64,000 nucleotides of DNA from Nitrososphaerota archaeon (GTDB lineage: Archaea > Thermoproteota > Nitrososphaeria_A > Caldarchaeales > Calditenuaceae), in NCBI GenBank assembly GCA_033581555.1, contig JAVQSZ010000007.1, positions 10,106 through 74,105 on the forward strand, in the 5' to 3' direction. Positions 1 to 64,000 of the stretch are shown here, in pieces. The position numbers and the translations under genes were made by a program. The stretch's first letter is position 1; each line of letters begins with the position of its first letter. The notes beneath the pieces were generated by a model. That model made no database searches and was not told where the DNA came from. It saw nothing but the letters and a program-made list of their open reading frames with translations.

Positions 1-233
1 GCCTCTACAACCCCGAGACGCTAGGCGTCGTGAGGACCCTTAGGTTCACCACGGAGGCCCTGCCCGCGGGAGCCCAGCCTCCCCAAGTGGTCCAGACGCC
101 GACGGCCCCTGCCCCTGCAACCCAGCAGCCTCAGCAGCTCCCGCTGACCCTCGTCGCGGTCGTGGCCGCGGTCGCGGTCGCGGCGGTCTCGGCGGCCCTC
201 GTGGTAGTCGTCATGAGGAGGAGGAAGGGCTAG
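1..233 (+). CDS. 3' fragment of a gene whose product ends in a Pro/Gln-rich linker, a hydrophobic C-terminal anchor and a basic tail. It may be the substrate-binding protein of the downstream ABC system. The 5' end lies outside the window.
   Basis: Frame of ORF 30..233 gives ...QPPQVVQTPTAPAPATQQPQQLP followed by an approximately 25-aa Ala/Val-rich stretch and RRRKG-stop. It is located directly upstream of two ABC permease genes. Confidence 0.3.
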   Translation, partial: LYNPETLGVVRTLRFTTEALPAGAQPPQVVQTPTAPAPATQQPQQLPLTLVAVVAAVAVAAVSAALVVVVMRRRKG

Positions 234-240
234 CGGGCGG

Positions 241-1281
241 ATGATCAGGAGGCTCCTCGCACGCGCCCTGACGCTCACAGCTGTCCTCCTAGTGGTCCTT
301 GTCCTGCTGACCGTGGTCCTCGGCGCCACCGGCTACTCGGACAGGATCGTCCAGTCGATCATCGGGGAGCAGCTCAGGTCGATGAGGGAGGGCTTGGCCC
401 AGAGGATCAGGGACCCGGAGGAGCTGGAGAGGGCGCTCGCGGAGCTGAAGTCGGAGATGGAGCGGGCCTACGGGCTCGACAGGCCCTGGTACGCCAGGAT
501 CCCGGAGACCGTCCTCAGGGTGATGACCCTGGACCTAGGGGACGCGAGGACCGCGAGGAGCACCTCGGGTAGCACGAAGGTCGTCGACATCCTCTCCGAG
601 AGAATCCCGAACACCGTGGTCCTGGTAACGACTTCGCTCCTGATCTCGGCGCTGCTGGGCCTCTACATCGGCGCATCGCTCGCGAAGAGGGTCGGGAGCA
701 GGCTCGAGAGGCTCGTGACTTACCTCTCCGCGGTCTCGAACAGCCTCCCTAGCTGGTGGACGGGGATCCTGCTGCTGATAGTCTTCGCGTACCAGCTCAG
801 GTTCTTCCCGGGTTCCGGGATGCTGAGCAGCCCTCCGCCCGAGGGCGCCCTCGAGAGGGCCCTGGACGTCCTCTGGCACTCGGTCCTCCCGGTCACGACG
901 CTGGTGCTGATCTCGATAGGGCCCTCGATCTACGCCAGCAGGACCCTCCTCCTCAACGTAGCCCAGGAGGACTTCGTCTCGGTCGCGAGGTCCAAGGGCC
1001 TCCCGGAGAGGGTCGTCTCGGTCAGGTACGTCCTCAGGCCGGCCTCGCCCCCCATCGTCACGGGCCTCGCCCTCTCGCTCCCGGCGTCGCTCGGCGGCGC
1101 GATACTCACCGAGACCGTCTTCAACTGGCCAGGGATGGGGAGGCTCTACTACAACGCGGTCGTCATGGGGGACGAGGTCCTGATCGTCGCGCTGACGTAC
1201 CTCTTCACGCTGATGTACGTCGCCGCCAGGTTCGTCCTCGAGGTCCTCTACCAGTTCCTCGACCCGAGGGTGAGAATCTAG
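241..1281 (+). CDS. ABC transporter permease, peptide/nickel family (DppB/OppB-like)
   Basis: 346 aa, N-terminal TM helix then multi-TM core. The C-terminal signature LYQFLDPRVRI is typical of OppB/DppB. It is followed immediately (stop/start abutting) by a DppC-like permease. Confidence 0.8.
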   Translation: MIRRLLARALTLTAVLLVVLVLLTVVLGATGYSDRIVQSIIGEQLRSMREGLAQRIRDPEELERALAELKSEMERAYGLDRPWYARIPETVLRVMTLDLGDARTARSTSGSTKVVDILSERIPNTVVLVTTSLLISALLGLYIGASLAKRVGSRLERLVTYLSAVSNSLPSWWTGILLLIVFAYQLRFFPGSGMLSSPPPEGALERALDVLWHSVLPVTTLVLISIGPSIYASRTLLLNVAQEDFVSVARSKGLPERVVSVRYVLRPASPPIVTGLALSLPASLGGAILTETVFNWPGMGRLYYNAVVMGDEVLIVALTYLFTLMYVAARFVLEVLYQFLDPRVRI

Positions 1282-2670
1282 TTGTCCCCAGAGAGCCCCT
1301 GGAGGCTCCTGATATCGACGTGGTCAGGGAGAGTAGGGGTCTCCCTCCTGATCGCGATGGTCTCGATCTCGGCGCTCGTCCTGCTCCTGATGCCCCTCGA
1401 CTTCGGGACCCGCTACTGGAACGACCCAGCCCACTGGGTGGAGCTGCCGAGGGCCGTCCCGCCGGAGTGGCAAGCGTGGGTCACCGGTTCCCCCTACTTC
1501 CCTCAGACCGAGGTCCGGCTCGCGAAGGTCTCGGAGGACGCCGGGCTGGTCACCTACGCTGCCAGGTTCAGGTACGACCGTGACGCGCTCCCCTCCCATG
1601 CGGTCGTCGTGCTGCGGGGCCTCAGGTTCTCCGGCGACCCGCCTACGGTCGCGGTCGACGTTTACAGGCCCGACGGCCTCCGGCTGCCGCTCGCGAGGGT
1701 CTCGGTCCCACGGCCCTCTCCCTTCGAGGCCCCGCCGTACGTCAGGTGGTCAGACCAGCCCCTGAGGGTAGCACCCGAGGGCTCCCAGGACTTCGCCGCT
1801 GCGCTGAGGGACTGGTTCGCGACCGCTTACCGCGCCGAACTAACCTCTGCCTCCTCGAGGCTCGCCTTCGCGATACCCGCTCCTGAGGGCCCTGCCCCGC
1901 TGAAGGGGGAGTACGTCTTCGTCGCGAGGCTCTTCGGTTCGCCGGGAGACGGGATCGACTCGGTCTCGGTGGTGCTGGGGGGCTCGCACTACGGGCTCGT
2001 CGGGACCGACGTGGTCGGAAGAGACCTCTTCCTCGGGCTCCTCTACGGCTTTCCCGTCGCCCTCGGGATAGGCGCCTTCGCCTCGGTGCTGGTGACCTCG
2101 ATCGGGACGCTCCTCGGCCTCCTCAGCGGTTACTACAGGGGCCTCCTCGAGGAGGCGATCCAGAGAGTCGCTGACGTGATCGCGAACGTCCCCCTCCTCC
2201 CGATTCTCGTCTTCCTCTCCTTCCTCCTCAGGCCGAACATCCTCACGATCATGGCGATCCTGGTGGCCTTCTCGTGGCCGGGGCTCGCGATCGTCGTCAG
2301 GTCGATGGTCCTCCAGGTGGTCGAGATGCCCTTCGTCGAGGCCGCGAAGGCAGGGGGCGCGAGCGACTCGAGGGTGATCCTCCTCCACGTCCTCCCCCAG
2401 ATCGCCCCCTATGTCGCTGCACAGATGGTCTTCTTCGTGCCGTCGGCGATCCTCGCAGAGGCCGGTCTCAGCTTCCTAGGGCTCGGTGACCCGACTATTC
2501 CAACGTGGGGTCAGATACTAGAGCTCGGGTTCAGGACCGGTGCGGTCTTCACGGGGTACTGGTGGTGGGTCATACCTCCGGGCATCCTGCTGATGGTGAC
2601 TGGGGTCGCGTTCGCGTCTCTGGCGCTCGGACTCGAGCCGCTAGTAAACCCGAGGCTCAGGAAGATTTAA
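1282..2670 (+). CDS. ABC transporter permease, DppC/OppC-like, with a long N-terminal extracytoplasmic extension
   Basis: 462 aa. The C-terminal 230 aa is the TM core with an OppC-like end (GLEPLVNPRLRKI). The start codon abuts the upstream permease stop. No ATPase genes follow. Confidence 0.75.
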   Translation: MSPESPWRLLISTWSGRVGVSLLIAMVSISALVLLLMPLDFGTRYWNDPAHWVELPRAVPPEWQAWVTGSPYFPQTEVRLAKVSEDAGLVTYAARFRYDRDALPSHAVVVLRGLRFSGDPPTVAVDVYRPDGLRLPLARVSVPRPSPFEAPPYVRWSDQPLRVAPEGSQDFAAALRDWFATAYRAELTSASSRLAFAIPAPEGPAPLKGEYVFVARLFGSPGDGIDSVSVVLGGSHYGLVGTDVVGRDLFLGLLYGFPVALGIGAFASVLVTSIGTLLGLLSGYYRGLLEEAIQRVADVIANVPLLPILVFLSFLLRPNILTIMAILVAFSWPGLAIVVRSMVLQVVEMPFVEAAKAGGASDSRVILLHVLPQIAPYVAAQMVFFVPSAILAEAGLSFLGLGDPTIPTWGQILELGFRTGAVFTGYWWWVIPPGILLMVTGVAFASLALGLEPLVNPRLRKI

Positions 2671-2698
2671 CGAAGCGCTTTGTGCTGGTCTTCTGTTA

Positions 2699-4876
2699 TC
2701 AGAGCGTTATTATAGAATAGATGAACAGCGGAATGAATACTAAGCTCAGGGTGTTCAGCAGCTTGATGAGGATGTGTAGCGATGGGGCATAGGTGTCCTT
2801 CATCGGGTCCCCGACCGTGTCCCCGACGACCGCGGCCTTGTGGGCGTCGGAACCCTTCCTACCCGCGATCTCGAGGTACTTCTTCGCGTTGTCCATCGCC
2901 GCGCCCCCATAGAACCCGACGATCGCGAGCGGTATCGCGGAGACCGTAGCGCCGATCACCAGCGCTCCCACGGCCCTCCACCCGAGAAGCGCGCCCACCA
3001 GTATCGGGGCGAGCGTGACGACGAGCGTCGGGGTGACCATTAGCCTGAGCGCGGTCTTCGTGGAGATGTCGACGCACCTGCCGTACTCGGGCCTCGCGGC
3101 GCCGTTGAGGAGTCCCGGTATAGTCCGGAACTGCCTCCTGACCTCCTCGACCATCTGGAAGGCCCCAGTAGCGACGGCGTTGACCGCGTACCCCGAGAAG
3201 AGGAACGGGATCATCGCGCCCACGAAGAGTCCTATCAGGACGGTCGGGGAGTTGAGCTGGAGCTGGTTCGAGAGCTGCTCGATCTGGATTAGGAGGTTCC
3301 GGGACTGGGCCGGCGTCAGGTGGCTGAGCTCGATGATCCCCGCGAGGTACCTCCCGACCTCGAGCAGGAACGCCTGGAACAGCAAGAGGGCCGCGAGGGC
3401 CGCCGAACCCATCGCGTAGGACTTCGTTAGGGCCTTCGTCGTGTTGCCCAGCGCGTCCAGGGGCTCGAGCCTGTCTCTGATCTCCTTCGGCGCGTTCGCC
3501 ATCTCAGCTATCCCACCCGCGTTGTCGACGATCGGCCCTACACCGTCCATCGTCAGGACGAAGCCCGCGGTCGAGAGCATACCCATCGTGGCCATCGTGG
3601 TCCCGAAGACTCCGCCCAGGAAGAGGTCCGGGAGGCCGGCAGCCCTAGCCCACTCGACGCCGAGCAAGTAGGAGACGATGATAGCGATCACGACCGTTAT
3701 CACGGGAAGCGCGGTGGAGATCATCCCGACCGCGAGGCCGGAGACCACGGTGAGGGCTGGCCCGGACTCGCTGTTGCTGGCGATCGCGCCCACGTACCTG
3801 GACTTCAGGCTGGTGTAGATCTCGCTGTAGAACATGATGAGGATACCGGCGATCAGCCCGACGATCATCGAGGCGTAGAGCGGTATGAAGTGCGGCCCGA
3901 ATATGATCGAGGAGATCACGTACATCAGCGCGGCCGCGACGACCGACGTTACGATCAGCCCGTTCCTGAGGGGTTCGATCGCGTCCCTGAAGCCCCTCTG
4001 GAAGACCGCCCACCCGACTCCCGCTAGCGTCGCGACTACGCCGACGGCCCTTACCAAGAGCGGCATCACGACGTAGTCCTCGTTGATCTTCTGGAAGAGG
4101 ACTATCGAGACCATCAGCGCGATGATCATGCCTCCGAGGTTCTCTGCGGTCACGGACTCGAAGAGGTCGGCTCCCCTACCCGCCTCGTCGCCGACGTTGT
4201 CGCCCACCTGGTCCGCGATCACCGCCGGGTTCCTCGGGTCGTCCTCGGGTATCCCGACCTCGACCTTGCCGACGAGGTCTGCGCCGATGTCGGCGCTCTT
4301 CGTGTAGATCCCGCCCCCGAGCTGCGCGAAGAGGGCCGCGAGGCTCGCCCCGAACCCGAAGCCCGCCAGGATGCCGGGGTCCCTGAAGACCCAGTAGAGG
4401 ATTGAGAGGCCCAGCAGGCTCATCGCGATGACCGCGAGCCCGAGAGCCGCGCCCCCGAGCGTCGCGACCCTGAGCGAGGAGACCGAGTCCTTGGAGGCGG
4501 CGTAGGCGGTCCTGACGTTGGCCCTAGTCGCGGAGTCCATCGCGATGCTCGCGGCTATCAGCGAGAAGGTCACGCCGAGCAGGAAGCTGCCGCCGATCGA
4601 GAGGCCGTACCAGAGCCCACCCATCGCGGGGAAGGCGCTGAAGCTCCCGACTATCAAGAGGAAGATGAAAGCCGCGATGACGTAGATCGTCTTGTACTGC
4701 CTCTTCAGGTAGGCGGCCGAGCCCTCCCTGATCGCGGCCCAGACGGAGACGAAGGGCTCGGGGCCCTTCGGGTACCTCTCGACAAGCATCACGAACGCGA
4801 CCGCCGTCAGCGCTCCGAGGGCTCCAAGGGCCGTGGTGAGGACCATCGGGTCTATCCACATCGCTTTCGGACTCAC
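2699..4876 (-). CDS. hppA: Membrane-bound proton-translocating pyrophosphatase (V-type H+-PPase)
   Basis: 725 aa polytopic membrane protein with diagnostic motifs GDNVGDEAGRGADLFES, DNAGGIAEM and VGDTVGDPMKDTYAPSLHILIKL. Confidence 0.93.
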   Translation of the reverse strand: MSPKAMWIDPMVLTTALGALGALTAVAFVMLVERYPKGPEPFVSVWAAIREGSAAYLKRQYKTIYVIAAFIFLLIVGSFSAFPAMGGLWYGLSIGGSFLLGVTFSLIAASIAMDSATRANVRTAYAASKDSVSSLRVATLGGAALGLAVIAMSLLGLSILYWVFRDPGILAGFGFGASLAALFAQLGGGIYTKSADIGADLVGKVEVGIPEDDPRNPAVIADQVGDNVGDEAGRGADLFESVTAENLGGMIIALMVSIVLFQKINEDYVVMPLLVRAVGVVATLAGVGWAVFQRGFRDAIEPLRNGLIVTSVVAAALMYVISSIIFGPHFIPLYASMIVGLIAGILIMFYSEIYTSLKSRYVGAIASNSESGPALTVVSGLAVGMISTALPVITVVIAIIVSYLLGVEWARAAGLPDLFLGGVFGTTMATMGMLSTAGFVLTMDGVGPIVDNAGGIAEMANAPKEIRDRLEPLDALGNTTKALTKSYAMGSAALAALLLFQAFLLEVGRYLAGIIELSHLTPAQSRNLLIQIEQLSNQLQLNSPTVLIGLFVGAMIPFLFSGYAVNAVATGAFQMVEEVRRQFRTIPGLLNGAARPEYGRCVDISTKTALRLMVTPTLVVTLAPILVGALLGWRAVGALVIGATVSAIPLAIVGFYGGAAMDNAKKYLEIAGRKGSDAHKAAVVGDTVGDPMKDTYAPSLHILIKLLNTLSLVFIPLFIYSIITL

Positions 4877-4998
4877 GTTTCGCAGAGATTTAAACCGAAC
4901 CCGGCACGGTTATCGGTAGTTAAATGGCGGGCACGCGTCCGCGGAAAGCGGGTCCCACCGCGGAGCGAAAAAGGGTCCCCGGCGAAGGGTTGGCTCGG

Positions 4999-5424
4999 TT
5001 ACGGCGGATAGATCTTGATCGCGAGCACCGGGCAGGCGGACTCGCAGGCCATGCAGAAGATGCAGTCGGACTCCCTGACCGGGTCGGACTTGTCGGTCCT
5101 GTACTTCTCCCAGAGCTCCCTGTCGTTGTTCGGGTCGATCACCTTGTCCTTGCCGGAGCCCGACTGGCCGGGGTTGAGGAACCACTCGAAGACGTTGACC
5201 GGACAGACGTCCATGCAGGCCCCGTCGGCGACGCACGAGTCCCAGTCGACCGCGACGACCGATCCGTGTATCCCTAACTTCGTCGGGTAGGGCTTGCCCT
5301 CCGCGTCCAACCTCTGGACGCCCTCGCCCCAGACGTCGTGGTTGTGGTGCGTCCCGGTCTTGGTGAGCTTGTTCTTGAAGTCAGGGTCGATCGGCGCCGA
5401 CTTGAAGTCTACCTGCCTGACCAT
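4999..5424 (-). CDS. Zinc-containing dicluster ferredoxin (Sulfolobus type, [3Fe-4S][4Fe-4S] with His-rich N-terminal extension)
   Basis: LGIHGSVVAVDWDSCVADGACMDVCPVNVFEW ... CIFCMACESACPVLAIKIYPP closely parallels the Sulfolobus Zn-ferredoxin core. The N-terminal extension carries His residues (THHNH). Confidence 0.85.
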   Translation of the reverse strand: MVRQVDFKSAPIDPDFKNKLTKTGTHHNHDVWGEGVQRLDAEGKPYPTKLGIHGSVVAVDWDSCVADGACMDVCPVNVFEWFLNPGQSGSGKDKVIDPNNDRELWEKYRTDKSDPVRESDCIFCMACESACPVLAIKIYPP

Positions 5425-5540
5425 GTCACGACTCGCTCTCTAACGCTCCGTGATATAGTTTACATCAGAGAGCGCCCGTGGAGCTTCCACAAACGGCCCT
5501 GGCGAAAGGCGGATAAGATCGGCGCTGCGACCCACATCGG

Positions 5541-6113
5541 ATGAGGATAGCCCTGGACCTCGACGGCGTGCTGGCGAACACGATGAAGGTCTGGCTGGAG
5601 ATCTGGAACGCGGAGCGGTTCCCCAGGCTCGAGTACGAGTCGGTCGACGAGTGGGACTTCTGGAAGAGGCTCGGGATAACGGAGGCCGAGTTCGGGGCGA
5701 TGTTCTCCAGGGCGTGGAGCAGGTGGCCCGAGATACCTCCGGCCGAGGACCGGCTGGCCGAGAAGGTCAGGGCGCTCTCGGAGCTCGGGAAGGTCGACGT
5801 TGTCACGGGGAGACCGAAGGAGGACGAGCGTCACATCAGGTCGTGGCTGGAGCTCCACTCGGTCGAGTACAGGGCCCTGGTGATAGGCGTGGCGAGGAAG
5901 GCGGAGCTCGGTTACGACGTCTACATCGACGACTCGCCGAGGCTCGCGGAGGACCTGGTCGGGAGGAGGGGGGTGCTGCTCCTCAGGGACCAGCCCTGGA
6001 ACAAGAGCGTGCGTGATGACTCCAAGGTCAGGAGGATAAGGGGCCTCGAGGACGCGATCGGAATCCTCGGCGGCGAGGGAGTCACCGGGCCGCGGCGACG
6101 GCGTACGCCTTGA
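5541..6113 (+). CDS. HAD-superfamily hydrolase, 5'(3')-deoxyribonucleotidase-like
   Basis: N-terminal DLDGVL (DxDxV/T) motif at residues 6-11. It is approximately 180 aa in size, with a C-terminal YIDD-like motif. Confidence 0.55.
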   Translation: MRIALDLDGVLANTMKVWLEIWNAERFPRLEYESVDEWDFWKRLGITEAEFGAMFSRAWSRWPEIPPAEDRLAEKVRALSELGKVDVVTGRPKEDERHIRSWLELHSVEYRALVIGVARKAELGYDVYIDDSPRLAEDLVGRRGVLLLRDQPWNKSVRDDSKVRRIRGLEDAIGILGGEGVTGPRRRRTP

Positions 6114-8217
6114 TCCTCTCCGCGAGCCTCGGGCCTATGCCCGGTACGGCCTGGAGCCTCTCGACGGGCGCCTCGGCGATCTCCCTGAGGGACCTGAAGC
6201 CGTTCCTCCAGAGCTCCCTCCCCCTCACCCTTCCGACCTCGGGGATCGAGACAAGCTCCAGTATGTCGGGCTTGACGCCGTGCTTGATCCGCTCCGCCAG
6301 CTCCGCGAACCTCGAGGCGAGTCCCCTCCTCCCCGCGACCCTGAGCACTTGGCCAGCGGAGTACGCGATCCACTCTGCCCTCTCCCTCAGGACCGCGAAG
6401 TCCCCGGGCTCGATCCTCATCCTCTCGTAGATCTCCCTCTCCCTGGTCTCCTCGATCCACTCCGCGAGCGTCAAGGCGATCGCGAGGCCATCGAGGTAGA
6501 GCTCGTAGTCGTCGGGCGAGTCATCGGGGTCGGGGAGCTGAGGCAGGACTCGTCGGTTCTCCTCAGCGACCTTCGAGAGGACCGACCTGGGGACGCCGGG
6601 CACCGGGACGTCCTGCATGTCCGGGACGATCGAGACGACCGCGAGCATGGCGAGCTCCTCGGGGACGAAGTCGCCGGACGTCAGCTCCAGCGTCCTCACC
6701 GCGGTCATCGGGTCGATGTAGAGCTCCGAGACCCTCTTGCCCAATGGGGTCACTTCGATCCCCGCGCCCCTCCTGATCATCCCGTTCTCCTCGAGGAACT
6801 CGAGGACGGGCCCGACCCTGTTCCGGAGGACGCCAGGCCCGTACTGGTGCGCGAAGAAGGTCCTCCCGAGGATCCTGTGGAGCGAGGGCTCGTCGGTCGC
6901 GATCCCCGACGCCACGAGGGAGAGGACGTGCGACCTGAGGTGCCTCTCGCTGGCCAGGGCCGACCAGACCCTCTCGGGCTCGCCGAGGACGTACGCGTTC
7001 ATCAGCTCCCGGGCAGCGCTGGGCGTCCTCGCGATGAGGACCGCGTAACCGACCCTGTCGTACTTCGGCCTCCCGGCCCTCCCGCAGAGCTGCTTGTACT
7101 CCATCACGCTCAGCTCATCGTACCTCCCACCACCGGCGTACTTCCGGTACTCGGGGATCACGACCGTCCTCGCGGGGAGGTTCACGCCTGCCGCCAGCGT
7201 CGTGGTCGCGCAGAGCACTCTGAGGGCCCTAGACCTGAAGGCCTCCTCGACTAAGGACCTGTGGTGGAAGCTGAGGCCCGCGTGGTGGAACGCGACGCCC
7301 CTCGAGATGAGCGCGGCCAGCTGCTCGCTGAAGGGCGAGTCCCGGTCCTCGAGAGCCCTCGCGACGTACCGGCTCAGCTCCTCGCCGTCGCCGAGCTCGA
7401 CCAGGGACCCAGCGATCCTCTTCGCGTAGGCTTCAGCCTTCCTCCTGGTCATCGCGAAGACGAGGACTTGGCCGTTGTCCCTGAGCCCCTCCCTCACCGC
7501 AGCCAGCAGCCCGTCGCCGCCCTCCCCGACCTGCTTCGAGGTGCCGTCGGAGAAGAGGACCCTTCCATCGCTCTCGACGAGGACGCCCTCCCTCAACGGG
7601 ACCGGCCTGAAGTCGGACCTGACGAGCTCCGCGCCGAGCCATCGAGCCAACTCATCTGCGTTCCGAATCGTCGCGCTCAGGCAGAGGACCTGCGGCTCTC
7701 CGAGGACCTCGAGGAGCTTCGCGACCGTCATCTCCAGCGTCGGGCCCCTCTCCCCGTCGCCGATCATGTGGACCTCGTCGACCACTACCAGCCTGACCTT
7801 CCCGAGCCAGGGCGCACCGTGCCTGACCAGACTGTCCGCCTTCTCGTAGGTCGCTACGATCAGGTCGCTGTCGGAGAGCCAGTCGCCCCTGTCCTCGTAG
7901 TCGCCGGACGCAGCTCTGACCCTCACCCTCATCCCAGCCTCGCCGAAGAGGCGCGAGAACTCGGCGACCTTCTCGGTCGTGAGGGCCCTGAGGGGCGTAA
8001 GGTAGAGGACCTTCCACCCCTCCGAGAGGTGCCTGTAGGCCGCGAGGAGCGCGAGGAGCGTCTTCCCGGAGGCGGTGGGCGCGGAGACGACCATGCTCTT
8101 CCCCTCCATCAGCCCACGCTCGATCGCGACTACCTGGTGGGGGTAAAGCCGCTCGACGCCCTCCGACCTGAGCGCCCTCTTCATCCCCTCGGAGACCTGA
8201 AGGGCCTCGACTTCCAA
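6082..8217 (-). CDS. hel308: ATP-dependent DNA helicase Hel308/Hjm (Ski2-like)
   Basis: 711 aa with Walker A APTASGKT, DEAH-like VVDEVHMIGD, a ratchet/winged-helix region and a C-terminal HhH domain. It lies directly downstream of mcm on the same strand. Confidence 0.9.
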   Translation of the reverse strand: MEVEALQVSEGMKRALRSEGVERLYPHQVVAIERGLMEGKSMVVSAPTASGKTLLALLAAYRHLSEGWKVLYLTPLRALTTEKVAEFSRLFGEAGMRVRVRAASGDYEDRGDWLSDSDLIVATYEKADSLVRHGAPWLGKVRLVVVDEVHMIGDGERGPTLEMTVAKLLEVLGEPQVLCLSATIRNADELARWLGAELVRSDFRPVPLREGVLVESDGRVLFSDGTSKQVGEGGDGLLAAVREGLRDNGQVLVFAMTRRKAEAYAKRIAGSLVELGDGEELSRYVARALEDRDSPFSEQLAALISRGVAFHHAGLSFHHRSLVEEAFRSRALRVLCATTTLAAGVNLPARTVVIPEYRKYAGGGRYDELSVMEYKQLCGRAGRPKYDRVGYAVLIARTPSAARELMNAYVLGEPERVWSALASERHLRSHVLSLVASGIATDEPSLHRILGRTFFAHQYGPGVLRNRVGPVLEFLEENGMIRRGAGIEVTPLGKRVSELYIDPMTAVRTLELTSGDFVPEELAMLAVVSIVPDMQDVPVPGVPRSVLSKVAEENRRVLPQLPDPDDSPDDYELYLDGLAIALTLAEWIEETREREIYERMRIEPGDFAVLRERAEWIAYSAGQVLRVAGRRGLASRFAELAERIKHGVKPDILELVSIPEVGRVRGRELWRNGFRSLREIAEAPVERLQAVPGIGPRLAERIKAYAVAAAR

Positions 8218-8230
8218 GCCCCGAGCACCA

Positions 8231-10237
8231 TCAGGTTACCCTGTAGGTCCCGGGCTTCGGCGAGTAGATCCTGCCGTCTGAGATCATCCTGCTCAGTATC
8301 CTGTCGATCTCGGACCTGCTCAGCCCCTTCTCGGCCAGCTCCTGCCTGAGCGCGTTGTCGTCGGCGTAGCCGTGCTGCTGCTGGAGCCTCTTGATCGCGT
8401 CCAGGACCATCGTCAGCTTCTCCCTCACGCTCAGCGGCTTCCCGGACATGATCACGTCGATGTCGGGCTTCCCGGTCTCCACGTCGATCCCCACCTCCGA
8501 CAGACTCCTCTTCATCAGCCGTATCGCGACCTGCGCGTCCTCCTTCGTCACGGATTCCCTCAGGAGGGCCCTCGCCCTGGCCTCGGCGAGCCTCACCAGC
8601 GACTCGAGCTGCCTCGCGGTGATCGCGACCGTCGAGGTCCTCTCGTAGACCGACCTCATCTGGAGGTAGAACTGCTGGATCTCCTTGGCCGCCTCTTCGG
8701 TCAGGACCGGGTTGAACTTCTTCGCGAAGGCGATGTACCTCTTCAGCGTGTCCGGGGGTATCGGGGCGGCCTCGGCAGGGGCCCTGTTCAGGTGGAGGGA
8801 GATCATGTGAGAGGAGACCCTCCTGTCGACCTCGGGGTTCGGCTCGTCCCTCAGGACGAAGATCAAGTCGAACCTGCTGAGGAGCGTCACGGGCAGGTTC
8901 ACGTTCTCGTTGAAGGGCCTGTAGGGGTCGTACCTCCCGAGCTCCGGGTTCGCCGCGGCCAGTATGCTGCACCTCGCGTTCAGGGTCGCGACTATTCCGC
9001 CCTTCGCGATGCTCACGGTCTGGTTGGCCATCACCTCGTGCATCGCGACCCTGTCCTCCGGCCTCATCTTGTCGATCTCGTCGACGACGCAGACGCCCAT
9101 GTCCGCGAGGACCGTCGCGCCCGCCTCCAGCACCATCCCGCCTCCCTGCTCCCTGATCACGGCGGCCGTGAGGCCGGCGGCCGTCGAGCCCCTTCCGGTG
9201 GTGTAGACGCCCCTCGGAGCGATCTGGGCGGCGTGGAGCAGCAGCGTCGACTTCGCGGTCCCAGGGTCTCCCACGAGGAGCAAATGGACGTCGCCTCTGA
9301 CCCTCACGCCGTCGGGGAAGACCTTCTGCCTCGCGCCGACCAGCGCAAGCAGTATCGCCTCCTTGATCGCCTCGTGGCCGTAGATCGAGGGGGCTATCGA
9401 GGCGATCAGCCTCTCGTAGAACCCGGGCTCCGACGCCATCCTCTTGAACTCCTTCTCGTCCTCGGGTGAGACGGCGAGCGACTCGAGCTCCTTCCCCCTC
9501 GTCTCCAGCGAGACCGCCTCGATCCTCATCTTCAGCTGCCCGGTGGGCGCGCCTCCCCTGCTCTCCGCGACCGCCCTCACGACGCCGCAGACCGTCACCC
9601 TGTCGCCGGGCGCGGCCGTGTCGACGATGTCCTCGGTCAGCGAGACCTCGATCGTCCTGGGGAGCTGGCCGGGCGGGAGCTCCTCGGGCTTCTCCTGGAG
9701 GCCGAGCAGCTGGGAGTCGGTGTACTCGGTCTTCTCCTCGAGCCTCTCCATAGCGGGCCTCCTCTCGGCGCACCGGGGGTTCGAGCACCTAGGGGCTCCC
9801 CTCCAGCCCTCGACGTCGTACTCCCTCCCGCAGTTCCTGCACCTGTAAAAGGCCCTGACCACCACAGGCCTGACCGTCGTCGCCCTGACGACGATCCCGT
9901 CGACCATGACGAGCCTCCCGAGGTGCGCGGACCTGATCGCCCTGACGCTGAGCGCCTCCGGGAGCCCCCTGACCCTAGCCCTGAACCGTTTCCCGAACTG
10001 CTCGGGGAACTCGATCCTGACCTGCTCGGTGAGCGCCGCGTCCAGCACCGCAAGGTGTCTGTCTGGGTGCTCGAGGAGGGCCGAAGCGAACCCCGAGTCG
10101 AAGACCGCGATGTCCGGGAAGTCCACCGGGACCGATCTCCTGTTGGAGAGGACGGCCCTCGCTATCAGGTCCCTGTACTTATCCCGCTTGAAGAGCTCGA
10201 CGAGCCTCTCCTCGACCGGCTGTCCGCCCACTGCCAT
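8231..10237 (-). CDS. mcm: Replicative helicase MCM
   Basis: 668 aa with N-terminal Zn finger CRNCG...CSNPRC, Walker A GDPGTAKS, Walker B/arginine finger CVVDEIDKM, and a C-terminal winged helix. Confidence 0.95.
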   Translation of the reverse strand: MAVGGQPVEERLVELFKRDKYRDLIARAVLSNRRSVPVDFPDIAVFDSGFASALLEHPDRHLAVLDAALTEQVRIEFPEQFGKRFRARVRGLPEALSVRAIRSAHLGRLVMVDGIVVRATTVRPVVVRAFYRCRNCGREYDVEGWRGAPRCSNPRCAERRPAMERLEEKTEYTDSQLLGLQEKPEELPPGQLPRTIEVSLTEDIVDTAAPGDRVTVCGVVRAVAESRGGAPTGQLKMRIEAVSLETRGKELESLAVSPEDEKEFKRMASEPGFYERLIASIAPSIYGHEAIKEAILLALVGARQKVFPDGVRVRGDVHLLLVGDPGTAKSTLLLHAAQIAPRGVYTTGRGSTAAGLTAAVIREQGGGMVLEAGATVLADMGVCVVDEIDKMRPEDRVAMHEVMANQTVSIAKGGIVATLNARCSILAAANPELGRYDPYRPFNENVNLPVTLLSRFDLIFVLRDEPNPEVDRRVSSHMISLHLNRAPAEAAPIPPDTLKRYIAFAKKFNPVLTEEAAKEIQQFYLQMRSVYERTSTVAITARQLESLVRLAEARARALLRESVTKEDAQVAIRLMKRSLSEVGIDVETGKPDIDVIMSGKPLSVREKLTMVLDAIKRLQQQHGYADDNALRQELAEKGLSRSEIDRILSRMISDGRIYSPKPGTYRVT

Positions 10238-10741
10238 CTACCTCAGCACCTCCGAGACGAACTCCTCGACCAGCTCCCTTACCCTCACGTAGAGCCTCCT
10301 CTCCTCCGGCGTGAGGCTCCCCAGCCAGGTGGGCTCGGCGGCCTTCGAGGCCGCGACGCAGACCTTGACGACTCTCGCGGTGATCACGTCCCTCAGGGCC
10401 TCCTCGAACCTCCTCGCCTCCTCCCCCGAGGACTCCCTCGCCCTCCTCAGCGCGTGCCTCGCCCTCCCGTAGAAGTCCTCCCTGAGCGTGACCGGCTCGA
10501 CCTGGCTCCTCGTCTCCCTGAGCGAGATCTGGCGGAGCTGCTGGACGTTCAGCTCGTCTACCACCTCTGCGACCCTCGCCCTGGCCATCGCCTCTGCGGC
10601 CCAGACCGGGACCTCGATCACCGCCCCCGACCTAAGGCCCTCGTACGTCCTGCCAGCGACCTCCAGCCTGGGCAGGTCCGATGTCAGCCTCACCCTCGCC
10701 CTCGCGAGCTCCTCCATCCGGCCCTCGGGTGGCCAGCCCAC
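10238..10741 (-). CDS. Probable GINS subunit (Gins23-like), co-transcribed with mcm
   Basis: 167-aa all-helical protein whose stop abuts the mcm start codon. The gins23-mcm arrangement is conserved in Crenarchaeota. It was not otherwise recognisable by motif. Confidence 0.5.
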   Translation of the reverse strand: MGWPPEGRMEELARARVRLTSDLPRLEVAGRTYEGLRSGAVIEVPVWAAEAMARARVAEVVDELNVQQLRQISLRETRSQVEPVTLREDFYGRARHALRRARESSGEEARRFEEALRDVITARVVKVCVAASKAAEPTWLGSLTPEERRLYVRVRELVEEFVSEVLR

Positions 10742-10851
10742 GTAAAACGTTGTCCCCGTGGACTCCTGGCCGTAAGTGCGGGGAATACGTCGCGTCTGAC
10801 GGGGTCACGTTCCGGAGGACCCTAAAATCCGGCCTCCTGGGAGATCCGTTG

Positions 10852-10939
10852 GCCGGGGTGCCCGAGCGGACCAAGGGGCAGGCCTTGAGAGCCTGTGGCC
10901 TCGCACGAGGCCGCGCGGGTTCGAATCCCGCCCCCGGCG
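10852..10939 (+). tRNA. tRNA-Ser (anticodon TGA)
   Basis: Acceptor gccgggg/ccccggc. Anticodon arm caggc-ctTGAga-gcctg. Long variable arm ggcctcg...cgaggcc. T-arm gcggg-ttcgaat-cccgc. 88 nt, no intron. Confidence 0.8.
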
Positions 10940-11030
10940 TTCTGTATCGACGGACGTACCGCGATGCTCGACCGTCCGTACAGGACGGACGAGGACGGCC
11001 TCCACCAGCCGAACCACTGGCGCAAGATTA

Positions 11031-11040
11031 CCTTATTTAG
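11031..11040 (+). promoter_or_regulatory. TATA-like box (ccTTATTTAg) about 27-30 nt upstream of the ubiquitin-like gene ATG. This is the candidate promoter of the Ub-E2-E1 operon.
   Basis: AT-rich hexamer in an otherwise GC-rich spacer between tRNA-Ser and the ATG at 11065. The spacing fits an archaeal leaderless or short-leader promoter. Confidence 0.35.
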
Positions 11041-11064
11041 CCGAGGAGAGGCGCTAGGGTAGCG

Positions 11065-11301
11065 ATGAGGGTGAGGATAGTCCCCGCAGTGGGAGGAGGG
11101 CCGCCCCTCGAGATCGACGTCCCGTCGAACACGACCGTGGGCGCGATCAAGCTGAGGGTCTGCGCGATGAAGAAGCTAAGGCCCGACGACGCGAAGCTCA
11201 CCTATAAGGGCAGGGCGCTGGGGGACACTGAGACGCTGGAGTCGGCGGGTGTCGCGGAGGGGGACAAATTGGTCCTGGTCACCAGGACGGTCGGCGGGTG
11301 A
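11065..11301 (+). CDS. Ubiquitin-like beta-grasp protein ending in Gly-Gly immediately before the stop codon
   Basis: 78 aa. It aligns along its length with eukaryotic ubiquitin (LEIDVPSNTTVGAIKLRV...KLTYKGRALGDTETLESAGVAEGDKLVLVTRTVGG vs LEVEPSDTIENVKAKIQ...[35 protein letters not shown]). The stop follows GG with no extension. Confidence 0.85.
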   Translation: MRVRIVPAVGGGPPLEIDVPSNTTVGAIKLRVCAMKKLRPDDAKLTYKGRALGDTETLESAGVAEGDKLVLVTRTVGG

Positions 11302-11797
11302 GAGGTTGTACAGCGAAGAGGTTGGCCTCCTCCCCGAGCACCTCTGGTACAGGAGGTTGGCCCAGGAGTACCAGCTGGTGAGGAACTACGAGCCGACCTT
11401 CGACACGGTTAGGGGGGACCTGACCCACTATAGGGGCGTGATAGTCGGGACCGGGCTCTACGAGGGCGGGATGTTCCTCGTCGAGGTCTTCCTGGACAGG
11501 ACCTTCCCCTACACTCCCCCTAAGGTCCTATGGCTCACGAGGATCTGGCACCCGAACTTCACCGACGAGGTCCCCGCGAGGATCTGCGAGTCGATCCTCA
11601 CGAAGGACTGGTACCCGAACATCCACCTGGTCGCGGTAATCGAGGCCCTGAAGAACCTCCTCTCGAACCCGAACCCGGACGACCCGCTAAACGCTTGGGC
11701 CGCGTACGAGATGAAGAACTCCTTCCACACGTTCGTCGCTAGGGTTAGGCAGTACATCGAGCTCTATGCTGCCCCGGAGAAGGTCCTAAGGGGCTGA
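11249..11797 (+). CDS. Ubiquitin-conjugating enzyme E2 (UBC fold)
   Basis: Contains the canonical UBC active-site block RIWHPNFTDEVPARICESILTKDWYPN (HPN ... catalytic Cys). The ORF-track start at 11249 overlaps the Ub gene by 53 nt. A TTG at about 11306, 4 nt after the Ub stop, is an alternative start that removes the overlap. Confidence 0.85.
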   Translation: MSRRGTNWSWSPGRSAGERLYSEEVGLLPEHLWYRRLAQEYQLVRNYEPTFDTVRGDLTHYRGVIVGTGLYEGGMFLVEVFLDRTFPYTPPKVLWLTRIWHPNFTDEVPARICESILTKDWYPNIHLVAVIEALKNLLSNPNPDDPLNAWAAYEMKNSFHTFVARVRQYIELYAAPEKVLRG

Positions 11798-11800
11798 TTC

Positions 11801-13021
11801 ATGGGGACGCCGGACCTGGAGCGCTACGACAGGCAGATGCGTATCGAGGGCTGGGACCAGGAGCTCGTGATGCGCTCGACGGTCCTGATCGCGGGCGTCG
11901 GCGCCCTAGGGTGCGAGGTCGCGAAGAACCTGGCCCTGGCCGGCGTCGGGAGGTTGATACTCGTTGACAGGGACGTAGTGGAGCTGAGCAACCTGAACAG
12001 GCAGATGCTCTTCCTCGAGGAGGACGTAGGGAAGCCTAAGGCGATCGTTGCAGCCGAGAGGCTGAAGGCGCTGAACCCGCACGTGAAGGTCGAGGCCTAC
12101 CACTCGGACCTGAGGGACTTGAGGGAGGATGTCTTCGCGGAGGCCGACGTCATCTGCTCTTGCCTCGACAGCTGGGGCATCAGGAGGTGGCTGAACTCGG
12201 TCGCGGTCATGCTCTCGAAGCCCCTGGTCGACGGCGCGATGGAGGGGATGGTCGGGAACGTCCAGGTCGTGGTCCCGTTCAGGACCGCCTGCCTCGAGTG
12301 CCACAGCATGACCCTGATACCCCGGGAGGAGAGGCTCGCGGAGTGCACGCTGAGGAAGAGGACGCCGGAGGAGCTGATGAAGGAGCTGGAGGAGCAGGGG
12401 ATACAGCTTCCCCTAGAGACCGTGGGGAGGCTCTTCGCCCACAACGTCAAGACCGTCTACGACATCAAGTACTCCAACCCTGCCGACTTCACCGACCCAG
12501 TCGTCGGCTCTGTGATCGTCTCGCTGAGGGAGAGGCTCAGACCGAAGCTCCCGGCCCTCCAGAGCGTCTCGGCGGTCGTCGCGGGTATAGCCTCCACCGA
12601 GGTACTCAAACTGATCCACAGGGGGAAGATCGGGAGGCCAAGGAGGGGCCTCTTGGTCTACGACGCTAGGTCCTGCAGGTTCACGGTCGTCCAGCTCCGC
12701 AAGGTCGAGGGCTGCGTCGTCTGTGGGGACAGCGAGACGCCACCCGTGATGGAGGTCGAGCCTGACGGCTCCGTCTCGAGACTCCGCGAGGCGATAGCGG
12801 AGAGGTTCGGCTTCCCCGACGTCGAGGTCCTCTCCGGGGCAAGGGTCCTCCAGAACGAGGATCGGCTCTCGGACGTCCTCGGAGTGAGGGGCTCGGCGCT
12901 CGTCTACGTCGTGACCTCCAGGCGCTACTCGCCGCTACCGCTCAAGCTGGTCGCTATCGATCGGTCCGGGTCGAAAGACCCATATCCCCCGGGCGGGAAA
13001 CGGGCCCGAGTGGAGGGCTGA
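11801..13021 (+). CDS. Ubiquitin-activating E1-like enzyme (ThiF/MoeB/UBA family) with CxxC...CxxC zinc motif and C-terminal extension
   Basis: N-terminal RYDRQMRIEGW. Nucleotide-binding motif GVGALGCEVAKNLALAGVGRLILVDRDVVELSNLNRQ. Cys pairs CLEC and CVVC. It starts 4 nt after the E2 stop. Confidence 0.88.
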   Translation: MGTPDLERYDRQMRIEGWDQELVMRSTVLIAGVGALGCEVAKNLALAGVGRLILVDRDVVELSNLNRQMLFLEEDVGKPKAIVAAERLKALNPHVKVEAYHSDLRDLREDVFAEADVICSCLDSWGIRRWLNSVAVMLSKPLVDGAMEGMVGNVQVVVPFRTACLECHSMTLIPREERLAECTLRKRTPEELMKELEEQGIQLPLETVGRLFAHNVKTVYDIKYSNPADFTDPVVGSVIVSLRERLRPKLPALQSVSAVVAGIASTEVLKLIHRGKIGRPRRGLLVYDARSCRFTVVQLRKVEGCVVCGDSETPPVMEVEPDGSVSRLREAIAERFGFPDVEVLSGARVLQNEDRLSDVLGVRGSALVYVVTSRRYSPLPLKLVAIDRSGSKDPYPPGGKRARVEG

Positions 13022-13581
13022 TGGGTTACTCCGAGGAGGGCGAGAGGGCCCAGGAGCTCGCGGAGCTGAAGGCCTGGCTCGAGAGGAGGATCTCGGAGCT
13101 CCAGTCGGAACTCGAGAGGTTGAGGGCGATGGTGAGGTTCGTCGACGAGGCCCTCGCGAGGACCAGCTTCAAGAGGGCTGACACGCTGATGGCCAAGAAA
13201 GCCCCGGAGCAGCGGCCGGAGCCGGAGGCCGAGGAGAGGCCGACCCTGAGGACGGTCAGGAGCAGGTCAGGGAAGACGCTGGCTACGGTGACGTACACCG
13301 CGAACGAGGCGAGGTTCGTCCTGAGCCCCGACGTCCAGCTCACGAGGGACCACAGGCCCTTCTCCTCCTTCCTGGTGAGGAAGGTGCTGGACGGGTTCGT
13401 CGCGCAGGACCAAGAGATGGTCAGCAAGGGCTACCTCGACCAGGACCAGGCCTTCTCCTACGAGGTGACCTACGAGGGCGACCTGGTCAAGGAGATCGAG
13501 GTCAGGAACTACAGGAACGAGGCGAGGCTCAGGGAGATCATCAGCGCGCTCAGGTGGACCCTCGAGACGACTCCCGCCTGA
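13021..13581 (+). CDS. Hypothetical protein, fourth gene of the Ub-E2-E1 operon (N-terminal coiled coil, no Cys)
   Basis: 186 aa. Its ATG overlaps the E1 stop (TGATG), implying translational coupling. No recognisable family. It is not a RING/zinc protein (0 Cys). Confidence 0.5.
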   Translation: MGYSEEGERAQELAELKAWLERRISELQSELERLRAMVRFVDEALARTSFKRADTLMAKKAPEQRPEPEAEERPTLRTVRSRSGKTLATVTYTANEARFVLSPDVQLTRDHRPFSSFLVRKVLDGFVAQDQEMVSKGYLDQDQAFSYEVTYEGDLVKEIEVRNYRNEARLREIISALRWTLETTPA

Positions 13582-13582
13582 G

Positions 13583-14428
13583 CTACCCGGTCGCCGGCTC
13601 CGTCCACCTGTCGCCGATCGACTCCCTCAGCGTCCTCCTCAACTTCGAGGCCACGCTCCTCGAGACCTCAACGATCTCCTCGAAGACCTCGATAGGGAGG
13701 AGGCCCGGCGTGTTCTTCTGGATCGCCGCGAGCTCGTCGTCGGTCCCCCAGCCCATCACGACCGACGTCTCCAGCGCCGCCTCCTCGATCGCGTTCGGGT
13801 CCACGATCACCCTCTCCCTCAGGACGCCCATCGTCACCGCGGTCGGGAGCTTCACCACAGGGAGCGGGACCCTCTCGCCCTCCGCCTTCGTCAGGACTCC
13901 GTTCTTGACCTCGTACCTCGGGACGCTGGCGGTCGCGACGGCCGCCGTCGCCGCGAGGACCGCGGGGGTGAAGTAGTTGCCGTCGTAGTCGAGGACGTAG
14001 ACGTCGACGTAGACGACGCCCACCTTCTGGCCCGGGACGAAGGCCAGCTGGTCCAGCCTGAGGGCCTGGGACTCCCTGAGGCACCTGTCGACGAACCTCG
14101 AGAGCTCGATCGCCCTCTCGTCCGGAGGGCCGGGCTCGAAGGAGGCCGAGGCGAGCGGGAGGAGCTCCGCGTTCACGGTCAGGTTTCCCTTGTCGGGCGT
14201 GTCGGGGTACGGAGAACTCAGGTCGAACTTCACACCCGCGATCACCTTGGTCCCTCCCATCGAGACCATCGCTGAGCCCTCGGCCTTCTGGACGACGTCG
14301 ACCTCGACCTTCACGGGCCTCTGCTGGTGCGGGGCCCTTCCGTCGATCCTGCGGCCGGCCGAGATCAGCTCGTAGAGCTTCTGCTGGACGATCTGGGTGG
14401 GATAGGGCTTCTCCCCGAGCCTGTACAA
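13583..14428 (-). CDS. rrp42: Exosome complex component Rrp42 (RNase PH-like, non-catalytic)
   Basis: 281 aa RNase PH fold. It is the last gene of the rrp4-rrp41-rrp42 array. Its start is 2 nt after the rrp41 stop. Confidence 0.85.
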   Translation of the reverse strand: MYRLGEKPYPTQIVQQKLYELISAGRRIDGRAPHQQRPVKVEVDVVQKAEGSAMVSMGGTKVIAGVKFDLSSPYPDTPDKGNLTVNAELLPLASASFEPGPPDERAIELSRFVDRCLRESQALRLDQLAFVPGQKVGVVYVDVYVLDYDGNYFTPAVLAATAAVATASVPRYEVKNGVLTKAEGERVPLPVVKLPTAVTMGVLRERVIVDPNAIEEAALETSVVMGWGTDDELAAIQKNTPGLLPIEVFEEIVEVSRSVASKLRRTLRESIGDRWTEPATG

Positions 14429-14429
14429 C

Positions 14430-15161
14430 TCACTCCGGGACCTCCCCGTAGGACGCGAACCTCTTCCTGAGGGCCTTCCTCTGGAGGTCGTAAAGGACGT
14501 CGGTCCCCTTCCTCGCCAGCTGCAGCGCCTCCCTCAGCTCCTCCCTCGTGAGCCTGCCGTTGAGCTGTAGGAGCACGATCGAGTTCAGGGCAGGGGCCAT
14601 CGCGACCGGCAGGTCGGCCTCGCAGTGCTTGTCCTCGTCCTCGCTCAGGTCTAGCACCAACCTCCCCGCGACCTTCCCGACCGCGACGCCCGCGACCAGG
14701 TCGGCCATCGGCATCCCCGCGTCCGCGAGAGCGAGTGAAGCGGCTGTGAGCCCGGCCGTCCTCGTCCCAGCGTCGGCCTGGATCACCTCCACGAAGACGT
14801 CGATCACCGACCTCGGGTACTCCTCGAGGAAGACGACGCTCTCCAGTGCCTCCTTGATCACCTTCGAGAGCTCGTGCTCCCTCCTCGTCATCCCCGGCGA
14901 CTTCCTCTCGGTGACGCTGAATGAGGTCATGTGGTACCTGCACTGGATGATCGCCCTGTGGGGCTGGGCCAGGTGCCTCGGGTGGGCCTCCCTCGGCCCG
15001 AAGACCGCGGCGTAAATCTTCGTCTTGCCCATCTGGATGTACGCGGAGCCCTCGGCGTTCTCGAGGACACCAGCCTCCATGTAGACGGGCCTCATCTCGT
15101 CGGGCCTCCGTCCGTCGATCCTGGTCCCGTCCTCCCTGATCAGGGCAAGCTCGCTGGTCAC
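14430..15161 (-). CDS. rrp41: Exosome complex exonuclease Rrp41 (RNase PH-like, catalytic)
   Basis: RNase PH domain ([12 protein letters not shown]...[21 protein letters not shown]...DAGTRTA). The ORF-track start at 15338 overlaps rrp4 by 180 nt. A GTG overlapping the rrp4 stop (GTGA) at about 15161 gives a typical 243-aa protein. Confidence 0.85.
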
Positions 15162-15832
15162 TGGGCGCTCACCTCCTCCCAGAGGTGCCTCCTGATAAGT
15201 CCCGTCACCTTCTCCTTCAATCCCTCCAGCGCCGGCTCCCTCTCTACTAAGTTTATCGCCGCGACGGCCGCGTACTCCTTCACCGAGGACTGGCCGACGA
15301 CCGCGATCAGGCCGTTGAGGCCGACGAAGAGCTTGCACCCGGTCTCCTTCTCGATCGTCTCCTGGAGCTCCCTGTTCCTGACGATGAGCCTCGGGACCCT
15401 CGCGGGCGACATCCTCACAAGTATCCCCCTCTGAACCCTCGTCGCGTCCTTCCCGGACCTGAGCATCACGCCCTTGACGCCGGCGAAACCTATCGAGGCG
15501 TAGACGACGTCGCCGATTGCGAGGGCCTGCCTTGACCCTCCCTTCTTCTGCTTCGCCCTCAGTATCCCTAAGATGCCCCAGCCCAAGTCGAGCTCGTAGT
15601 GGCTCGGCTTGACGTCCACCACGATACCGACGACCTTGTCGCCTTCTCGGGGCTTATAGGGACCCCTCGCGGGGATCACTTCGATCCTCTGGCCGACGAC
15701 CCTCGCGATCCCCGGGACCGCCGAGTAGACCTTCCCTCCCTGGACGTACGTGTGCTTCCCGGCCCTTCCGGCCTCGTCCGAGAGTGGTTGACCGGGCACC
15801 ACGAACTCTTTGTCATTCACGAAATCGACCAT
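15158..15832 (-). CDS. rrp4: Exosome complex RNA-binding subunit Rrp4 (S1 + KH domains)
   Basis: 224 aa, with an N-terminal S1-like domain and a KH region. It is the first gene of the exosome array. Confidence 0.85.
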
Positions 15833-15983
15833 CGCTGCACCTGCCGATCCCCCTCCCCGCCGGGATATTAATCCGTTTGAGACGTGTAACGGTGAAATTT
15901 CGGACCGTTCGGGCTATTGTCGAGGATGAGGAGAGCGGGTATTTCCGACCGGGAGGGATGAGGTGAGATGCCCGATCTGACGC

Positions 15984-16706
15984 TCAGATCAGCTCGACCC
16001 GGTCTCCGACCGACACCGTTCCCTCCCGGAGGACCGAGCACATCACGCCCAAGCAGCCCCCGTTGAACTCGGCGACGGCCTCGAGGACGCCGGGCTCCCT
16101 AGGGACGAAGCGCTGCGGCAGCGTCGTCACCTCGCACCGGGGGTTCCTCGACTCGACCTTCAGGACGACCCCGCTGCCGAGGGCCAGTCTCCTCCCTACC
16201 CAGAGGTCTTCGGGGAACTCGGCAGCGTCGTCGACCACGACGAGGACGTTCGGCCTGAACCTCGCGACCCTGATGTCTAGGTCCTTCCTTCTCGACCTGA
16301 GCGACTCGACGCTCCTGTCCGTGAGCAGGTGGACCGCCCTCCCCGCGGAGGCCCTCGACCTCATCAGCCACGGCGCCCTCACTACCTCCACCTCCCTCCC
16401 CAGGAACTCCGAGAGGGTCGCGTTCGCGTCGTCACCGGAGGCGGTCGTCCCGTCGGGCAGCTCCACCTCGAGTTCCCCTCCGCGGAGCCTCGCGGCGACG
16501 AAGAGGAGCCTCGGCTCACTGGCGGTCCTGCCCCAGCCGTAGGTCCTTCCCACCGGCTCGAGGACCAACCCTGTATCCCTCTCGACCAGCGCGAAGGCCC
16601 TGTCGCCCTCGACGCCCGTCTCGGTGAGCCTCACCCCCGGGAGCTCCTCGCCGCCGCACCCCAGCAGCGGGTACCGCGCCACCGACCCGACCCGTCCGAC
16701 GGCCAC
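15984..16706 (-). CDS. MOSC domain protein (N-terminal beta-barrel + MOSC)
   Basis: N-terminal VARYPLLGCGGEEL...EGDRAFALVERDTGLV resembles the MOSC N-terminal beta-barrel. C-terminal conserved NPRCEVTT cysteine motif. Confidence 0.65.
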   Translation of the reverse strand: MAVGRVGSVARYPLLGCGGEELPGVRLTETGVEGDRAFALVERDTGLVLEPVGRTYGWGRTASEPRLLFVAARLRGGELEVELPDGTTASGDDANATLSEFLGREVEVVRAPWLMRSRASAGRAVHLLTDRSVESLRSRRKDLDIRVARFRPNVLVVVDDAAEFPEDLWVGRRLALGSGVVLKVESRNPRCEVTTLPQRFVPREPGVLEAVAEFNGGCLGVMCSVLREGTVSVGDRVELI

Positions 16707-16807
16707 GTCGCGAGGACGCCATCGCCCGAATAAGCCTTCCCCGGCAACCTATGGTGCGCGGCGCATAAGTCGATCGTTTCACGTTTATTTCCCGGATAGA
16801 GAGAGGG

Positions 16808-18052
16808 GTGGTGAGGGGCTGTGTTATGGCATCGAATCTCGAAGTCCTGACTATCGACGACTTCGATCTCGCCGGGAGGACGGTCTTCGTGAGGGCCGAC
16901 ATGAACAGCGCCGTCGACCCGAAGACCGGGAGGCTGCTCGACCACTCGAGGATCTCGGAGGCCGCCGTCACGGTCAGGGAGCTCTCGAGGTCCAAGGTCG
17001 TGGTCGGGTCCCACCAGGGCAGGGTCGGGGGGTACGACTACGTCTCGCTCCACGAGCACGCGAAGGCGCTGGAGGAGTACGTCGGGAGGAGGGTGAAGTT
17101 CGTCGAGGACGTCATAGGAAGGGCCGCGATGGAAGAGATCAGGTCTCTCAGGGACGGTGACGTGCTGCTCCTCGACAACCTGCGGCTGGCCGCGGAGGAG
17201 AACTTCGAGTTCACGATCGAGGCCGCGGGCAACACCCACTTCGTCAGGAGGCTCTCATCGGTGATCGACTACTGCGTCCTCGACTCCTTCCCCACCGCCC
17301 ATAGGGCCCATCCGTCGATCGTGGGCTTCGCGAAGGTGAGGCCGACTCTCGCGGGCAGGCTGGTCGTCAAGGAGTTGAAGGCCCTCAGGAACGTCCAGCA
17401 GGTGATGAAGGCTCCCTTCGTCACGGTCCTTGGGGGCGCGAAGGTCAGCGACAGGCTCGAGGCGATCGAGGCCCTGATCGAGGGAGGTAAGGCCGACAGG
17501 ATACTGCTGACGGGGCTGATCGCGCTGGTCTTCCTCAGGGCCGTGGGGAAGATCAAGAGGCCGCTCAACGTCAAGGACGAAGCCAAGCTGGTCGAGAAGG
17601 CCGGGAGCATCTACTCCAAGTACGACGAGCGGTTCGAGCTGCCTGAGGACCTCGCGGTCTTGGTCGACGACCGGAGGGCCGAAGTTCCGCCCGAACAGGT
17701 CGAGGACCCGGGCCAGGTCAGGGACATAGGGACGAACACGATCAGGAAGTACGTGAAGGTGATCAAGAGCGCGGGCACGGTCTTCGTCAGCGGTCCCCCG
17801 GGCGTCTTCGAGGACGACAGGTTCTCCCTCGGGACCTACGAGATCCTGCAAGCGGTCGCGAACTCGCTGGGCGTCACGATCGTCAGCGGCGGCCACCTCA
17901 GCGCCGCCCTCCAGAAGCTCAACGTCAAGGACTGGGTCGACTACGTCAGCACCGCAGGTGGAGCCCTGGTCATGTACCTAGCCGGGAAGAGGCTCCCGAT
18001 GTTCGAGGCCCTGAAGGCCTCCTACGAGCACTGGAGGGAGAGGAAGGCTTGA
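16808..18052 (+). CDS. pgk: Phosphoglycerate kinase
   Basis: VFVRADMNSAVDPKTGR N-terminal PGK signature over a 400-aa two-domain fold. The likely true start is the ATG at 16826 (MASNLEV...). Its stop overlaps the gap start. Confidence 0.92.
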   Translation: MVRGCVMASNLEVLTIDDFDLAGRTVFVRADMNSAVDPKTGRLLDHSRISEAAVTVRELSRSKVVVGSHQGRVGGYDYVSLHEHAKALEEYVGRRVKFVEDVIGRAAMEEIRSLRDGDVLLLDNLRLAAEENFEFTIEAAGNTHFVRRLSSVIDYCVLDSFPTAHRAHPSIVGFAKVRPTLAGRLVVKELKALRNVQQVMKAPFVTVLGGAKVSDRLEAIEALIEGGKADRILLTGLIALVFLRAVGKIKRPLNVKDEAKLVEKAGSIYSKYDERFELPEDLAVLVDDRRAEVPPEQVEDPGQVRDIGTNTIRKYVKVIKSAGTVFVSGPPGVFEDDRFSLGTYEILQAVANSLGVTIVSGGHLSAALQKLNVKDWVDYVSTAGGALVMYLAGKRLPMFEALKASYEHWRERKA

Positions 18053-19068
18053 GGGTCTTCGTGAACGGTTACGGCACGATCGGCAGGAGGGTCGCGGACG
18101 CGGTGAGGAGGCAGCGGGACATGGAGCTGGTGGGGGTCGGGAAGACCAAACCCGACTACAAGGCGAAGATGGCCGCGTCGAGGGGCATCAGGGTCTACGT
18201 CCCCTCGGAGAAGGAGGTCGAGGCGTTCTCTAGGGCCGGGGTCGAGGTCGCGGGGACCATCAAGGAGGGGATAACGTCCGCGGACCTCGTGATAGACGCG
18301 ACCACGGACGGGATGGGCGCGAAGAACGCCGCGCTCTACAAGGAGGCGGGGAAGCCCGCGGTCTTCCAAGGAGGGGAAAAGCCCGAAGTCGCAGAGGTCT
18401 CCTTCGTAGCCGAGTGCAACTACGACGCGTCCGCGGGCAGGAGGTACGTAAGGGTCGTCTCGTGCAACACGACCGGCCTCTGCAGGGTGATCATCGCGCT
18501 GAGGAAGGGTTTGGAGCTGGAGGCCGCGAGGGTCGTGATAGCCAGGAGGGCCGCGGACCCGGAGGAGGTCTCGAAGGGCCCGATCAACGCGGTCGTCCCC
18601 GATCCCATAGCCGTGCCCTCCCACCACGCCGATGACGTCAGGACCGTGATCCCGGACTTCGACGTCGTCACGATGGCCTACAAGGTCCCGAACACCCAGG
18701 TCCACCTCCACACTTTCATCGGGAGGTCTAGGCGCGGCGGCCTGAAGAGGGACGACGTGATCGAGGCGCTGGCCTCCTCAGAGAGGATACTGCTCGTCGA
18801 GGGCTCGCACGGCGTCAAGTCCACCGCCAGCGTCCTCGAGCTCGCGAGGGAGGCCGGAAGGCCCAGGAGCGACCTCTACGAGGTGGCGGTCTGGAGGGAC
18901 TCGATCTACACCTCCGGGAACGAGGTGATGTTCTTCATGGCGGTCCACCAGGAGGCGATCGTCGTCCCTGAGAACGTAGACGCGGTCAGGGCGGTCCTCA
19001 GGGCCGCATCGGCGCGTGAGAGCATAAGGGCCACCAACGCGAGCCTGGGGATCCCGCTGCGGATTTAA
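18049..19068 (+). CDS. gap: Glyceraldehyde-3-phosphate dehydrogenase, archaeal type II
   Basis: MRVFVNGYGTIGRRVADAV Rossmann N-terminus and catalytic VVSCNTTGLCR. 339 aa. Confidence 0.92.
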   Translation: MRVFVNGYGTIGRRVADAVRRQRDMELVGVGKTKPDYKAKMAASRGIRVYVPSEKEVEAFSRAGVEVAGTIKEGITSADLVIDATTDGMGAKNAALYKEAGKPAVFQGGEKPEVAEVSFVAECNYDASAGRRYVRVVSCNTTGLCRVIIALRKGLELEAARVVIARRAADPEEVSKGPINAVVPDPIAVPSHHADDVRTVIPDFDVVTMAYKVPNTQVHLHTFIGRSRRGGLKRDDVIEALASSERILLVEGSHGVKSTASVLELAREAGRPRSDLYEVAVWRDSIYTSGNEVMFFMAVHQEAIVVPENVDAVRAVLRAASARESIRATNASLGIPLRI

Positions 19069-19106
19069 ATTAAGTCGGCGGGCTGTTCCATCGGGGGTGG
19101 TCAGGG

Positions 19107-19202
19107 GTGCCCCGGTGCGAGCTCTGCGGCAGGAAGACCGAGAAGCTCTTCATGGTGAAGGGGAAGAGGGTCTGCGACAAGTGCCAGACGAAGGTCGGGT
19201 AG
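19107..19202 (+). CDS. Small zinc-ribbon protein (CxxC-x14-CxxC), 31 aa, not in the ORF track
   Basis: GTG start. Translation is MPRCELCGRKTEKLFMVKGKRVCDKCQTKVG. A TTTAAATTAA TATA-like element at about 19060-19069 lies roughly 38 nt upstream. Its stop abuts the convergent IPK gene stop. Confidence 0.3.
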   Translation: MPRCELCGRKTEKLFMVKGKRVCDKCQTKVG

Positions 19203-19203
19203 C

Positions 19204-19974
19204 TCAGCGGACCAGCCTAGTCCCGAGGACCGGGAGCCCGAGGACCGCGTTCGCGACCCGCTCCGGGAAGAGCCCGTTCACGATCAGGACCTCGACGCCC
19301 GCCTCGACCGCCTCGAAGGCCTCCTCGACCTTCGTCGCCATCCCGCCGGTAGCGTCCGCCACATCGGCGTACTGCGTCCTCCTGTGGCCCTCGTAGTCGA
19401 GGACGTCCGCGACCCTAGTCCCTCCGCCGGGCTCCCTGACCAGCACACCGTCGACGTCGGTCGCGTAGACGAGCCTCTTCGCCCTGAGCCTAACCGCGAG
19501 GTGGACCGCGATCGAGTCGCCCGAGAGGACCGTGAAGCCCAGCTCCCTGTCGAAGACGACGTCGCCCATCGTGACCGGGACCAGCCCCTCCCCGAGGCAC
19601 CCGAGGAACGGCTCGAGGTTGACCGACCTGACCTTCCCTCCGGACGTCCTGAAGGTCACCGAGGCCGGGACCGAGAAGGCCGGTATCCCCTCCTCCGCGA
19701 GGACCTCGGTAACCCTCTGGTTCAGCCTCCTGACGACCAGAGCGGTCCTCACCAGGCCCTCGACCGTCCCGCCAGACCTCCCGAGCCTGACCCTGCCCTC
19801 CAGCGCGGTCCTGTGGACCTCGTGGCCCCCTCCGTGGACGAGGATCAGGCCTTCCCTGACCCACTCCCTCAGGAGCCTTGCGGTCTCCCTCAGGAGCTGC
19901 TCCCTTAGCTCGGAGCTCCCGGCCCTCTTGTCCGTCAGCACCGAACCTCCGATCTTCACGACCGAGAGCGGCAT
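19204..19974 (-). CDS. ipk: Isopentenyl phosphate kinase (amino-acid-kinase fold; archaeal mevalonate pathway)
   Basis: KIGGSVLTD...LILVHGGG...LVYATDVDGVL...ATGGM matches the IPK pattern. The likely start is the internal Met at MPLSVVKIGG. Confidence 0.75.
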   Translation of the reverse strand: MPLSVVKIGGSVLTDKRAGSSELREQLLRETARLLREWVREGLILVHGGGHEVHRTALEGRVRLGRSGGTVEGLVRTALVVRRLNQRVTEVLAEEGIPAFSVPASVTFRTSGGKVRSVNLEPFLGCLGEGLVPVTMGDVVFDRELGFTVLSGDSIAVHLAVRLRAKRLVYATDVDGVLVREPGGGTRVADVLDYEGHRRTQYADVADATGGMATKVEEAFEAVEAGVEVLIVNGLFPERVANAVLGLPVLGTRLVR

Positions 19975-20057
19975 CCGGCCCCACCCCTCCCGAGCTCCCG
20001 AAAAGTTTTGCACGCCGCCCTCCCCAGCGATCGGCCGAGTTACCTCTGAGCGCTTAA

Positions 20058-21590
20058 ATGCGACCGGGCGCGGAGTCGGACGTGAGCTCCGTCGACGCCG
20101 ACCTTCTGGAGACGCTGAAGGAGCTGGCCAACGCGTACGGGCCGCCTGCTTGGGAGGAGGACGTCGTGGGGAGGCTCAAGTCGATGACTTCGGGGCTCGC
20201 GGAGAGGACCTGGAGGGACAACTTGGGGAACCTCTTCGTGAAGGTGAGGTCCGGGAGGGGACCGAGGGTGATGCTGGTCGCCCACATGGACGAGGTCGCG
20301 ATGATCGTGAGGCACGTCGACGACTCCGGGTTCCTCCACGTCGCGCCCCTCGGCGGCCTCGACCCCAGGGTCCTGATCGGGCAGAGGGTCGTCGTCCACG
20401 GGAGCGCTCCCGTCGAGGGGTGCGTCGGTGCGAAGCCGCCCCACGTGATGACGCCTGAGGAGATGAAGTCCGTCCCGAGCGTGAAGGAGCTCTACGTCGA
20501 CATCGGGGCATCGAGCAGGGAGGAGGCGAAGGCCCTCGGGATCAGGGTCGGGAGCTTCGTCACGTTCCCACCCAACTTCTCGGTCTCCTCGGGGACCAGG
20601 GTGATCTCGAAGGCCCTTGACGACAGGGCGGGCTGCGCGGCAGCGGTCGAGGTCTCGAGGAGGCTACAGGGCCTCGAGTCCGGCCCGGAGCTCTACGCGG
20701 TCTTCACGGTCCAGGAGGAGCTCGGCCTGAGGGGCGCCTCGGTGATCGTCGAGCAGGTCGAGCCCGACCTCGCGGTGGTGCTGGAGTGCACGGTGGCCGC
20801 CGACGTCCCCGGAACTCCACCTCAGGACCACGTGACCAGACTGGGGCATGGAGCTGCGGTCAGAATGATGGACTCGACGATGCTGACCAACCCGAGGCTC
20901 GTCGGCTGGCTCGCAGGGATCGCGGAGAGGGAGGGCATACCCTACCAGCTCCAGGTGATGACGGGAGGAGGGACCGACGCCGGCAGGATACACATCCAGC
21001 GGAGGGGCGTCCCGACGGTCGTGATCTCCACGCCGTGCAGGTACCTCCACACGCCGAACCTGATGCTCGACCTGAGGGACCTGGAGGCCGTGGTGAGGCT
21101 GACGGTCGCGGCCGCGATGGAGGCGCGGAGGCGCTCAGAGACCCCTCGACCTGAGGAGCCTCTCGATCCTCCTCGCCAGCTTGAAGTCCCGGTCGGTGAG
21201 GCCGCCCTCGTCGTGGGTGGTGAGGGAGATCCTCATCCTCCCGTATCCGAGGGAGACGTCGGGGTGGTGGTTCATCTCGTCCGCGATCTCCGCGATCCTG
21301 CGCAGCAGCCTGACGCCGTCCGTGAAGCCCTCGAGCTTAACGACCCTGTAGATCCTCTTCCCGGTCCTCCTCCAGTTCCTCAGCGGCCTGAGCCTCCGCT
21401 CGACCTCGGCCTCGGAGAGCCTCAACCCGCGGCGATAGGTCGCTCGGCGCACTTAACGGTTCCCCCTGAACAAGGTACCGGAGTCAGGAGGCTCCCCTCA
21501 TCCTCTCGCCGATCTGGCGCTCGAGCTCGTGGAGCTGCTCGTAGAGCCTCCTCAGTCTCGGGTCCGAGTCCGGGGGCGTCACGACCCTGA
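20058..21590 (+). CDS. M42-family (TET/FrvX-like) aminopeptidase. The conserved domain ends near 21130, but the ORF has no in-frame stop until 21590.
   Basis: N-terminal [20 protein letters not shown], then [13 protein letters not shown], then a metal-binding core. The last 150 codons are low-complexity and lie antisense to the PCD and dnaJ genes. Confidence 0.7.
21135..21452 (-). CDS. Pterin-4a-carbinolamine dehydratase (PCD/DCoH)
   Basis: 105 aa with [35 protein letters not shown], the signature of PCD/DCoH. Confidence 0.85.
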   Translation of the reverse strand: MRRATYRRGLRLSEAEVERRLRPLRNWRRTGKRIYRVVKLEGFTDGVRLLRRIAEIADEMNHHPDVSLGYGRMRISLTTHDEGGLTDRDFKLARRIERLLRSRGL

Positions 21591-22566
21591 AGTGGATCAC
21601 CATGTCGCCGCGGCCCCTCAGGCCCTTCCCCTTCAGCCTCACCTCGCCGAGGCCTTGCGGCACCCTGACCTCGATCTGTTCGCCGAGGAACCTGAACCTC
21701 ACCATCGAGCCGAGGAAGGCCTCGCTGGGCGTGACCGGGACCTCGACGTGGACGTCTCCCCCCTCGAGCCTGACGTTCTCCGGGAGCCTCACCCTCAGCC
21801 TGACGTAGACGTCACCTCCGCCCCGGGTCCAGAGCCTCAAGACGTCGCCGTCCGCAGCCTCGGGGGGCACCTCGAACTCGACCTCCTCGAGGACCCTCGA
21901 CCTCCCGGTCCCTCCGCACGCGCCGCAGGCCTTCTCCGCGACCTTGCCCCGCCCGCCGCAGGAACCGCAGGTCGTCGCGACCGTCATGAAGACCGGTCCG
22001 GACCTCCTCCTAGTCACGACGTGGCCGCTCCCGCCGCAGACGCCGCAGACCCTCAACCTCCCTCCCTCGGCCCCGGTTCCGTGGCAGGCGCCGCAGACCC
22101 CTGTCCTCGGGACCCGGACCCTCTTCCTCCCTCCGCGGTAGAGGTCTTGGATGTCGACGTCAACCTCGACCACCGGCCGCTCCTCGGGCTCCGGCCCGAA
22201 CCCGAACCCCAGGCCCCAGTCCCTGAAGAACTTCTCGAAGATCGAGCCGATGTCCCCGAACCCCAGGTCCCTCAGGACCTCCTCGAAGTCCGCCTCCCTC
22301 CCCCTGAAGATGTCCTCAGTCCTCGCGTAGGCCTGGGAGAGTCCCTCGTGGCCGTAGAGGTCGTAGAGCCTCCGCTTCTCGTCGTCCATCAGGACCGCAT
22401 AGGCCTCGCTGATCTCCTTGAACTTCTCCTCCGCATCGGGTGACTTGTTCCTGTCGGGGTGATACTGGAGCGCGAGCCTCCTGTAGGCCCTCTTGATCTC
22501 CTCCTTCGTCGCGTTCCTCGGGACCCCCAGCACCTCGTAGTAGTCCCTCTTCGGCCTGCTGGACAT
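21484..22566 (-). CDS. dnaJ: Chaperone DnaJ (Hsp40)
   Basis: N-terminal J domain (DYYEVLGV...HPDRN) and four CxxCxGxG zinc-finger repeats. 360 aa. Immediately downstream of dnaK. Confidence 0.95.
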
Positions 22567-22603
22567 TATTCCGGAGCGACGTTCCCCGGTGAGCTAATAT
22601 AAC

Positions 22604-24433
22604 TTAACCCGACGCGGGACCGCTCTTCTCTCCCTTCTCCCCGGAAGCCGACGGCGCTGTGCTCTGGTAGATCACCATGCCGATCTCCTGTGCCACCTTC
22701 CGCAAGCTCTCGACCTTCGACTTGATCGCACCAACGTCGTCGCCCTTCGCCGCCTCCCTCAGCTCCCTGACCGCCGCCTCGACCCGTGACCTCAGGTCCG
22801 ATGGGACCCTCTCGCCGTACTCCTTGAGGGCCCTCTCGACCGAGTAGATCAGGGACTCGGCCTCGTTCCTCACCTCGGCCAGCTCCTTCTTCCTCCTGTC
22901 CTGCTCCGCGTACGTCTCGGCCTCCTTGATCATCCTCTCGATCTGCTCCCTCGAGAGCCTGTGGGGCGCGGTTATCTTCGCGCTGATCTCCTTCCCGGTC
23001 CCCAGGTCCTTCGCGGTCACGGTGAGTATCCCGTCGACGTTGATGTCGAAGGTCACCTCGATCCTCGGGACCCCCCTCGGGGCCGGAGGTATTCCGTCCA
23101 GGAGGAGCTTCCCGAGCGAGACGTTGTCCGCGGCCATCGGCCTCTCTCCCTGGACGACGTGGACCACGACCGAGGTCTGGAAGTCCTCTGCGGTCGTGAA
23201 GACCTTGCTCCTCCTCACCGGTATCGTCGTGTTCCTCTCGATGATCGGCTCGACGAGACCTCCGAGGACCTCGACGCCCAGCGTGAGGGGCGTGACGTCG
23301 AGCAGCACTATGTCCTTCCCCTTCAGCTCCCCGGAGATTATCGCTGCCTGGATCGCCGCGCCGATCGCGACCGCCTCCATCGGGTCGACGCCCCTCTCGG
23401 GCTCTTTCCCGATCACCGACTTGATGAACTCCCTGACGATCGGCATCCTCGTCGGGCCCCCGATCAGTATCACCTTGTCGATGTCCTCGGGCCTCATCTT
23501 GGCGTCCGCGAGCGCCTGCATCATCGGGCCCCTGCACCTCTCGATGATCGGCCTCACCAGCTCCTCGAGCTTCGCCCGCGTGAGGGTCATCACGAGGTGC
23601 TTCGGGCCCGTGGAGTCGCTGGCTATGAAGGGCAGGTTGATCTCGGTCTCGTAGACCGTCGAGAGCTCGATCTTGGCCTTCTCCGCGGCCTCCCTCACCC
23701 TGTGCATCGCCATCGGGTCCCTGGTCAGGTCGATCCCGGTCTCAGCCCTGAACCTGCCGACGATGTAGTTGACGATCGCGTCGTCCATGTCCCTCCCCCC
23801 CAACTGCGTGTCTCCGGACGTCGCCCTGACCTCGAAGACGCCTCCTCCCATCTCCATTATCGTCACGTCGAGCGTCCCTCCTCCCAGGTCGAAGACCATG
23901 ATCCTGAGGTCCTGCTCGGCCTTGTCGAGCCCGTAGGCGAGGGCGGCCGCGGTCGGCTCGTTGATGATCCTCACGGCCTCGAGGCCCGCGATCGTGGCCG
24001 CGTCCTTCGTCGCCTGCCTCTGGTTGTCGTTGAAGTAGGCCGGGACCGTTATCACCGCCTTCCTGACCGGTTCGCCGAGGAAGGCCTCCGCGTCCCTCTT
24101 TATCTTCTGGAGGAGGAAGGCCGAGAGCTGCTGGGGCGTATACTCCTTGCCGTGGAGGACGTACCTGTAATCCGTCCCCATCTTCCTCTTGAAGCCCGTG
24201 ACCGTGCCCTCGGGGTTTGTCACCGCCTGCCTCCTCGCAGGTTCCCCGACCAGCAGCTGTCCGTCCTTGGTCACCGCGACGTAGGACGGGAACGCCTTCC
24301 CGTACATCGTGAAGCCCTCGCTGGCGGGTATCATCACCGGCTTCCCGTCGATCACCACCGCCGCGGCCGAGTTGCTGGTCCCCAGGTCTATTCCAATGAC
24401 CCGCTCTGGCACGGCAATCCCCCGTTTCCGCAT
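22604..24433 (-). CDS. dnaK: Chaperone DnaK (Hsp70)
   Basis: 609 aa. [10 protein letters not shown] and DLGGGTLD motifs plus a full substrate-binding domain. Confidence 0.97.
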
Positions 24434-24502
24434 TTGTCAGCCGGGTTCATTTAGGGTTAGCCCGGCGCCTCCTTAAAGCGAGGGCGTGCGCTCGTCGCGG
24501 GG

Positions 24503-25000
24503 ATGAAGTTCCACCCGCTCAGCAAGTCGGACCTGAAGAGGTTGAGGGAGGAGCTCCGGAGCAGGGGGTTCGCGGTCGAGGGGAGGACCGGTGCGGTGCT
24601 CGAGGAGGGGGGAGTGAAGGTGGTCCTGGTCGACGGGAACGCGTTCTTCGAGGAGGCGGGGAGGCTCCTCCCGGTCGCCGACGACAGGATCAACGGCTCC
24701 CTCCTCGCGGCGATGCCCTCGGTCTTCGTCGACGTCGGCGCGGTCAAGCACGTGATCAACGGCGCCTCGGTGATGAGGCCGGGGATCGTGAGGGTCGAGG
24801 GCGAGTTCTCGAAGGGCGACTACGTGGTAGTAAGGGAGGAGAGGGCAGGTCAAGCGATCGCGATCGGCGAGGCGCTGCTCTCGTCCTCGGAGCTGGCTAC
24901 CGTCACGAAGGGGAAGGTGGTCAGGAACGTCCAGCACCACGGCGACGAGGTCCACGAGAGGGCGAAGGAGGCGCTATCCCTTCTCCCCAGAGGGCGCTGA
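24503..25000 (+). CDS. PUA-domain protein (pre-PUA + PUA, archaeal MCT-1/Tma20-like)
   Basis: 165 aa. The C-terminal GASVMRPGIVRVEGEFSKGDYVVV...GEALLSSSEL is a typical PUA fold signature. Confidence 0.6.
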   Translation: MKFHPLSKSDLKRLREELRSRGFAVEGRTGAVLEEGGVKVVLVDGNAFFEEAGRLLPVADDRINGSLLAAMPSVFVDVGAVKHVINGASVMRPGIVRVEGEFSKGDYVVVREERAGQAIAIGEALLSSSELATVTKGKVVRNVQHHGDEVHERAKEALSLLPRGR

Positions 25001-25387
25001 CCTCAGCCTCCTCAGCTCCTCCATCAGCTCGACGTAGGAGGACTTGACGTCGTCGAGGTCCTCGGTCGCCAGAGCCCTCAGGTAGGTGATCGTGAGGCGG
25101 TGGTCCGATGCCCCCGGCCTCAGGAGGGCCTCAAGCAGGCGCCTCCTCAAGGGCCCTCTCGACCCCGATCGAGGACGCGGGGGTATGGCCCCGAAGACCT
25201 CCCTGCAGTCGAAGACCTCGAGCTCTATCAGCCTCCTGAGGGGCTGGCCCTCATCTCCAGCTCCCTTTAGATCCTCCTGATCTCCCTCCGGAGATGCACC
25301 TCATCTTCGCGATCTTCTCCTCCAATAAGTAGCTCGTCCCCAGCCCCTGAACCCGTGGGCGTCGTAAACAGGGTTCCAGTTGAAGAC

Positions 25388-27470
25388 CTAGACGTAGTTC
25401 ACCCCCTCCGCTTCCGAGTCGACCCCGAGGATCTCGTTGACGCTGATCACCCTCATCTCCAGCTTCATCGTCACGGGGTGGAGGACCGCGCTCTGGAGGA
25501 CGGCGCAGTTCAGGTCGTCGATGAAGGCCTTCGGGACGTCGATCGGGTCGCTCATCAGCCTCTGTATCAGTTTCTGGACGCTCCCCGCGTGGAAGGTCGA
25601 GAGACGCCGTGGCCCGTGTCCATGATTGGAAGCGCCGGCCCGGTCCCTCCGACGTAGTAGCTCGCGCCCCTTAGGACGAGGTCGTAGACTTCCGCGGGCC
25701 CGTCGGGCGAGACGTCGTTCACCCACTCGAACCCTCCGCTGGGATAGCAGTAGGCCTCGGTTCCCTCGACGAAGGCCCTCAGGTTCAGCCCTTCCCTCCA
25801 GCCCTCGAAGACGAACCTGACCAGCGAGACGCTCGGCACCCTCCAGTACCTCAGGTACTCGGTCACGCCCCGTCCGAGGAGCTCAGCTTCAACCTCGAGG
25901 TCGACCCGCAGCTCCACCGCCCTCCCCGACCCCACGGAGAACTCCACGCCCGATGCCCTCAGCACCGCCTCGAGCCCGCTCCACCTCAGCGCCTCGCTCC
26001 CGGCCCTGACCCTGAGGGCCCCATTCAGCCCGAGCCTCGAGATGGACCAGACAGCCCAAGCGGCCCTGTTGACGCCGAAGGGGCCCTGGAACCTCTGGCC
26101 CCAGCCCTCCAGCGCGTCCAGTAGGCCCCTGAGGAGCGCGGACCCGTCGCCGACGTCTGTGGAGAGGAGCGCGCCCCAGGCTCTGTGCCCATCGGAGACG
26201 AGGAACCCGGAGGACCTGAGGTGGTGGACGAGCTCGGGCCTTATCCCCCTGAAGACCAGCTGCGTCCTCGCACCCCTCGCTCTCGCGGAAGTCCTCCCGT
26301 CGCAGGCCATCACCGAGTTCACGATCGACCCCAGCTCCGCCGCCTCGCCGGGCCCCCTGACCCTCGAGACCAGCTCGTGCCTCCCGCCCCTCGAGGCGAT
26401 GTAGTCGCCTCCGATCAGCCTCCCGACCAGGTACCAGAACGAGCCGAGCCCGACCGGAGGAGCGCGATCGACGAGGGCCCCAACTGGCCTCCCCCCGCCG
26501 GTGACCTGAGCTCGAGCCTGATGTCCCTGTAGCCGGACATCCAGAGGCTGAGCAGCTCGGAGGCTTCGACCTCGCGGCCGTCAGGGTGGAGGATGAACCT
26601 GTGGTTCGAGGTGACCCTGAGGACCTGGCCGCTCGAGAGCGTGAGCCTCACCGTCTCGGCGGAGCGGAGCCTCCTCAGCCCCACCGCTTCTGCCAGCCAG
26701 ACCTCCCTCGTCCCCGGAGCGGTCGCGTAGACCCCGATCGGATAAGGGAACTCCACGTAGGTCGAGCCGTCGCCCTCCTTCGCCTCGAGGGGCCTGTGCT
26801 GGGCGTAGAGCTCCGAGAGCCAGACAGGACCCCTCTCCGCGAAGACGACCGCGTCCTCGACGCACTGCATCGCCTGGAACGCCACCGACGCCTCCAGGCC
26901 CCTGATCTCGCCGACGATGATGCAGTTGGGCCTCTGCCTAGGCGCGGCCTTTAGGAGGTCGAAGAGCTCGACGCCGCTCGTGCGGGCCTCGCCCTTCCTC
27001 GTCACCTCGCTGACCCAGTTCTCGCTGGGGACGACGATCTCCGGGACGTCCTCGATCGAGACGATCTTCGCGGTCGGCCTGATGAAGACGGCCGCGGCCC
27101 TGAGCAGGGTCGTCTTCCCTGAAGCGGTCTCGCCGCGGAACCAGACGTTCATGTCGCTCTCGAGGAGCGTCCAAAGGTAGGCCGCGTTCTCCGCGCTCAG
27201 GACGTTCCACTTGATCAGCTGAGTTGTGCTGATCGGCGTGTCGGAGAGCTCCCTGATGGTGAAGTTCGAGCACCTCCTGCTGACGTCGGACCCGTAGACG
27301 ATGTTGACCCTGGACCCGTCGGGGAGCTGGGCGTCGACGATGGGGTTTCTTAAGCTGACCGGCCTCCCGCCCCTTATCGAGAGCCTCGGAACGAACCGGT
27401 CGAGCGGGCCCTGCTCTACGCCCGCCACCGACTCACCCCCGGTCCTACCGGAGCGGCCTCGCGATCGCAA
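25388..27470 (-). pseudogene. Interrupted FlaI/VirB11-type ATPase locus: ATPase core, then an intein-like insert, then the C-terminal extein (TGHG / LSTFHAGS...), spread over three reading frames
   Basis: The ATPase motifs are split between ORFs 26415..27470, 25567..26322 (ends ...EVYDLVL...PIMDTGHG) and 25388..25726 (…LSTFHAGSVQKLIQRLMSDPIDVP, the family C-terminus). Each is in a different frame. Confidence 0.5.
26415..27470 (-). CDS. FlaI/VirB11/PilT-family secretion ATPase core, with the start of an intein-like insertion after FQAMQ
   Basis: Walker A GETASGKTT, Walker B IVSIEDVPEI and the family-diagnostic CIIVGEIRGLEA...FQAMQ. It then runs into C-VEDAVVFAERG... and ...GQVLRVTSNHRFILHP (intein block A/B-like). 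TTG start. It lacks the usual N-terminal domain. Confidence 0.7.
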   Translation of the reverse strand: MRSRGRSGRTGGESVAGVEQGPLDRFVPRLSIRGGRPVSLRNPIVDAQLPDGSRVNIVYGSDVSRRCSNFTIRELSDTPISTTQLIKWNVLSAENAAYLWTLLESDMNVWFRGETASGKTTLLRAAAVFIRPTAKIVSIEDVPEIVVPSENWVSEVTRKGEARTSGVELFDLLKAAPRQRPNCIIVGEIRGLEASVAFQAMQCVEDAVVFAERGPVWLSELYAQHRPLEAKEGDGSTYVEFPYPIGVYATAPGTREVWLAEAVGLRRLRSAETVRLTLSSGQVLRVTSNHRFILHPDGREVEASELLSLWMSGYRDIRLELRSPAGGGQLGPSSIALLRSGSARSGTWSGG

Positions 27471-27587
27471 GAATGGGTCGCCGAGAGCTGTGCGACGACG
27501 TCCTCAAGCCAATATCCTATAGATAGTCTATTCATATCATCTCCTGATAGAAAATATTGAGTATTTTACTTTATCCTCGCGATCGCA
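27457..27587. repeat. Perfect 13-bp direct repeat CCTCGCGATCGCA (copies at about 27457-27469 and 27575-27587) bracketing a roughly 105-bp AT-rich segment
   Basis: Read directly from the sequence. The first copy overlaps the TTG start of the ATPase gene. The flanked segment is about 30% GC in a 65% GC genome. Confidence 0.7.
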
Positions 27588-27663
27588 GCGACCGTTGCCT
27601 CTAATATTTAAGTTAGATTTCGCGTCTAAGTCAAAAACGGCCCCTGATGCATAGATTATCTAT
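27519..27663. promoter_or_regulatory. Two copies of the palindrome ATAGA-N3-TCTAT (about 27519-27531 and 27651-27663) in an AT-rich intergenic island. Candidate operator/promoter elements.
   Basis: atagaTAGtctat and atagaTTAtctat, each followed by (t/g)(c/a)a(t/a)atcat. They lie between the 3' end of the DegT gene and the 5' end of the ATPase gene. Confidence 0.4.
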
Positions 27664-28814
27664 GAAATCATGTTTTTAATAACTTCTCTTATCGCTCGGA
27701 CGATTCCGAGCGCCCCCTCGGCATCGGTGAGCAGCGCGTGGTGCGGGATCCAGAGGACGTCCCGGGTGACGGCCTCCGCGTTAGGTAGCGGTTTCAGCTC
27801 CGCTCCCACGGACTCGCAATACTTCACGACGCCCCTATGTTGGTGGAGGGGCACGGTGTAGCCCGGCGACGCGGGGACGCCGCGGGACCTGAGCGTCTCG
27901 ACGACCCGGGCCTTCTCGACGTTCCTGAGCCTCCTCCTGTCGATCCTCAGCGGGACCATGTAGACGTTGAACCTAGTCGTGCCCTCCGGCGGCCTCACCG
28001 GCTCCAACCCGTCGACGCCCTCCAGCTCCTCGAGGAGGAGCGCGTAGTTCCTCTGCCTGACCTCGATCTGGCGGTCGAGCCTCGAGAGCTGCGCCGAGAG
28101 GACCGCGGCCTGGAACTCCGTCATCCTGTAGTTGTACGCGAGCAGGTCGCTCTCGAACCAGTCCTTCCCGGAAGTGCGACCGCAGTTAATCAGGGACCAG
28201 CAGAGCTCCGCGAGCTCGTCGCTGTCGGTTGTGATGCACCCTCCCTCACCTGCGGTCATCACCTTGCTCGACTGAAAGCTGAAACATCCCATCGTACCCA
28301 GTGAGCCGGTTCTCCTGCCCCTCCACTCGGAGCCGTGGGCCTGGGCCGCGTCCTCCACTACCGCTACCCCCGCATCCCCGCTGAGCCTCTGGAGCTCGTC
28401 CATGGGGTTGGGCATCCCGGCGATGTGGACCGGGATTACCGCCTTCGCACCGACCCTCTCAGCGACGTCCGCGGCCTCGGCGGGGTCCATGTGGAGTCCT
28501 CCATCGATCAGGTCGACGAGGACTGGGACCGCCCCCAGTTCCGCGATCACCGAGACGGTCGCGACGAACGTGTATGGCGACGTCACGACCCTGTCGCCCC
28601 TCCCGACGCCCGCGGCCCTGAGGGCGACCTTGAGCGCGACGGTCCCGTTGGCGCACGGGACGCCCCTCCTGCACCCGCAGTACCTCGCGAAGTCGTCCGC
28701 GAACCTGAACGCCCAGGTCCCTCCTAGCCCCCAGAGGCCGGACCTCAGGACCTCGAGGAGGTTCCTCTCCTCTTCCTCTCCCCAGACGGGCCAGGCCCTC
28801 CTCCCTGAGCTCAA
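27660..28814 (-). CDS. DegT/DnrJ/EryC1/StrS-family PLP-dependent sugar aminotransferase
   Basis: 384 aa with a family-typical N-terminus (WPVWGEEEERNLLEVLRSGLW) and a PLP-fold core. Confidence 0.8.
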   Translation of the reverse strand: MSSGRRAWPVWGEEEERNLLEVLRSGLWGLGGTWAFRFADDFARYCGCRRGVPCANGTVALKVALRAAGVGRGDRVVTSPYTFVATVSVIAELGAVPVLVDLIDGGLHMDPAEAADVAERVGAKAVIPVHIAGMPNPMDELQRLSGDAGVAVVEDAAQAHGSEWRGRRTGSLGTMGCFSFQSSKVMTAGEGGCITTDSDELAELCWSLINCGRTSGKDWFESDLLAYNYRMTEFQAAVLSAQLSRLDRQIEVRQRNYALLLEELEGVDGLEPVRPPEGTTRFNVYMVPLRIDRRRLRNVEKARVVETLRSRGVPASPGYTVPLHQHRGVVKYCESVGAELKPLPNAEAVTRDVLWIPHHALLTDAEGALGIVRAIREVIKNMIS

Positions 28815-28893
28815 GTCATCCCACGCGGGCTCCGCGGGGTATTAAGTTGGTCGTGGCGGCTTGAGAGAACGGAGACTCGGGAAGCGGGGAGGC

Positions 28894-30966
28894 TTAGCGG
28901 ATCAGGATCCTGACCAGCCTGCTGTCCAGCCTGAGGGGCTCGAAGGGCTTCCCGGAGCCCTCGTAGAACTTGCTGAAGAACTCGTAGAGGTGGAGCCTGA
29001 GGGCCTGGATGAAGGCTAGCGTTCCCTCGAGCGCCATCACGCCGAGGTTCCCTATGACGAGGATCGGGAGGGCCGCGAGCCCGAGGCCGGCGTAGGTCGA
29101 GTTCACGAGGAGCATCAAGGACGCGTGGATCACCATCAGTATAGGGACCCGGAGGTAGCTGAGGGTGTTGGACATGAAGTGGATGATGTTCTCGAGGATC
29201 TCGAGGAGCCCAGCGCCTATCCCGCTGACCAGTGAGGTCTTCGGGCCTATGCCGAGCGCCGAGGAGAGCGGCCTCCCCACCACCAACAGGACCAGGCAGG
29301 CGACGATCCCGTAGAGCGCGACGGTTCCGACTGTGGCGACCGGCAGGCCTATGATGGGGGCGGGCTCGTTCAGCGTAGTCAGTCCCTCGAAGCCTCCCGC
29401 GCCGATGAACGCGATCGCGAAGAGTATCCCCATGAGGTACATGACCATCGTGACGCCCTTGGAGAAGACGGCCTCCCCGAGCTCGCCCTGCTTCGCGTAC
29501 TTGACCGCGCCGAGGAGCATCCCGAGCAGGATGTGGACCGCTCCGAGGAAGGGCGCGAAGGTGAAGAGGGTGAGGACCGCGGCCTGGCTCAGCGTCTTGG
29601 TCCCACCGTGCTTCTCCATCAGCTCTACGACCGGTTTGATACCGGTGTACTCGTAGATCCCGAACCCGAAGGCCTCCTGTATCAAGAAGCCGACCGAGGC
29701 CGCACCCGCGCCGAGGAACGTCAGGAGCTTCCCCCAGGTCCTGAGGTACCCCCTGGCCTTCCTCCAGAGCAGCAGGCCGAGCGTCATGATGACGAGGCCC
29801 TGTCCGAGGTCAGCGAACATGATCCCATAGAAGACGACGATGAAGACCGAGACGAATGGCGTCGGGTCGACCTCGTTGTACCCCGGGACGCCCTGCATCT
29901 TGGTGACGGGGCTGAAGGACTCGACGAGCCTGCCGTGTCTCACCAGCGTCGGGACTTGGTGGCCCGAGTGCCCGCCGTGGTGGCCGTGGACCTCGACCTC
30001 CTCCAGCTCGACGTAGGCCTTCCCCCCCACCGTCCTCAGGAACTCCTCCCTCCTCTCCTCTGGAAGGTAGCCCTCGATCACCACGACCCTCCTCAACCCC
30101 TGCTCCCTCAGCTTGTCCAGGCCCGACCTGAGGCTCTGGGCCAGGTCCCTCAACGCCGCTATCCTCGGCCCTCTCTCGAGCCTGATCTCTGCCATCCGCC
30201 TCTCGACTTCGGCCCTCCTCGACTCGAGGGACTCGATCTCGGCCCGCAGCTTAGCGGCCTCCTCCGCAGGGTCCTCCGGGACCGTCTCGAGCCTCAGGTG
30301 CGCGAGGTTCATCCCCCTAGCTATCCTGAGGACCCTGTCGGCGTCCTGGACCCTCGAGAGCACGAGGACTACCGACTTGCCCTCGCCGATCGGCTGGTCC
30401 GTCACCACGAAGTCCTGAAAGGCCTTCCTGACCTCCTCAACCGCGGAGCTGGGGACGACGAAGACGTTAGCCCTGAGCCTCTTCAGGCCCCTCAGGTGCC
30501 TCGCCTCCCGTCCGAGGACCGTGAGGGCCTCCAGGTCGTCGAGCCTCCTCCTCAGCTCCCTGATCCTCGCGGAGACCTCTTCCTGCTCCTTCCTGAGCCC
30601 CCTCAGCTCCTCGAGCGTCGGCCGGGACTCGGACTCGAGCCTCTCGAGGGCCTCCCTGACCCTGCTCACCTCGACGACCTCCGGGTCAGGCAGGTCGCCC
30701 TTCGTCAGCACCTCCAGCGGCCCCCTTTCCGCGGAGACGTTAAGCTCCCTGACCGCGGCCTCGAGCTCTAGGTAGAGCTCCCTGGCCGTGGCGTAGAGGT
30801 CCTCGAAGTCCTTCAACCTCTCGCCCTCGGACTCCTCGACGTGGAACTCCCCGAACCTGTAGAGCTCGTTGAGGACATCTTCGGCCTTACGTCTCGTCGT
30901 CAATACCCTCGCCTTGACCAGCTTGACTATCCCCATCGCGTCGGCCGGACTTGACGCTCCGTTCAC
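28894..30966 (-). CDS. A/V-type ATP synthase subunit I (membrane a-subunit)
   Basis: 690 aa. N-terminal 330-aa coiled-coil cytoplasmic domain plus a C-terminal multi-TM domain containing the conserved Arg in TLSYLRVPILMVIHASL. Confidence 0.8.
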   Translation of the reverse strand: MNGASSPADAMGIVKLVKARVLTTRRKAEDVLNELYRFGEFHVEESEGERLKDFEDLYATARELYLELEAAVRELNVSAERGPLEVLTKGDLPDPEVVEVSRVREALERLESESRPTLEELRGLRKEQEEVSARIRELRRRLDDLEALTVLGREARHLRGLKRLRANVFVVPSSAVEEVRKAFQDFVVTDQPIGEGKSVVLVLSRVQDADRVLRIARGMNLAHLRLETVPEDPAEEAAKLRAEIESLESRRAEVERRMAEIRLERGPRIAALRDLAQSLRSGLDKLREQGLRRVVVIEGYLPEERREEFLRTVGGKAYVELEEVEVHGHHGGHSGHQVPTLVRHGRLVESFSPVTKMQGVPGYNEVDPTPFVSVFIVVFYGIMFADLGQGLVIMTLGLLLWRKARGYLRTWGKLLTFLGAGAASVGFLIQEAFGFGIYEYTGIKPVVELMEKHGGTKTLSQAAVLTLFTFAPFLGAVHILLGMLLGAVKYAKQGELGEAVFSKGVTMVMYLMGILFAIAFIGAGGFEGLTTLNEPAPIIGLPVATVGTVALYGIVACLVLLVVGRPLSSALGIGPKTSLVSGIGAGLLEILENIIHFMSNTLSYLRVPILMVIHASLMLLVNSTYAGLGLAALPILVIGNLGVMALEGTLAFIQALRLHLYEFFSKFYEGSGKPFEPLRLDSRLVRILIR

Positions 30967-31052
30967 TTAAACCCGAGCCGCTCGGGTAGGTCGCGCCCCA
31001 CGAGCCATCCGATCGAGGAAGCGCTAATACCGGGCAGGTCGACTCTCCGGAC

Positions 31053-32753
31053 ATGGAGGCTGAACTCGGGCAGAGGTCGCTCCCCAGCCAGCGGAGGTAC
31101 CACGGCGTCCTGAACGCGAGCCACAGGGCCTTCCTGAGGGCGGTCGGGCTCACCGACGCCGAGATCGCGAGGCCCCTCGGGTGCATCGTGGTCGCGTGGA
31201 GCGAGGCGGGTCCATGCAACTTCCACACGCTCGAGCTGGTGAGGCACGTGAGGGGCGGGATGGAGGCGGCCGGCGTGACGGGGCTCGCGGTCCCGACGAT
31301 CGTGGTCAACGACAACATCAGCATGGGAACCGACGGGATGAGGTACAGCCTCGTGAGCAGGGAGGTGATCGCGGACACGATCGAGGCCCAAGTGCTGGCC
31401 CACGCCTTCGACGGGTTCGTGGGCATCGGGGGCTGCGACAAGACCCAGCCGGGCATCATGATGGCGATGGTCAGGCTGAACCTCCCCTCGGTCTTCGTCT
31501 ACGGAGGCTCCGCTGAGCCCGGTTACCTCGGCGAGAGGAAGCTCACGATCGAGGAGATCTACGAGGGCGTGGGCGCCTACCTAAGGGGGAAGATCACTGA
31601 GGACGAGCTCTACGAGATCGAGCGGAGGGCCCATCCGACCGTCGGGACGTGCGCGGGCCTTTTCACCGCGAACACGATGGCCAGCATCAGCGAGGCGATG
31701 GGGATCGCGCTCCTCGGGTCATCGACACCGGTCGCGACGTCCGCGAGGAGGGCCCAGTACTGCTACATGAGCGGGAAGGCCCTGGGTCATTTGATCGAGA
31801 ACGGGATAAAGGCCAGGGACATCGTGACCTACGACGCGCTCTACAACGCGACCGTGCTCCTGATGGCCACCGCGGGTTCGACCAACGCGATCCTCCACCT
31901 CCTGGCGATCGCCCACGAGGCCGGCGTGCGCTTCACCATCAGGGACATCGACGAGGTCTCGAGGAGGGTCCCGTACATAGCCAGCATGAAGCCCGCAGGG
32001 GAGTACGTGATGGCGGACCTCGACGCGGTCGGGGGAGTGCCCGTGGTGCTGAAGAAGCTCCTCGAGAGAGGGTACTTGAGGGGAGAAGCCCTGACGGTGA
32101 CCGGGAAGACGCTAGCGCAGAGCCTCAGGGAGTACAGGCACGCGGAGGTGCCCCACGAGCACATCGTCCGGGACCCGGCGAGGCCCTTCAAGCCCACCGG
32201 CGGCATCAGGATCCTATGGGGGAACCTGGCTCCCGATGGCGCGGTCCTCAAGGTCGCGGCGACAGGGCTCAAGCGGTTCGAGGGGAGGGCCAAGGTCTTC
32301 GACGACGAGGACTCCGCCTTCGAGGCCATCAGGAGGGACGAGGTCTCTGAGGGCGACGTCATCGTGATCAGGTACGTCGGGCCGAAGGGCGCTCCGGGCA
32401 TGCCCGAGATGCTCAGGGTGACAGCCGCGGTCGTCGGGGCCGGGCTTGGGGACTCGGTCGCGATGGTCACCGACGGGAGGTTCAGCGGCGCTACGAGGGG
32501 GATGATGGTTGGTCACGTCTCGCCGGAGGCGGCGTCTGGCGGGCCCATCGCTGCGCTCCAGGACGGTGACAAGGTCCTGATAGACGCGGAGGCCGGGAGG
32601 CTCGAGGCCCTGATGCCCGAGGCCGAGCTCAGGAGGAGGATGGAGGAGTGGAGGCCGAAGCCCCCGAGGGCGAGGGCGGGGCTCTTGGCGAAGTACGCGG
32701 CGCTCGTCCAGTCGGCCAGCAGGGGAGCTGTCACCTCACCCGGTCCCCTCTGA
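31053..32753 (+). CDS. ilvD: Dihydroxy-acid dehydratase
   Basis: 566 aa with the CDKTQPG motif and a C-terminal ILVD/EDD domain. Confidence 0.9.
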
Positions 32754-33755
32754 GAGCCTCCTGAGGACCTCGTCGGTGAACCTCGAGGCGGTAGCGTTCC
32801 CTCCCATGTCCCTCGTCCTCACCCTTCCCTCCTCCAGCGTGAGCTCCACCGCTCTCTCCACCTCCCTCCCCGCAGCCGCGGCCCTTTCGTCGCCCCTGCT
32901 CTCCCCCAGCCAGCTCAGCATCATCGCGGCCGCGAGGATCATCGCGGTGGGGTTCGCGGTCTCGGGCTCTATGTCGGGCGCGGAGCCGTGGACGGGCTCG
33001 AAGAGGCCGTATCGGTCCCCGACGTTCGCGGAGGGCGCGATCCCCAGCGTCCCGCAGATCCCGGCCGCCTCGTCGCTGAGGATGTCGCCGAACATGTTGG
33101 TCGTCAGGATAACGTCGAACCTCTCCGGCCTCACGACGAGCTGGTAGGCGGCGTTGTCGACGTACATGAACTCGCAGGAGATTTCCGGGTGGGACCTGAT
33201 CACCTCCGCGGCCACCTCCCTGAAGAACCTGTGGGAGAGGAGGACGTTCGCCTTATCGACTACCGTTATCCTCCTCGACCTCCTCATCGCCTGCACGCAG
33301 GCCATCCTCGCTATCCTCTCGGTCTCCCTCCTGGTGTAGACCGCGAGGGAGACCGCGTGGTCCGGGCCGACGTCCTCGACCCCCTTGTAGACATCCTCGA
33401 CGTTCTCCCTGACGATCAGGACGTCCACGTTCCCGTACCTCGAGGGGACGCCCCTCATCGTCCTGGCCGGCCGCAGGTTCGCGTAGAGGTCGAGCTCCCT
33501 CCTCAGGAAGACGATCACGTCCCTCGCCGTCTCGCCCACGGGGCCCTTCAGGCACGCGTCAGCTCCCCTGATCCTCTCGAGCGAGTCCCCAGGCAGCGCG
33601 ACCCCCGTCTCGTCCCTGACCGCGTCGCCCGCCGGAGCCTCGACGAACTCGAGCGAAAGGGACCTCCTCTCCGAGGCGAGCTCCAGGACCCTCCTCGCCT
33701 CCCTCACGACCACCGGGCCTATTCCGTCTCCCGGTATCACCGCGATCCTGTACAT
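32736..33755 (-). CDS. 3-isopropylmalate dehydrogenase family (LeuB / homoisocitrate dehydrogenase-like)
   Basis: [17 protein letters not shown]-terminus. 339-aa isocitrate/isopropylmalate dehydrogenase fold. Confidence 0.8.
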
Positions 33756-33824
33756 GCTTCGCCGGGCGGGTGGCCTCAGCCGCTAGATAGAGCTTGGTCT
33801 CCGGGCTTATGTGGATTCCCGGAG

Positions 33825-35117
33825 CTAGAGGTCTCCCTGCGGGATCACCGCGAACCCCTTTCCCCTTGCGAGGGCCCTGACCCTCTCGGCGAGATGGGAG
33901 GGCGCCTCCGCGAGCACCCTGACGCCGTCGCTCAGGTACTCGACGCTCTCGACCCTCCCGTGGGAATAGAGCTCTCCGAGGATCTCGTTGACCGAGTCGC
34001 CGTAGTCGAGCTTCGCTTCGAACCTCACGAGACCCGGGAGGTGTCTCAGGACCTCAGCGATCAGCGCATCGATCCCCTCTCCGGTGACAGCCGAGACCGG
34101 GACGGCCGGAAGCCCTCCGATGTCGAGCTCCGCCATCCGCTCCCCCAGCTCCTCCTCGCTCAGCAGGTCGACCTTGTTCAGCGCCACGACCGTCGGGAGG
34201 CCGGCGGCGCCGATCTGCCTGAGCGTGTTCAGGGAGACCTCCAGCTTCGTCCTGACCACCTCGACCGGCTCGGAGACGTCCAGGACCAGGAGCACGAGGT
34301 CCGAGTCCGATATCTCCATCAGCGTCGACATGAATGCGGAGATCAGCAGCGTCGGCACGTTCCTGATGAACCCGACCGTGTCCGAGACGTAGACCGGCCT
34401 CCCGTCGAGCCTCGTGAGCCTCCTCTTCGTCGAGAGGGTCGTGAACATCGCGTCCGAGATCTCCGTCGGGACCGACGTCAGCCTCGTGAAGAGCGTCGAC
34501 TTCCCGGCGTTGGTGTACCCAGCCAGCGAGACGGTCGGTATCCCAGACCTCCTCCTCTGCCTACCCTCCCACTCCTTCCTCCTCTTGATCTCCTCGAGCT
34601 TCTTCGAGATCGCCACCACCTGTCTCTTGACCTCCTCGTAGTAGACGTCTGCCTCATAGGCTCCTAGCCCGTGGAATCCGGGCTGCTCTCCCTGCTTCGC
34701 GAGCCTCACCTTCTCCTTAGCCCTGGGCAGCTCGTACTTCAGCGTCGCGAGCTTGATCTGGAGGTGCGACTCGAGGCTCGTCGCGTGCATCGCGAAGATC
34801 TCCAGTATCAGCCTGATCCTCGTGATCACGTCGACGTTCAGCTCCTTCGCGAGGTTGTACTCTTGGACGGGCTTCAGCTCGTTCTCGAAGACCACCTTCG
34901 ATATCCCGAGCCTCCTGACGGCCTCCTTCAGCTCCCTGACCTTCGAGGGCCCGATGTTGTAGACGGGGTGAGGGAACCGATGCTGGACGAGCCTGTAGAC
35001 CACCTCGTACTCAGCGGTCCTGCAGAGCTCCTCGAGCTCGTCGAGGTTGTCGTCTTCCTCCCAGGGATAGAGCCTTTGGACGATTGCGACCCTCCTGCTC
35101 CCCGCTAAGCCCACCAC
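33825..35117 (-). CDS. hflX: GTPase HflX
   Basis: N-terminal HflX domain. G1 VSLAGYTNAGKSTLF. DTVGFIRNVPTLLISAF. GTG start. Confidence 0.85.
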   Translation of the reverse strand: MVGLAGSRRVAIVQRLYPWEEDDNLDELEELCRTAEYEVVYRLVQHRFPHPVYNIGPSKVRELKEAVRRLGISKVVFENELKPVQEYNLAKELNVDVITRIRLILEIFAMHATSLESHLQIKLATLKYELPRAKEKVRLAKQGEQPGFHGLGAYEADVYYEEVKRQVVAISKKLEEIKRRKEWEGRQRRRSGIPTVSLAGYTNAGKSTLFTRLTSVPTEISDAMFTTLSTKRRLTRLDGRPVYVSDTVGFIRNVPTLLISAFMSTLMEISDSDLVLLVLDVSEPVEVVRTKLEVSLNTLRQIGAAGLPTVVALNKVDLLSEEELGERMAELDIGGLPAVPVSAVTGEGIDALIAEVLRHLPGLVRFEAKLDYGDSVNEILGELYSHGRVESVEYLSDGVRVLAEAPSHLAERVRALARGKGFAVIPQGDL

Positions 35118-35175
35118 CCGCCGCGAGGGGCTCCGCCCAACTCTTAAGAATATGCAAGCGCGATCGCCGGCTTGC

Positions 35176-35619
35176 TCAACCCTCCTTCGAGCCCCGCTCG
35201 GGGCCTAGGTGGTCCTCCCCTCCCAGCATGTCGCCGAGCGTCGGTGCCTGCCTCGAGGCCTTCCTGAGGGCCTTCTCGAGGACCTCGTCGGTCGACTCTA
35301 CCAGCAGCTTGACCTTCAGAGCCTTCTCGAGCTTCCTCGCCAGCTCGATCGATGGCCTCAGCTCGCCGTTCTCTATCCTCCTGATCGTCGAGGCCTTCTC
35401 GCCCACGAGTTCCGCAAGCTGCTCCCTGGTCAGGAACCTCGCCTCCCTCGCTCTCCTCACGACCTCTCCGTAGCCCTCCACGAGCTCGTACCTCTCGACC
35501 CGGTCGACGATGCTCCCGTACCTCTCGAGCCTCGTGCCCCTCGGCTGCCTGCTCACGCCGCGTCGATCTCCTCCGCCCGAGATAAATCGTCCGGCCCTCC
35601 TCGCCCTTCGGGCCTCCAC
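35176..35619 (-). CDS. HTH XRE-family (Cro/C1-type) DNA-binding protein, MBF1 C-terminal-domain-like
   Basis: LTREQLAELVGEKASTIRRIENGELRPSIELARKLEKAL is a classic XRE helix-turn-helix. There is no N-terminal zinc ribbon. The alternative overlapping 181-aa frame is R/G/E-rich junk. Confidence 0.55.
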   Translation of the reverse strand: MEARRARRAGRFISGGGDRRGVSRQPRGTRLERYGSIVDRVERYELVEGYGEVVRRAREARFLTREQLAELVGEKASTIRRIENGELRPSIELARKLEKALKVKLLVESTDEVLEKALRKASRQAPTLGDMLGGEDHLGPERGSKEG

Positions 35620-35658
35620 GGAAACGCTTAACTAACACGCACGGGTCGTCTAGATCGC

Positions 35659-36555
35659 ATGATTCCCGCGTCCTTCCAGTACGTCGCACCGAAGACTCTC
35701 CAGGAGGCCGTCAAGGTCCTCAGGCGGTACAAGGGCGAGGCGAAGCTCCTCGCGGGCGGACACAGCCTAGTCCCGCTGATGAAGCTCAGGCTCTCGACGC
35801 CGCAGGTGGTCGTGGACATGAGGAACCTCAGGCCGAAGCTCGCGTACATCAAGGTCGACGGCAGGACCGTCAGAATCGGCGCGCTCACGAGGCATGCGGA
35901 GATCGAGCACTCCTCGGAGCTGAAGCGGGCCCTCCCGATAATGCCGGCCGCGGCCGAGCACATCGGCGACATGCAGGTCAGGAACATGGGCACGATAGGA
36001 GGCTCCCTTGCCCACGCTGACCCCGCCTCCGACTGGCCGGTGGTGGCCCTGGCGACGGACGCGACGCTCGTGGCCTACGGAGGCAGGACGCGCAGGATCC
36101 CGGCCTCGAAGTTCTTCCAGGAGCCCTTCACCACCGCCCTGAAGTACTACGAGGTCCTGACCGAGGTCGTGATCCCGAGGCCTCCGCCGAATCACGGCTG
36201 GTCCTGGAAGAAGTTCGAGAGGAAGGCGGGCGACTACGCGACGGTCAACGCGGCGGTCATCGTCGTCCCGGGTAATGACGGCCGGATAGGAAGGGCGTCG
36301 ATCGCTGTGGGCGCGGTCCACACGAGGCCCTACAGAGCGACCGAGTCCGAGCGGATGCTGACGGGGAAGGTCCCGACGATGGACCTGCTCAGGAGCGCTG
36401 CCGAGAAGGCCGCGGAGCTCGCGGAGCCGACATCCGACCTGAGGGGGAGCGCCGAGTACAAGCGTGAGATGGTCAAAGTCTTCGTCAAGAGGGCGCTGGT
36501 CGAGGCCTGCGAGCGCGCGAACCTCATTAAGCCCCAGGTCGCGGAGGTGAGGTGA
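35659..36555 (+). CDS. Molybdenum hydroxylase FAD-binding medium subunit (CoxM/CutB-like)
   Basis: [40 protein letters not shown] matches the CO-dehydrogenase/xanthine-DH FAD-binding subunit N-terminus. Confidence 0.85.
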
Positions 36556-36556
36556 T

Positions 36557-37111
36557 ATGGCGAGGAGGACCGCGAGGGCAGGAGCGCGCAGGGCAGCGGT
36601 CCCGCTCTCGAAGGTACCAGTGCGGGTCAAGGTCAACGGCGTCGAGTACTCCCACGAGGTCGAGCCTAGGCTCCTCCTGGTCCACTACATCAGGGACGTC
36701 CTGGGATTGACCGGGACGCACATCGGCTGCGACACCTCCAACTGCGGCGCCTGCACCGTGCTGATGAAGGGCCCGTGGGGTGACGAGTGGAGGGCGGTGA
36801 AGTCCTGCACGCTCTTCGCCCCGCAGGCCGATGGCGCGGAGATAATCACGGTCGAGGGCCTCGCGAGGGACGGCGAGCTCCACCCGCTCCAGAAGGCCTT
36901 CTGGGAGCACCACGCGCTCCAGTGCGGCTACTGCACTCCCGGGATGATACTCGCAGCGCTGGGCTTCCTCAAGATCAACCCGAACCCGACAAGGGACGAG
37001 ATAAAGAGGGGGATCGCAGGCAACCTCTGTAGGTGCACGGGTTACGTGAACATCGTCAAGGCGGTCGAGGCCGCAGCGAAGGAGATGCGGGAGAAGGGGA
37101 GCTGGATCTAG
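36557..37111 (+). CDS. Molybdenum hydroxylase [2Fe-2S] small subunit (CoxS/CutC-like)
   Basis: [20 protein letters not shown] and NLCRCTGY cluster motifs. Its start is 2 nt after the CoxM stop. Confidence 0.88.
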
Positions 37112-37222
37112 TCTGGACTCGGAGCGGACTCGTCGACCGATACCCCGACTTTTCAGTTCCGCTTTCTCCTCCTGGGAAGCGTAAACGTCTAAATTGATCC
37201 GTTCGGAACCCAATGGTGCGGC

Positions 37223-37332
37223 AGCCCGGTCGTCTAGCGGCCAAACTGGCCAGAGGGCCAAGGATTCCGGGCTCTGGATCCCCGCTCGGGAGGGGAGCCC
37301 CGGAGACGGCGGTTCGAATCCGCCCCGGGCTA
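37223..37332 (+). tRNA. tRNA, probably Gln (CTG), with apparent introns (one in the anticodon-loop region, one probable in the D-loop)
   Basis: Acceptor agcccgg/ccgggct. T-arm ggcgg-ttcgaat-ccgcc. Anticodon stem ccggg...cccgg enclosing ctCTGg plus about 20 extra nt. The D-region is about 17 nt too long, with GGCCA repeated. Total 110 nt. Confidence 0.45.
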
Positions 37333-37398
37333 CCTTCTGACACAGCGAGTCCTTCACCGAGAACGCTTTATCTCGAGGGCGCTCGGTCCTGCACAGGG

Positions 37399-37764
37399 TT
37401 GTCGAAGGCGAAGAAGGAGCAGGTCAGGGAGAAGGTGGTGAGGGGGATCGAGGCGCCGGCCGCGAAGGAGCTCGAGGAGTTCCTGAGGTCGCTGAGCTAC
37501 GTCACGCCCTCCATGCTCGCGGAGAGGTTCAGGGTGAGGCTCTCGGTCGCGAAGGACCTGCTCTCAGAGATGGCCTCGAGGGGGCTCCTGAGGCTCGTCA
37601 GCGGGACCAACAGGTTCAGGGTTTACGCGGTCGTGGGAGGGAAGGCCCCGGCGAGGATACAGGCGGCCCAGTCGGCCGAGCTACAGGTCGAAGCCGCCGG
37701 CGAGGTCGCTGCGGCCGCGAAGGGGAAGAAGGCGAAGAAGGCCCAGGAGAAAAAGAAGAAGTGA
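37399..37764 (+). CDS. rps25e: 30S ribosomal protein S25e
   Basis: KAKKEQVREKVVRGIEAPAAKELEEFLRSLSYVTPSMLAERFRVRLSVAKDLLSEMASRGLLRLV matches the S25e winged-helix core, followed by a Lys/Ala-rich tail. The ORF-track start at 37213 overlaps the tRNA. A TTG at about 37399 is the likely start. Confidence 0.65.
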   Translation: MSKAKKEQVREKVVRGIEAPAAKELEEFLRSLSYVTPSMLAERFRVRLSVAKDLLSEMASRGLLRLVSGTNRFRVYAVVGGKAPARIQAAQSAELQVEAAGEVAAAAKGKKAKKAQEKKKK

Positions 37765-37814
37765 GACGAACGCTCAGGGCGCGGTCGGGCCGACGCGCTG
37801 ATGGAGGGCTCACT

Positions 37815-37913
37815 TGGGGCCGGTGGGATTTGAACCCACGACATCCAGCGATCCGTCTAGCTCAGGCGCTCGTCCCCAGGCTGGCGTCCACTCCATGCTG
37901 GACCACGGCCCCC
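37815..37913 (-). tRNA. tRNA, probably Pro (GGG), with an approximately 23-nt intron in the anticodon loop
   Basis: Read on the minus strand: acceptor ggggccg/cggcccc, T-arm gtggg-ttcaaat-cccac, anticodon stem ccagc...gctgg enclosing ctGGGga plus 23 nt. 99 nt total. Confidence 0.5.
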
Positions 37914-38123
37914 GAGCTCTCTCGGCCCCGGTCTGACTATTAACCTTCCGGACGGCAAGAGGCGTAAGGCCAGGGGTCGCGATCCGTCCGCCCTCGTCAG
38001 GAGAGAGCGTACTCCGGAGGCCTGCGAGGGCCTCAGAGTGGTCGTTCCCGGGAATTGCTTATAGGTCCGCGGTGGTCCGAGGTAGAGGTTAAGGCCGACG
38101 TCGAGCGACGACTCGGTGAGCCG

Positions 38124-38219
<96 letters not shown>

Positions 38220-38273
38220 CCTCCCACTGGTCCGAGCTAAGACTAAATTCGGATCGAATCGCGAGATCTACCG

Positions 38274-38495
38274 ATGTTCGGAGGTCAAAGGGAAGAGCTT
38301 CCCAAGCAGGTCGCGGTGCCCGTGACCGTGATGAGGTGCGAGGCCTGCGGGACCTTCCACTCCAGGCCCCACCAGGTCCAGGACTACGTCTTCAAGAGGC
38401 TGAAGTCCTTCTGCCCGAAGTGCAACTCCGAGACCGAGATGCTGATCGTGAGCATTCACGTCGAGGAGAAGAAGCCGCAGCAGCAGACTGCCTGA
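38274..38495 (+). CDS. Small zinc-ribbon protein (CxxC...CxxC), function unknown
   Basis: 73 aa. MRCEACGTFHSRPH...FCPKCNSETEM. Confidence 0.4.
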   Translation: MFGGQREELPKQVAVPVTVMRCEACGTFHSRPHQVQDYVFKRLKSFCPKCNSETEMLIVSIHVEEKKPQQQTA

Positions 38496-38510
38496 AGGCC
38501 CCAGGACTCC

Positions 38511-39401
38511 TCACGTGATGACCTCTGCTCCGTCCTCCCACACGACGACCGTGTGCTCGGCCTGCGCGACCGGGGCGCCCGACCTCTCGACGAGGACCGC
38601 GTACCCGTGAACGTAACCTCTCCTGTAGAGCGATCCGTGCAGCTCCAGGTCGATGTCCTTGAACCACCTGACCGCGTATGGCAGACCTCCTGTCGCCTCG
38701 TGGATCCTGAGGAGGAGCTCCCTCTGCTCCTTCGCGAGCCTCCCTGCCCTCTCGACCGAGGTCCTCGGGACCCTGAAGATCTCGACCGAGTCCGAGTCGA
38801 CGACCCTTCCGGACGCGTCGGACCTCGTGACGAAGGGTTCGATCGCGTAGACCTTCCCCCTCTCCAGCCTCCCCTCGCCGGCCCTGACGTTAGGTATCGA
38901 GAGGCCCGCGTGGAGGTCGTACCGCTCGATCTGGTGTCCGGAGAGGTTGCTGATCGGCCTGTAGCCCAACGACGTTATCGCGTCCCCGATCGCGCCCCCC
39001 ACCACAGAGACTGGGACTCCGGCCCTCGCGGCCTTTAGGGCCGCCTGCAGGGCCCTCTCCGCGGCGATCATCATCACTTCGTCCGAGCCCGGGAGCGGTA
39101 CGGTCACCGCGGTGTCGGCGATGTAGCCGTCCATCGAGACGCCCAGGTCCACCTTGACCAGCGAGCCCCTCCTGAGGACGTAGTCCGTGACCGGACTCGG
39201 GGTAGAGTGGGCTGCGACCGCGTCGACGCCGACGTTGCACGGGAACGCCGGTTTTCCTCCCAGCTCGACGATCCTCGACTCGACCCACTCGGCGACCTCC
39301 AGCGCGCTGACGCCCTCCTTGACCCTGGACCTCACCTCCTCCCTCACCCTCCTCGCGATCTCGCCTGCAGACCTGAGCAGCTCGTACCGTTCCTCGTCCA
39401 T
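38511..39401 (-). CDS. map: Methionine aminopeptidase, type 2 (archaeal)
   Basis: 296 aa pita-bread fold with the archaeal MetAP-2 pattern (YAIEPFVT..., metal-binding His/Glu/Asp positions). Confidence 0.8.
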   Translation of the reverse strand: MDEERYELLRSAGEIARRVREEVRSRVKEGVSALEVAEWVESRIVELGGKPAFPCNVGVDAVAAHSTPSPVTDYVLRRGSLVKVDLGVSMDGYIADTAVTVPLPGSDEVMMIAAERALQAALKAARAGVPVSVVGGAIGDAITSLGYRPISNLSGHQIERYDLHAGLSIPNVRAGEGRLERGKVYAIEPFVTRSDASGRVVDSDSVEIFRVPRTSVERAGRLAKEQRELLLRIHEATGGLPYAVRWFKDIDLELHGSLYRRGYVHGYAVLVERSGAPVAQAEHTVVVWEDGAEVIT

Positions 39402-39414
39402 GACTCCGGTTAGC

Positions 39415-39579
39415 TCACCTGCGTGCGATCTCCCTCTTCTTCCACCTCAGGTTGTAGCTCCTGCACTTCCTGCACTTCTCAGCGCTCGCCGGGTTCCTCG
39501 AGCCGCACTTCCTGCAGATCTTGTAGTGGAGCCTCTTCCTCTGGGCCAGCTGTATCAGCGTCGCGTCGAGGACGGGCAT
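39415..39579 (-). CDS. rpl40e: 50S ribosomal protein L40e
   Basis: Not in the ORF track (54 aa). MPVLDATLIQLAQRKRLHYKICRKCGSRNPASAEKCRKCRSYNLRWKKREIARR shows the L40e zinc-ribbon pattern. An AT-rich TATA-like element lies about 30 nt upstream. Confidence 0.75.
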   Translation of the reverse strand: MPVLDATLIQLAQRKRLHYKICRKCGSRNPASAEKCRKCRSYNLRWKKREIARR

Positions 39580-39614
39580 GCCTTCCCGTCACCCGCCTGG
39601 CCCTCAATTAATGC

Positions 39615-40703
39615 CTATTCCGGCTCCTCGAAGACCCAGCTGAGGTCCGGGCCCTTCCTGCCCTCGGGGACCCTCTCGGCGAGCGCGTGGGCGATCAGCG
39701 GGAGGGCGATCGTCGCGTCGGCGAAGCACTGGACCTTGTGGCTGTCCCTCGACTCCTTTCCCCAGCTCACCGCCTCCTCCAACGTCGCCCCGGAGAGCCC
39801 TCCCCAGTGAGGGCTGTCGGTGGTCACCTGCATCGCGAACCTGTGCGGTCTGGTCTTCGTCAGGTCGCCGCTGGTCAGCACGTCGACCGAGACCGCGACC
39901 AGCTGAATGATGTCCTTTGGGACTCCGCCTCCGATGAAGACCGCAGCGCCGTCCCTGAACTTCGACCTGATCATCACCATCTGCTCGAAGTCCCTGAAGT
40001 GGTCGATCAGTAGCCTGAAGGACCTGTCCCTCCACCTGTTGATGAGGTACGCGACGCCGTAACCGCTGTCGACCAGGGCCGGGACGAAGACCGGGACGCC
40101 GGACCTGTACGCGGACGCGAGTATCCCGTCTATTCCCCTCCCGTCGAGCCAGCGGCCGAAGAGGTGGAGGAACTGGGCGGAGCTGTAGGTCCTGGACCTG
40201 TCGACCTCTCGCATGAACTCCGCGATCTCCTCCTCCATCCTGAGGTAGTCGTCCTCCCTGACAAGGACGTCGTGGAACCTGTAGATCCTCTGGGACCTCA
40301 GCTCGGCGTCGTCGAGCCATGGGGACCCCTGCCAGTACCTCATCCCCATCGCCTCGATCAGGTCCTCGGAGACGTTCGCGCCAGTCGAGACCAGCACGTC
40401 GACGAACCTCCTCTCTATCAGCCACTTGACGATCTTCCACTGGCCGGTCGTGCTCATCGACCCTGCTAAGCCCATGAAGATCACCGTGTCCTCGGCCCTG
40501 ATCGCCCTCTCCCAGACCCTCACGGCCTCGCCGAGCGTCCTGCCCTGGAACCCGGTCCCCGACATCTCCTCGAGGACCTCGGAGACGCGCTTCCCCGCGC
40601 TCACCTCGATCGGCCTGAGGGGGCGACTGAGCAAGCCCTCGCGCACCTTTTCGGCACCTTGCGGATCGATTCGGCCAGTCCACTCATAAGGGTTAAGCTG
40701 CAC
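39615..40703 (-). CDS. dys: Deoxyhypusine synthase
   Basis: 362 aa. GLAGSMSTTGQWKIVKWLIERRFVDVLVSTGANVSEDLIEAM matches the DHS NAD-binding region. Confidence 0.8.
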   Translation of the reverse strand: MQLNPYEWTGRIDPQGAEKVREGLLSRPLRPIEVSAGKRVSEVLEEMSGTGFQGRTLGEAVRVWERAIRAEDTVIFMGLAGSMSTTGQWKIVKWLIERRFVDVLVSTGANVSEDLIEAMGMRYWQGSPWLDDAELRSQRIYRFHDVLVREDDYLRMEEEIAEFMREVDRSRTYSSAQFLHLFGRWLDGRGIDGILASAYRSGVPVFVPALVDSGYGVAYLINRWRDRSFRLLIDHFRDFEQMVMIRSKFRDGAAVFIGGGVPKDIIQLVAVSVDVLTSGDLTKTRPHRFAMQVTTDSPHWGGLSGATLEEAVSWGKESRDSHKVQCFADATIALPLIAHALAERVPEGRKGPDLSWVFEEPE

Positions 40704-40817
40704 CCGAAACCGTGATTACCCCCTCTCGCGCCAATTCAGTCCAAAACGAGATTTCAGTTCCGTAGACCGACTCCATGAGCCAATCTTGATAAGCACCTTC
40801 TGGTCTGTAGCGCCGGA

Positions 40818-43007
40818 ATGAACGAGGAGCAGCAGCCGGTGAAGGAGCTGAGGTTGCGGGTCGCGGAGGCGCGCCAGAGGGACGTCGGATACGGAATAGC
40901 CAGGATCGACAGAGAGGTAGGGTCATCTGCAGGTCTAGCGACTGGTGACATAATAGAGATACGTGGCAGGAAGCTCGCTGCTGCGACGCTCTGGCTCGGC
41001 TACTTGGAGGAGGAGAAGGACGTCGTGAGGATCGACGGCTACATCAGGAGCAACGCGGGCGTCTCGCTAAACGAGTACGTCATCGTGAGGAAGGCCAACG
41101 TTAAGGAGGCCCAGCTCGTGGTCCTCGCGCCCGTGAACAACACCATCAAGCCCGACGAGAACTTCATAAAGCTCGTCAAGAGCAGGCTGATCGAGTACCC
41201 GCTGGTCCAGAAGAACGTCATCCCCGTCCTCTTCTTCGGGAACCTCTTCAACTTCGCGGTCCTCCAGACCAGGCCGACCGGGATAGTCAAGATCACTCCG
41301 AAGACCAAGATCGTCATCCACAGCAGGCCAGTCCAGGAGAAGACTCTCAGCACCAACGTCACCTACGAGGACATCGGCGGCCTCCATGAGCAGATCCAGA
41401 AGATCAGGGAGATGGTCGAGCTCCCGCTTAGGTACCCTGAGCTCTTCCAGAAGCTCGGAATAGACCCGCCGAAGGGCGTGCTGCTCTACGGCCCGCCCGG
41501 CTGCGGTAAGACGCTCCTCGCGAAGGCGGTCGCCACAGAGGCAGAGGCCAACTTCTTCCTCATCAACGGCCCTGAGATCATGAACAAGTACTACGGCGAG
41601 ACCGAGGCGAAGCTCAGGGAGGTCTTCAGGAAGGCCGAAGAGGAGGCCCCGAGCATCATCTTCATCGACGAGCTCGACGCGATCGCCCCGAAGAGGAGCG
41701 AGGTCACCGGGGAGGTCGAGAAGAGGGTCGTGGCCCAGCTGCTGGCCCTAATGGACGGCCTCGAGGGCAGGGGCCAGGTGATCGTGATAGGCGCGACGAA
41801 CAGGCCCAACGCGCTGGACCCGGCCCTGAGGAGGCCCGGGAGGTTTGACAGGGAGATCGAGATCGGGATACCGGACAAGCGCGGCCGGAAGGAGATCCTC
41901 CAGATCCACACCAGGGGGATGCCTCTGGCCCCGGACGTCGACGTCGACAAGCTCGCGGACGTGACGAAGGGTTACACCGGCGCGGACCTCGCGGCCCTCT
42001 GCAGGGAGGCGGCCATGAAGTGCATCAGGAGGATCCTCCCGAGCATCGACTTCAACGAGGAGCGCCTCTCCCCGGAGATCCTGGACCAGCTGGTCGTCAC
42101 GATGAAGGACTTCATGGACGCCTACAGGGAGATCACTCCGACCGCGCTGAGGGAGGTCGAGATCGAGACCCCGATGGTCCGGTGGGACGACATCGGAGGC
42201 CTCGAGGACGTCAAGCAGAGGCTGATCGAGTCGATCGAGTGGCCGATCAAGTACGCTGACAAGTTCGAGAGGTTGGGCATCAAGCCCCCGAGGGGCGTGC
42301 TGCTCTACGGCCCGCCCGGCTGCGGTAAGACGCTCCTCGCGAAGGCGGTCGCTACAGAGGCAGAGGCCAACTTCGTCACGATCAAGGGCCCGGAGATCTA
42401 CTCGAAGTGGGTCGGCGAGTCGGAGAGGGCCGTGAGGGAGGTCTTCAGGAAGGCGAGGCAGGCGGCGCCATGTGTCGTCTTCCTCGACGAGGTCGAGACC
42501 CTGATACCGAGGAGGGACATGCTGGACGACAGCTCCGGCGTCACCCACAGGGTCACCAGCACGCTGCTCGCGGAGATGGACGGGATCGAGGAGCTCAGGG
42601 ACGTCATAATCATCGGGGCCACGAACAGGCCGGACCTGCTAGACCCGTCGGCCCTGAGGCCAGGCAGGTTCGACAGGCTGATCTACGTCCCGCCGCCCGA
42701 CGAGAGGGGCAGGCATCAAATCCTGAAGATCTACACGAAGAGGATGCAGCTGGCGCCCGACGTGGACCTAGAGAGGCTTGCGGCGATGACCGAGGGCTAC
42801 TCCGGTGCCGACATCGAGGCGCTCTGCAGGGAGGCTGGCCTCAACGCCCTGAGGAGGAATCCGGACACAGAGTACGTCACCTGGACCGACTTCCAGGAGG
42901 CGCTGAAGCTCGTGAGGCCGAGCATCACGCCCCAGACGCTCAAGGAGTACGAGAAGATTTCCGAGGTGCTGAGGGCCTCGGACAGGCCGCTGCCGATGTT
43001 CGGTTAG
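40818..43007 (+). CDS. cdc48: AAA+ ATPase Cdc48/VCP (CDC48 N domain + D1 + D2)
   Basis: 729 aa with two Walker A GPPGCGKTL boxes, two Walker B/SRH regions and a double-psi barrel N domain. Confidence 0.95.
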   Translation: MNEEQQPVKELRLRVAEARQRDVGYGIARIDREVGSSAGLATGDIIEIRGRKLAAATLWLGYLEEEKDVVRIDGYIRSNAGVSLNEYVIVRKANVKEAQLVVLAPVNNTIKPDENFIKLVKSRLIEYPLVQKNVIPVLFFGNLFNFAVLQTRPTGIVKITPKTKIVIHSRPVQEKTLSTNVTYEDIGGLHEQIQKIREMVELPLRYPELFQKLGIDPPKGVLLYGPPGCGKTLLAKAVATEAEANFFLINGPEIMNKYYGETEAKLREVFRKAEEEAPSIIFIDELDAIAPKRSEVTGEVEKRVVAQLLALMDGLEGRGQVIVIGATNRPNALDPALRRPGRFDREIEIGIPDKRGRKEILQIHTRGMPLAPDVDVDKLADVTKGYTGADLAALCREAAMKCIRRILPSIDFNEERLSPEILDQLVVTMKDFMDAYREITPTALREVEIETPMVRWDDIGGLEDVKQRLIESIEWPIKYADKFERLGIKPPRGVLLYGPPGCGKTLLAKAVATEAEANFVTIKGPEIYSKWVGESERAVREVFRKARQAAPCVVFLDEVETLIPRRDMLDDSSGVTHRVTSTLLAEMDGIEELRDVIIIGATNRPDLLDPSALRPGRFDRLIYVPPPDERGRHQILKIYTKRMQLAPDVDLERLAAMTEGYSGADIEALCREAGLNALRRNPDTEYVTWTDFQEALKLVRPSITPQTLKEYEKISEVLRASDRPLPMFG

Positions 43008-43012
43008 AGGTC

Positions 43013-43234
43013 ATGGGGAGGACGGAGCTTATCCAAGCGGTTCTGGACGTCCTTAAGAGGAACAGCGGGAAGATGATGGAGTCGAGCCTGCTGAAGTCGC
43101 TCCAGAGCAGGTACAAGGACGTCACGCTCTCCGAGCTGAGGAAGGCCCTGCTCGTGATGGAGCTGAACGGGGTCATCAGGGTCCACAGCCTCGACGAGGA
43201 GCGGAAGCTCATCAGCGTCGTGGGCGTCAAGTGA
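43013..43234 (+). CDS. Small hypothetical protein (73 aa, possible winged-helix) immediately downstream of cdc48
   Basis: ATG 6 nt after the cdc48 stop. MGRTELIQAVLDVLKRNSGKMMESSLLKSLQSRYKDVTLSELRKALLVMELNGVIRV. The upstream part of the ORF-track frame (42407..) is an out-of-frame artefact inside cdc48. Confidence 0.4.
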   Translation: MGRTELIQAVLDVLKRNSGKMMESSLLKSLQSRYKDVTLSELRKALLVMELNGVIRVHSLDEERKLISVVGVK

Positions 43235-43236
43235 GT

Positions 43237-44271
43237 TCAGTACCACTGGTCCAGGCTCGTTATCCCCGAGATCCTCCTCTGCTGCTCCAAGAGCTCCTTC
43301 AGCGCCTTCTCCACCCTATCCTCACTGAAGTCGTGCTCGTCGCAGAGGACCCGCTTCACCCGCTCCGGGTCCAAGGGCCTCCACTCGAGCTTGACGTCGT
43401 GGGTCACAGCCGGCTCCAGGAAGAGCCTTCTGACCTCACCTATGTCCACCGGGGGCTCCACCTTGAGGTGCCTTAGAGCCGCCTCCGCGGTCCCGTGCTC
43501 CCTGATCAGCTGCAGGGCCCTCTTCGGACCGACGCCTTTGACGCCCTCGAAGTAGTCGGTGCCGATGAGTATCGCGACGTCGATCAGCTGCTGCCTCGTG
43601 ACGTTGAGGGCGCTGAAGAGCCGCTCTGCGTAGACTACCTCCGGCCTCACCTCGACGTACTCCCTCCTCCCAGGCAGCTTCCTCCTCCCGATGACCGAGA
43701 GGTTCCTGACGAGCCTCGGCGACCCGAAGAGTATCGAGTCGTAGTCCTGCGAGGCCGACCCCCAGACCCTGCCACTTCTAGCCATGTGGGCCGCCTGAGC
43801 CTCCCCCTCCGAGGGCGCGAAGACGTAGGGCACGCCCATCGCGTCCAGCAGCCTGGTCGCGGACTCAAGCATGTACCTCTCGAGGGTCGCGGTCTGCGCG
43901 GCGTACTTCCTCGCGGCCTCCAGGTCGCCGGACTTCAGGGCCTCTTCGTACTTCGCGGCCGCCTCCCTTTTCGCCTCGAGCCTCTTCCTGATCGTCTCGA
44001 GCTTCTGCTGGGGCGGCTCGCCGTCGAAGACGTATACGACCTTTGCCCCCACCTCGAGCAGGTTCACGGTCCTGAAGAAGAGGCCGCTGAGGTGGCTGGT
44101 GACCCGGCCCTTCGAGTCCATCAGTGGCCTCCCGTCGGGTCCCCTGATGATCGAGAGGAACTGGTAGAGGGTGTTGTACCCGTCGATCGCGATCGACTTC
44201 CCCCTGAAGAACTCCAGCTCGACCTCCTCGACCGCCTCAGGAGGGATGATGTCCCCCAGCTTGACCCCCAA
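43237..44271 (-). CDS. fen: Flap endonuclease FEN-1
   Basis: MGVKLGDII...SIAIDGYNTLYQFL XPG-N domain, XPG-I domain, and a C-terminal PIP-like end (QRRISGITSLDQWY). Confidence 0.92.
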   Translation of the reverse strand: MGVKLGDIIPPEAVEEVELEFFRGKSIAIDGYNTLYQFLSIIRGPDGRPLMDSKGRVTSHLSGLFFRTVNLLEVGAKVVYVFDGEPPQQKLETIRKRLEAKREAAAKYEEALKSGDLEAARKYAAQTATLERYMLESATRLLDAMGVPYVFAPSEGEAQAAHMARSGRVWGSASQDYDSILFGSPRLVRNLSVIGRRKLPGRREYVEVRPEVVYAERLFSALNVTRQQLIDVAILIGTDYFEGVKGVGPKRALQLIREHGTAEAALRHLKVEPPVDIGEVRRLFLEPAVTHDVKLEWRPLDPERVKRVLCDEHDFSEDRVEKALKELLEQQRRISGITSLDQWY

Positions 44272-44319
44272 CTTCTCCCCCTTCTCCTGCCCGAGCCCCG
44301 CGATAACGGTTTCCTCCGC

Positions 44320-44754
44320 TCACCTGAGGGCCCTGAGGTTCGCCTCGAGCTCGACCTCCCTCGCCAGCGTCCTGAGGACCGGGGACCTCCTCAAAGACTC
44401 CGTGAAGACCTCCCGGAGGACGGACTCGTCGGCGTCGGACCTGACGTAGCAGGTCAGCGATATCCTGACGAAGCCCGGGTCGCCCTCGTCGGAGAGCCCC
44501 AGGTACGCGAGCAAGTCCCCGAGCTCGCCCTCCACGGCCACCTCGACGTCCTCGATCATCACGTTCCTCCTCGTCGCCAGATAAACGAACGTCAGGAGGA
44601 GGCATGCGCCCAGCGACCCCAACAGGTACTCCACGGACGTGGGGGTGCTGACGGGCCCGCTAGGGTCCTCGTCGACCTCGAACCTCCCGGCTCCGGCCCG
44701 CACGACCGACCTCATCCCTCCCCTCCACGAGGCCCTCGACCTCCTCGAGTTCAT
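44320..44754 (-). CDS. OsmC/Ohr-family protein
   Basis: The C-terminal 140 aa show the OsmC pattern (…SVEYLLGSLGACLLLTF…). The ORF-track N-terminal 157 aa are low-complexity and overlap the divergent gene region. An internal Met (MNSRRS…) is the likely start. Confidence 0.55.
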   Translation of the reverse strand: MNSRRSRASWRGGMRSVVRAGAGRFEVDEDPSGPVSTPTSVEYLLGSLGACLLLTFVYLATRRNVMIEDVEVAVEGELGDLLAYLGLSDEGDPGFVRISLTCYVRSDADESVLREVFTESLRRSPVLRTLAREVELEANLRALR

Positions 44755-44953
44755 CTGCCTCCTCTTCGCGGGGTCAGCGTACTGCTCCGAGACCAGCCTC
44801 AGGGCCCTCTCCAGCGACTCCACGTTGATCCCGTTGACCTCCACCAACCCAGGGCACGGCCCTTTCTCCCGCACAAAACCCTTCCCGGCTCCTCTCCAAG
44901 AGGCCGGACGACCGGGGAGAACCTTTATCCGGCCTAAGGGCTCGGGGCCGCGG

Positions 44954-45898
44954 ATGAGGAGGAGGGTGCTGCTCAACGCGGGCGAAGAGTGGCCGTCGGA
45001 CCTGATCGCGGAGATCTCGAAGCACGCCGAGGTCGTGAGGTACGGCTCGGCCACGCTCGAGGACCTGAGGGAGGCCGAAGTCTTGGTGACGTTCAACCTC
45101 AACGCCGACGACCTGAAGCTGATGCGGAACCTCAGGCTGATACAGGTCCTCTCCGCGGGCGTCGACCACCTCGACTGGTCCGCAATACCCGAGGACGTGA
45201 CCGTCTGCTCGAACTCCGGCTCCAACGCCGAGCCCGTCGCGGAGCACGCGATCGCGCTCCTCTTAGCTGCGGCGAAGAGGGTCGCCTACTACGACAGCAG
45301 GTGCAGGTCGGGCGACTTCAAGCGGACCGTCAGGACCGTCCTCCTCAGGGGCTCCACCCTTGCCGTACTAGGGCTCGGGCCCATAGGGCTCAGGGTTGCG
45401 GAGATCGCGAAGGCTATGGGCATCTCAGTCAGGGGCTACGCGAGGAGGCGGAGGGAATACCCCTTCGTCGACGAGCTCTTCCTCCACCCGGACGTCAAGG
45501 GGGCGCTCCGGGGCGCCGATGCCGCGGTGATAGCGCTGCCGCTCAACAAGCACACGAGGGGCCTGATCGACTACGCAGCCCTCGGCTCGATGAGGAGGAA
45601 CGGGATCCTGGTGAACGTCGCGAGGGGACCGATAGTCGTGAAGGAGGACCTGATCAGGTTCCTGAGGGAGAACCCTGACTTCGTCTACGCGACCGACGTC
45701 TGGTGGAACTCGCAGGACCTCTCGAAGGACTGGGACGTTGCCTCGCTCCCGAACGTCGTCTCGACGCCGTGGGTCGCCGGGGCCTTCGGGAACCCCGCGG
45801 TCTTCGGTGAGATGGTGAGGCACGCGCTGCTGAACGTCCTCAGGTATTTCAGGGGGGAGGAGCTCCTCAACAAGGTCGAGAGGTCCGACTACGTCTAG
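44954..45898 (+). CDS. D-isomer-specific 2-hydroxyacid dehydrogenase family (NAD-binding)
   Basis: GLGPIGLRVAEIAKAMGISV (GxGxxG) NAD-binding site and a catalytic domain. The likely start is the Met at MRRRVLLNAGEEW (44954). The upstream part of the ORF frame is junk. Confidence 0.7.
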   Translation: MRRRVLLNAGEEWPSDLIAEISKHAEVVRYGSATLEDLREAEVLVTFNLNADDLKLMRNLRLIQVLSAGVDHLDWSAIPEDVTVCSNSGSNAEPVAEHAIALLLAAAKRVAYYDSRCRSGDFKRTVRTVLLRGSTLAVLGLGPIGLRVAEIAKAMGISVRGYARRRREYPFVDELFLHPDVKGALRGADAAVIALPLNKHTRGLIDYAALGSMRRNGILVNVARGPIVVKEDLIRFLRENPDFVYATDVWWNSQDLSKDWDVASLPNVVSTPWVAGAFGNPAVFGEMVRHALLNVLRYFRGEELLNKVERSDYV

Positions 45899-45915
45899 CG
45901 GCCTCCGATCCCGTC

Positions 45916-47121
45916 CTACAGCAGCAGGAGCTCCGGGCTCTCCAGGTACCTCACCACGGTCCTCAGGAACCGGGTCGCGGGCTCCCCGTCGACTACCCTG
46001 TGGTCGAATGTGAGGGAGAGGGGCATCACGTGCCTCGGGACTATCTGGCCCTCGAAGACCCTCGGCATCAGGGATATCCTCCCGGTCCCCAGTATCGCGG
46101 TCTCCGGGTAGTTCGGGATCGGGTTGCCGCTGAGCCCCTCGACCGCGCCGTAGTTCGTGATGCCGATCGTCCCTCCCCTCACGTCCTCCAGCCTCAGGGC
46201 CCTCTTCCTCGCCTTCTCGACCAGCTCCTCGAGCCTCCCGGCCAGCTCGAAGAGGTTCAACGAGTCCGCGCCGTGCAGAATTGGCACGACCAGGCCGTCT
46301 TGAGTATGGACCGCGACGCTCACGTTCACCCTCTTGTGGTATCTGATGACCTGCCTCTCGTCGTCGACGGTCGAGTTCAGCTCGGGGTGCTCCTTGGCCG
46401 CGAGCACCAGCGCCCTCACGAGGAACGGGAGGTAAGTCAGCCTCACGCCCCTCTTCTCCGCGACCTGCTTCAGGGACTCCCTCAGCTCCACGAGCCTCGT
46501 GACGTCGGCCTCGTCGAAGACCGTGACGTAGACCGCGTTCCTCGCTGCCCTGATCAGGTGCTCCGCGACCGCCCTCCTAATGCCCCTGAACGGAACCTCC
46601 TCGTACTCGGCCTCCGCGGTCACCGCAGGAGTCGCCTCGACCTGCACCCTCCTCATCGACTCAGCGTGCCTCCTCACGTCATCCTCGGTTATCCTCCCTC
46701 CAGGGCCGGTGCCCTTCACCTCCTCGATCGGGACGCCGAGCTCCCTCGCGAGCCTCCTGACCATCGGCGATGCCAGGACCTCCCTCTGGGATGGGCGCTC
46801 GGCCCTCTGCTGGACGACCTCCTGGGGCTGGGCGGGGACTTCCGCGGCCCTAGGAATAGGCCTCGGCTCCTCCGCGACCGCGGCTGCGACCTCCTCTATC
46901 ACCGCGATCACCTGACCCACTTTGACGACCTCGCCCTCCCGCGCGAGGATCCTCGTCAACCTCCCCTCGACCGGCGAGGGGACCTCGATGTTCACCTTGA
47001 CCGTCGTGACCTCGACGATCGGCTGGAACTTCCTGACGTGGTCGCCCTCCTTCACCAGCCACCTGACGACCTCGGCCTCGGTCACGCCTTCGCCGATCTC
47101 CGGGAGCTTGACCTCCGCCAA
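45916..47121 (-). CDS. Dihydrolipoamide acyltransferase (E2 component of a 2-oxoacid dehydrogenase complex)
   Basis: N-terminal lipoyl domain (MAEVKLPEIGEGVTEAEVVRWLVKEGD...), a subunit-binding region, and a C-terminal catalytic domain with DHRVVDG. Confidence 0.85.
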   Translation of the reverse strand: MAEVKLPEIGEGVTEAEVVRWLVKEGDHVRKFQPIVEVTTVKVNIEVPSPVEGRLTRILAREGEVVKVGQVIAVIEEVAAAVAEEPRPIPRAAEVPAQPQEVVQQRAERPSQREVLASPMVRRLARELGVPIEEVKGTGPGGRITEDDVRRHAESMRRVQVEATPAVTAEAEYEEVPFRGIRRAVAEHLIRAARNAVYVTVFDEADVTRLVELRESLKQVAEKRGVRLTYLPFLVRALVLAAKEHPELNSTVDDERQVIRYHKRVNVSVAVHTQDGLVVPILHGADSLNLFELAGRLEELVEKARKRALRLEDVRGGTIGITNYGAVEGLSGNPIPNYPETAILGTGRISLMPRVFEGQIVPRHVMPLSLTFDHRVVDGEPATRFLRTVVRYLESPELLLL

Positions 47122-47259
47122 CTCACGACTTGGGAGCCCGCCCTGCAGAAAACCTTTCCCCGCCGACTGCAGCCGACATGCTCCACCACATCGGGTGCTC
47201 GTCGACGTCGGGGTCCTCGGTGAGAGCGGACTCAGAGGCGTCGAGTGGCCGAACCCACG

Positions 47260-47363
47260 CGGGCCCGGCGGGATTTGAACCCGCGACCTCTCCCGGGGAA
47301 CGGACCGACCTCGTCCCCAACCGGTTAAGAGCCGGCCGCTCTACCTGACTGAGCTACGGGCCC
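47260..47363 (-). tRNA. tRNA, probably Lys (CTT), carrying an approximately 30-nt insertion between the anticodon arm and T-arm (non-canonical intron)
   Basis: Read on the minus strand: acceptor gggcccg/cgggccc, D-arm gctc-agtcaggta-gagc, intact anticodon arm gccgg-ctCTTaa-ccggt, then an extra ggggacgaggtcggtccgttcccc hairpin before T-arm gcggg-ttcaaat-cccgc. Confidence 0.5.
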
Positions 47364-47458
47364 TCGGGCACTACCGAGCCCAGCCGGTATATTTGGGTGA
47401 TCGGGCTCCATCGACCTCTCAACGGACCTGCCTCGTTCGACGTGCGTCTTAACATAGA

Positions 47459-48904
47459 TTGATTTGTTGGCTAATCCTCGGGCCGTCAAAGGTGCGGTGC
47501 TTGCCGACGCTGCTCGACTCGACGCTCAGGGAGGGCGAGCTCTTCAAGTTCCTCACTCCGGAGAGGAAGCTGAGGGTCGCGGAGGTCCTCGCGGAGCTCG
47601 GGCTGAGGAGGGTCGAGGTGACCGTGGACTACCCGCCGAAGACGACCGAAGCCGACGTCAGGCCGGTCGTCGAGCTCCTGAGGGACAGGGGAGTCGAGGT
47701 GGTGATGCACGGCAGGGCCTACCGGGCGGACGTCGAGGCCTTCGCGAAGTACGACGTCGACGGCGTCGCAGTCTACGTCGCGGTCTCGAGGGTCCACAGG
47801 GAGCACAAGCTGAAGGGCATCTCGGAGGAGGAGGTAATGGCGAGGTTCCTCGAGGCGGCAGAGCTCTGCAGGTCCCAGGGCTACAGGTACGTCAGGGCGA
47901 CGCTGGAGGACGTCTCACGGCTCTTCGTCGAGGGGCAGTTCGGGGAGCTGGACAGGCTGCTGGAGTTCACGAGGGAGCTCCGGAGCGCGGGCGCCACGAT
48001 GGTCAGCCTCCCCGACACCAGCGGCCTCATGACTCCCCCGATCGCGGCCTCCTTCGTCAGGTACTGCAGGGAGAGGTCAGCCCTCCCGATCGCCTGCCAC
48101 TTCCACAACGACTACGGCATGGCCTCCGCCAACACGGTGACCGCGGTGCTGGAGGGCGCGGAGGAGGCCCACGTCACGCTCTTCGGGATCGGCGACAGGA
48201 ACGGGATCGCGGACCTCTACGAGGTGGTCGCGACGCTCCACGACGTCCACGGCATCGACCTCGGAGTGAGGAGGGAGAGGCTGGCCTGGGCCTACGCGGA
48301 GTTCTCGAGGGTCGCGGGGATCAGGCACTATTGGAGGCACCCGTTGGCCCCCGAGTCGAGGACGGTCAGGGCCGGAGTCCACCAGTCGATGGTGATCAAG
48401 AGGCCCGACGGCTACATACCCCTCGGGAAGCTGAGGTTCGACTTCGACGGGGTCGCCCTGGCCCCGACGCCGTACATCAGCCACAAGGTCTTCCTCGACA
48501 TCGCGTCGAGGCTGAACGCTTCGCTCGACGAGGAGACCGCGAGGAGGGCGGCGGAGTTCGTCGCGGCCCACTACGTCGCCAACGGCGGGAAGGTCAGGTT
48601 CCAGGAGCTGAAGGAGGGGCTGGAGGCGGTGCTCGGGCTCCGGATCCCGGAGGACCTCCTCAGGGCCTACTTCGGGATCGAGAAGGTCTACATCATGGTC
48701 AAGCTGAGGCCCCAGTCCGACGTCTCGAGGGTCGTCTCGGAGGTCTCGGGGTGGCAGGACGTCGAGGCGGTCGACGAGGTCTACGGCGACATGGACCTCG
48801 TGATCGTCGGGAGGGCGGCCTCGGGGCCCAACAACCTCGTCGAGAGGGTCAGGAGGGCGCTCCTCGGTATCGCGGAGGAGATGAAGGTCCTGGTGACCGA
48901 CTGA
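47459..48904 (+). CDS. 2-isopropylmalate / homocitrate / citramalate synthase family (HMGL-like TIM barrel)
   Basis: LLDSTLREGE (the DTTLRDGEQ equivalent) and HFHNDYGMASANTVTAVLEGA motifs. 481 aa. Confidence 0.75.
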   Translation: MICWLILGPSKVRCLPTLLDSTLREGELFKFLTPERKLRVAEVLAELGLRRVEVTVDYPPKTTEADVRPVVELLRDRGVEVVMHGRAYRADVEAFAKYDVDGVAVYVAVSRVHREHKLKGISEEEVMARFLEAAELCRSQGYRYVRATLEDVSRLFVEGQFGELDRLLEFTRELRSAGATMVSLPDTSGLMTPPIAASFVRYCRERSALPIACHFHNDYGMASANTVTAVLEGAEEAHVTLFGIGDRNGIADLYEVVATLHDVHGIDLGVRRERLAWAYAEFSRVAGIRHYWRHPLAPESRTVRAGVHQSMVIKRPDGYIPLGKLRFDFDGVALAPTPYISHKVFLDIASRLNASLDEETARRAAEFVAAHYVANGGKVRFQELKEGLEAVLGLRIPEDLLRAYFGIEKVYIMVKLRPQSDVSRVVSEVSGWQDVEAVDEVYGDMDLVIVGRAASGPNNLVERVRRALLGIAEEMKVLVTD

Positions 48905-48940
48905 GCCCGGCTACGGTTTATTGACGGGGCGGGACGCGGA

Positions 48941-49966
48941 GTGCCGATGATCGAGCTGAAGGGCAAGGACCTGATCTCGAGCCAGGACTGGTCCCTTGAG
49001 GAGATCGGCGCGGTCATGGACCTAGCGAGGGAGCTCAAGGTGATGAGGTACGCCGGGAACGTCCCGGAGCTCTTCAAGAACAGGACCTTCTTCATGATCT
49101 TCTACAACACCTCCACGAGGACTAGGGCGAGCTTCGAGGCCGCTGCGACGATGCTTGGAGGGCATGCGCAGTTCATCGACTTCGCCACCACCAGGGGCGC
49201 GGAGGGCGAGTCGGTCAAGGACATGGCGAAGATGTACGAGAGGTTCGGGCACGCACTTGGGGTGAGGATATTGGAGTCAGCGGTCGACTACGTCTACGGG
49301 AGGGGGAACGCGGTGGTGAGGGAGTACGCGGAACACGCGAGGATCCCCGTGGTCAACATGGCCGACGACATGTTCCACCCCTCCCAGGCGATCGCTGACC
49401 TCTACACGATTTCGGAGAGGTTCAACTGGAGGCCGGAGGGGAAGAGGTACGTCATCATGTGGGCCTACAGCGACCGGATAAGGAGCTGGGGTAGCGTCCA
49501 GGACGAAATGCTCCTCGCGACACGCTACGGGATGGACGTCGTCCTCTGCTACCCGCCGGGCTTCGACCTCGACGAGAGGCTCGTGAAGGTCGCGGAGCAG
49601 AACGCCAAGGACTCCGGCGGCTCGCTCGAGGTCTCCCACGACCCCAAAGAGGCGCTGAGGGGGGCCCACGTCGTCTTCCCGAGGAGCTGGGCGAGCCACG
49701 CCTGTGTCGTCGAGGGGCTGAACAGGTTCGGGAGGGAGAGGGAGCTGGAGCTCCACAAGAGGTACCAGGACTGGAGGCTGACGAGGGAGCTGACCGACCT
49801 GATGGACAGGCACGGGATCGTGACCCACGTCCTCCCGGTCTTCAGGGGCCAAGAGGCCGACGACGACGTCATGGACGGCCCCAGGAGCGTCATCTACGAC
49901 CAGGCCGAGAACCTGCTCTACGTCAGGGCAGCGATCCTCGCCCTGATCGCGGGCACAGGGCCCTAA
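48941..49966 (+). CDS. Ornithine/aspartate carbamoyltransferase-family protein (OTCase-like)
   Basis: STRTRASFEAA carbamoyl-phosphate site, HPSQAIAD (HPxQ) and HVLPVFRG (HCLP-like) motifs. 341 aa. Confidence 0.6.
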   Translation: MPMIELKGKDLISSQDWSLEEIGAVMDLARELKVMRYAGNVPELFKNRTFFMIFYNTSTRTRASFEAAATMLGGHAQFIDFATTRGAEGESVKDMAKMYERFGHALGVRILESAVDYVYGRGNAVVREYAEHARIPVVNMADDMFHPSQAIADLYTISERFNWRPEGKRYVIMWAYSDRIRSWGSVQDEMLLATRYGMDVVLCYPPGFDLDERLVKVAEQNAKDSGGSLEVSHDPKEALRGAHVVFPRSWASHACVVEGLNRFGRERELELHKRYQDWRLTRELTDLMDRHGIVTHVLPVFRGQEADDDVMDGPRSVIYDQAENLLYVRAAILALIAGTGP

Positions 49967-50015
49967 GGGGTTCCGGCGATTCCGTTATCTCCGGGTCCAG
50001 GGGGCTCTCCGGGGA

Positions 50016-50699
50016 ATGGTGCTGACCGCGAAGGTCTTCGACGTCAGGGCGAAGTCGAACCTCGGTGCGATAGCCCAGAAGCTGAAGGACTTCAGGAGCG
50101 TCGAGGTCGTGAAGGAGGACGACACCGATGTCGAGCTGGTCACGGACGTCCACGACGTCAGGGGCGAGAGGGACAGGGTCTCCGGGGTATTCAGCAGGGA
50201 CAAGCTGATCAGGGTCCGGCAGAGGGGGAAGGTGGTCCCGATCGTGAAGACGATCGACGCGTACATCGAGTTCAGGGACAGGGGCGACAAGCTGCTGCTC
50301 GTGGTGATGCAGGAGAAGCACTTCGCCAACTACGTCGCGACCACCCTCAGCAACGCCCTCTTCCTCGACTTCAAGTCGATCGTCGAGGCGAGGATCCCCC
50401 ACGAGAGGCTGGTGGAGCTCCACAACCGTAACCCTGAGTCGACGCGGCTGATCTGGTTCGACCAAGTCGACTACCCGGGGGTCGACAAGCTGGCCCTCGC
50501 GGGGCCCTCGCTGATGGACACCTCGATGTACGATGAGGCCCTCAGGCACGGGAAGATCTGGTACATCGTCTACGCCACGAGGGAGGGCGGGATGATCTAC
50601 GGGCTGACTAGGAACTGCGTCGTCACTGCCTTCAGCAGGATCTCCGAGTCCGACTTCCTCGACTACGTGGTCAGGGAGGTACTGCCGCTGATAGAGTAA
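50016..50699 (+). CDS. Hypothetical protein
   Basis: 227 aa with no recognised motif. The codon pattern is consistent with coding. Confidence 0.35.
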   Translation: MVLTAKVFDVRAKSNLGAIAQKLKDFRSVEVVKEDDTDVELVTDVHDVRGERDRVSGVFSRDKLIRVRQRGKVVPIVKTIDAYIEFRDRGDKLLLVVMQEKHFANYVATTLSNALFLDFKSIVEARIPHERLVELHNRNPESTRLIWFDQVDYPGVDKLALAGPSLMDTSMYDEALRHGKIWYIVYATREGGMIYGLTRNCVVTAFSRISESDFLDYVVREVLPLIE

Positions 50700-50724
50700 A
50701 AAATCTGGGCATGTCCGGCCGGCT

Positions 50725-52401
50725 TCAGAACGGGTACCTTCTCCTCCTGCCCACCACGATCGCAGCGCCTAGCAGGGCCGCTATCACCGCGAGGAGCGCG
50801 GGTATGATGTAGGTCGTGATGGGTTCAGCGAAGATTTGCGTGGTCGTGAAGGTCTGAGTGGTCTGGAGAGTCTGCGTGGTCATGAAGGTCTGAGTGGTCT
50901 GGAGAGTCTGCGTGGTCATGAAGGTCAGGGTCGTCGACTCCGTTCTGGTCGTGGTCGTGAGGCTCGAGATTGTGGTAGTGGTGCTCGTGGTCCCGGTGAG
51001 CGTCGTCCTTTCGGTCTGCGTGATGGTGGTCGTCCTGATGTCGTAGGCCGTGGTCGTTGTCCCCACCACCGAGGTGACCGTGGTAGAGAAGGTCGTTGTC
51101 GTGGATGTAGTAACGGTCGTGGTGGTCGAGACCACTAACGCGTCGGGGCAGAACCTCGAGTAGAAGGCATCCATGACCCCTGGGTTGTTGATTGTCGGCG
51201 TGAACGACGTCAGCGCCGGCGTGGAGGCGATATCGCCTGGCGAAGGAGTCGCGATTGACAAGCTCGGGGACGAAATGCTGAAGCTGATCGGTCCCATGGT
51301 GAGGTCAGGAACTGCGTAAAAGATCGGCCAGCTATCGGTATCGCCGCCGAAGACGACGCAGGATCCCAGCGGCGCTGAGTCGATGGCCCTCTGCTGTGAC
51401 ATCTCCCTCGCGACGACGAACGCGAAGGCGAAGCTGCCGTCGGACTTGAGCGCGACCATCAGGGCGTCCTGGGTGCCGAAGAGTGTCGTCGTCCCGAGAG
51501 AGTATACGATGCCGCCCACGACGGAGACTGACTGCGTGATCGCCGCACCAGGCGACATGTCGATCACTCTAACCCAGTCGGGGTTGAGGTTCCCCGGGTC
51601 GAGTCTCATGACCAGCATCCTCTGGCTAGCGGGGGTCGCATGTGTACCCGACACATAAACCCGTCCGCCGGATATCGCGATGTCCCTCCCCTCCTCGAAG
51701 TCCGGTGTCGCGAATGTCCTCGATGACTCGTGGTTGCCGTTGGAGTCGAAGCGTGACACGAAGAGGTCGCCGTTTGAGGTCCTGCCGGTTACGTATAGCT
51801 TCCCTCCGTCAAAGGCCACGGACTGTGCGAGGTCTCCTCCCCCGAAGACCTTGAACTCCCTGACCCACACGACGGCGAGGTCCGATGTTCGCACGGCCAT
51901 CAGCAGCGCGCCGAGCTGCGTGGCGCCGGCGACGTAGATGGTATTGCCGTCTCCGCTGATCGCCAGCCCTTCGGCTTGGTCCGAGGGGCCGAAGTCGTAG
52001 ACCTTCAGTCCCGCTAAATTACAGCTCGCGTCCATCCTCGCGATGAAGACGTTCGGCGGGTTCGGGCCGTAGTCAGTCAGTCCTACGATGTAGACTCGTC
52101 CAGCGTGCACAACGACCTTCTTCGCGAGGTCCCTCGGACCTCCGCTGATGTCTACCGCAGAGCTGCACAGGTGCGAGTTGTCTGAGAGCCTGAAGACGGA
52201 GAGGAAGAAGTTCATCGGGTTAAGGCCGAAGCTCTGCGTTGCCCCGACGGCGTAGAGGTTGGTCCCGTCGACCGCTATGCCGCCGAAAAGCTCCGGCTGA
52301 GGTCCGCCGAAGCTCTGCCGGAACGTCACGACCTCCGCGTGAGCAGCTCCGAACGCCGTCAGCAGCATCCCCACCGTCAGGAGGAGTATGCTTGCCCTCA
52401 C
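50725..52401 (-). CDS. Cell-surface protein: signal peptide, beta-propeller-like repeats, Thr-rich tandem-repeat stalk and C-terminal TM anchor
   Basis: N-terminal MRASILLLTVGMLLTAFGAAHA. Recurring ...Y(V/A)(A/T)G... blades. A C-terminal TTQT(L/F)QTTQTFM stalk. Terminal IIPALLAVIAALLGAAIVVGRRRRYPF. Confidence 0.6.
   Translation of the reverse strand: MRASILLLTVGMLLTAFGAAHAEVVTFRQSFGGPQPELFGGIAVDGTNLYAVGATQSFGLNPMNFFLSVFRLSDNSHLCSSAVDISGGPRDLAKKVVVHAGRVYIVGLTDYGPNPPNVFIARMDASCNLAGLKVYDFGPSDQAEGLAISGDGNTIYVAGATQLGALLMAVRTSDLAVVWVREFKVFGGGDLAQSVAFDGGKLYVTGRTSNGDLFVSRFDSNGNHESSRTFATPDFEEGRDIAISGGRVYVSGTHATPASQRMLVMRLDPGNLNPDWVRVIDMSPGAAITQSVSVVGGIVYSLGTTTLFGTQDALMVALKSDGSFAFAFVVAREMSQQRAIDSAPLGSCVVFGGDTDSWPIFYAVPDLTMGPISFSISSPSLSIATPSPGDIASTPALTSFTPTINNPGVMDAFYSRFCPDALVVSTTTTVTTSTTTTFSTTVTSVVGTTTTAYDIRTTTITQTERTTLTGTTSTTTTISSLTTTTRTESTTLTFMTTQTLQTTQTFMTTQTLQTTQTFTTTQIFAEPITTYIIPALLAVIAALLGAAIVVGRRRRYPF
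50845..50930. repeat. 36-nt tandem repeat (about 2.5 copies) encoding the TTQTLQTTQTFM stalk repeat
   Basis: catgaaggtctgagtggtctggagagtctgcgtggt repeated head-to-tail on the + strand (coding strand is minus). Confidence 0.7.
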
Positions 52402-52527
52402 GCCGCGAGGGTCAGGCGTGTTAAAGTTATTTCTTTTCCCGATCGAGTGAGTAGAAGCGCTGACGTAGTGAATACGGGAGATCGCGCACGCAATACGCGG
52501 GTCAGATCCTGGGATTATCGGCTCTAC

Positions 52528-53736
52528 TCAGTACCTGGGCATGCTGGGGTCGATCCTCTCCGCGTAGGCGTCTATCCCCCCGGCGAGGTTGTAGGCCCGG
52601 GTTATCCCGATGTCCCTGAGTAGCTTGACCGCGAGCGCGCTCCTCTGGCCGGTGTGGCAGTAGACCACGACCCTCTTCGTCTGGTCGATCTCGTGGAGCC
52701 TCGAGGTGAGCTGGCCCAGGGGTATCAGCTTCGCGCCCGGGATGTGGCAGATCTCCCACTCCACGGGTTCCCTCACGTCGATCAGCTCGACCCTCTCGCC
52801 CCGTTCCACCATCTCCTTGAACTGCTCCGGCGTCACGCTGAAGCCCGCGCCCATCTCCTCGCCGGTGACCCTGACGCCGCAGAAGGCCTCGTAGTCGATC
52901 AGCTCCCTGATGGTCGGGTTGTCGCCGCAGACCGGGCAGTTCCTGTCCCTCTGGAAGGAGAGCTCCCTGAAGGTTATCGAGAGCGCGTCGACCAGCAGGA
53001 GCTTCCCTATCAGCGGCCTCCCGACCCCGAGGATCAGCTTGATCGCCTCGTTCGCCTGGAGCGAGCCTATGATCCCCGGAAGGACTCCGAGGACTCCGCC
53101 TTCTGCGCAGGAGGGGACGAGGCCCGGAGGTGGAGGCTCTGGATAGAGGCACCTGTAGCACGGCCCCTTCCCCGCGTAAAAGACCGAGACCTGGCCGTCG
53201 AACCTGAAGATGCTCCCGTAGACCAGCGGCTTGCCGAGGAGGACGCAGGCGTCGTTCAGGAGGTACCTCGTCGGGAAGTTGTCGGTCGCGTCGATCACGA
53301 CGTCGTAGTCCCTGATGACCTCGATGGCGTTCGAGGAGTTGATCGTCGAGTTGTAGGTCGTCACCTCGACGTAGGGGTTGAGCCTCTCGAGCCTCTCCTT
53401 CGCGGCCTCGACCTTCGGCCTCCCGACGTCCTCGGTGGTGAAGAGGACCTGGCGCTGGAGGTTGGTCTCGTCGACCGCGTCGAAGTCGACGATCCCGATC
53501 CTCCCGACGCCCGCGGCCGCGAGGTAGAGCGCCACCGGAGACCCGAGGCCTCCGGCCCCGACCACCAGGACCTTCGCAGCCTTCAGCCTCCTCTGCCCCT
53601 TCATCCCGACCTCCGGCATGATCAGGTGTCTCCCGTACCTCCTGATCTCCGGGAAGCTCAGCGCGACCTCCTCCCATCCCCTAACGACCGGTTCGATCGA
53701 CGCTAGCTCGACCACCTCGCCGCCCCTGAAGTCCAT
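52528..53736 (-). CDS. MoeB/ThiF-type adenylyltransferase fused to a C-terminal rhodanese domain (MoeZ/MOCS3-like sulfur-carrier E1)
   Basis: GAGGLGSPVALYLAAAGVGRIGIVDFDAVDETNLQRQ. CxxC pairs. C-terminal rhodanese with active-site CHTGQRS. Confidence 0.85.
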   Translation of the reverse strand: MDFRGGEVVELASIEPVVRGWEEVALSFPEIRRYGRHLIMPEVGMKGQRRLKAAKVLVVGAGGLGSPVALYLAAAGVGRIGIVDFDAVDETNLQRQVLFTTEDVGRPKVEAAKERLERLNPYVEVTTYNSTINSSNAIEVIRDYDVVIDATDNFPTRYLLNDACVLLGKPLVYGSIFRFDGQVSVFYAGKGPCYRCLYPEPPPPGLVPSCAEGGVLGVLPGIIGSLQANEAIKLILGVGRPLIGKLLLVDALSITFRELSFQRDRNCPVCGDNPTIRELIDYEAFCGVRVTGEEMGAGFSVTPEQFKEMVERGERVELIDVREPVEWEICHIPGAKLIPLGQLTSRLHEIDQTKRVVVYCHTGQRSALAVKLLRDIGITRAYNLAGGIDAYAERIDPSMPRY

Positions 53737-53847
53737 CCGTATTTAATTCTGAGCGGCCCTCGCGCTCCGCCGCTAGACCGTTCCCCACGTCAGGCTTGCT
53801 TCCAGTTCCCGAGAGAGCGGTTCCGCTATTCGCAGCCGAGCTCGGAT

Positions 53848-54345
53848 TTGCCGCAAAAACATATTTTTACCCCGTACAGAATGTGTACCGCAATTACGAT
53901 GTCAGTCAGGGCGATGGACGAGAAGGACAGGAGGCTTGTCGAGTACCTCGTCAGGGACGCGAGGATGCCGTACAAGAGGCTGGGGGAGCTCGTCGGGCTC
54001 TCGGAGGGCGCGGTCAGGAAGAGGGTGAAGAGGCTGAGGGAGCTGGGGCTCCTGAGGTTCACGGCGATCGTCGACGACAAGTCGATGGTCAAGGCGATCA
54101 CGATGATCAACGTGGACCCCGGAACTCCGACGCCCTCGGTCGCGGAGACCCTCTCGAAGCTCGAGGGCGTGCTGGAGGTCCACGAGGTCACCGGGAACTT
54201 CGACGCGGTCGCGATTATCCTCGCGAGGGACATGGCTTCTCTGAACAGGTGCATCGACAGCATCAGGAGGATCAGGGGGATCAGGAGCACCAACACCTGC
54301 ATCGTGCTGAGGTCCGTGCAGTCCTCGCTCCCCAACAAGCGCTAG
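53848..54345 (+). CDS. Lrp/AsnC-family transcriptional regulator
   Basis: HTH DRRLVEYLVRDARMPYKRLGELVGLSEGAVRKRVKRL plus a RAM domain. The likely start is the Met at about 53899 (MSVRAMDEK), which has a TATA-like atatttttac about 27 nt upstream. Confidence 0.85.
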   Translation: MPQKHIFTPYRMCTAITMSVRAMDEKDRRLVEYLVRDARMPYKRLGELVGLSEGAVRKRVKRLRELGLLRFTAIVDDKSMVKAITMINVDPGTPTPSVAETLSKLEGVLEVHEVTGNFDAVAIILARDMASLNRCIDSIRRIRGIRSTNTCIVLRSVQSSLPNKR

Positions 54346-54421
54346 CTCTGCGGGCTCCGGAACGCTCATCGGGCCGATCGCTCGGTCATCCGTTAAATAA
54401 TGCCTCGGCGCATCCTTCAAC

Positions 54422-55084
54422 GTGGACAAGACGATCACGTGGATCTCGGTTCTGCTGATCGTCACGGGGGCCGCGGGGATCTTCCTCACGTACTCCGGCG
54501 TCTCCAAGACCTTCGAGCACGGGATGAACGCGGTCTCGGCGCTCCTACTCCTGATGGGCGTGCTGATGCTCCCCGGAGGTCTCCTGAGGGGCGGGCCTCC
54601 GAGCGTGTCGGTGAAGCAGGCGATGGCCATCGGCCTCGCGGTCTTCGCGGTCAGTGCTGGCCTCTCGACGGCCGCGGTCGTCGGGTACGGTCCCTTCAAG
54701 CTCCTCCATGCCGTGGGTCCGACCATCGGCGAGGCGCCGATCAAGGTCTTCGTCTCGATAATCCCCGGCTCATGGGACCCGAGGCAGCCTGAGAACTACG
54801 TGCCCAAGGACGTCAGGGTCGTCCTGTTCATCAACCACACCGTTGTCTGGACCAACGACGAGGAGCTCGACGTCGCCCACACGGTCACCCACGACGGAGG
54901 CCTCTTCGACTCGGGGCTCTTCGGGAAGGGTGAGAGGTTCGTCTACTCTTTCTCGAGGGAGGGCGTCTACACCTACCACTGCGTCCCGCACCCGTGGATG
55001 AGGGGCTCCGTGACGGTTGAGTCGATACCGACGGACCAGGTCAGGGAGGTCCTCCGGAGGCTGAACGTCACCGCTACCTCCTGA
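54422..55084 (+). CDS. Membrane-anchored blue-copper (cupredoxin/plastocyanin-like) protein
   Basis: Three N-terminal TM helices, then a C-terminal domain with the type-1 Cu ligand pattern H…YTYHCVPHPWMRGS (Cys-x2-His-x2-Met). Confidence 0.7.
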   Translation: MDKTITWISVLLIVTGAAGIFLTYSGVSKTFEHGMNAVSALLLLMGVLMLPGGLLRGGPPSVSVKQAMAIGLAVFAVSAGLSTAAVVGYGPFKLLHAVGPTIGEAPIKVFVSIIPGSWDPRQPENYVPKDVRVVLFINHTVVWTNDEELDVAHTVTHDGGLFDSGLFGKGERFVYSFSREGVYTYHCVPHPWMRGSVTVESIPTDQVREVLRRLNVTATS

Positions 55085-55613
55085 GGGGCGCGACCGGCGC
55101 CTTCACCCTCAACCTCAGCACGTAGGCGTTGAAGGCGAGGAGCGCCGCCCCTATGTAGCCTGGGATCATGCCCAGCGTGCTCGCGACGCCTATCCCCATC
55201 AGCGCCAGGATCAGGGACGGGGCCCATCCGCAGCAGAGGTAGAACGTCGAGGCCAGGGTCCCGATGAACGCGCCAATCGCCGACCCTCCGCCGACGACGA
55301 GGCACGTCCTGAGCCTTCCCTGCGCGTAGAGCGTGAGGAGGTAGAAGGCGTTCAGCGCCAGGAGGAAGGAGAGGAGGGCCCCTAGGAGCACCGCGTAGAC
55401 CTTCAGCGTCACGACGAACCCGTCGCCGATCAGCTGGAGCGCCGGGCCCGTGTAGGCTTGCGACTCGATGAAGGCCGGGGTCACCACGATCCCCGAGATC
55501 CCTATTCTGGGGGTTGTCCAGACGGAAGCGGCTCCGGAGAGCGACGAGAACGCGACGAAGTACGCGGCCCCGAGGACCGATCCGACGACCGCGGTGGCTG
55601 CGGTCGACCTCAT
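55074..55613 (-). CDS. Hypothetical polytopic membrane protein
   Basis: 179 aa with about 5 hydrophobic helices. No motif recognised. Confidence 0.35.
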   Translation of the reverse strand: MRSTAATAVVGSVLGAAYFVAFSSLSGAASVWTTPRIGISGIVVTPAFIESQAYTGPALQLIGDGFVVTLKVYAVLLGALLSFLLALNAFYLLTLYAQGRLRTCLVVGGGSAIGAFIGTLASTFYLCCGWAPSLILALMGIGVASTLGMIPGYIGAALLAFNAYVLRLRVKAPVAPLRR

Positions 55614-55685
55614 GCCGTTCGGACCCGGTCAGGGCGAGTTATTTCCTTAATCCTGAAGCTCCCGGCTGGATGTCCGAGAGTGCGG

Positions 55686-57308
55686 TCAGCCGCCTCCTGC
55701 GCCGGGGACGCGGGCGTATTGTGAGAGGATCTCGTCCAGCCTCTCAGGCCCGAGGTCGTAGAGGTATGGGCCGAGCCGTGGGCCGCTGTCCCTGTTGAGT
55801 AAAACCCTGTAGAAGTACCTGAAGGTCTCCGCGGGGTCGACGCCCCTCGCCCTCGACCTGTTGAAGACCTCGCTCTGGATCTCCTCCGGTCCCGCTCTCC
55901 TCCTCACCGCCTCCGCGACCTCCCTGATCACCGCCATGACCTCCGCCGGCACCTCGACCCTGGAGGGCCTCGCCGCGACGCCGAAGTCGTTGACGTAGTT
56001 CACCGCGTACCAGATCCTCTTCCGGACCTCCTCGGAGCTGACGTCGTAGCCGTACCTCTTAAGCCTCTCAAGGACGAAATCCTCCCTCCTCTCCGGGGGA
56101 GCGACCGATACGAGGTCCACCAGGAGTCTGTACGGCACCTTGACCGAGGGCCTGGTCCTCGGCCTCAGCATGTGGGCGTGCTCGTAGAGGCCCCTCAGCC
56201 TGACCGTCCTGAAGTCGGTCGCTCCCTTGGTCCTGAAGTAAAGCTCCTCCAGCTTGTCGAGCTCGTCCATCATCCTGATGATGGTGGAGGTCGAGATCCT
56301 CCTAGTGCCCACGGACCTCTTAAGCAGGTAGAGCGTGAGGCTCGGGGGCGAGGCGTACCTGTACCACATCTGCGGCGTGAAGACGTTCCCCGTCGACTTG
56401 GAGATCTTCCTGCCGACCGCGTCGAGGAACATCTCATACCTCACGTGGTAGGGGTGAGGGTGTCCGAGGACGTTCTCCGAGACCCAGTCGTTCACCTTCA
56501 CGGAGTCCGCAATGTCCTTCCCGTATGCCTCGAACCTGACGTCCAGGGCAGCCCACCTGGCCGCGAACTCGACCTTCCAGGCCAGCTTGCCGTCGTCGGT
56601 GTCGATCCTAGCCTCGCCTTCGTGGCCGCAGCCGGCGAACCACCCGGACTTCAGCTGCACCCCGACGCACCTATACCTCACGGTCCCGCGCCTGGCATCG
56701 AACTCGTAGGCCTCAGCGGTGTAGATCCTGCCGCAGCCCCCGCAGACCGGGAAGTAGGGCAGGACCCTGGTGAACTTCTCCTGACCGGTCATCTCCCTGA
56801 TGACCTCCCCGACCCTCCTCCAGTCCGAGAGGATCTTCCCGATCTGTTCCCTCAACAGCCCGGTCTTGTACGCCTCTCTGCCCGACATGAACCTGTACTC
56901 GAGCCCGGCCTCGTCGAGGGCCTCCCGGAGCATCGCTGCCATGCTCTCCGCGAAAGACCCGAAGTTCCCGAACGGGTCCGGAACGTCGGAGACCGGCTTG
57001 AGGAGGTGCTCGTTGAGCCAGGAGGGGAGGTTCGCGGGGACCTTCCTGAGTCCGTCCATGTCGTCGCAGAAGACGATCAGCTCCGACCGATACCCCATGT
57101 CCCTGAGGGCCAGGGTCACCGCGTGGGCCCTGACCGCGTCGGCCATGCTCCCGATGTGGGGTATTCCGCTGGCTCCGAACCCGCTCTCGGTCCTGATCAC
57201 GTCCAGGCTCCTCCCCAGCTCCCGCTCCCTCTGGACCAGCCTGTGGGCGACCATGTCCATCCAGGTGCCCCTTCCGATCGCCCTCCTCTCCGCCGACTCG
57301 CCCTCCAT
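55686..57308 (-). CDS. lysK: Lysyl-tRNA synthetase, class I
   Basis: Class-I HIGH-type motif (GIPHIGS) and KMSKS-type RKISKSTGN. Approximately 540 aa, archaeal LysRS-I architecture. Confidence 0.85.
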   Translation of the reverse strand: MEGESAERRAIGRGTWMDMVAHRLVQRERELGRSLDVIRTESGFGASGIPHIGSMADAVRAHAVTLALRDMGYRSELIVFCDDMDGLRKVPANLPSWLNEHLLKPVSDVPDPFGNFGSFAESMAAMLREALDEAGLEYRFMSGREAYKTGLLREQIGKILSDWRRVGEVIREMTGQEKFTRVLPYFPVCGGCGRIYTAEAYEFDARRGTVRYRCVGVQLKSGWFAGCGHEGEARIDTDDGKLAWKVEFAARWAALDVRFEAYGKDIADSVKVNDWVSENVLGHPHPYHVRYEMFLDAVGRKISKSTGNVFTPQMWYRYASPPSLTLYLLKRSVGTRRISTSTIIRMMDELDKLEELYFRTKGATDFRTVRLRGLYEHAHMLRPRTRPSVKVPYRLLVDLVSVAPPERREDFVLERLKRYGYDVSSEEVRKRIWYAVNYVNDFGVAARPSRVEVPAEVMAVIREVAEAVRRRAGPEEIQSEVFNRSRARGVDPAETFRYFYRVLLNRDSGPRLGPYLYDLGPERLDEILSQYARVPGAGGG

Positions 57309-57409
57309 TCCCCGCGTCAGCCCTCCGGAGAGGAAATTAACCGTGCGCCTCCGGAACCCCTAATAGCGGGGCCGGTCCTCTGCCCTCGGGGATGAGGAGA
57401 GCTGCAGTA

Positions 57410-57883
57410 TCAGAGGACTCCTGATGATGTCCCCAGCTCACTCTGACCCCCTCCACCTATGGCCTCGACGAGCTCCTTCGGCAGGTCCCTGGACCTCATC
57501 TCCTTCGGGTCGACGCAGACGTAGGTTATCGAGCCGGCCGCGACCAGCTCGCCGTCCCTCAGGACCTCCCCCCTGAAGGTGACCGACCTCGCCCCGATCC
57601 TCTCGAGCCTAATCCCAACCTCAAGTAGGTCGTTCATCTTGAGAGGCCTCAGCATCCTGCACTGGTACTCCCCGGTCACGATGGTCCAATCGACGCTCCG
57701 GCCGCCGACCAGCATGTTCCCCCGCTCGTCGAACTCGAGTCCCCTCTCCCTCATGAAGTCCTGGACCGCGTCGTCGATCCACTCGACGTACTTCGGGAAG
57801 AAGACCCTCGTGGTGCAGTCGGTCTCCGCGAACCTCACCCTCCTCCTCGAGACGTGGAGGTAACCGGACCCCACGCCGTTCAC
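57410..57883 (-). CDS. Hotdog-fold acyl-CoA thioesterase (4HBT/YbgC-like)
   Basis: 157 aa. VSRRRVRFAETDCTTRVFFPKYVEW… matches the 4HBT family N-terminal region. Confidence 0.65.
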   Translation of the reverse strand: MNGVGSGYLHVSRRRVRFAETDCTTRVFFPKYVEWIDDAVQDFMRERGLEFDERGNMLVGGRSVDWTIVTGEYQCRMLRPLKMNDLLEVGIRLERIGARSVTFRGEVLRDGELVAAGSITYVCVDPKEMRSRDLPKELVEAIGGGGQSELGTSSGVL

Positions 57884-57912
57884 CGAGTCCCTGGAGGGAA
57901 TATGGGTTGCGG

Positions 57913-58995
57913 CTAGAACTCGGTCAGCGTCCTCTGACCCCTTGTCCTCACGAGGTCGTAGAGCCTCACCCCGGCCCTCCTCAGCCTCAGCCCCTGGACC
58001 TCGCCGAGCATCTCCGCGAAGAGCGACCTCAGGGCCCTCACTACCGGCTCCCTCTCCCTGTTCGGCCTCTGGAGGGTGAGGGACCTCGTGTAGGTCTTCA
58101 GGTCGGTCGATATCCCGATCGCGCCGACGCCCCGGTGCGCGAGCCCCTCCGCGTTCAGCCTCGTGATCAGGTCGTCGACCGGGGCCGAGAGCTGTCTGAG
58201 GATCTCCTCGACGTCGGAGCTGTCCCGCTTCAGCGTCACGATCCTGCTCAACTGCTTCCGCTCGGACCTCGGCGCGACGGGCTCGTCGTACTGGCCCCTG
58301 CTCGCGAGGTAGAGGTAAGTCCCGAGCGCCCTCCCGAACCTCTCCGTCAGGACCTGTGGGTCGGCCCTAGCGAGGTCCCCTACAGTCTCTATCCCCATCT
58401 CCTTCAGCCTGGCACCGACCTTCCTCCCGACAAACGGGAGCTCGGTCACCGGGAGGTCCCTGAGGAAGGACTCGACGTCGTCGGGCCTCACGACCATCAG
58501 GCCGTCGGGCTTGGACCTGTCGCAAGCGACCTTCGCGACCAGCTTGTTCGGCCCGATCCCCACCGAGCACTTGAGCCCGGTCGCGTCCCTCACCGCCCTC
58601 TTCATCTCCGCCCCCACCCTCTCCGCGCCCTCGAACCCTCCCGCGGCCTCGGTCACGTCCAGGAACGCCTCGTCGACGCTCACCACCTCCATCGCGCCCG
58701 AGAAAACCTCCAGCGCCTCGAAGGCCCTCCTCGAGAGCTCTAGGTAGTACGCCTTGTCGACCGGGAGGATCACCGCGTCCGCTCCCTTGAGCCTCTGGAC
58801 CGCCTCCCTGATCGGCATCCCGGCCTTCACGCCGAAGGACCTGGCCGCGTAGTTCGCCGACGCGACCGCGCCGCTCAGCTCGTCCCTCCCGGAGAAGACG
58901 CAGACTACGACCGGCCTCTTGGATATCTCGGGCCTCCTCAGCTCCTCCGCCTGCGCGAAGAAGTAGTCGACGTCGACGCAGGCTATCACCCTCAT
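57913..58995 (-). CDS. dinB: Y-family DNA polymerase IV (Dpo4/DinB)
   Basis: MRVIACVDVDYFFAQ…SVDEAFLDVT catalytic motifs. The likely start is the Met at 58995. The upstream 37 codons of the ORF are low-complexity. Confidence 0.88.
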   Translation of the reverse strand: MRVIACVDVDYFFAQAEELRRPEISKRPVVVCVFSGRDELSGAVASANYAARSFGVKAGMPIREAVQRLKGADAVILPVDKAYYLELSRRAFEALEVFSGAMEVVSVDEAFLDVTEAAGGFEGAERVGAEMKRAVRDATGLKCSVGIGPNKLVAKVACDRSKPDGLMVVRPDDVESFLRDLPVTELPFVGRKVGARLKEMGIETVGDLARADPQVLTERFGRALGTYLYLASRGQYDEPVAPRSERKQLSRIVTLKRDSSDVEEILRQLSAPVDDLITRLNAEGLAHRGVGAIGISTDLKTYTRSLTLQRPNREREPVVRALRSLFAEMLGEVQGLRLRRAGVRLYDLVRTRGQRTLTEF

Positions 58996-59050
58996 CCGGC
59001 TCTCCTCCGGTCCAGGAATCCTAATCACTCGGGGCCTGATAACGGGTGCC

Positions 59051-60295
59051 GTGCCCGACAAGGTCCTCGTCCTGATGCTCGACGGCCTCGGCGACAGGCC
59101 CTCCAAGGAGCTGGGACTGATGACGCCCCTCCAGGCCGCGAGGAAGGTCGCGCTGGACCTGATCGCCTCCGAGGGGATGACCGGGCTCCTCGACCCCTAC
59201 GCTCCCGGGGTGCCGGTCGGGAGTGACACCGGACACCTCTCGATACTCGGATACGACCCCAAGGCCTATTACACTGGCAGGGGCCCCCTCGAGGCGCTGG
59301 GCGCGGGCGTGGACCTGAGGCCCGGGGACGTCGCGTTCAGGGTGAACATGGCGACCGTCGACGACGACTGGAACCTCGTCGACAGGAGGGCCGGCAGGAT
59401 CTCGACGGAGGAGGCGAGGGAGCTGGGCAGGGCGGTCGCGGAGCTCGCTGAGGGCTTCGACTCGGTCCTCAAGTTCGAGTACCACCCAACCGTAGAGCAC
59501 AGGGGCGTCCTCGTGATCAGGGGGGAGCTGGCGTCTCCCTCGGTCACGGACGTCGACCCGCACAGGGAGGGCGTGCGGGTCCAGATGCCTAGGCCTACGG
59601 AAGGCACCAAGGCCGCGAGGGTCACCGCCGAGGAGCTCTCGAGGTTCCTGCTCAGGGCGAAGGAGGTCCTCGAGAGGCACCCGGTCAACTCCTCGAGGAG
59701 GCAGAGGGGCCTCAGCCCTGCCAACGCGATACTCCCGAGGGGCGGCGGCGTGATGCCGAGGCTCCCCTCGCTGGCCGAGAGGTACGGGATCAGGTCGGTC
59801 GTGATAGCGGGCGGCGCGCTCTACAGGGGGGTCTGCAGGGCCGCGGGGATGGACGTCAGGATCGTCCCGACCGCGACGGGAACCCTCAACACCGACCTCA
59901 GGGCGAAGTTCGAGGCCGCGGTCGACTCGCTGAGGGCCTACGACCTCGTCTTCCTCCACATCAAGGGCACCGACACCGCCTCTCACGACAGGAGGCCCGC
60001 GGTCAAGAGAGACTTCATCGAGCGGATCGACGGGGAGCTCCGGAGGCACCTCGACGCTGTCCTCACAGATGCCGTGGTCTGTGTGACCGGCGACCACACG
60101 ACTAGCTCCCTCGACGGGAGGCACCACGGCGACCCGGTCCCGGTCGCGATTGCCGGGGAGGGCGTGAGGAGGGACGACGTCGTCAGGTTCGACGAGGTCA
60201 ACTGCGGGAGAGGGTCGATGGGGAGGATGAGGGGCCTGGACTTGATGAACGTCCTGATGGACCTGATCGGCAGGGTCGAGATGTACGGAGAGTGA
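59051..60295 (+). CDS. apgM: 2,3-bisphosphoglycerate-independent phosphoglycerate mutase, archaeal type
   Basis: VLVLMLDGLGDRP N-terminus and metalloenzyme domain (…GDHTTSSLDGRHHGDPVPV). Confidence 0.88.
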   Translation: MPDKVLVLMLDGLGDRPSKELGLMTPLQAARKVALDLIASEGMTGLLDPYAPGVPVGSDTGHLSILGYDPKAYYTGRGPLEALGAGVDLRPGDVAFRVNMATVDDDWNLVDRRAGRISTEEARELGRAVAELAEGFDSVLKFEYHPTVEHRGVLVIRGELASPSVTDVDPHREGVRVQMPRPTEGTKAARVTAEELSRFLLRAKEVLERHPVNSSRRQRGLSPANAILPRGGGVMPRLPSLAERYGIRSVVIAGGALYRGVCRAAGMDVRIVPTATGTLNTDLRAKFEAAVDSLRAYDLVFLHIKGTDTASHDRRPAVKRDFIERIDGELRRHLDAVLTDAVVCVTGDHTTSSLDGRHHGDPVPVAIAGEGVRRDDVVRFDEVNCGRGSMGRMRGLDLMNVLMDLIGRVEMYGE

Positions 60296-60565
60296 CCCGA
60301 TGGGAGGGCGTGCGTCCGAAGGTCGGCTGACTCGCGAAGCGCTCTAATCGATGACACCGGCCGAACGATTGCGGAGTTCCCCCGAGGGCGCTGAGGGCTG
60401 ATGCCGATAACAGGCTACGCGAACTGGGGGCCGAATTCAAGGCGGAGACCGACAGGTCGCGGGCAGAGATCAGGGAGATGAGGGCGATCGTGCTGGGCGG
60501 GTTCATCGCGGTGATAGTCGCGTCCCGTCTCGTGGCGAAGAACTGAGGCAACGCTACCCATCCGA

Positions 60566-60787
60566 CTACTTCTCCCTCCTCCTGCGGGAGGGCCGCTCGG
60601 GGGCGAAGGCCTCCCTCACGAGCTCCGTCGTTTTACAGGAGTGGGCGACTTCTGCCTCGAACCTCGCCTCGAGGTAGAGGTCCCTGTCGATCACGCCGGA
60701 CTCGTAGAGGTCCCTAAGCTCCTTCACCCGCTCCGAGAGCCCAGAGGTCTCGGACTTGATCCGCGCGAGCCTCTCCCTCACGCTCAT
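60566..60787 (-). CDS. Small hypothetical protein (73 aa, helical, possible SHOCT-like C-terminus) whose stop overlaps the S19e start
   Basis: ATGA overlap with the downstream rps19e start suggests co-transcription. No confident family. Confidence 0.3.
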   Translation of the reverse strand: MSVRERLARIKSETSGLSERVKELRDLYESGVIDRDLYLEARFEAEVAHSCKTTELVREAFAPERPSRRRREK

Positions 60788-61203
60788 GAGCCCTTCAGGA
60801 TCCTATCGCAGAACTCCTCGACCAGCTCCCTTCCCTTCTCAGTCAGCACCCTGCCCTTGTTCCCCTGCTTAGTCACGAGGTTAGCGGCCTCGAGCTGCTG
60901 GAGGGCCTCCCTGATGACGCTCCCGCTCCCCGGGGCCGAGTGGGGCTTCCTGTGGCCCATCCGGTGCCTGTCGCTGTACTCCCTCCTCAGCCTCGAGACG
61001 CCTATCGGGCCCCTCAGGTAGAGCTTCCGGAGGAGCGAGGCGCACCTGACGTACCACCAGTCCGGGTCCGCGGGAGGTCTCTCCTTCGCGACGCCGGTCT
61101 TCGCGAACTTTGCCCACGGCGGCGGCGTCACCAGCTTCCTCTCCTTCAGGTACCTCGAGAGCTCCGAGATCAGCCTCCACGGCTCGACCAGCTTGACGCT
61201 CAA
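60784..61203 (-). CDS. rps19e: 30S ribosomal protein S19e
   Basis: 139 aa. …PPPWAKFAKTGVAKERPP…WYVRCASLLRKLYL…GSGSVIREALQQLE matches the S19e family. Confidence 0.8.
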   Translation of the reverse strand: MSVKLVEPWRLISELSRYLKERKLVTPPPWAKFAKTGVAKERPPADPDWWYVRCASLLRKLYLRGPIGVSRLRREYSDRHRMGHRKPHSAPGSGSVIREALQQLEAANLVTKQGNKGRVLTEKGRELVEEFCDRILKGS

Positions 61204-61238
61204 CCTGGAGGGCTTCGGGCAGGCCGGCTATTTGAGTG

Positions 61239-62129
61239 TCACACGCTGAGATAAGCTCCCAGGACGTACCTCCTGATCCAGTCCTTCGCGACCGCGTGGA
61301 GCGGGGCCTTGAGGGCCGACTCGTACTCCCTGATGACGATCTCCGCGATGGTGCCGTGGTCAAGCTTCTCGTCCTTAAGGGTCCTGATCTTCTCGAACCA
61401 GCTCCCGTAGAGGCTCAGCTCCTCCTCCCTCATCTCCTCGGTCGCGAGGTACGTGCCGTAGTGGGTTATCATGACCAGCTTCGCTCCGAGGTCGAAGATC
61501 CGGTCGATGCTCCTGAGGCCCTGCTCGACGTCGAACTTCGGCGGGACCGTGTCCGGGAGCGGGAAGCTGAAGAGCGGGCCCCTGGTCGCCAGGGCGTCCC
61601 CTGCGAGGACGTAGTTGTGCGGCATGAGCAGGTACGCGACGTGGTGGGGCGCGTGGCCCGGAGTGTAGATCGCCCTCAGCGTCACGCCCCCGACCTCTAT
61701 GTCCTCCTCGTCGGAGACCTCCGCCACCCTCGAAGGGTCCACCGGGTCCATCCCGCCCATCGCCTCGAAGTCCCTGGGCCTGAAGATGGACTTCGTCGCT
61801 TCGAGGAGCTTTGAAGGGTCCGCGAGGTGCCTGGAGCCCTTCGGGTGGACCAGCACCGTCGCGTTGGGGAAGTCCCTGACGAACTTCGGCGCGGCGCCGC
61901 AGTGGTCGAGGTGGACGTGGGTCAGAGCGACCACGCTCAGCTCCTCCCTCGTGACCCCAATCGCCTTCAGGGCCCTCAGGACCCTCTCGTACCTGGAGGC
62001 GTAACCTGTGTCGACGACGATCGCCTTTCCGTTAGTTTTGATGAGGAACGTCGCGTTGGTCCGGTCGTAGTAGAGGCCCCCGTTGTCGATGACGTAGACT
62101 CCCTTTCCGATGTGAGCCACTCCGTCCAT
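61239..62129 (-). CDS. Metallo-beta-lactamase-fold hydrolase
   Basis: THVHLDHCG (HxHxDH) motif and downstream His/Asp ligands. The likely start is the Met at about 62129 (MDGVAHIGKG), because the ORF-track N-terminus overlaps the rhodanese gene. Confidence 0.7.
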   Translation of the reverse strand: MDGVAHIGKGVYVIDNGGLYYDRTNATFLIKTNGKAIVVDTGYASRYERVLRALKAIGVTREELSVVALTHVHLDHCGAAPKFVRDFPNATVLVHPKGSRHLADPSKLLEATKSIFRPRDFEAMGGMDPVDPSRVAEVSDEEDIEVGGVTLRAIYTPGHAPHHVAYLLMPHNYVLAGDALATRGPLFSFPLPDTVPPKFDVEQGLRSIDRIFDLGAKLVMITHYGTYLATEEMREEELSLYGSWFEKIRTLKDEKLDHGTIAEIVIREYESALKAPLHAVAKDWIRRYVLGAYLSV

Positions 62130-62191
62130 ACCTCCCCTCGGCGACTCTACCCCAGAAATATAGGTTGAAGGAGCTCGCGACGGCCCCGAGT

Positions 62192-63031
62192 TCAGCGCTC
62201 TATCGGCATCCCGACCGCGTTGCCCCACTCGCTCCAGCTGCCGTCGTAGTTGCGGACCTTCGGGTAGTTCAGGAGGTGCTTCAGCACGAACCACGTCACC
62301 GAGGACCTCTCGCCGATCCTGCAGTAGACGATCACCTCCTTGTCAGGCGTGACGCCCGCGGACTCGTAGAGCCTCCTGAGCTCCTCTGAGCTCTTGAAGG
62401 TTCCGTCCTCGTTGAGGGCCTTACCCCACGGTATGTTGACCGCTCCGGGGATGTGGCCTCCGCGCTGGGCGTGCTCGGTCGGGTACTCCGGCGGCGCGAG
62501 GATCTTCCCGGTGAACTCGTCCGGAGACCTCACGTCGACCAGCGCGACCTGCGGGCTCCCGAGCCTCGTCCTGACGTCGTTCATGAAGACCCTGAACTCG
62601 TAGTTGACCCTGGTGACCCGGTACTGCGCCGGCGGATACGTCGGGACATCCTTCGTGAGCTCCCTCTCCTCCGCGATCCACTTCTTCCTCCCCCCGTCCA
62701 TCAGGCTGACCCTCTCGTGGTTGTAGAGCCTCATCACCCAGAACGCGAAGGCCGCGAACCAGTTGTTGAAGTCGCCGTAGAGGACGACGTGGGTCTCGTT
62801 CGAGATGCCGCTCCTCGACATCAGGGCCTCGAAGCCCTCCTTCGAGACGATGTTCCTCTCGAGCTGGTCGTTGATGTCCCTCTTCCAGTCCCAAAGGATC
62901 GCGCCCGGCACGTGCCCTTGATTGTACGCGGTCTGGGGGTCGTAGTCGACCTCGACGATCCTCACGTCGGGGTTCCTGAGGTTCCTCGCGACCCACTCGG
63001 TCGATACCAACGGTGGGATATGCGCGCTCAT
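62192..63031 (-). CDS. Two-domain rhodanese: thiosulfate/3-mercaptopyruvate sulfurtransferase (SseA-like)
   Basis: N-terminal inactive domain plus C-terminal catalytic domain with active-site CRIGERS. Confidence 0.85.
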   Translation of the reverse strand: MSAHIPPLVSTEWVARNLRNPDVRIVEVDYDPQTAYNQGHVPGAILWDWKRDINDQLERNIVSKEGFEALMSRSGISNETHVVLYGDFNNWFAAFAFWVMRLYNHERVSLMDGGRKKWIAEERELTKDVPTYPPAQYRVTRVNYEFRVFMNDVRTRLGSPQVALVDVRSPDEFTGKILAPPEYPTEHAQRGGHIPGAVNIPWGKALNEDGTFKSSEELRRLYESAGVTPDKEVIVYCRIGERSSVTWFVLKHLLNYPKVRNYDGSWSEWGNAVGMPIER

Positions 63032-63189
63032 ATCTCGGGCTTATTGCATACTAAGGGAGTTATATGAAAATGCTGGAGCTACTCGGCTGGTTGATCCGGG
63101 ACGGGGAGCGGACTTCCGGCGGCGGACTTCCATCGACGGAACGCGAGGGAATAACCTTATTAAGCGAGGATTATTAAAAGACGCTCGAG

Positions 63190-63426
63190 ATGCCGATCGC
63201 GTTCGTCCTGATCAACACCGAGATCGGGTCCGAGGAGGAGGTCCTTAGGAAGCTCCAGAGCATACCTGCGGTGAAGGAGGCCTACGCGGTCTACGGCGTC
63301 TACGACATCGTCGCGAAGGTCGAGGCGGAGAACATGGAGAAGCTGAAGGAGATCGTCTCGTGGAACATCAGGAGGCTCGAGAAGGTCAGGTCGACGCTGA
63401 CGATGCTCGTGATGAGCTCTACCTGA
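63190..63426 (+). CDS. Stand-alone AsnC-type RAM (ligand-binding) domain protein
   Basis: 78 aa. IAFVLINTEIGSEEEVLRKLQSIPAVKEAYAVYGVYDIVAKVEA matches the RAM-domain ACT-like fold. A TATA-like ATTATTAAAAG lies about 25 nt upstream. Confidence 0.55.
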   Translation: MPIAFVLINTEIGSEEEVLRKLQSIPAVKEAYAVYGVYDIVAKVEAENMEKLKEIVSWNIRRLEKVRSTLTMLVMSST

Positions 63427-63506
63427 GGAGCACCGAGCGCTCCGCGGACCTCCTTCGCGCTGAGTTGTGAGGTAAGCTTTTTGGGACAGAGCCAGCCGAT
63501 CAGCGC

Positions 63507-63836
63507 GTGAACGGTCTGGACATCAAAGTGTCGCCGCTCGCGGTCCAGAAGATGAAGGAGATACTGGAGGAGGCGGGCGGGTCGTTCGGGGTCAGGATCT
63601 TCGTCAGCGAGGGGTGTTGTGGTCCCGCGTACGGGCTGGCCCTCGACGACCAGGTCAACGGCGACGACCTCGTCATCAACGTCGACGGCGTCACGTTCAT
63701 CGTCGACAGCTTCTCCGCTGAGAGGCTCCAGGGTGTCGAGCTCGACTACGCGACCACGCCGTACGGCGAGGGGTTCGTCGTCAAGGGCGCGAGGCCTTCG
63801 GGAGGGCACAGCTGCTCCTGCGGTTGCGGCCACTGA
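63507..63836 (+). CDS. HesB/IscA-family Fe-S cluster insertion protein
   Basis: 109 aa. FVSEGCCGPAY…C-terminal SCSCGCGH Cys ligands. Confidence 0.7.
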   Translation: MNGLDIKVSPLAVQKMKEILEEAGGSFGVRIFVSEGCCGPAYGLALDDQVNGDDLVINVDGVTFIVDSFSAERLQGVELDYATTPYGEGFVVKGARPSGGHSCSCGCGH

Positions 63837-63859
63837 CCCGGCTCGGGCCAGGCGGAGAA

Positions 63860-64000
63860 CATGTCCTCGAGCCCAGAGGACCTCAAGGGGAAGAGGGCGC
63901 CGGACTTCGAGCTCCCAACCTCCGACGGAAGGACCTTCAAGCTCTCCGAGGCCCTGAAGTCCGGGAGGTATGTCGTCCTCTACTTCTACCCGATGGCCGA
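63860..64000 (+). CDS. Peroxiredoxin (AhpC/TSA/Bcp family), 5' fragment continuing beyond the window
   Basis: KGKRAPDFELPTSDGRTFKLSEALKSGRYVVLYFYP is the typical thioredoxin-fold peroxiredoxin N-terminus. Confidence 0.75.

Follow-up and report, generated by a model that had tools for sequence, protein, structure and literature searches.

Inteins with a C-terminal Asp, Gln or Glu have been documented, and among the class 1 inteins with a non-Asn terminus those of Pab and Mma Pol II and of CIV RNR have Gln and others Asp (PMC4031507). These inteins keep the standard nucleophiles at positions 1 and +1, Asn being swapped for another residue capable of cyclisation. The KlbA-type (class 2) inteins, housed in a P-loop ATPase of the secretion superfamily, carry Ala1, Ser at G:6, Asn at G:7 and Cys+1 (PMC4031507). 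The survey of Novikova et al. (PMC4760082) gives 21 inteins in archaeal COG0630 proteins. An intein may also remain after its host has decayed, as in Arsp-FB24 Arth_1007, a pseudogene whose intein is missing catalytic residues and no longer splices (Tori & Perler 2011, PMC3196547).

The window considered here, a stretch of 64,000 nucleotides, belongs to a Caldarchaeales genome. Its positions 24974-27660 (minus strand) are very probably, if the explanation is taken as a whole, the relic of an archaellum (arl/fla) operon. The Caldarchaeales correspond to 'Aigarchaeota' and are filed in NCBI under Nitrososphaerota.

Identity and Layout of the Interrupted ATPase Gene

Positions 27428-25131 (minus strand) hold a fragment of a FlaI/ArlI ATPase gene which is split by an intein in the His box, at FQAMQ/TGH, and whose reading frame shifts repeatedly. 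Its parts, all on the minus strand, are the following:

26865-27404, minus strand: ArlI/FlaI N-extein fragment of 180 codons ending in FQAMQ (Pfam T2SSE, E = 2e-20; NCBIfam FlaI model from position 192)
27134-27111, minus strand: Walker A, GETASGKT
26924-26898, minus strand: Walker B, CIIVGEIRG
25618-26864, minus strand: intein of 416 codons with one base restored (alignment to intact homologues; profile comparison with solved inteins)
25725-26460, minus strand: LAGLIDADG-like (homing-endonuclease-like) middle domain of the intein, with helices FWYLVGRLIGG-D and LLRGLLDAL-E
25131-25617, minus strand: ArlI C-extein remnant, TGHG...LSTFHAGS... to the original TGA (codon map against the relative L002, frame walk, comparison with the relic contig L001)

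All peptide strings quoted in the sequence-only reading were recovered on the minus strand in three frames. The secretion ATPase core (...CIIVGEIRGLEASVAFQAMQ) and intein blocks A and B (C-VEDAVVFAERG and ...VTSNHRFILHPDGREV) lie in ORF 26415-27470, the EVYDLVL...PIMD-TGHG segment in 25567-26322 and the family C-terminus (LSTFHAGSVQKLIQRL...VISVNEILGV) in 25388-25726. The feature delimited there is real, but its 3' limit of 25388 was set too early, since the remnant reaches ~25131; the start is the GTG at 27428 used in the NCBI and Logan calls (P0126, P0001) and not the TTG at 27470. In NCBI the pseudogene is entered as two ordinary proteins, MDW8043778.1 and MDW8043777.1.

Pfam searches with the three raw ORFs yielded T2SSE and a sub-threshold Intein_splicing match only, the middle ORF having no Pfam match, and the family was therefore assigned through homologues. 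The frame-corrected protein matches homologues of 986 aa at E ~1e-227 with 97% covered, a level well past chance. With the insert removed, the exteins align to the NCBIfam FlaI model as one stretch (positions 192-524 of 527, 442 bits), the insertion falling at the conserved Q/TGH site, as had been supposed. This score lies below the equivalog cut-off of NF058587 (550 bits), model positions 1-191 being missing. The intact homologue P0003 passes the same cut-off with 602 bits and has S. acidocaldarius FlaI (4ii7) as its best match among solved structures (E = 2e-128). The intact homologues are FlaI orthologues standing beside ArlH and ArlJ, as in S. acidocaldarius and the crenarchaeal arl operon. 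The window copy differs from these in being frameshifted, in the deletion of its operon partners and in lacking the first ~211 residues. The N-terminal domain, already noted as absent, went with the 211 codons that were lost by deletion.

The Intein and Its C-Terminus

With the insert taken out, the two halves of the host protein join colinearly at a conserved motif, which in the intein-less homologue P0026 is FQAMQTGHPV. The empty site of the P0026-/P0019-type allele reads ...TTCCAGGCGATGCAG immediately followed by ACGGGCCAC...; in related lineages, arlI alleles without the intein (P0019, P0026) coexist with alleles that bear it (P0003-P0017). The proposed intein identity was borne out by profile comparison: the insert profile matches solved inteins, the VMA intein 4o1s best of all (E = 2e-13), as well as the RadA, PolII, CDC21 and KlbA inteins. 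Pfam Intein_splicing remains sub-threshold at 13-20 bits.

The window intein has Cys1, TSNH in block B (TPNH in the family), YDLVLRGASYY in block F and a terminal PIMD followed by Thr+1. With Cys1, TxxH, Asp at F:4 and Thr+1, it is in outline an ordinary intein of the class 1 type. Its host is of the same kind as that of the KlbA-type inteins, and the solved KlbA intein 2jmz is matched weakly (E = 0.022). However, the arlI family has Cys1 in place of Ala1, Met, Glu or Gln at G:6, Asp at G:7 and Thr+1, and the window intein, with Cys1, Met at G:6 and Thr+1, falls outside class 2.

In the sequence-only reading, the terminal HN was described as replaced by MD. The window intein does end in Met-Asp instead of the block G His-Asn, but this terminus is native and not a sign of decay: about 20 intact homologues, a mini-intein of 162 aa among them, end in [M/E/Q]-Asp before TGH. 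The family lacks the usual His at both sites, with Tyr at F:13 and Met, Glu or Gln at G:6. Like the class 1 inteins with a non-Asn terminus, it has standard nucleophiles and a residue capable of cyclisation; unlike them, it has an Asp that is invariant across the ~20 homologues and has lost both assisting histidines. By analogy with published work on other inteins, members of this family would splice through cyclisation of the Asp. The kind is already known, as both inteins in this ATPase family and inteins with a C-terminal Asp have been described previously. Literature searches on inteins in FlaI and the archaellum gave no description of this intein, although its insertion site may be among those of the 21 COG0630 inteins of Novikova et al.

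Two LAGLIDADG-like motifs had been suggested for the insert. LLRGLLDALEG is indeed the second helix; SGFLVSDGH was misassigned, the first helix being FWYLVGRLIGGD. An acidic residue ends both helices (...LIGG-D and ...DAL-E-G) in the window, in L001 and in the 986-aa clade, and more distant members of the family have a degenerate form of the second motif. The AF2 model of the middle domain (pLDDT 80, pTM 0.81) has an alpha-beta-beta-alpha-beta-beta-alpha first half and a less regular second half, and its top Foldseek matches in the PDB are almost all LAGLIDADG endonucleases, all weak (E >= 0.012). No Pfam LAGLIDADG family was matched at E <= 0.1-1. A phmmer search of 1.84 billion representatives returned only five proteins, the best four being FlaI-type ATPases with the arlI intein. 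Assignment of the domain to the endonucleases is therefore weak.

The Ancestral Archaellum Operon and Two Large Deletions

In the ancestor, DegT and a PUA-domain gene flanked a locus with genes for small archaellin-fold proteins (ArlF/G-like), ArlH, ArlI, ArlJ and a 144-aa protein. The ancestral arlI already had the intein of ~416 aa in its His box, at the Q/T border of FQAMQ/TGH. This arrangement persists in L002, which is ~90% identical to the window, and in the more distant L004. Both have a full archaellum operon in the order V-ATPase I, DegT, the arl genes including ArlH, ArlI with its intein and ArlJ, then PUA. When the window was aligned with L002 by blastn, there were exactly two gaps, of 2,924 bp (deletion A) and 1,730 bp (deletion B). 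The breakpoints in L002 coordinates are 7708 and 10633 for deletion A and 12992 and 14723 for deletion B, and both junction sequences were read directly. What remains around arlI is as follows:

27429-27660, minus strand: retained 5' intergenic region of the former operon, A/T-rich with an A/T block at ~27550, GC falling to 0.47-0.54
27405-27428, minus strand: GTG start with the opening 8 codons of the operon's first gene, continuing in frame at arlI codon ~212
~27404/27405, minus strand: deletion A junction
25056-25150, minus strand: arlJ/flaJ remnant of the first ~32 codons, the rest gone (tblastn, L002 ArlJ residues 12-43)
25045-25056, minus strand: deletion B junction with CGTCA microhomology
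24974-25056, minus strand: deletion B junction and the final ~23 codons of the operon's terminal gene, 144 aa in full (blastn, junction read, tblastn)

Deletion A begins at codon 9 in the first operon gene, 150 aa long in L002, and runs to arlI codon ~211. Deletion B removed nearly all of arlJ and of the last operon gene, and the arlJ stub and the terminal-gene remnant now form a fusion ORF of 58 aa. The arlJ assignment follows the 492-aa protein of L002, a match to the ArlJ/FlaJ model of NCBIfam (E = 9e-45). Although arlH and arlJ adjoin the ArlI gene in L002 and L004, the window holds no further arl genes: arlH is gone and arlJ is reduced to the stub. The 5' intergenic region contains a conserved palindrome as well as a TATA-like block, and it aligns upstream of the first arl gene of L002 and L004. 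Its conserved blocks are AAATACTCAATATTTTCT and ATAGACTGTCTAT, and overall it is highly polymorphic. A scan of genome contigs returned the L002 contig again and nothing else; a scan of JGI metagenome contigs with P0001 gave no match.

Point Lesions and Pseudogene Status

The point lesions, again on the minus strand, are the following:

26458, minus strand: frameshift 1, a 1-nt deletion within the intein, specific to the window strain and absent from L001, L008 and L002
26458, 25603, 25343, 25287, 25245 and 25184, minus strand: 1-nt deletions
25390-25388 (TAG) and 25269-25267 (TAA), minus strand: in-frame stops in the C-extein, from the substitutions GAG to TAG and TAC to TAA

At least two frameshifts had been postulated. 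They are real, but the full tally is two in-frame stops and six 1-nt deletions. Frameshift 1 belongs at 26458, by alignment to P0001, L001 and L002, and not in the G6 run at ~26490. In the window strain the intein is now broken as well.

Between mis-assembly and a decaying pseudogene, which had both been offered, the second is supported by lesions that recur in independent assemblies (L001, L008, L009). L001 and L008 are Logan assemblies of other runs. L001 is 99.4% identical to the window and has the two stops, the two large deletions and all but one of the six 1-nt deletions in common with it. L008 has mostly the same 1-nt deletions, stops and large deletions, the tail indels at 25406 and 25343 being different in it and thus polymorphic among the relic strains. 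It is very improbable that the organism has an intact gene and that the frameshifts are sequencing or assembly errors of the MAG. The window does differ from L001 over 18.3 kb by three 1-nt deletions, among them the 26458 deletion, the first frameshift to have been recognised; one of the three is intergenic, one lies within the final 8 codons of a gene and one is in the pseudogene. A sequencing error at 26458 was ruled out by the tolerant positions of all three and by the independent Logan contig L009 (99.93% identical, no gaps), in which the same deletion occurs. The lesions shared with L001 likewise speak against such errors, as do the stops, which come from base substitution and not from indel error, the physical absence of the N-terminal 211 codons and of neighbouring operon genes, and the drift at conserved residues. 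The recurring lesions, the two large deletions and the lineage-specific drift at conserved extein residues together identify the gene as a pseudogene.

Even less credible is that the interrupted gene still yields a functional ATPase, whether in split form or through programmed ribosomal frameshifting. Its six shifts do share one direction (-1), but the sites lack slippery or homopolymer context, two in-frame stops intervene, the N-terminal domain is lost to deletion, as are the partner genes arlH and arlJ, and invariant residues are lost (G to C in RRGSNF, H to S in VPHENW, L to P in KAALRQ). No functional ATPase can be made from the arlI remnant. After both large deletions the remnant took the six 1-nt deletions, the two stops and many replacements of otherwise invariant residues. 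The L002 intein has a 7-nt deletion of its own, around L002 position 12034, which may mean either that this locus is newly broken too or that the MAG is in error.

Uneven Decay of Intein and Exteins

The decay is statistically uneven: the C-extein tail is rich in lesions, the exteins drift as if neutral and the intein is constrained; the cause can be suggested only from these patterns. All seven point lesions shared with L001 lie within the 487-bp C-extein tail and none in the 1,811-bp ORF upstream (binomial p = 2e-5). The N-extein and intein ORF (1.8 kb) is open in two of the three relic strains, L001 and L008, as a frame of 620 codons that keeps all family-invariant residues. In the exteins, 8 of 121 columns with at least 95% conservation are changed in the window against one in L002, and polarised amino-acid changes stand at 15:0 (window:L002) in the N-extein and 16:1 in the C-extein. 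The extein dN/dS values of 0.34 and 0.46, against 0.02-0.11 in intact pairs, are relaxed 5-10-fold, whereas that of the intein (0.23) lies within the intact-clade baseline of 0.19-0.32. Among the three relic strains, synonymous and non-synonymous changes number 7 and 6 in the intein and 0 and 9 in the N-extein (Fisher p = 0.017). Few sites (13 polymorphisms) and three closely related strains carry the evidence for selection on the intein. The substitution density of the intein is ~4-fold lower than that of the tail and intergenic region (p = 2e-4).

From this unevenness it seems that, until very recently, the intein was retained on its own account. The frameshift of the window strain and its P to S change in block B indicate that any constraint is not absolute, and the high overall polymorphism of the upstream intergenic region also counts against this reading. 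It is proposed, tentatively, that once the operon was lost, selection maintained the intein with its LAGLIDADG-like domain as an independent expressed ORF. Deletion A joined the arlI fragment, in frame, to the first gene's start codon, which would place it behind the surviving operon promoter. Behind this promoter and start codon, the frame through the functionless N-extein would have stayed open since then and the amino-acid sequence of the intein would have remained constrained. Expression of the relic ORF is suggested by the retained promoter-like region.

The relic and its intein may also, as a possibility short of probable, be neutral junk, the clustering of lesions and the low dN/dS reflecting chance or local mutation, for example error-prone repair beside deletion B. 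The tail indels are all -1 and lie within ~420 bp of the deletion B junction, the indel-free N-extein alone is not significant at a generic indel-to-substitution ratio estimated at ~0.1, and the intein of the window strain has since been broken. However, polymorphism of the tail indels among strains indicates gradual accumulation and not one event, which weakens a single error-prone repair event as their source. The density of polarised amino-acid changes is the same in the tail as in the N-extein, so the tail is not hypermutated. Neutrality is further opposed by the baseline dN/dS of the intein beside raised extein values and by the difference in N:S ratio between intein and N-extein.

It is rather unlikely that the arlI relic had decayed first and only recently received its intein, through homing or homologous recombination, from an intact allele that bore one. 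Drifted, old-looking exteins around a fresh-looking intein would fit such a transfer, as would the coexistence of alleles with and without the intein in related lineages, and dS against L002, higher in the intein (0.27) than in the extein (0.15), hints at separate histories. On the other hand, L002 and the distant 986-aa clade share the intein, its site and the syntenic locus, in agreement with vertical inheritance, and polymorphisms that arose after the relic formed are still rich in synonymous changes in the intein, which a one-off import leaves unexplained.

Precedents and Significance

Yeast HO endonuclease is an intein-derived, free-standing LAGLIDADG enzyme with a known cellular role. 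It is a precedent for an intein and its endonuclease surviving without a host protein to splice. If the Caldarchaeales intein was indeed kept as a selected ORF, it would have outlived its host gene, being now a selfish element that is still infectious or else one on the path to a free-standing, HO-like gene. Arsp-FB24 Arth_1007 is alike in that its intein remains with mere stubs of the host protein (PMC3196547). The L001 and L008 copies differ from it in that they retain all family-invariant residues within an open frame.

The gene call itself is minor: a pseudogene marking the loss of motility in a Caldarchaeales lineage. It highlights a coherent family of archaellum-ATPase inteins, apparently little sampled in surveys of cultured organisms. 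Ending invariably in Asp and lacking both assisting histidines, this family occurs naturally in full-size and mini (162 aa) forms on which the catalysis of Asp cyclisation could be tested. The relic is a natural experiment on the maintenance of an intein or homing endonuclease without a host protein to rescue. If the pattern of neutral exteins and a constrained intein holds in more strains, it would bear on the debate over whether inteins are purely parasitic or selected.

Reading frames and identity of the host gene

The ORF listing and three-frame translation of the window place the arlI relic on the minus strand, in the following pieces:

27470-26415, minus strand: ORF with the ATPase core (Walker A GETASGKT, Walker B ...CIIVGEIRG) terminating at FQAMQ, directly followed by CVEDAVVFAERG... 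and then ...RVTSNHRFILHPDGREV
26322-25567, minus strand: ORF containing EVYDLVLRGASYYVGGTGPALPIMD-TGHG
25726-25388, minus strand: ORF containing LSTFHAGSVQKLIQRL...VISVNEILGV
25390-25388, minus strand: TAG breaking ...GVNYV*VFNWNPVYDAHGF
Past 25388, minus strand: TSYLLEEKIAKMR, REIRRI*RELEMRA, LRRLIELEVFDCREVF and SIGVERALEE in shifting frames
25133-25131, minus strand: TGA, the original arlI stop

All peptide strings quoted in the sequence-only reading are present; its end of the feature at 25388 is too early, as the relic runs on beyond it. Two pieces are presented by NCBI as ordinary proteins, MDW8043778.1 (337 aa, 'ATPase, T2SS/T4P/T4SS family') and MDW8043777.1 (251 aa, hypothetical). A search of about 5.8 billion proteins with the frame-corrected translation gave four informative groups of homologues.

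Homologues of the frame-corrected relic
a: P0001; 620 aa; 97% identity; Logan assembly
b: P0002; 690 aa; 87% identity; NCBI Caldarchaeales MAG
c: 'Aigarchaeota/Nitrososphaerota' proteins; 935-986 aa; 45-58% identity over 97% of the query
d: hundreds of intein-less FlaI proteins; ~565 aa; 65-79% identity across the extein part

The TGH motif of secretion-superfamily ATPases is called the 'His box'. The 986-aa homologues read ...FQAMQ|CVDDAL...YDLVLEGGSYYMAGEGPVLPLMD|TGHGVISTFHAGS... where the intein-less P0026 reads FQAMQTGHPVLATFHAGS, and the insert therefore lies between Q and the T of this box. By sequence comparison the host gene is assigned to ArlI/FlaI, because the closest solved structure to the homologue P0003 is S. 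acidocaldarius FlaI (4ii7, E = 2e-128), P0003 scores 602 bits against the NCBIfam FlaI equivalog (cut-off 550), and the window exteins, minus the insert, align as a single stretch to positions 192-524 of 527 in the FlaI model (442 bits).

Remains of an archaellum operon

The locus was compared with the contigs L001 (encoding P0001), L002 (P0002) and L004 (P0004). L002 and the more distant L004 share the order V-ATPase subunit I, DegT, arl genes and a convergent PUA-domain gene.

Genes of the arl locus in L002/L004
1: 150/196 aa
2: 160 aa; archaellin-fold protein with a weak ArlF/ArlG match
3: 168 aa
4: ArlH; FlaH model 215 bits, cut-off 194
5: ArlI carrying the intein
6: ArlJ; E = 9e-45
7: ~145 aa

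On either flank the window and L002 share ~90% identity; two clean gaps lie between. Deletion A (L002 7709-10632, 2,924 bp) fuses codon 8 of the first gene, whose GTG is at window 27428, in frame with arlI codon ~212; this accounts for the lack of the ATPase N-terminal domain pointed out earlier. Deletion B (L002 12993-14722, 1,730 bp) is flanked by CGTCA microhomologies; a 58-aa ORF at 25150-24974 results, made of ~35 codons from the start of arlJ and 23 from the end of the final gene. No further arl genes or FlaI paralogue were found within the 64-kb window. The locus is, judged from these alignments, a relic of an archaellum operon cut down to an arlI fragment and its intein.

Upstream of the GTG, a promoter-like A/T block is conserved as far as L004, and a Shine-Dalgarno-like GGGGGTGA is retained in L002 and most relic strains, not in L004. 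The palindrome ATAGACTGTCTAT (~27516-27536) is conserved in L001, L008 (a third relic strain), L002 and L004 and carries a G->A mutation in the window. The former arl promoter region also holds two copies of a 13-nt direct repeat, CCTCGCGATCGCA (27457-27469 and 27575-27587), which includes the palindrome GCGATCGC. The repeats and the palindrome ATAGACTGTCTAT are possible candidate operator sites of the archaellum operon.

Several differences concern neighbouring genes. At 21128 (ORF 20058-21590, plus strand), the window has one base fewer than L001, 26 nt ahead of an M42-family peptidase gene's stop codon. The last 8 codons are replaced and the ORF is lengthened from 357 to 510 codons, running into the convergent DnaJ gene; this is either a genuine C-terminal frameshift or an error. 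DnaK and/or DnaJ genes adjoin the PUA gene in the window (21484-24433), L001 and L002. In the window and L001 the chaperone genes separate the PUA and pterin-4a-dehydratase genes, which are adjacent in L004, so these genes appear as an indel between clades. The V-ATPase subunit I gene (28894-30966) varies in length by 30 nt between strains, in frame: the window and L001 encode 690 aa, L008 and L002 680 aa.

Decay of the gene

Base-level alignment to L002 reveals six 1-nt deletions (26458, 25603, 25343, 25287, 25245 and 25184) and two in-frame stops by substitution (GAG->TAG at 25390, TAC->TAA at 25269). L001 stems from another sequencing run and matches the window at 99.4% identity across 18.3 kb; it has both large deletions, both stops and all the 1-nt deletions except 26458. 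The latter is present in the Logan contig L009 (yet another run; 99.93% identical, gap-free). Assembly error as the source of the frameshifts is ruled out by these same lesions in independent assemblies.

Among 121 extein columns conserved in at least 95% of 107 homologues, the window deviates at 8 and L002 at 1 (for example RRGSNF->RRCSNF, IRKF->IREL, VPHENW->VPSENW and KAALRQ->KAAPRQ in the window). Counted for the window and L002 lineages, amino-acid changes polarised with the 986-aa clade number 15:0 for the N-extein and 16:1 for the C-extein. This drift fits a loss of function. The earlier choice between assembly errors and a decaying pseudogene is settled for the pseudogene by the recurrent lesions and extein drift, and the original observation and interpretation were essentially right.

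In L002 (MAG GCA_039630085.1) a 7-nt deletion at ~12034, in the endonuclease-like domain of the intein, splits ArlI into ORFs of 690 and 273 aa; the arl operon is otherwise intact. Since the L002 exteins lack drift, this deletion either arose very recently or reflects an error of assembly.

The intein family

About 20 homologues carry this intein, including P0092, with a 162-aa mini-intein, and P0118 from Caldisphaera. Cys1 is conserved in nearly all members. Block B reads V-T-P-N-H-R/K-F, in which TxxH is contained, and block F reads YDLVLEGGxYY, where F:4 is Asp and F:13 is Tyr instead of His. At the C-terminus an invariant Asp follows Met/Glu/Gln and precedes Thr+1. The terminal MD of the window, previously described as a replacement of HN, is therefore the native ending and not decay. 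The family profile best matches the solved VMA mini-intein 4o1s (E = 2e-13), as well as other VMA inteins, Pho RadA, Pol II, CDC21 and KlbA (E = 0.022); with Cys1, TxxH and Thr+1, these matches bear out the intein-like reading of the insert. The Pfam Intein_splicing model matched only below threshold. Class 2 inteins of the KlbA type carry Ala1, Ser at G:6 and Cys+1, and the insert does not belong to them.

According to PMC4031507, inteins with a terminal Asp, Gln or Glu follow the same pathway, that residue being the one that cyclises, and 21 inteins of archaeal COG0630 (VirB11/FlaI) ATPases are listed in a survey (PMC4760082). The kind is thus already known; the Asp-terminal family in archaellum ATPases is well populated and uncharacterised. 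P0065 (830-aa FlaI) carries another kind of intein, a canonical one of 260 aa running from Ser1 to His-Asn and strongly matched by Pfam Intein_splicing, at the same FQAMQ|TGH site, which at least two unrelated inteins have therefore invaded. The family member P0018 (767 aa) has Tyr for Cys1, reads TGAGV where TGHGV would follow the intein, and is scrambled and shortened at its N-terminus, while its ORF is open through the intein; it looks independently decayed.

An AlphaFold2 model of the middle domain (26460-25618), built with 18 homologues, has a mean pLDDT of 80 and a pTM of 0.81. The first half folds as alpha-beta-beta-alpha-beta-beta-alpha; the second half is alike and less regular. Nearly all Foldseek matches in the PDB are LAGLIDADG enzymes, all weak (best E = 0.012, TM 0.3-0.5), among them I-Tsp061I, I-DmoI, I-OnuI, I-SceI, WhiA and the TliVMA intein endonuclease. 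Two segments, FWYLVGRLIGG-D and LLRGLLDAL-E-G, would form the LAGLIDADG helices; the acidic residue of the first is nearly invariant across the family, and that of the second occurs only in the window and 986-aa clades. Curated LAGLIDADG models did not match the domain. Searched with phmmer against 1.84 billion representatives, the domain returned only five proteins, the four best being FlaI-type ATPases with this intein. The domain is LAGLIDADG-like and would be a putative endonuclease.

Uneven decay of exteins and intein

All seven lesions common to the relic strains lie inside the 487-bp C-extein tail, and none in the 1,811 bp from GTG 27428 to the intein end (binomial p about 2e-5), which form one 620-codon ORF in L001 and again in L008. 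A local mutational effect near deletion B is a possible cause of this unevenness; a single event there is opposed by the tail indels, which still vary between strains. Polarised amino-acid drift is alike in the N-extein (15/180 sites) and C-extein (16/157).

dN/dS, window vs L002, then three intact pairs among P0003, P0004 and P0007
N-extein: 0.34; 0.02-0.04
C-extein: 0.46; 0.08-0.11
Intein: 0.23; 0.19-0.32

Constraint on the exteins has loosened 5-10-fold, and the intein is at its usual level. Observed intein dN is 0.060; a simple calculation puts the expectation at 0.08-0.11 had intein and N-extein been neutral for equal times. Re-import of the intein at a later date, through homing or recombination, is a possible alternative to its preservation in place. 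Changes postdating relic formation were read from polymorphism among the three relic strains.

Polymorphism among the relic strains (synonymous; non-synonymous)
Intein: 7; 6, plus the window's frameshift
N-extein: 0; 9
DegT: 6; 1
V-ATPase I: 16; 5

The ratio of non-synonymous to synonymous changes differs between intein and N-extein (Fisher p = 0.017, from small numbers in three strains). Substitutions number 12 in 1,247 bp of intein vs 25 in 715 bp of tail and upstream intergenic sequence (p = 2e-4). In the window strain the intein has since been hit by the frameshift and, in block B, by a Pro->Ser replacement. Taken together, and with small numbers, lesion placement, dN/dS, polymorphism and upstream conservation suggest that the N-extein frame and the intein protein may have been kept once the host gene had stopped working. 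The apparently selective survival of an intein inside a dead gene adds modest interest to this relic.
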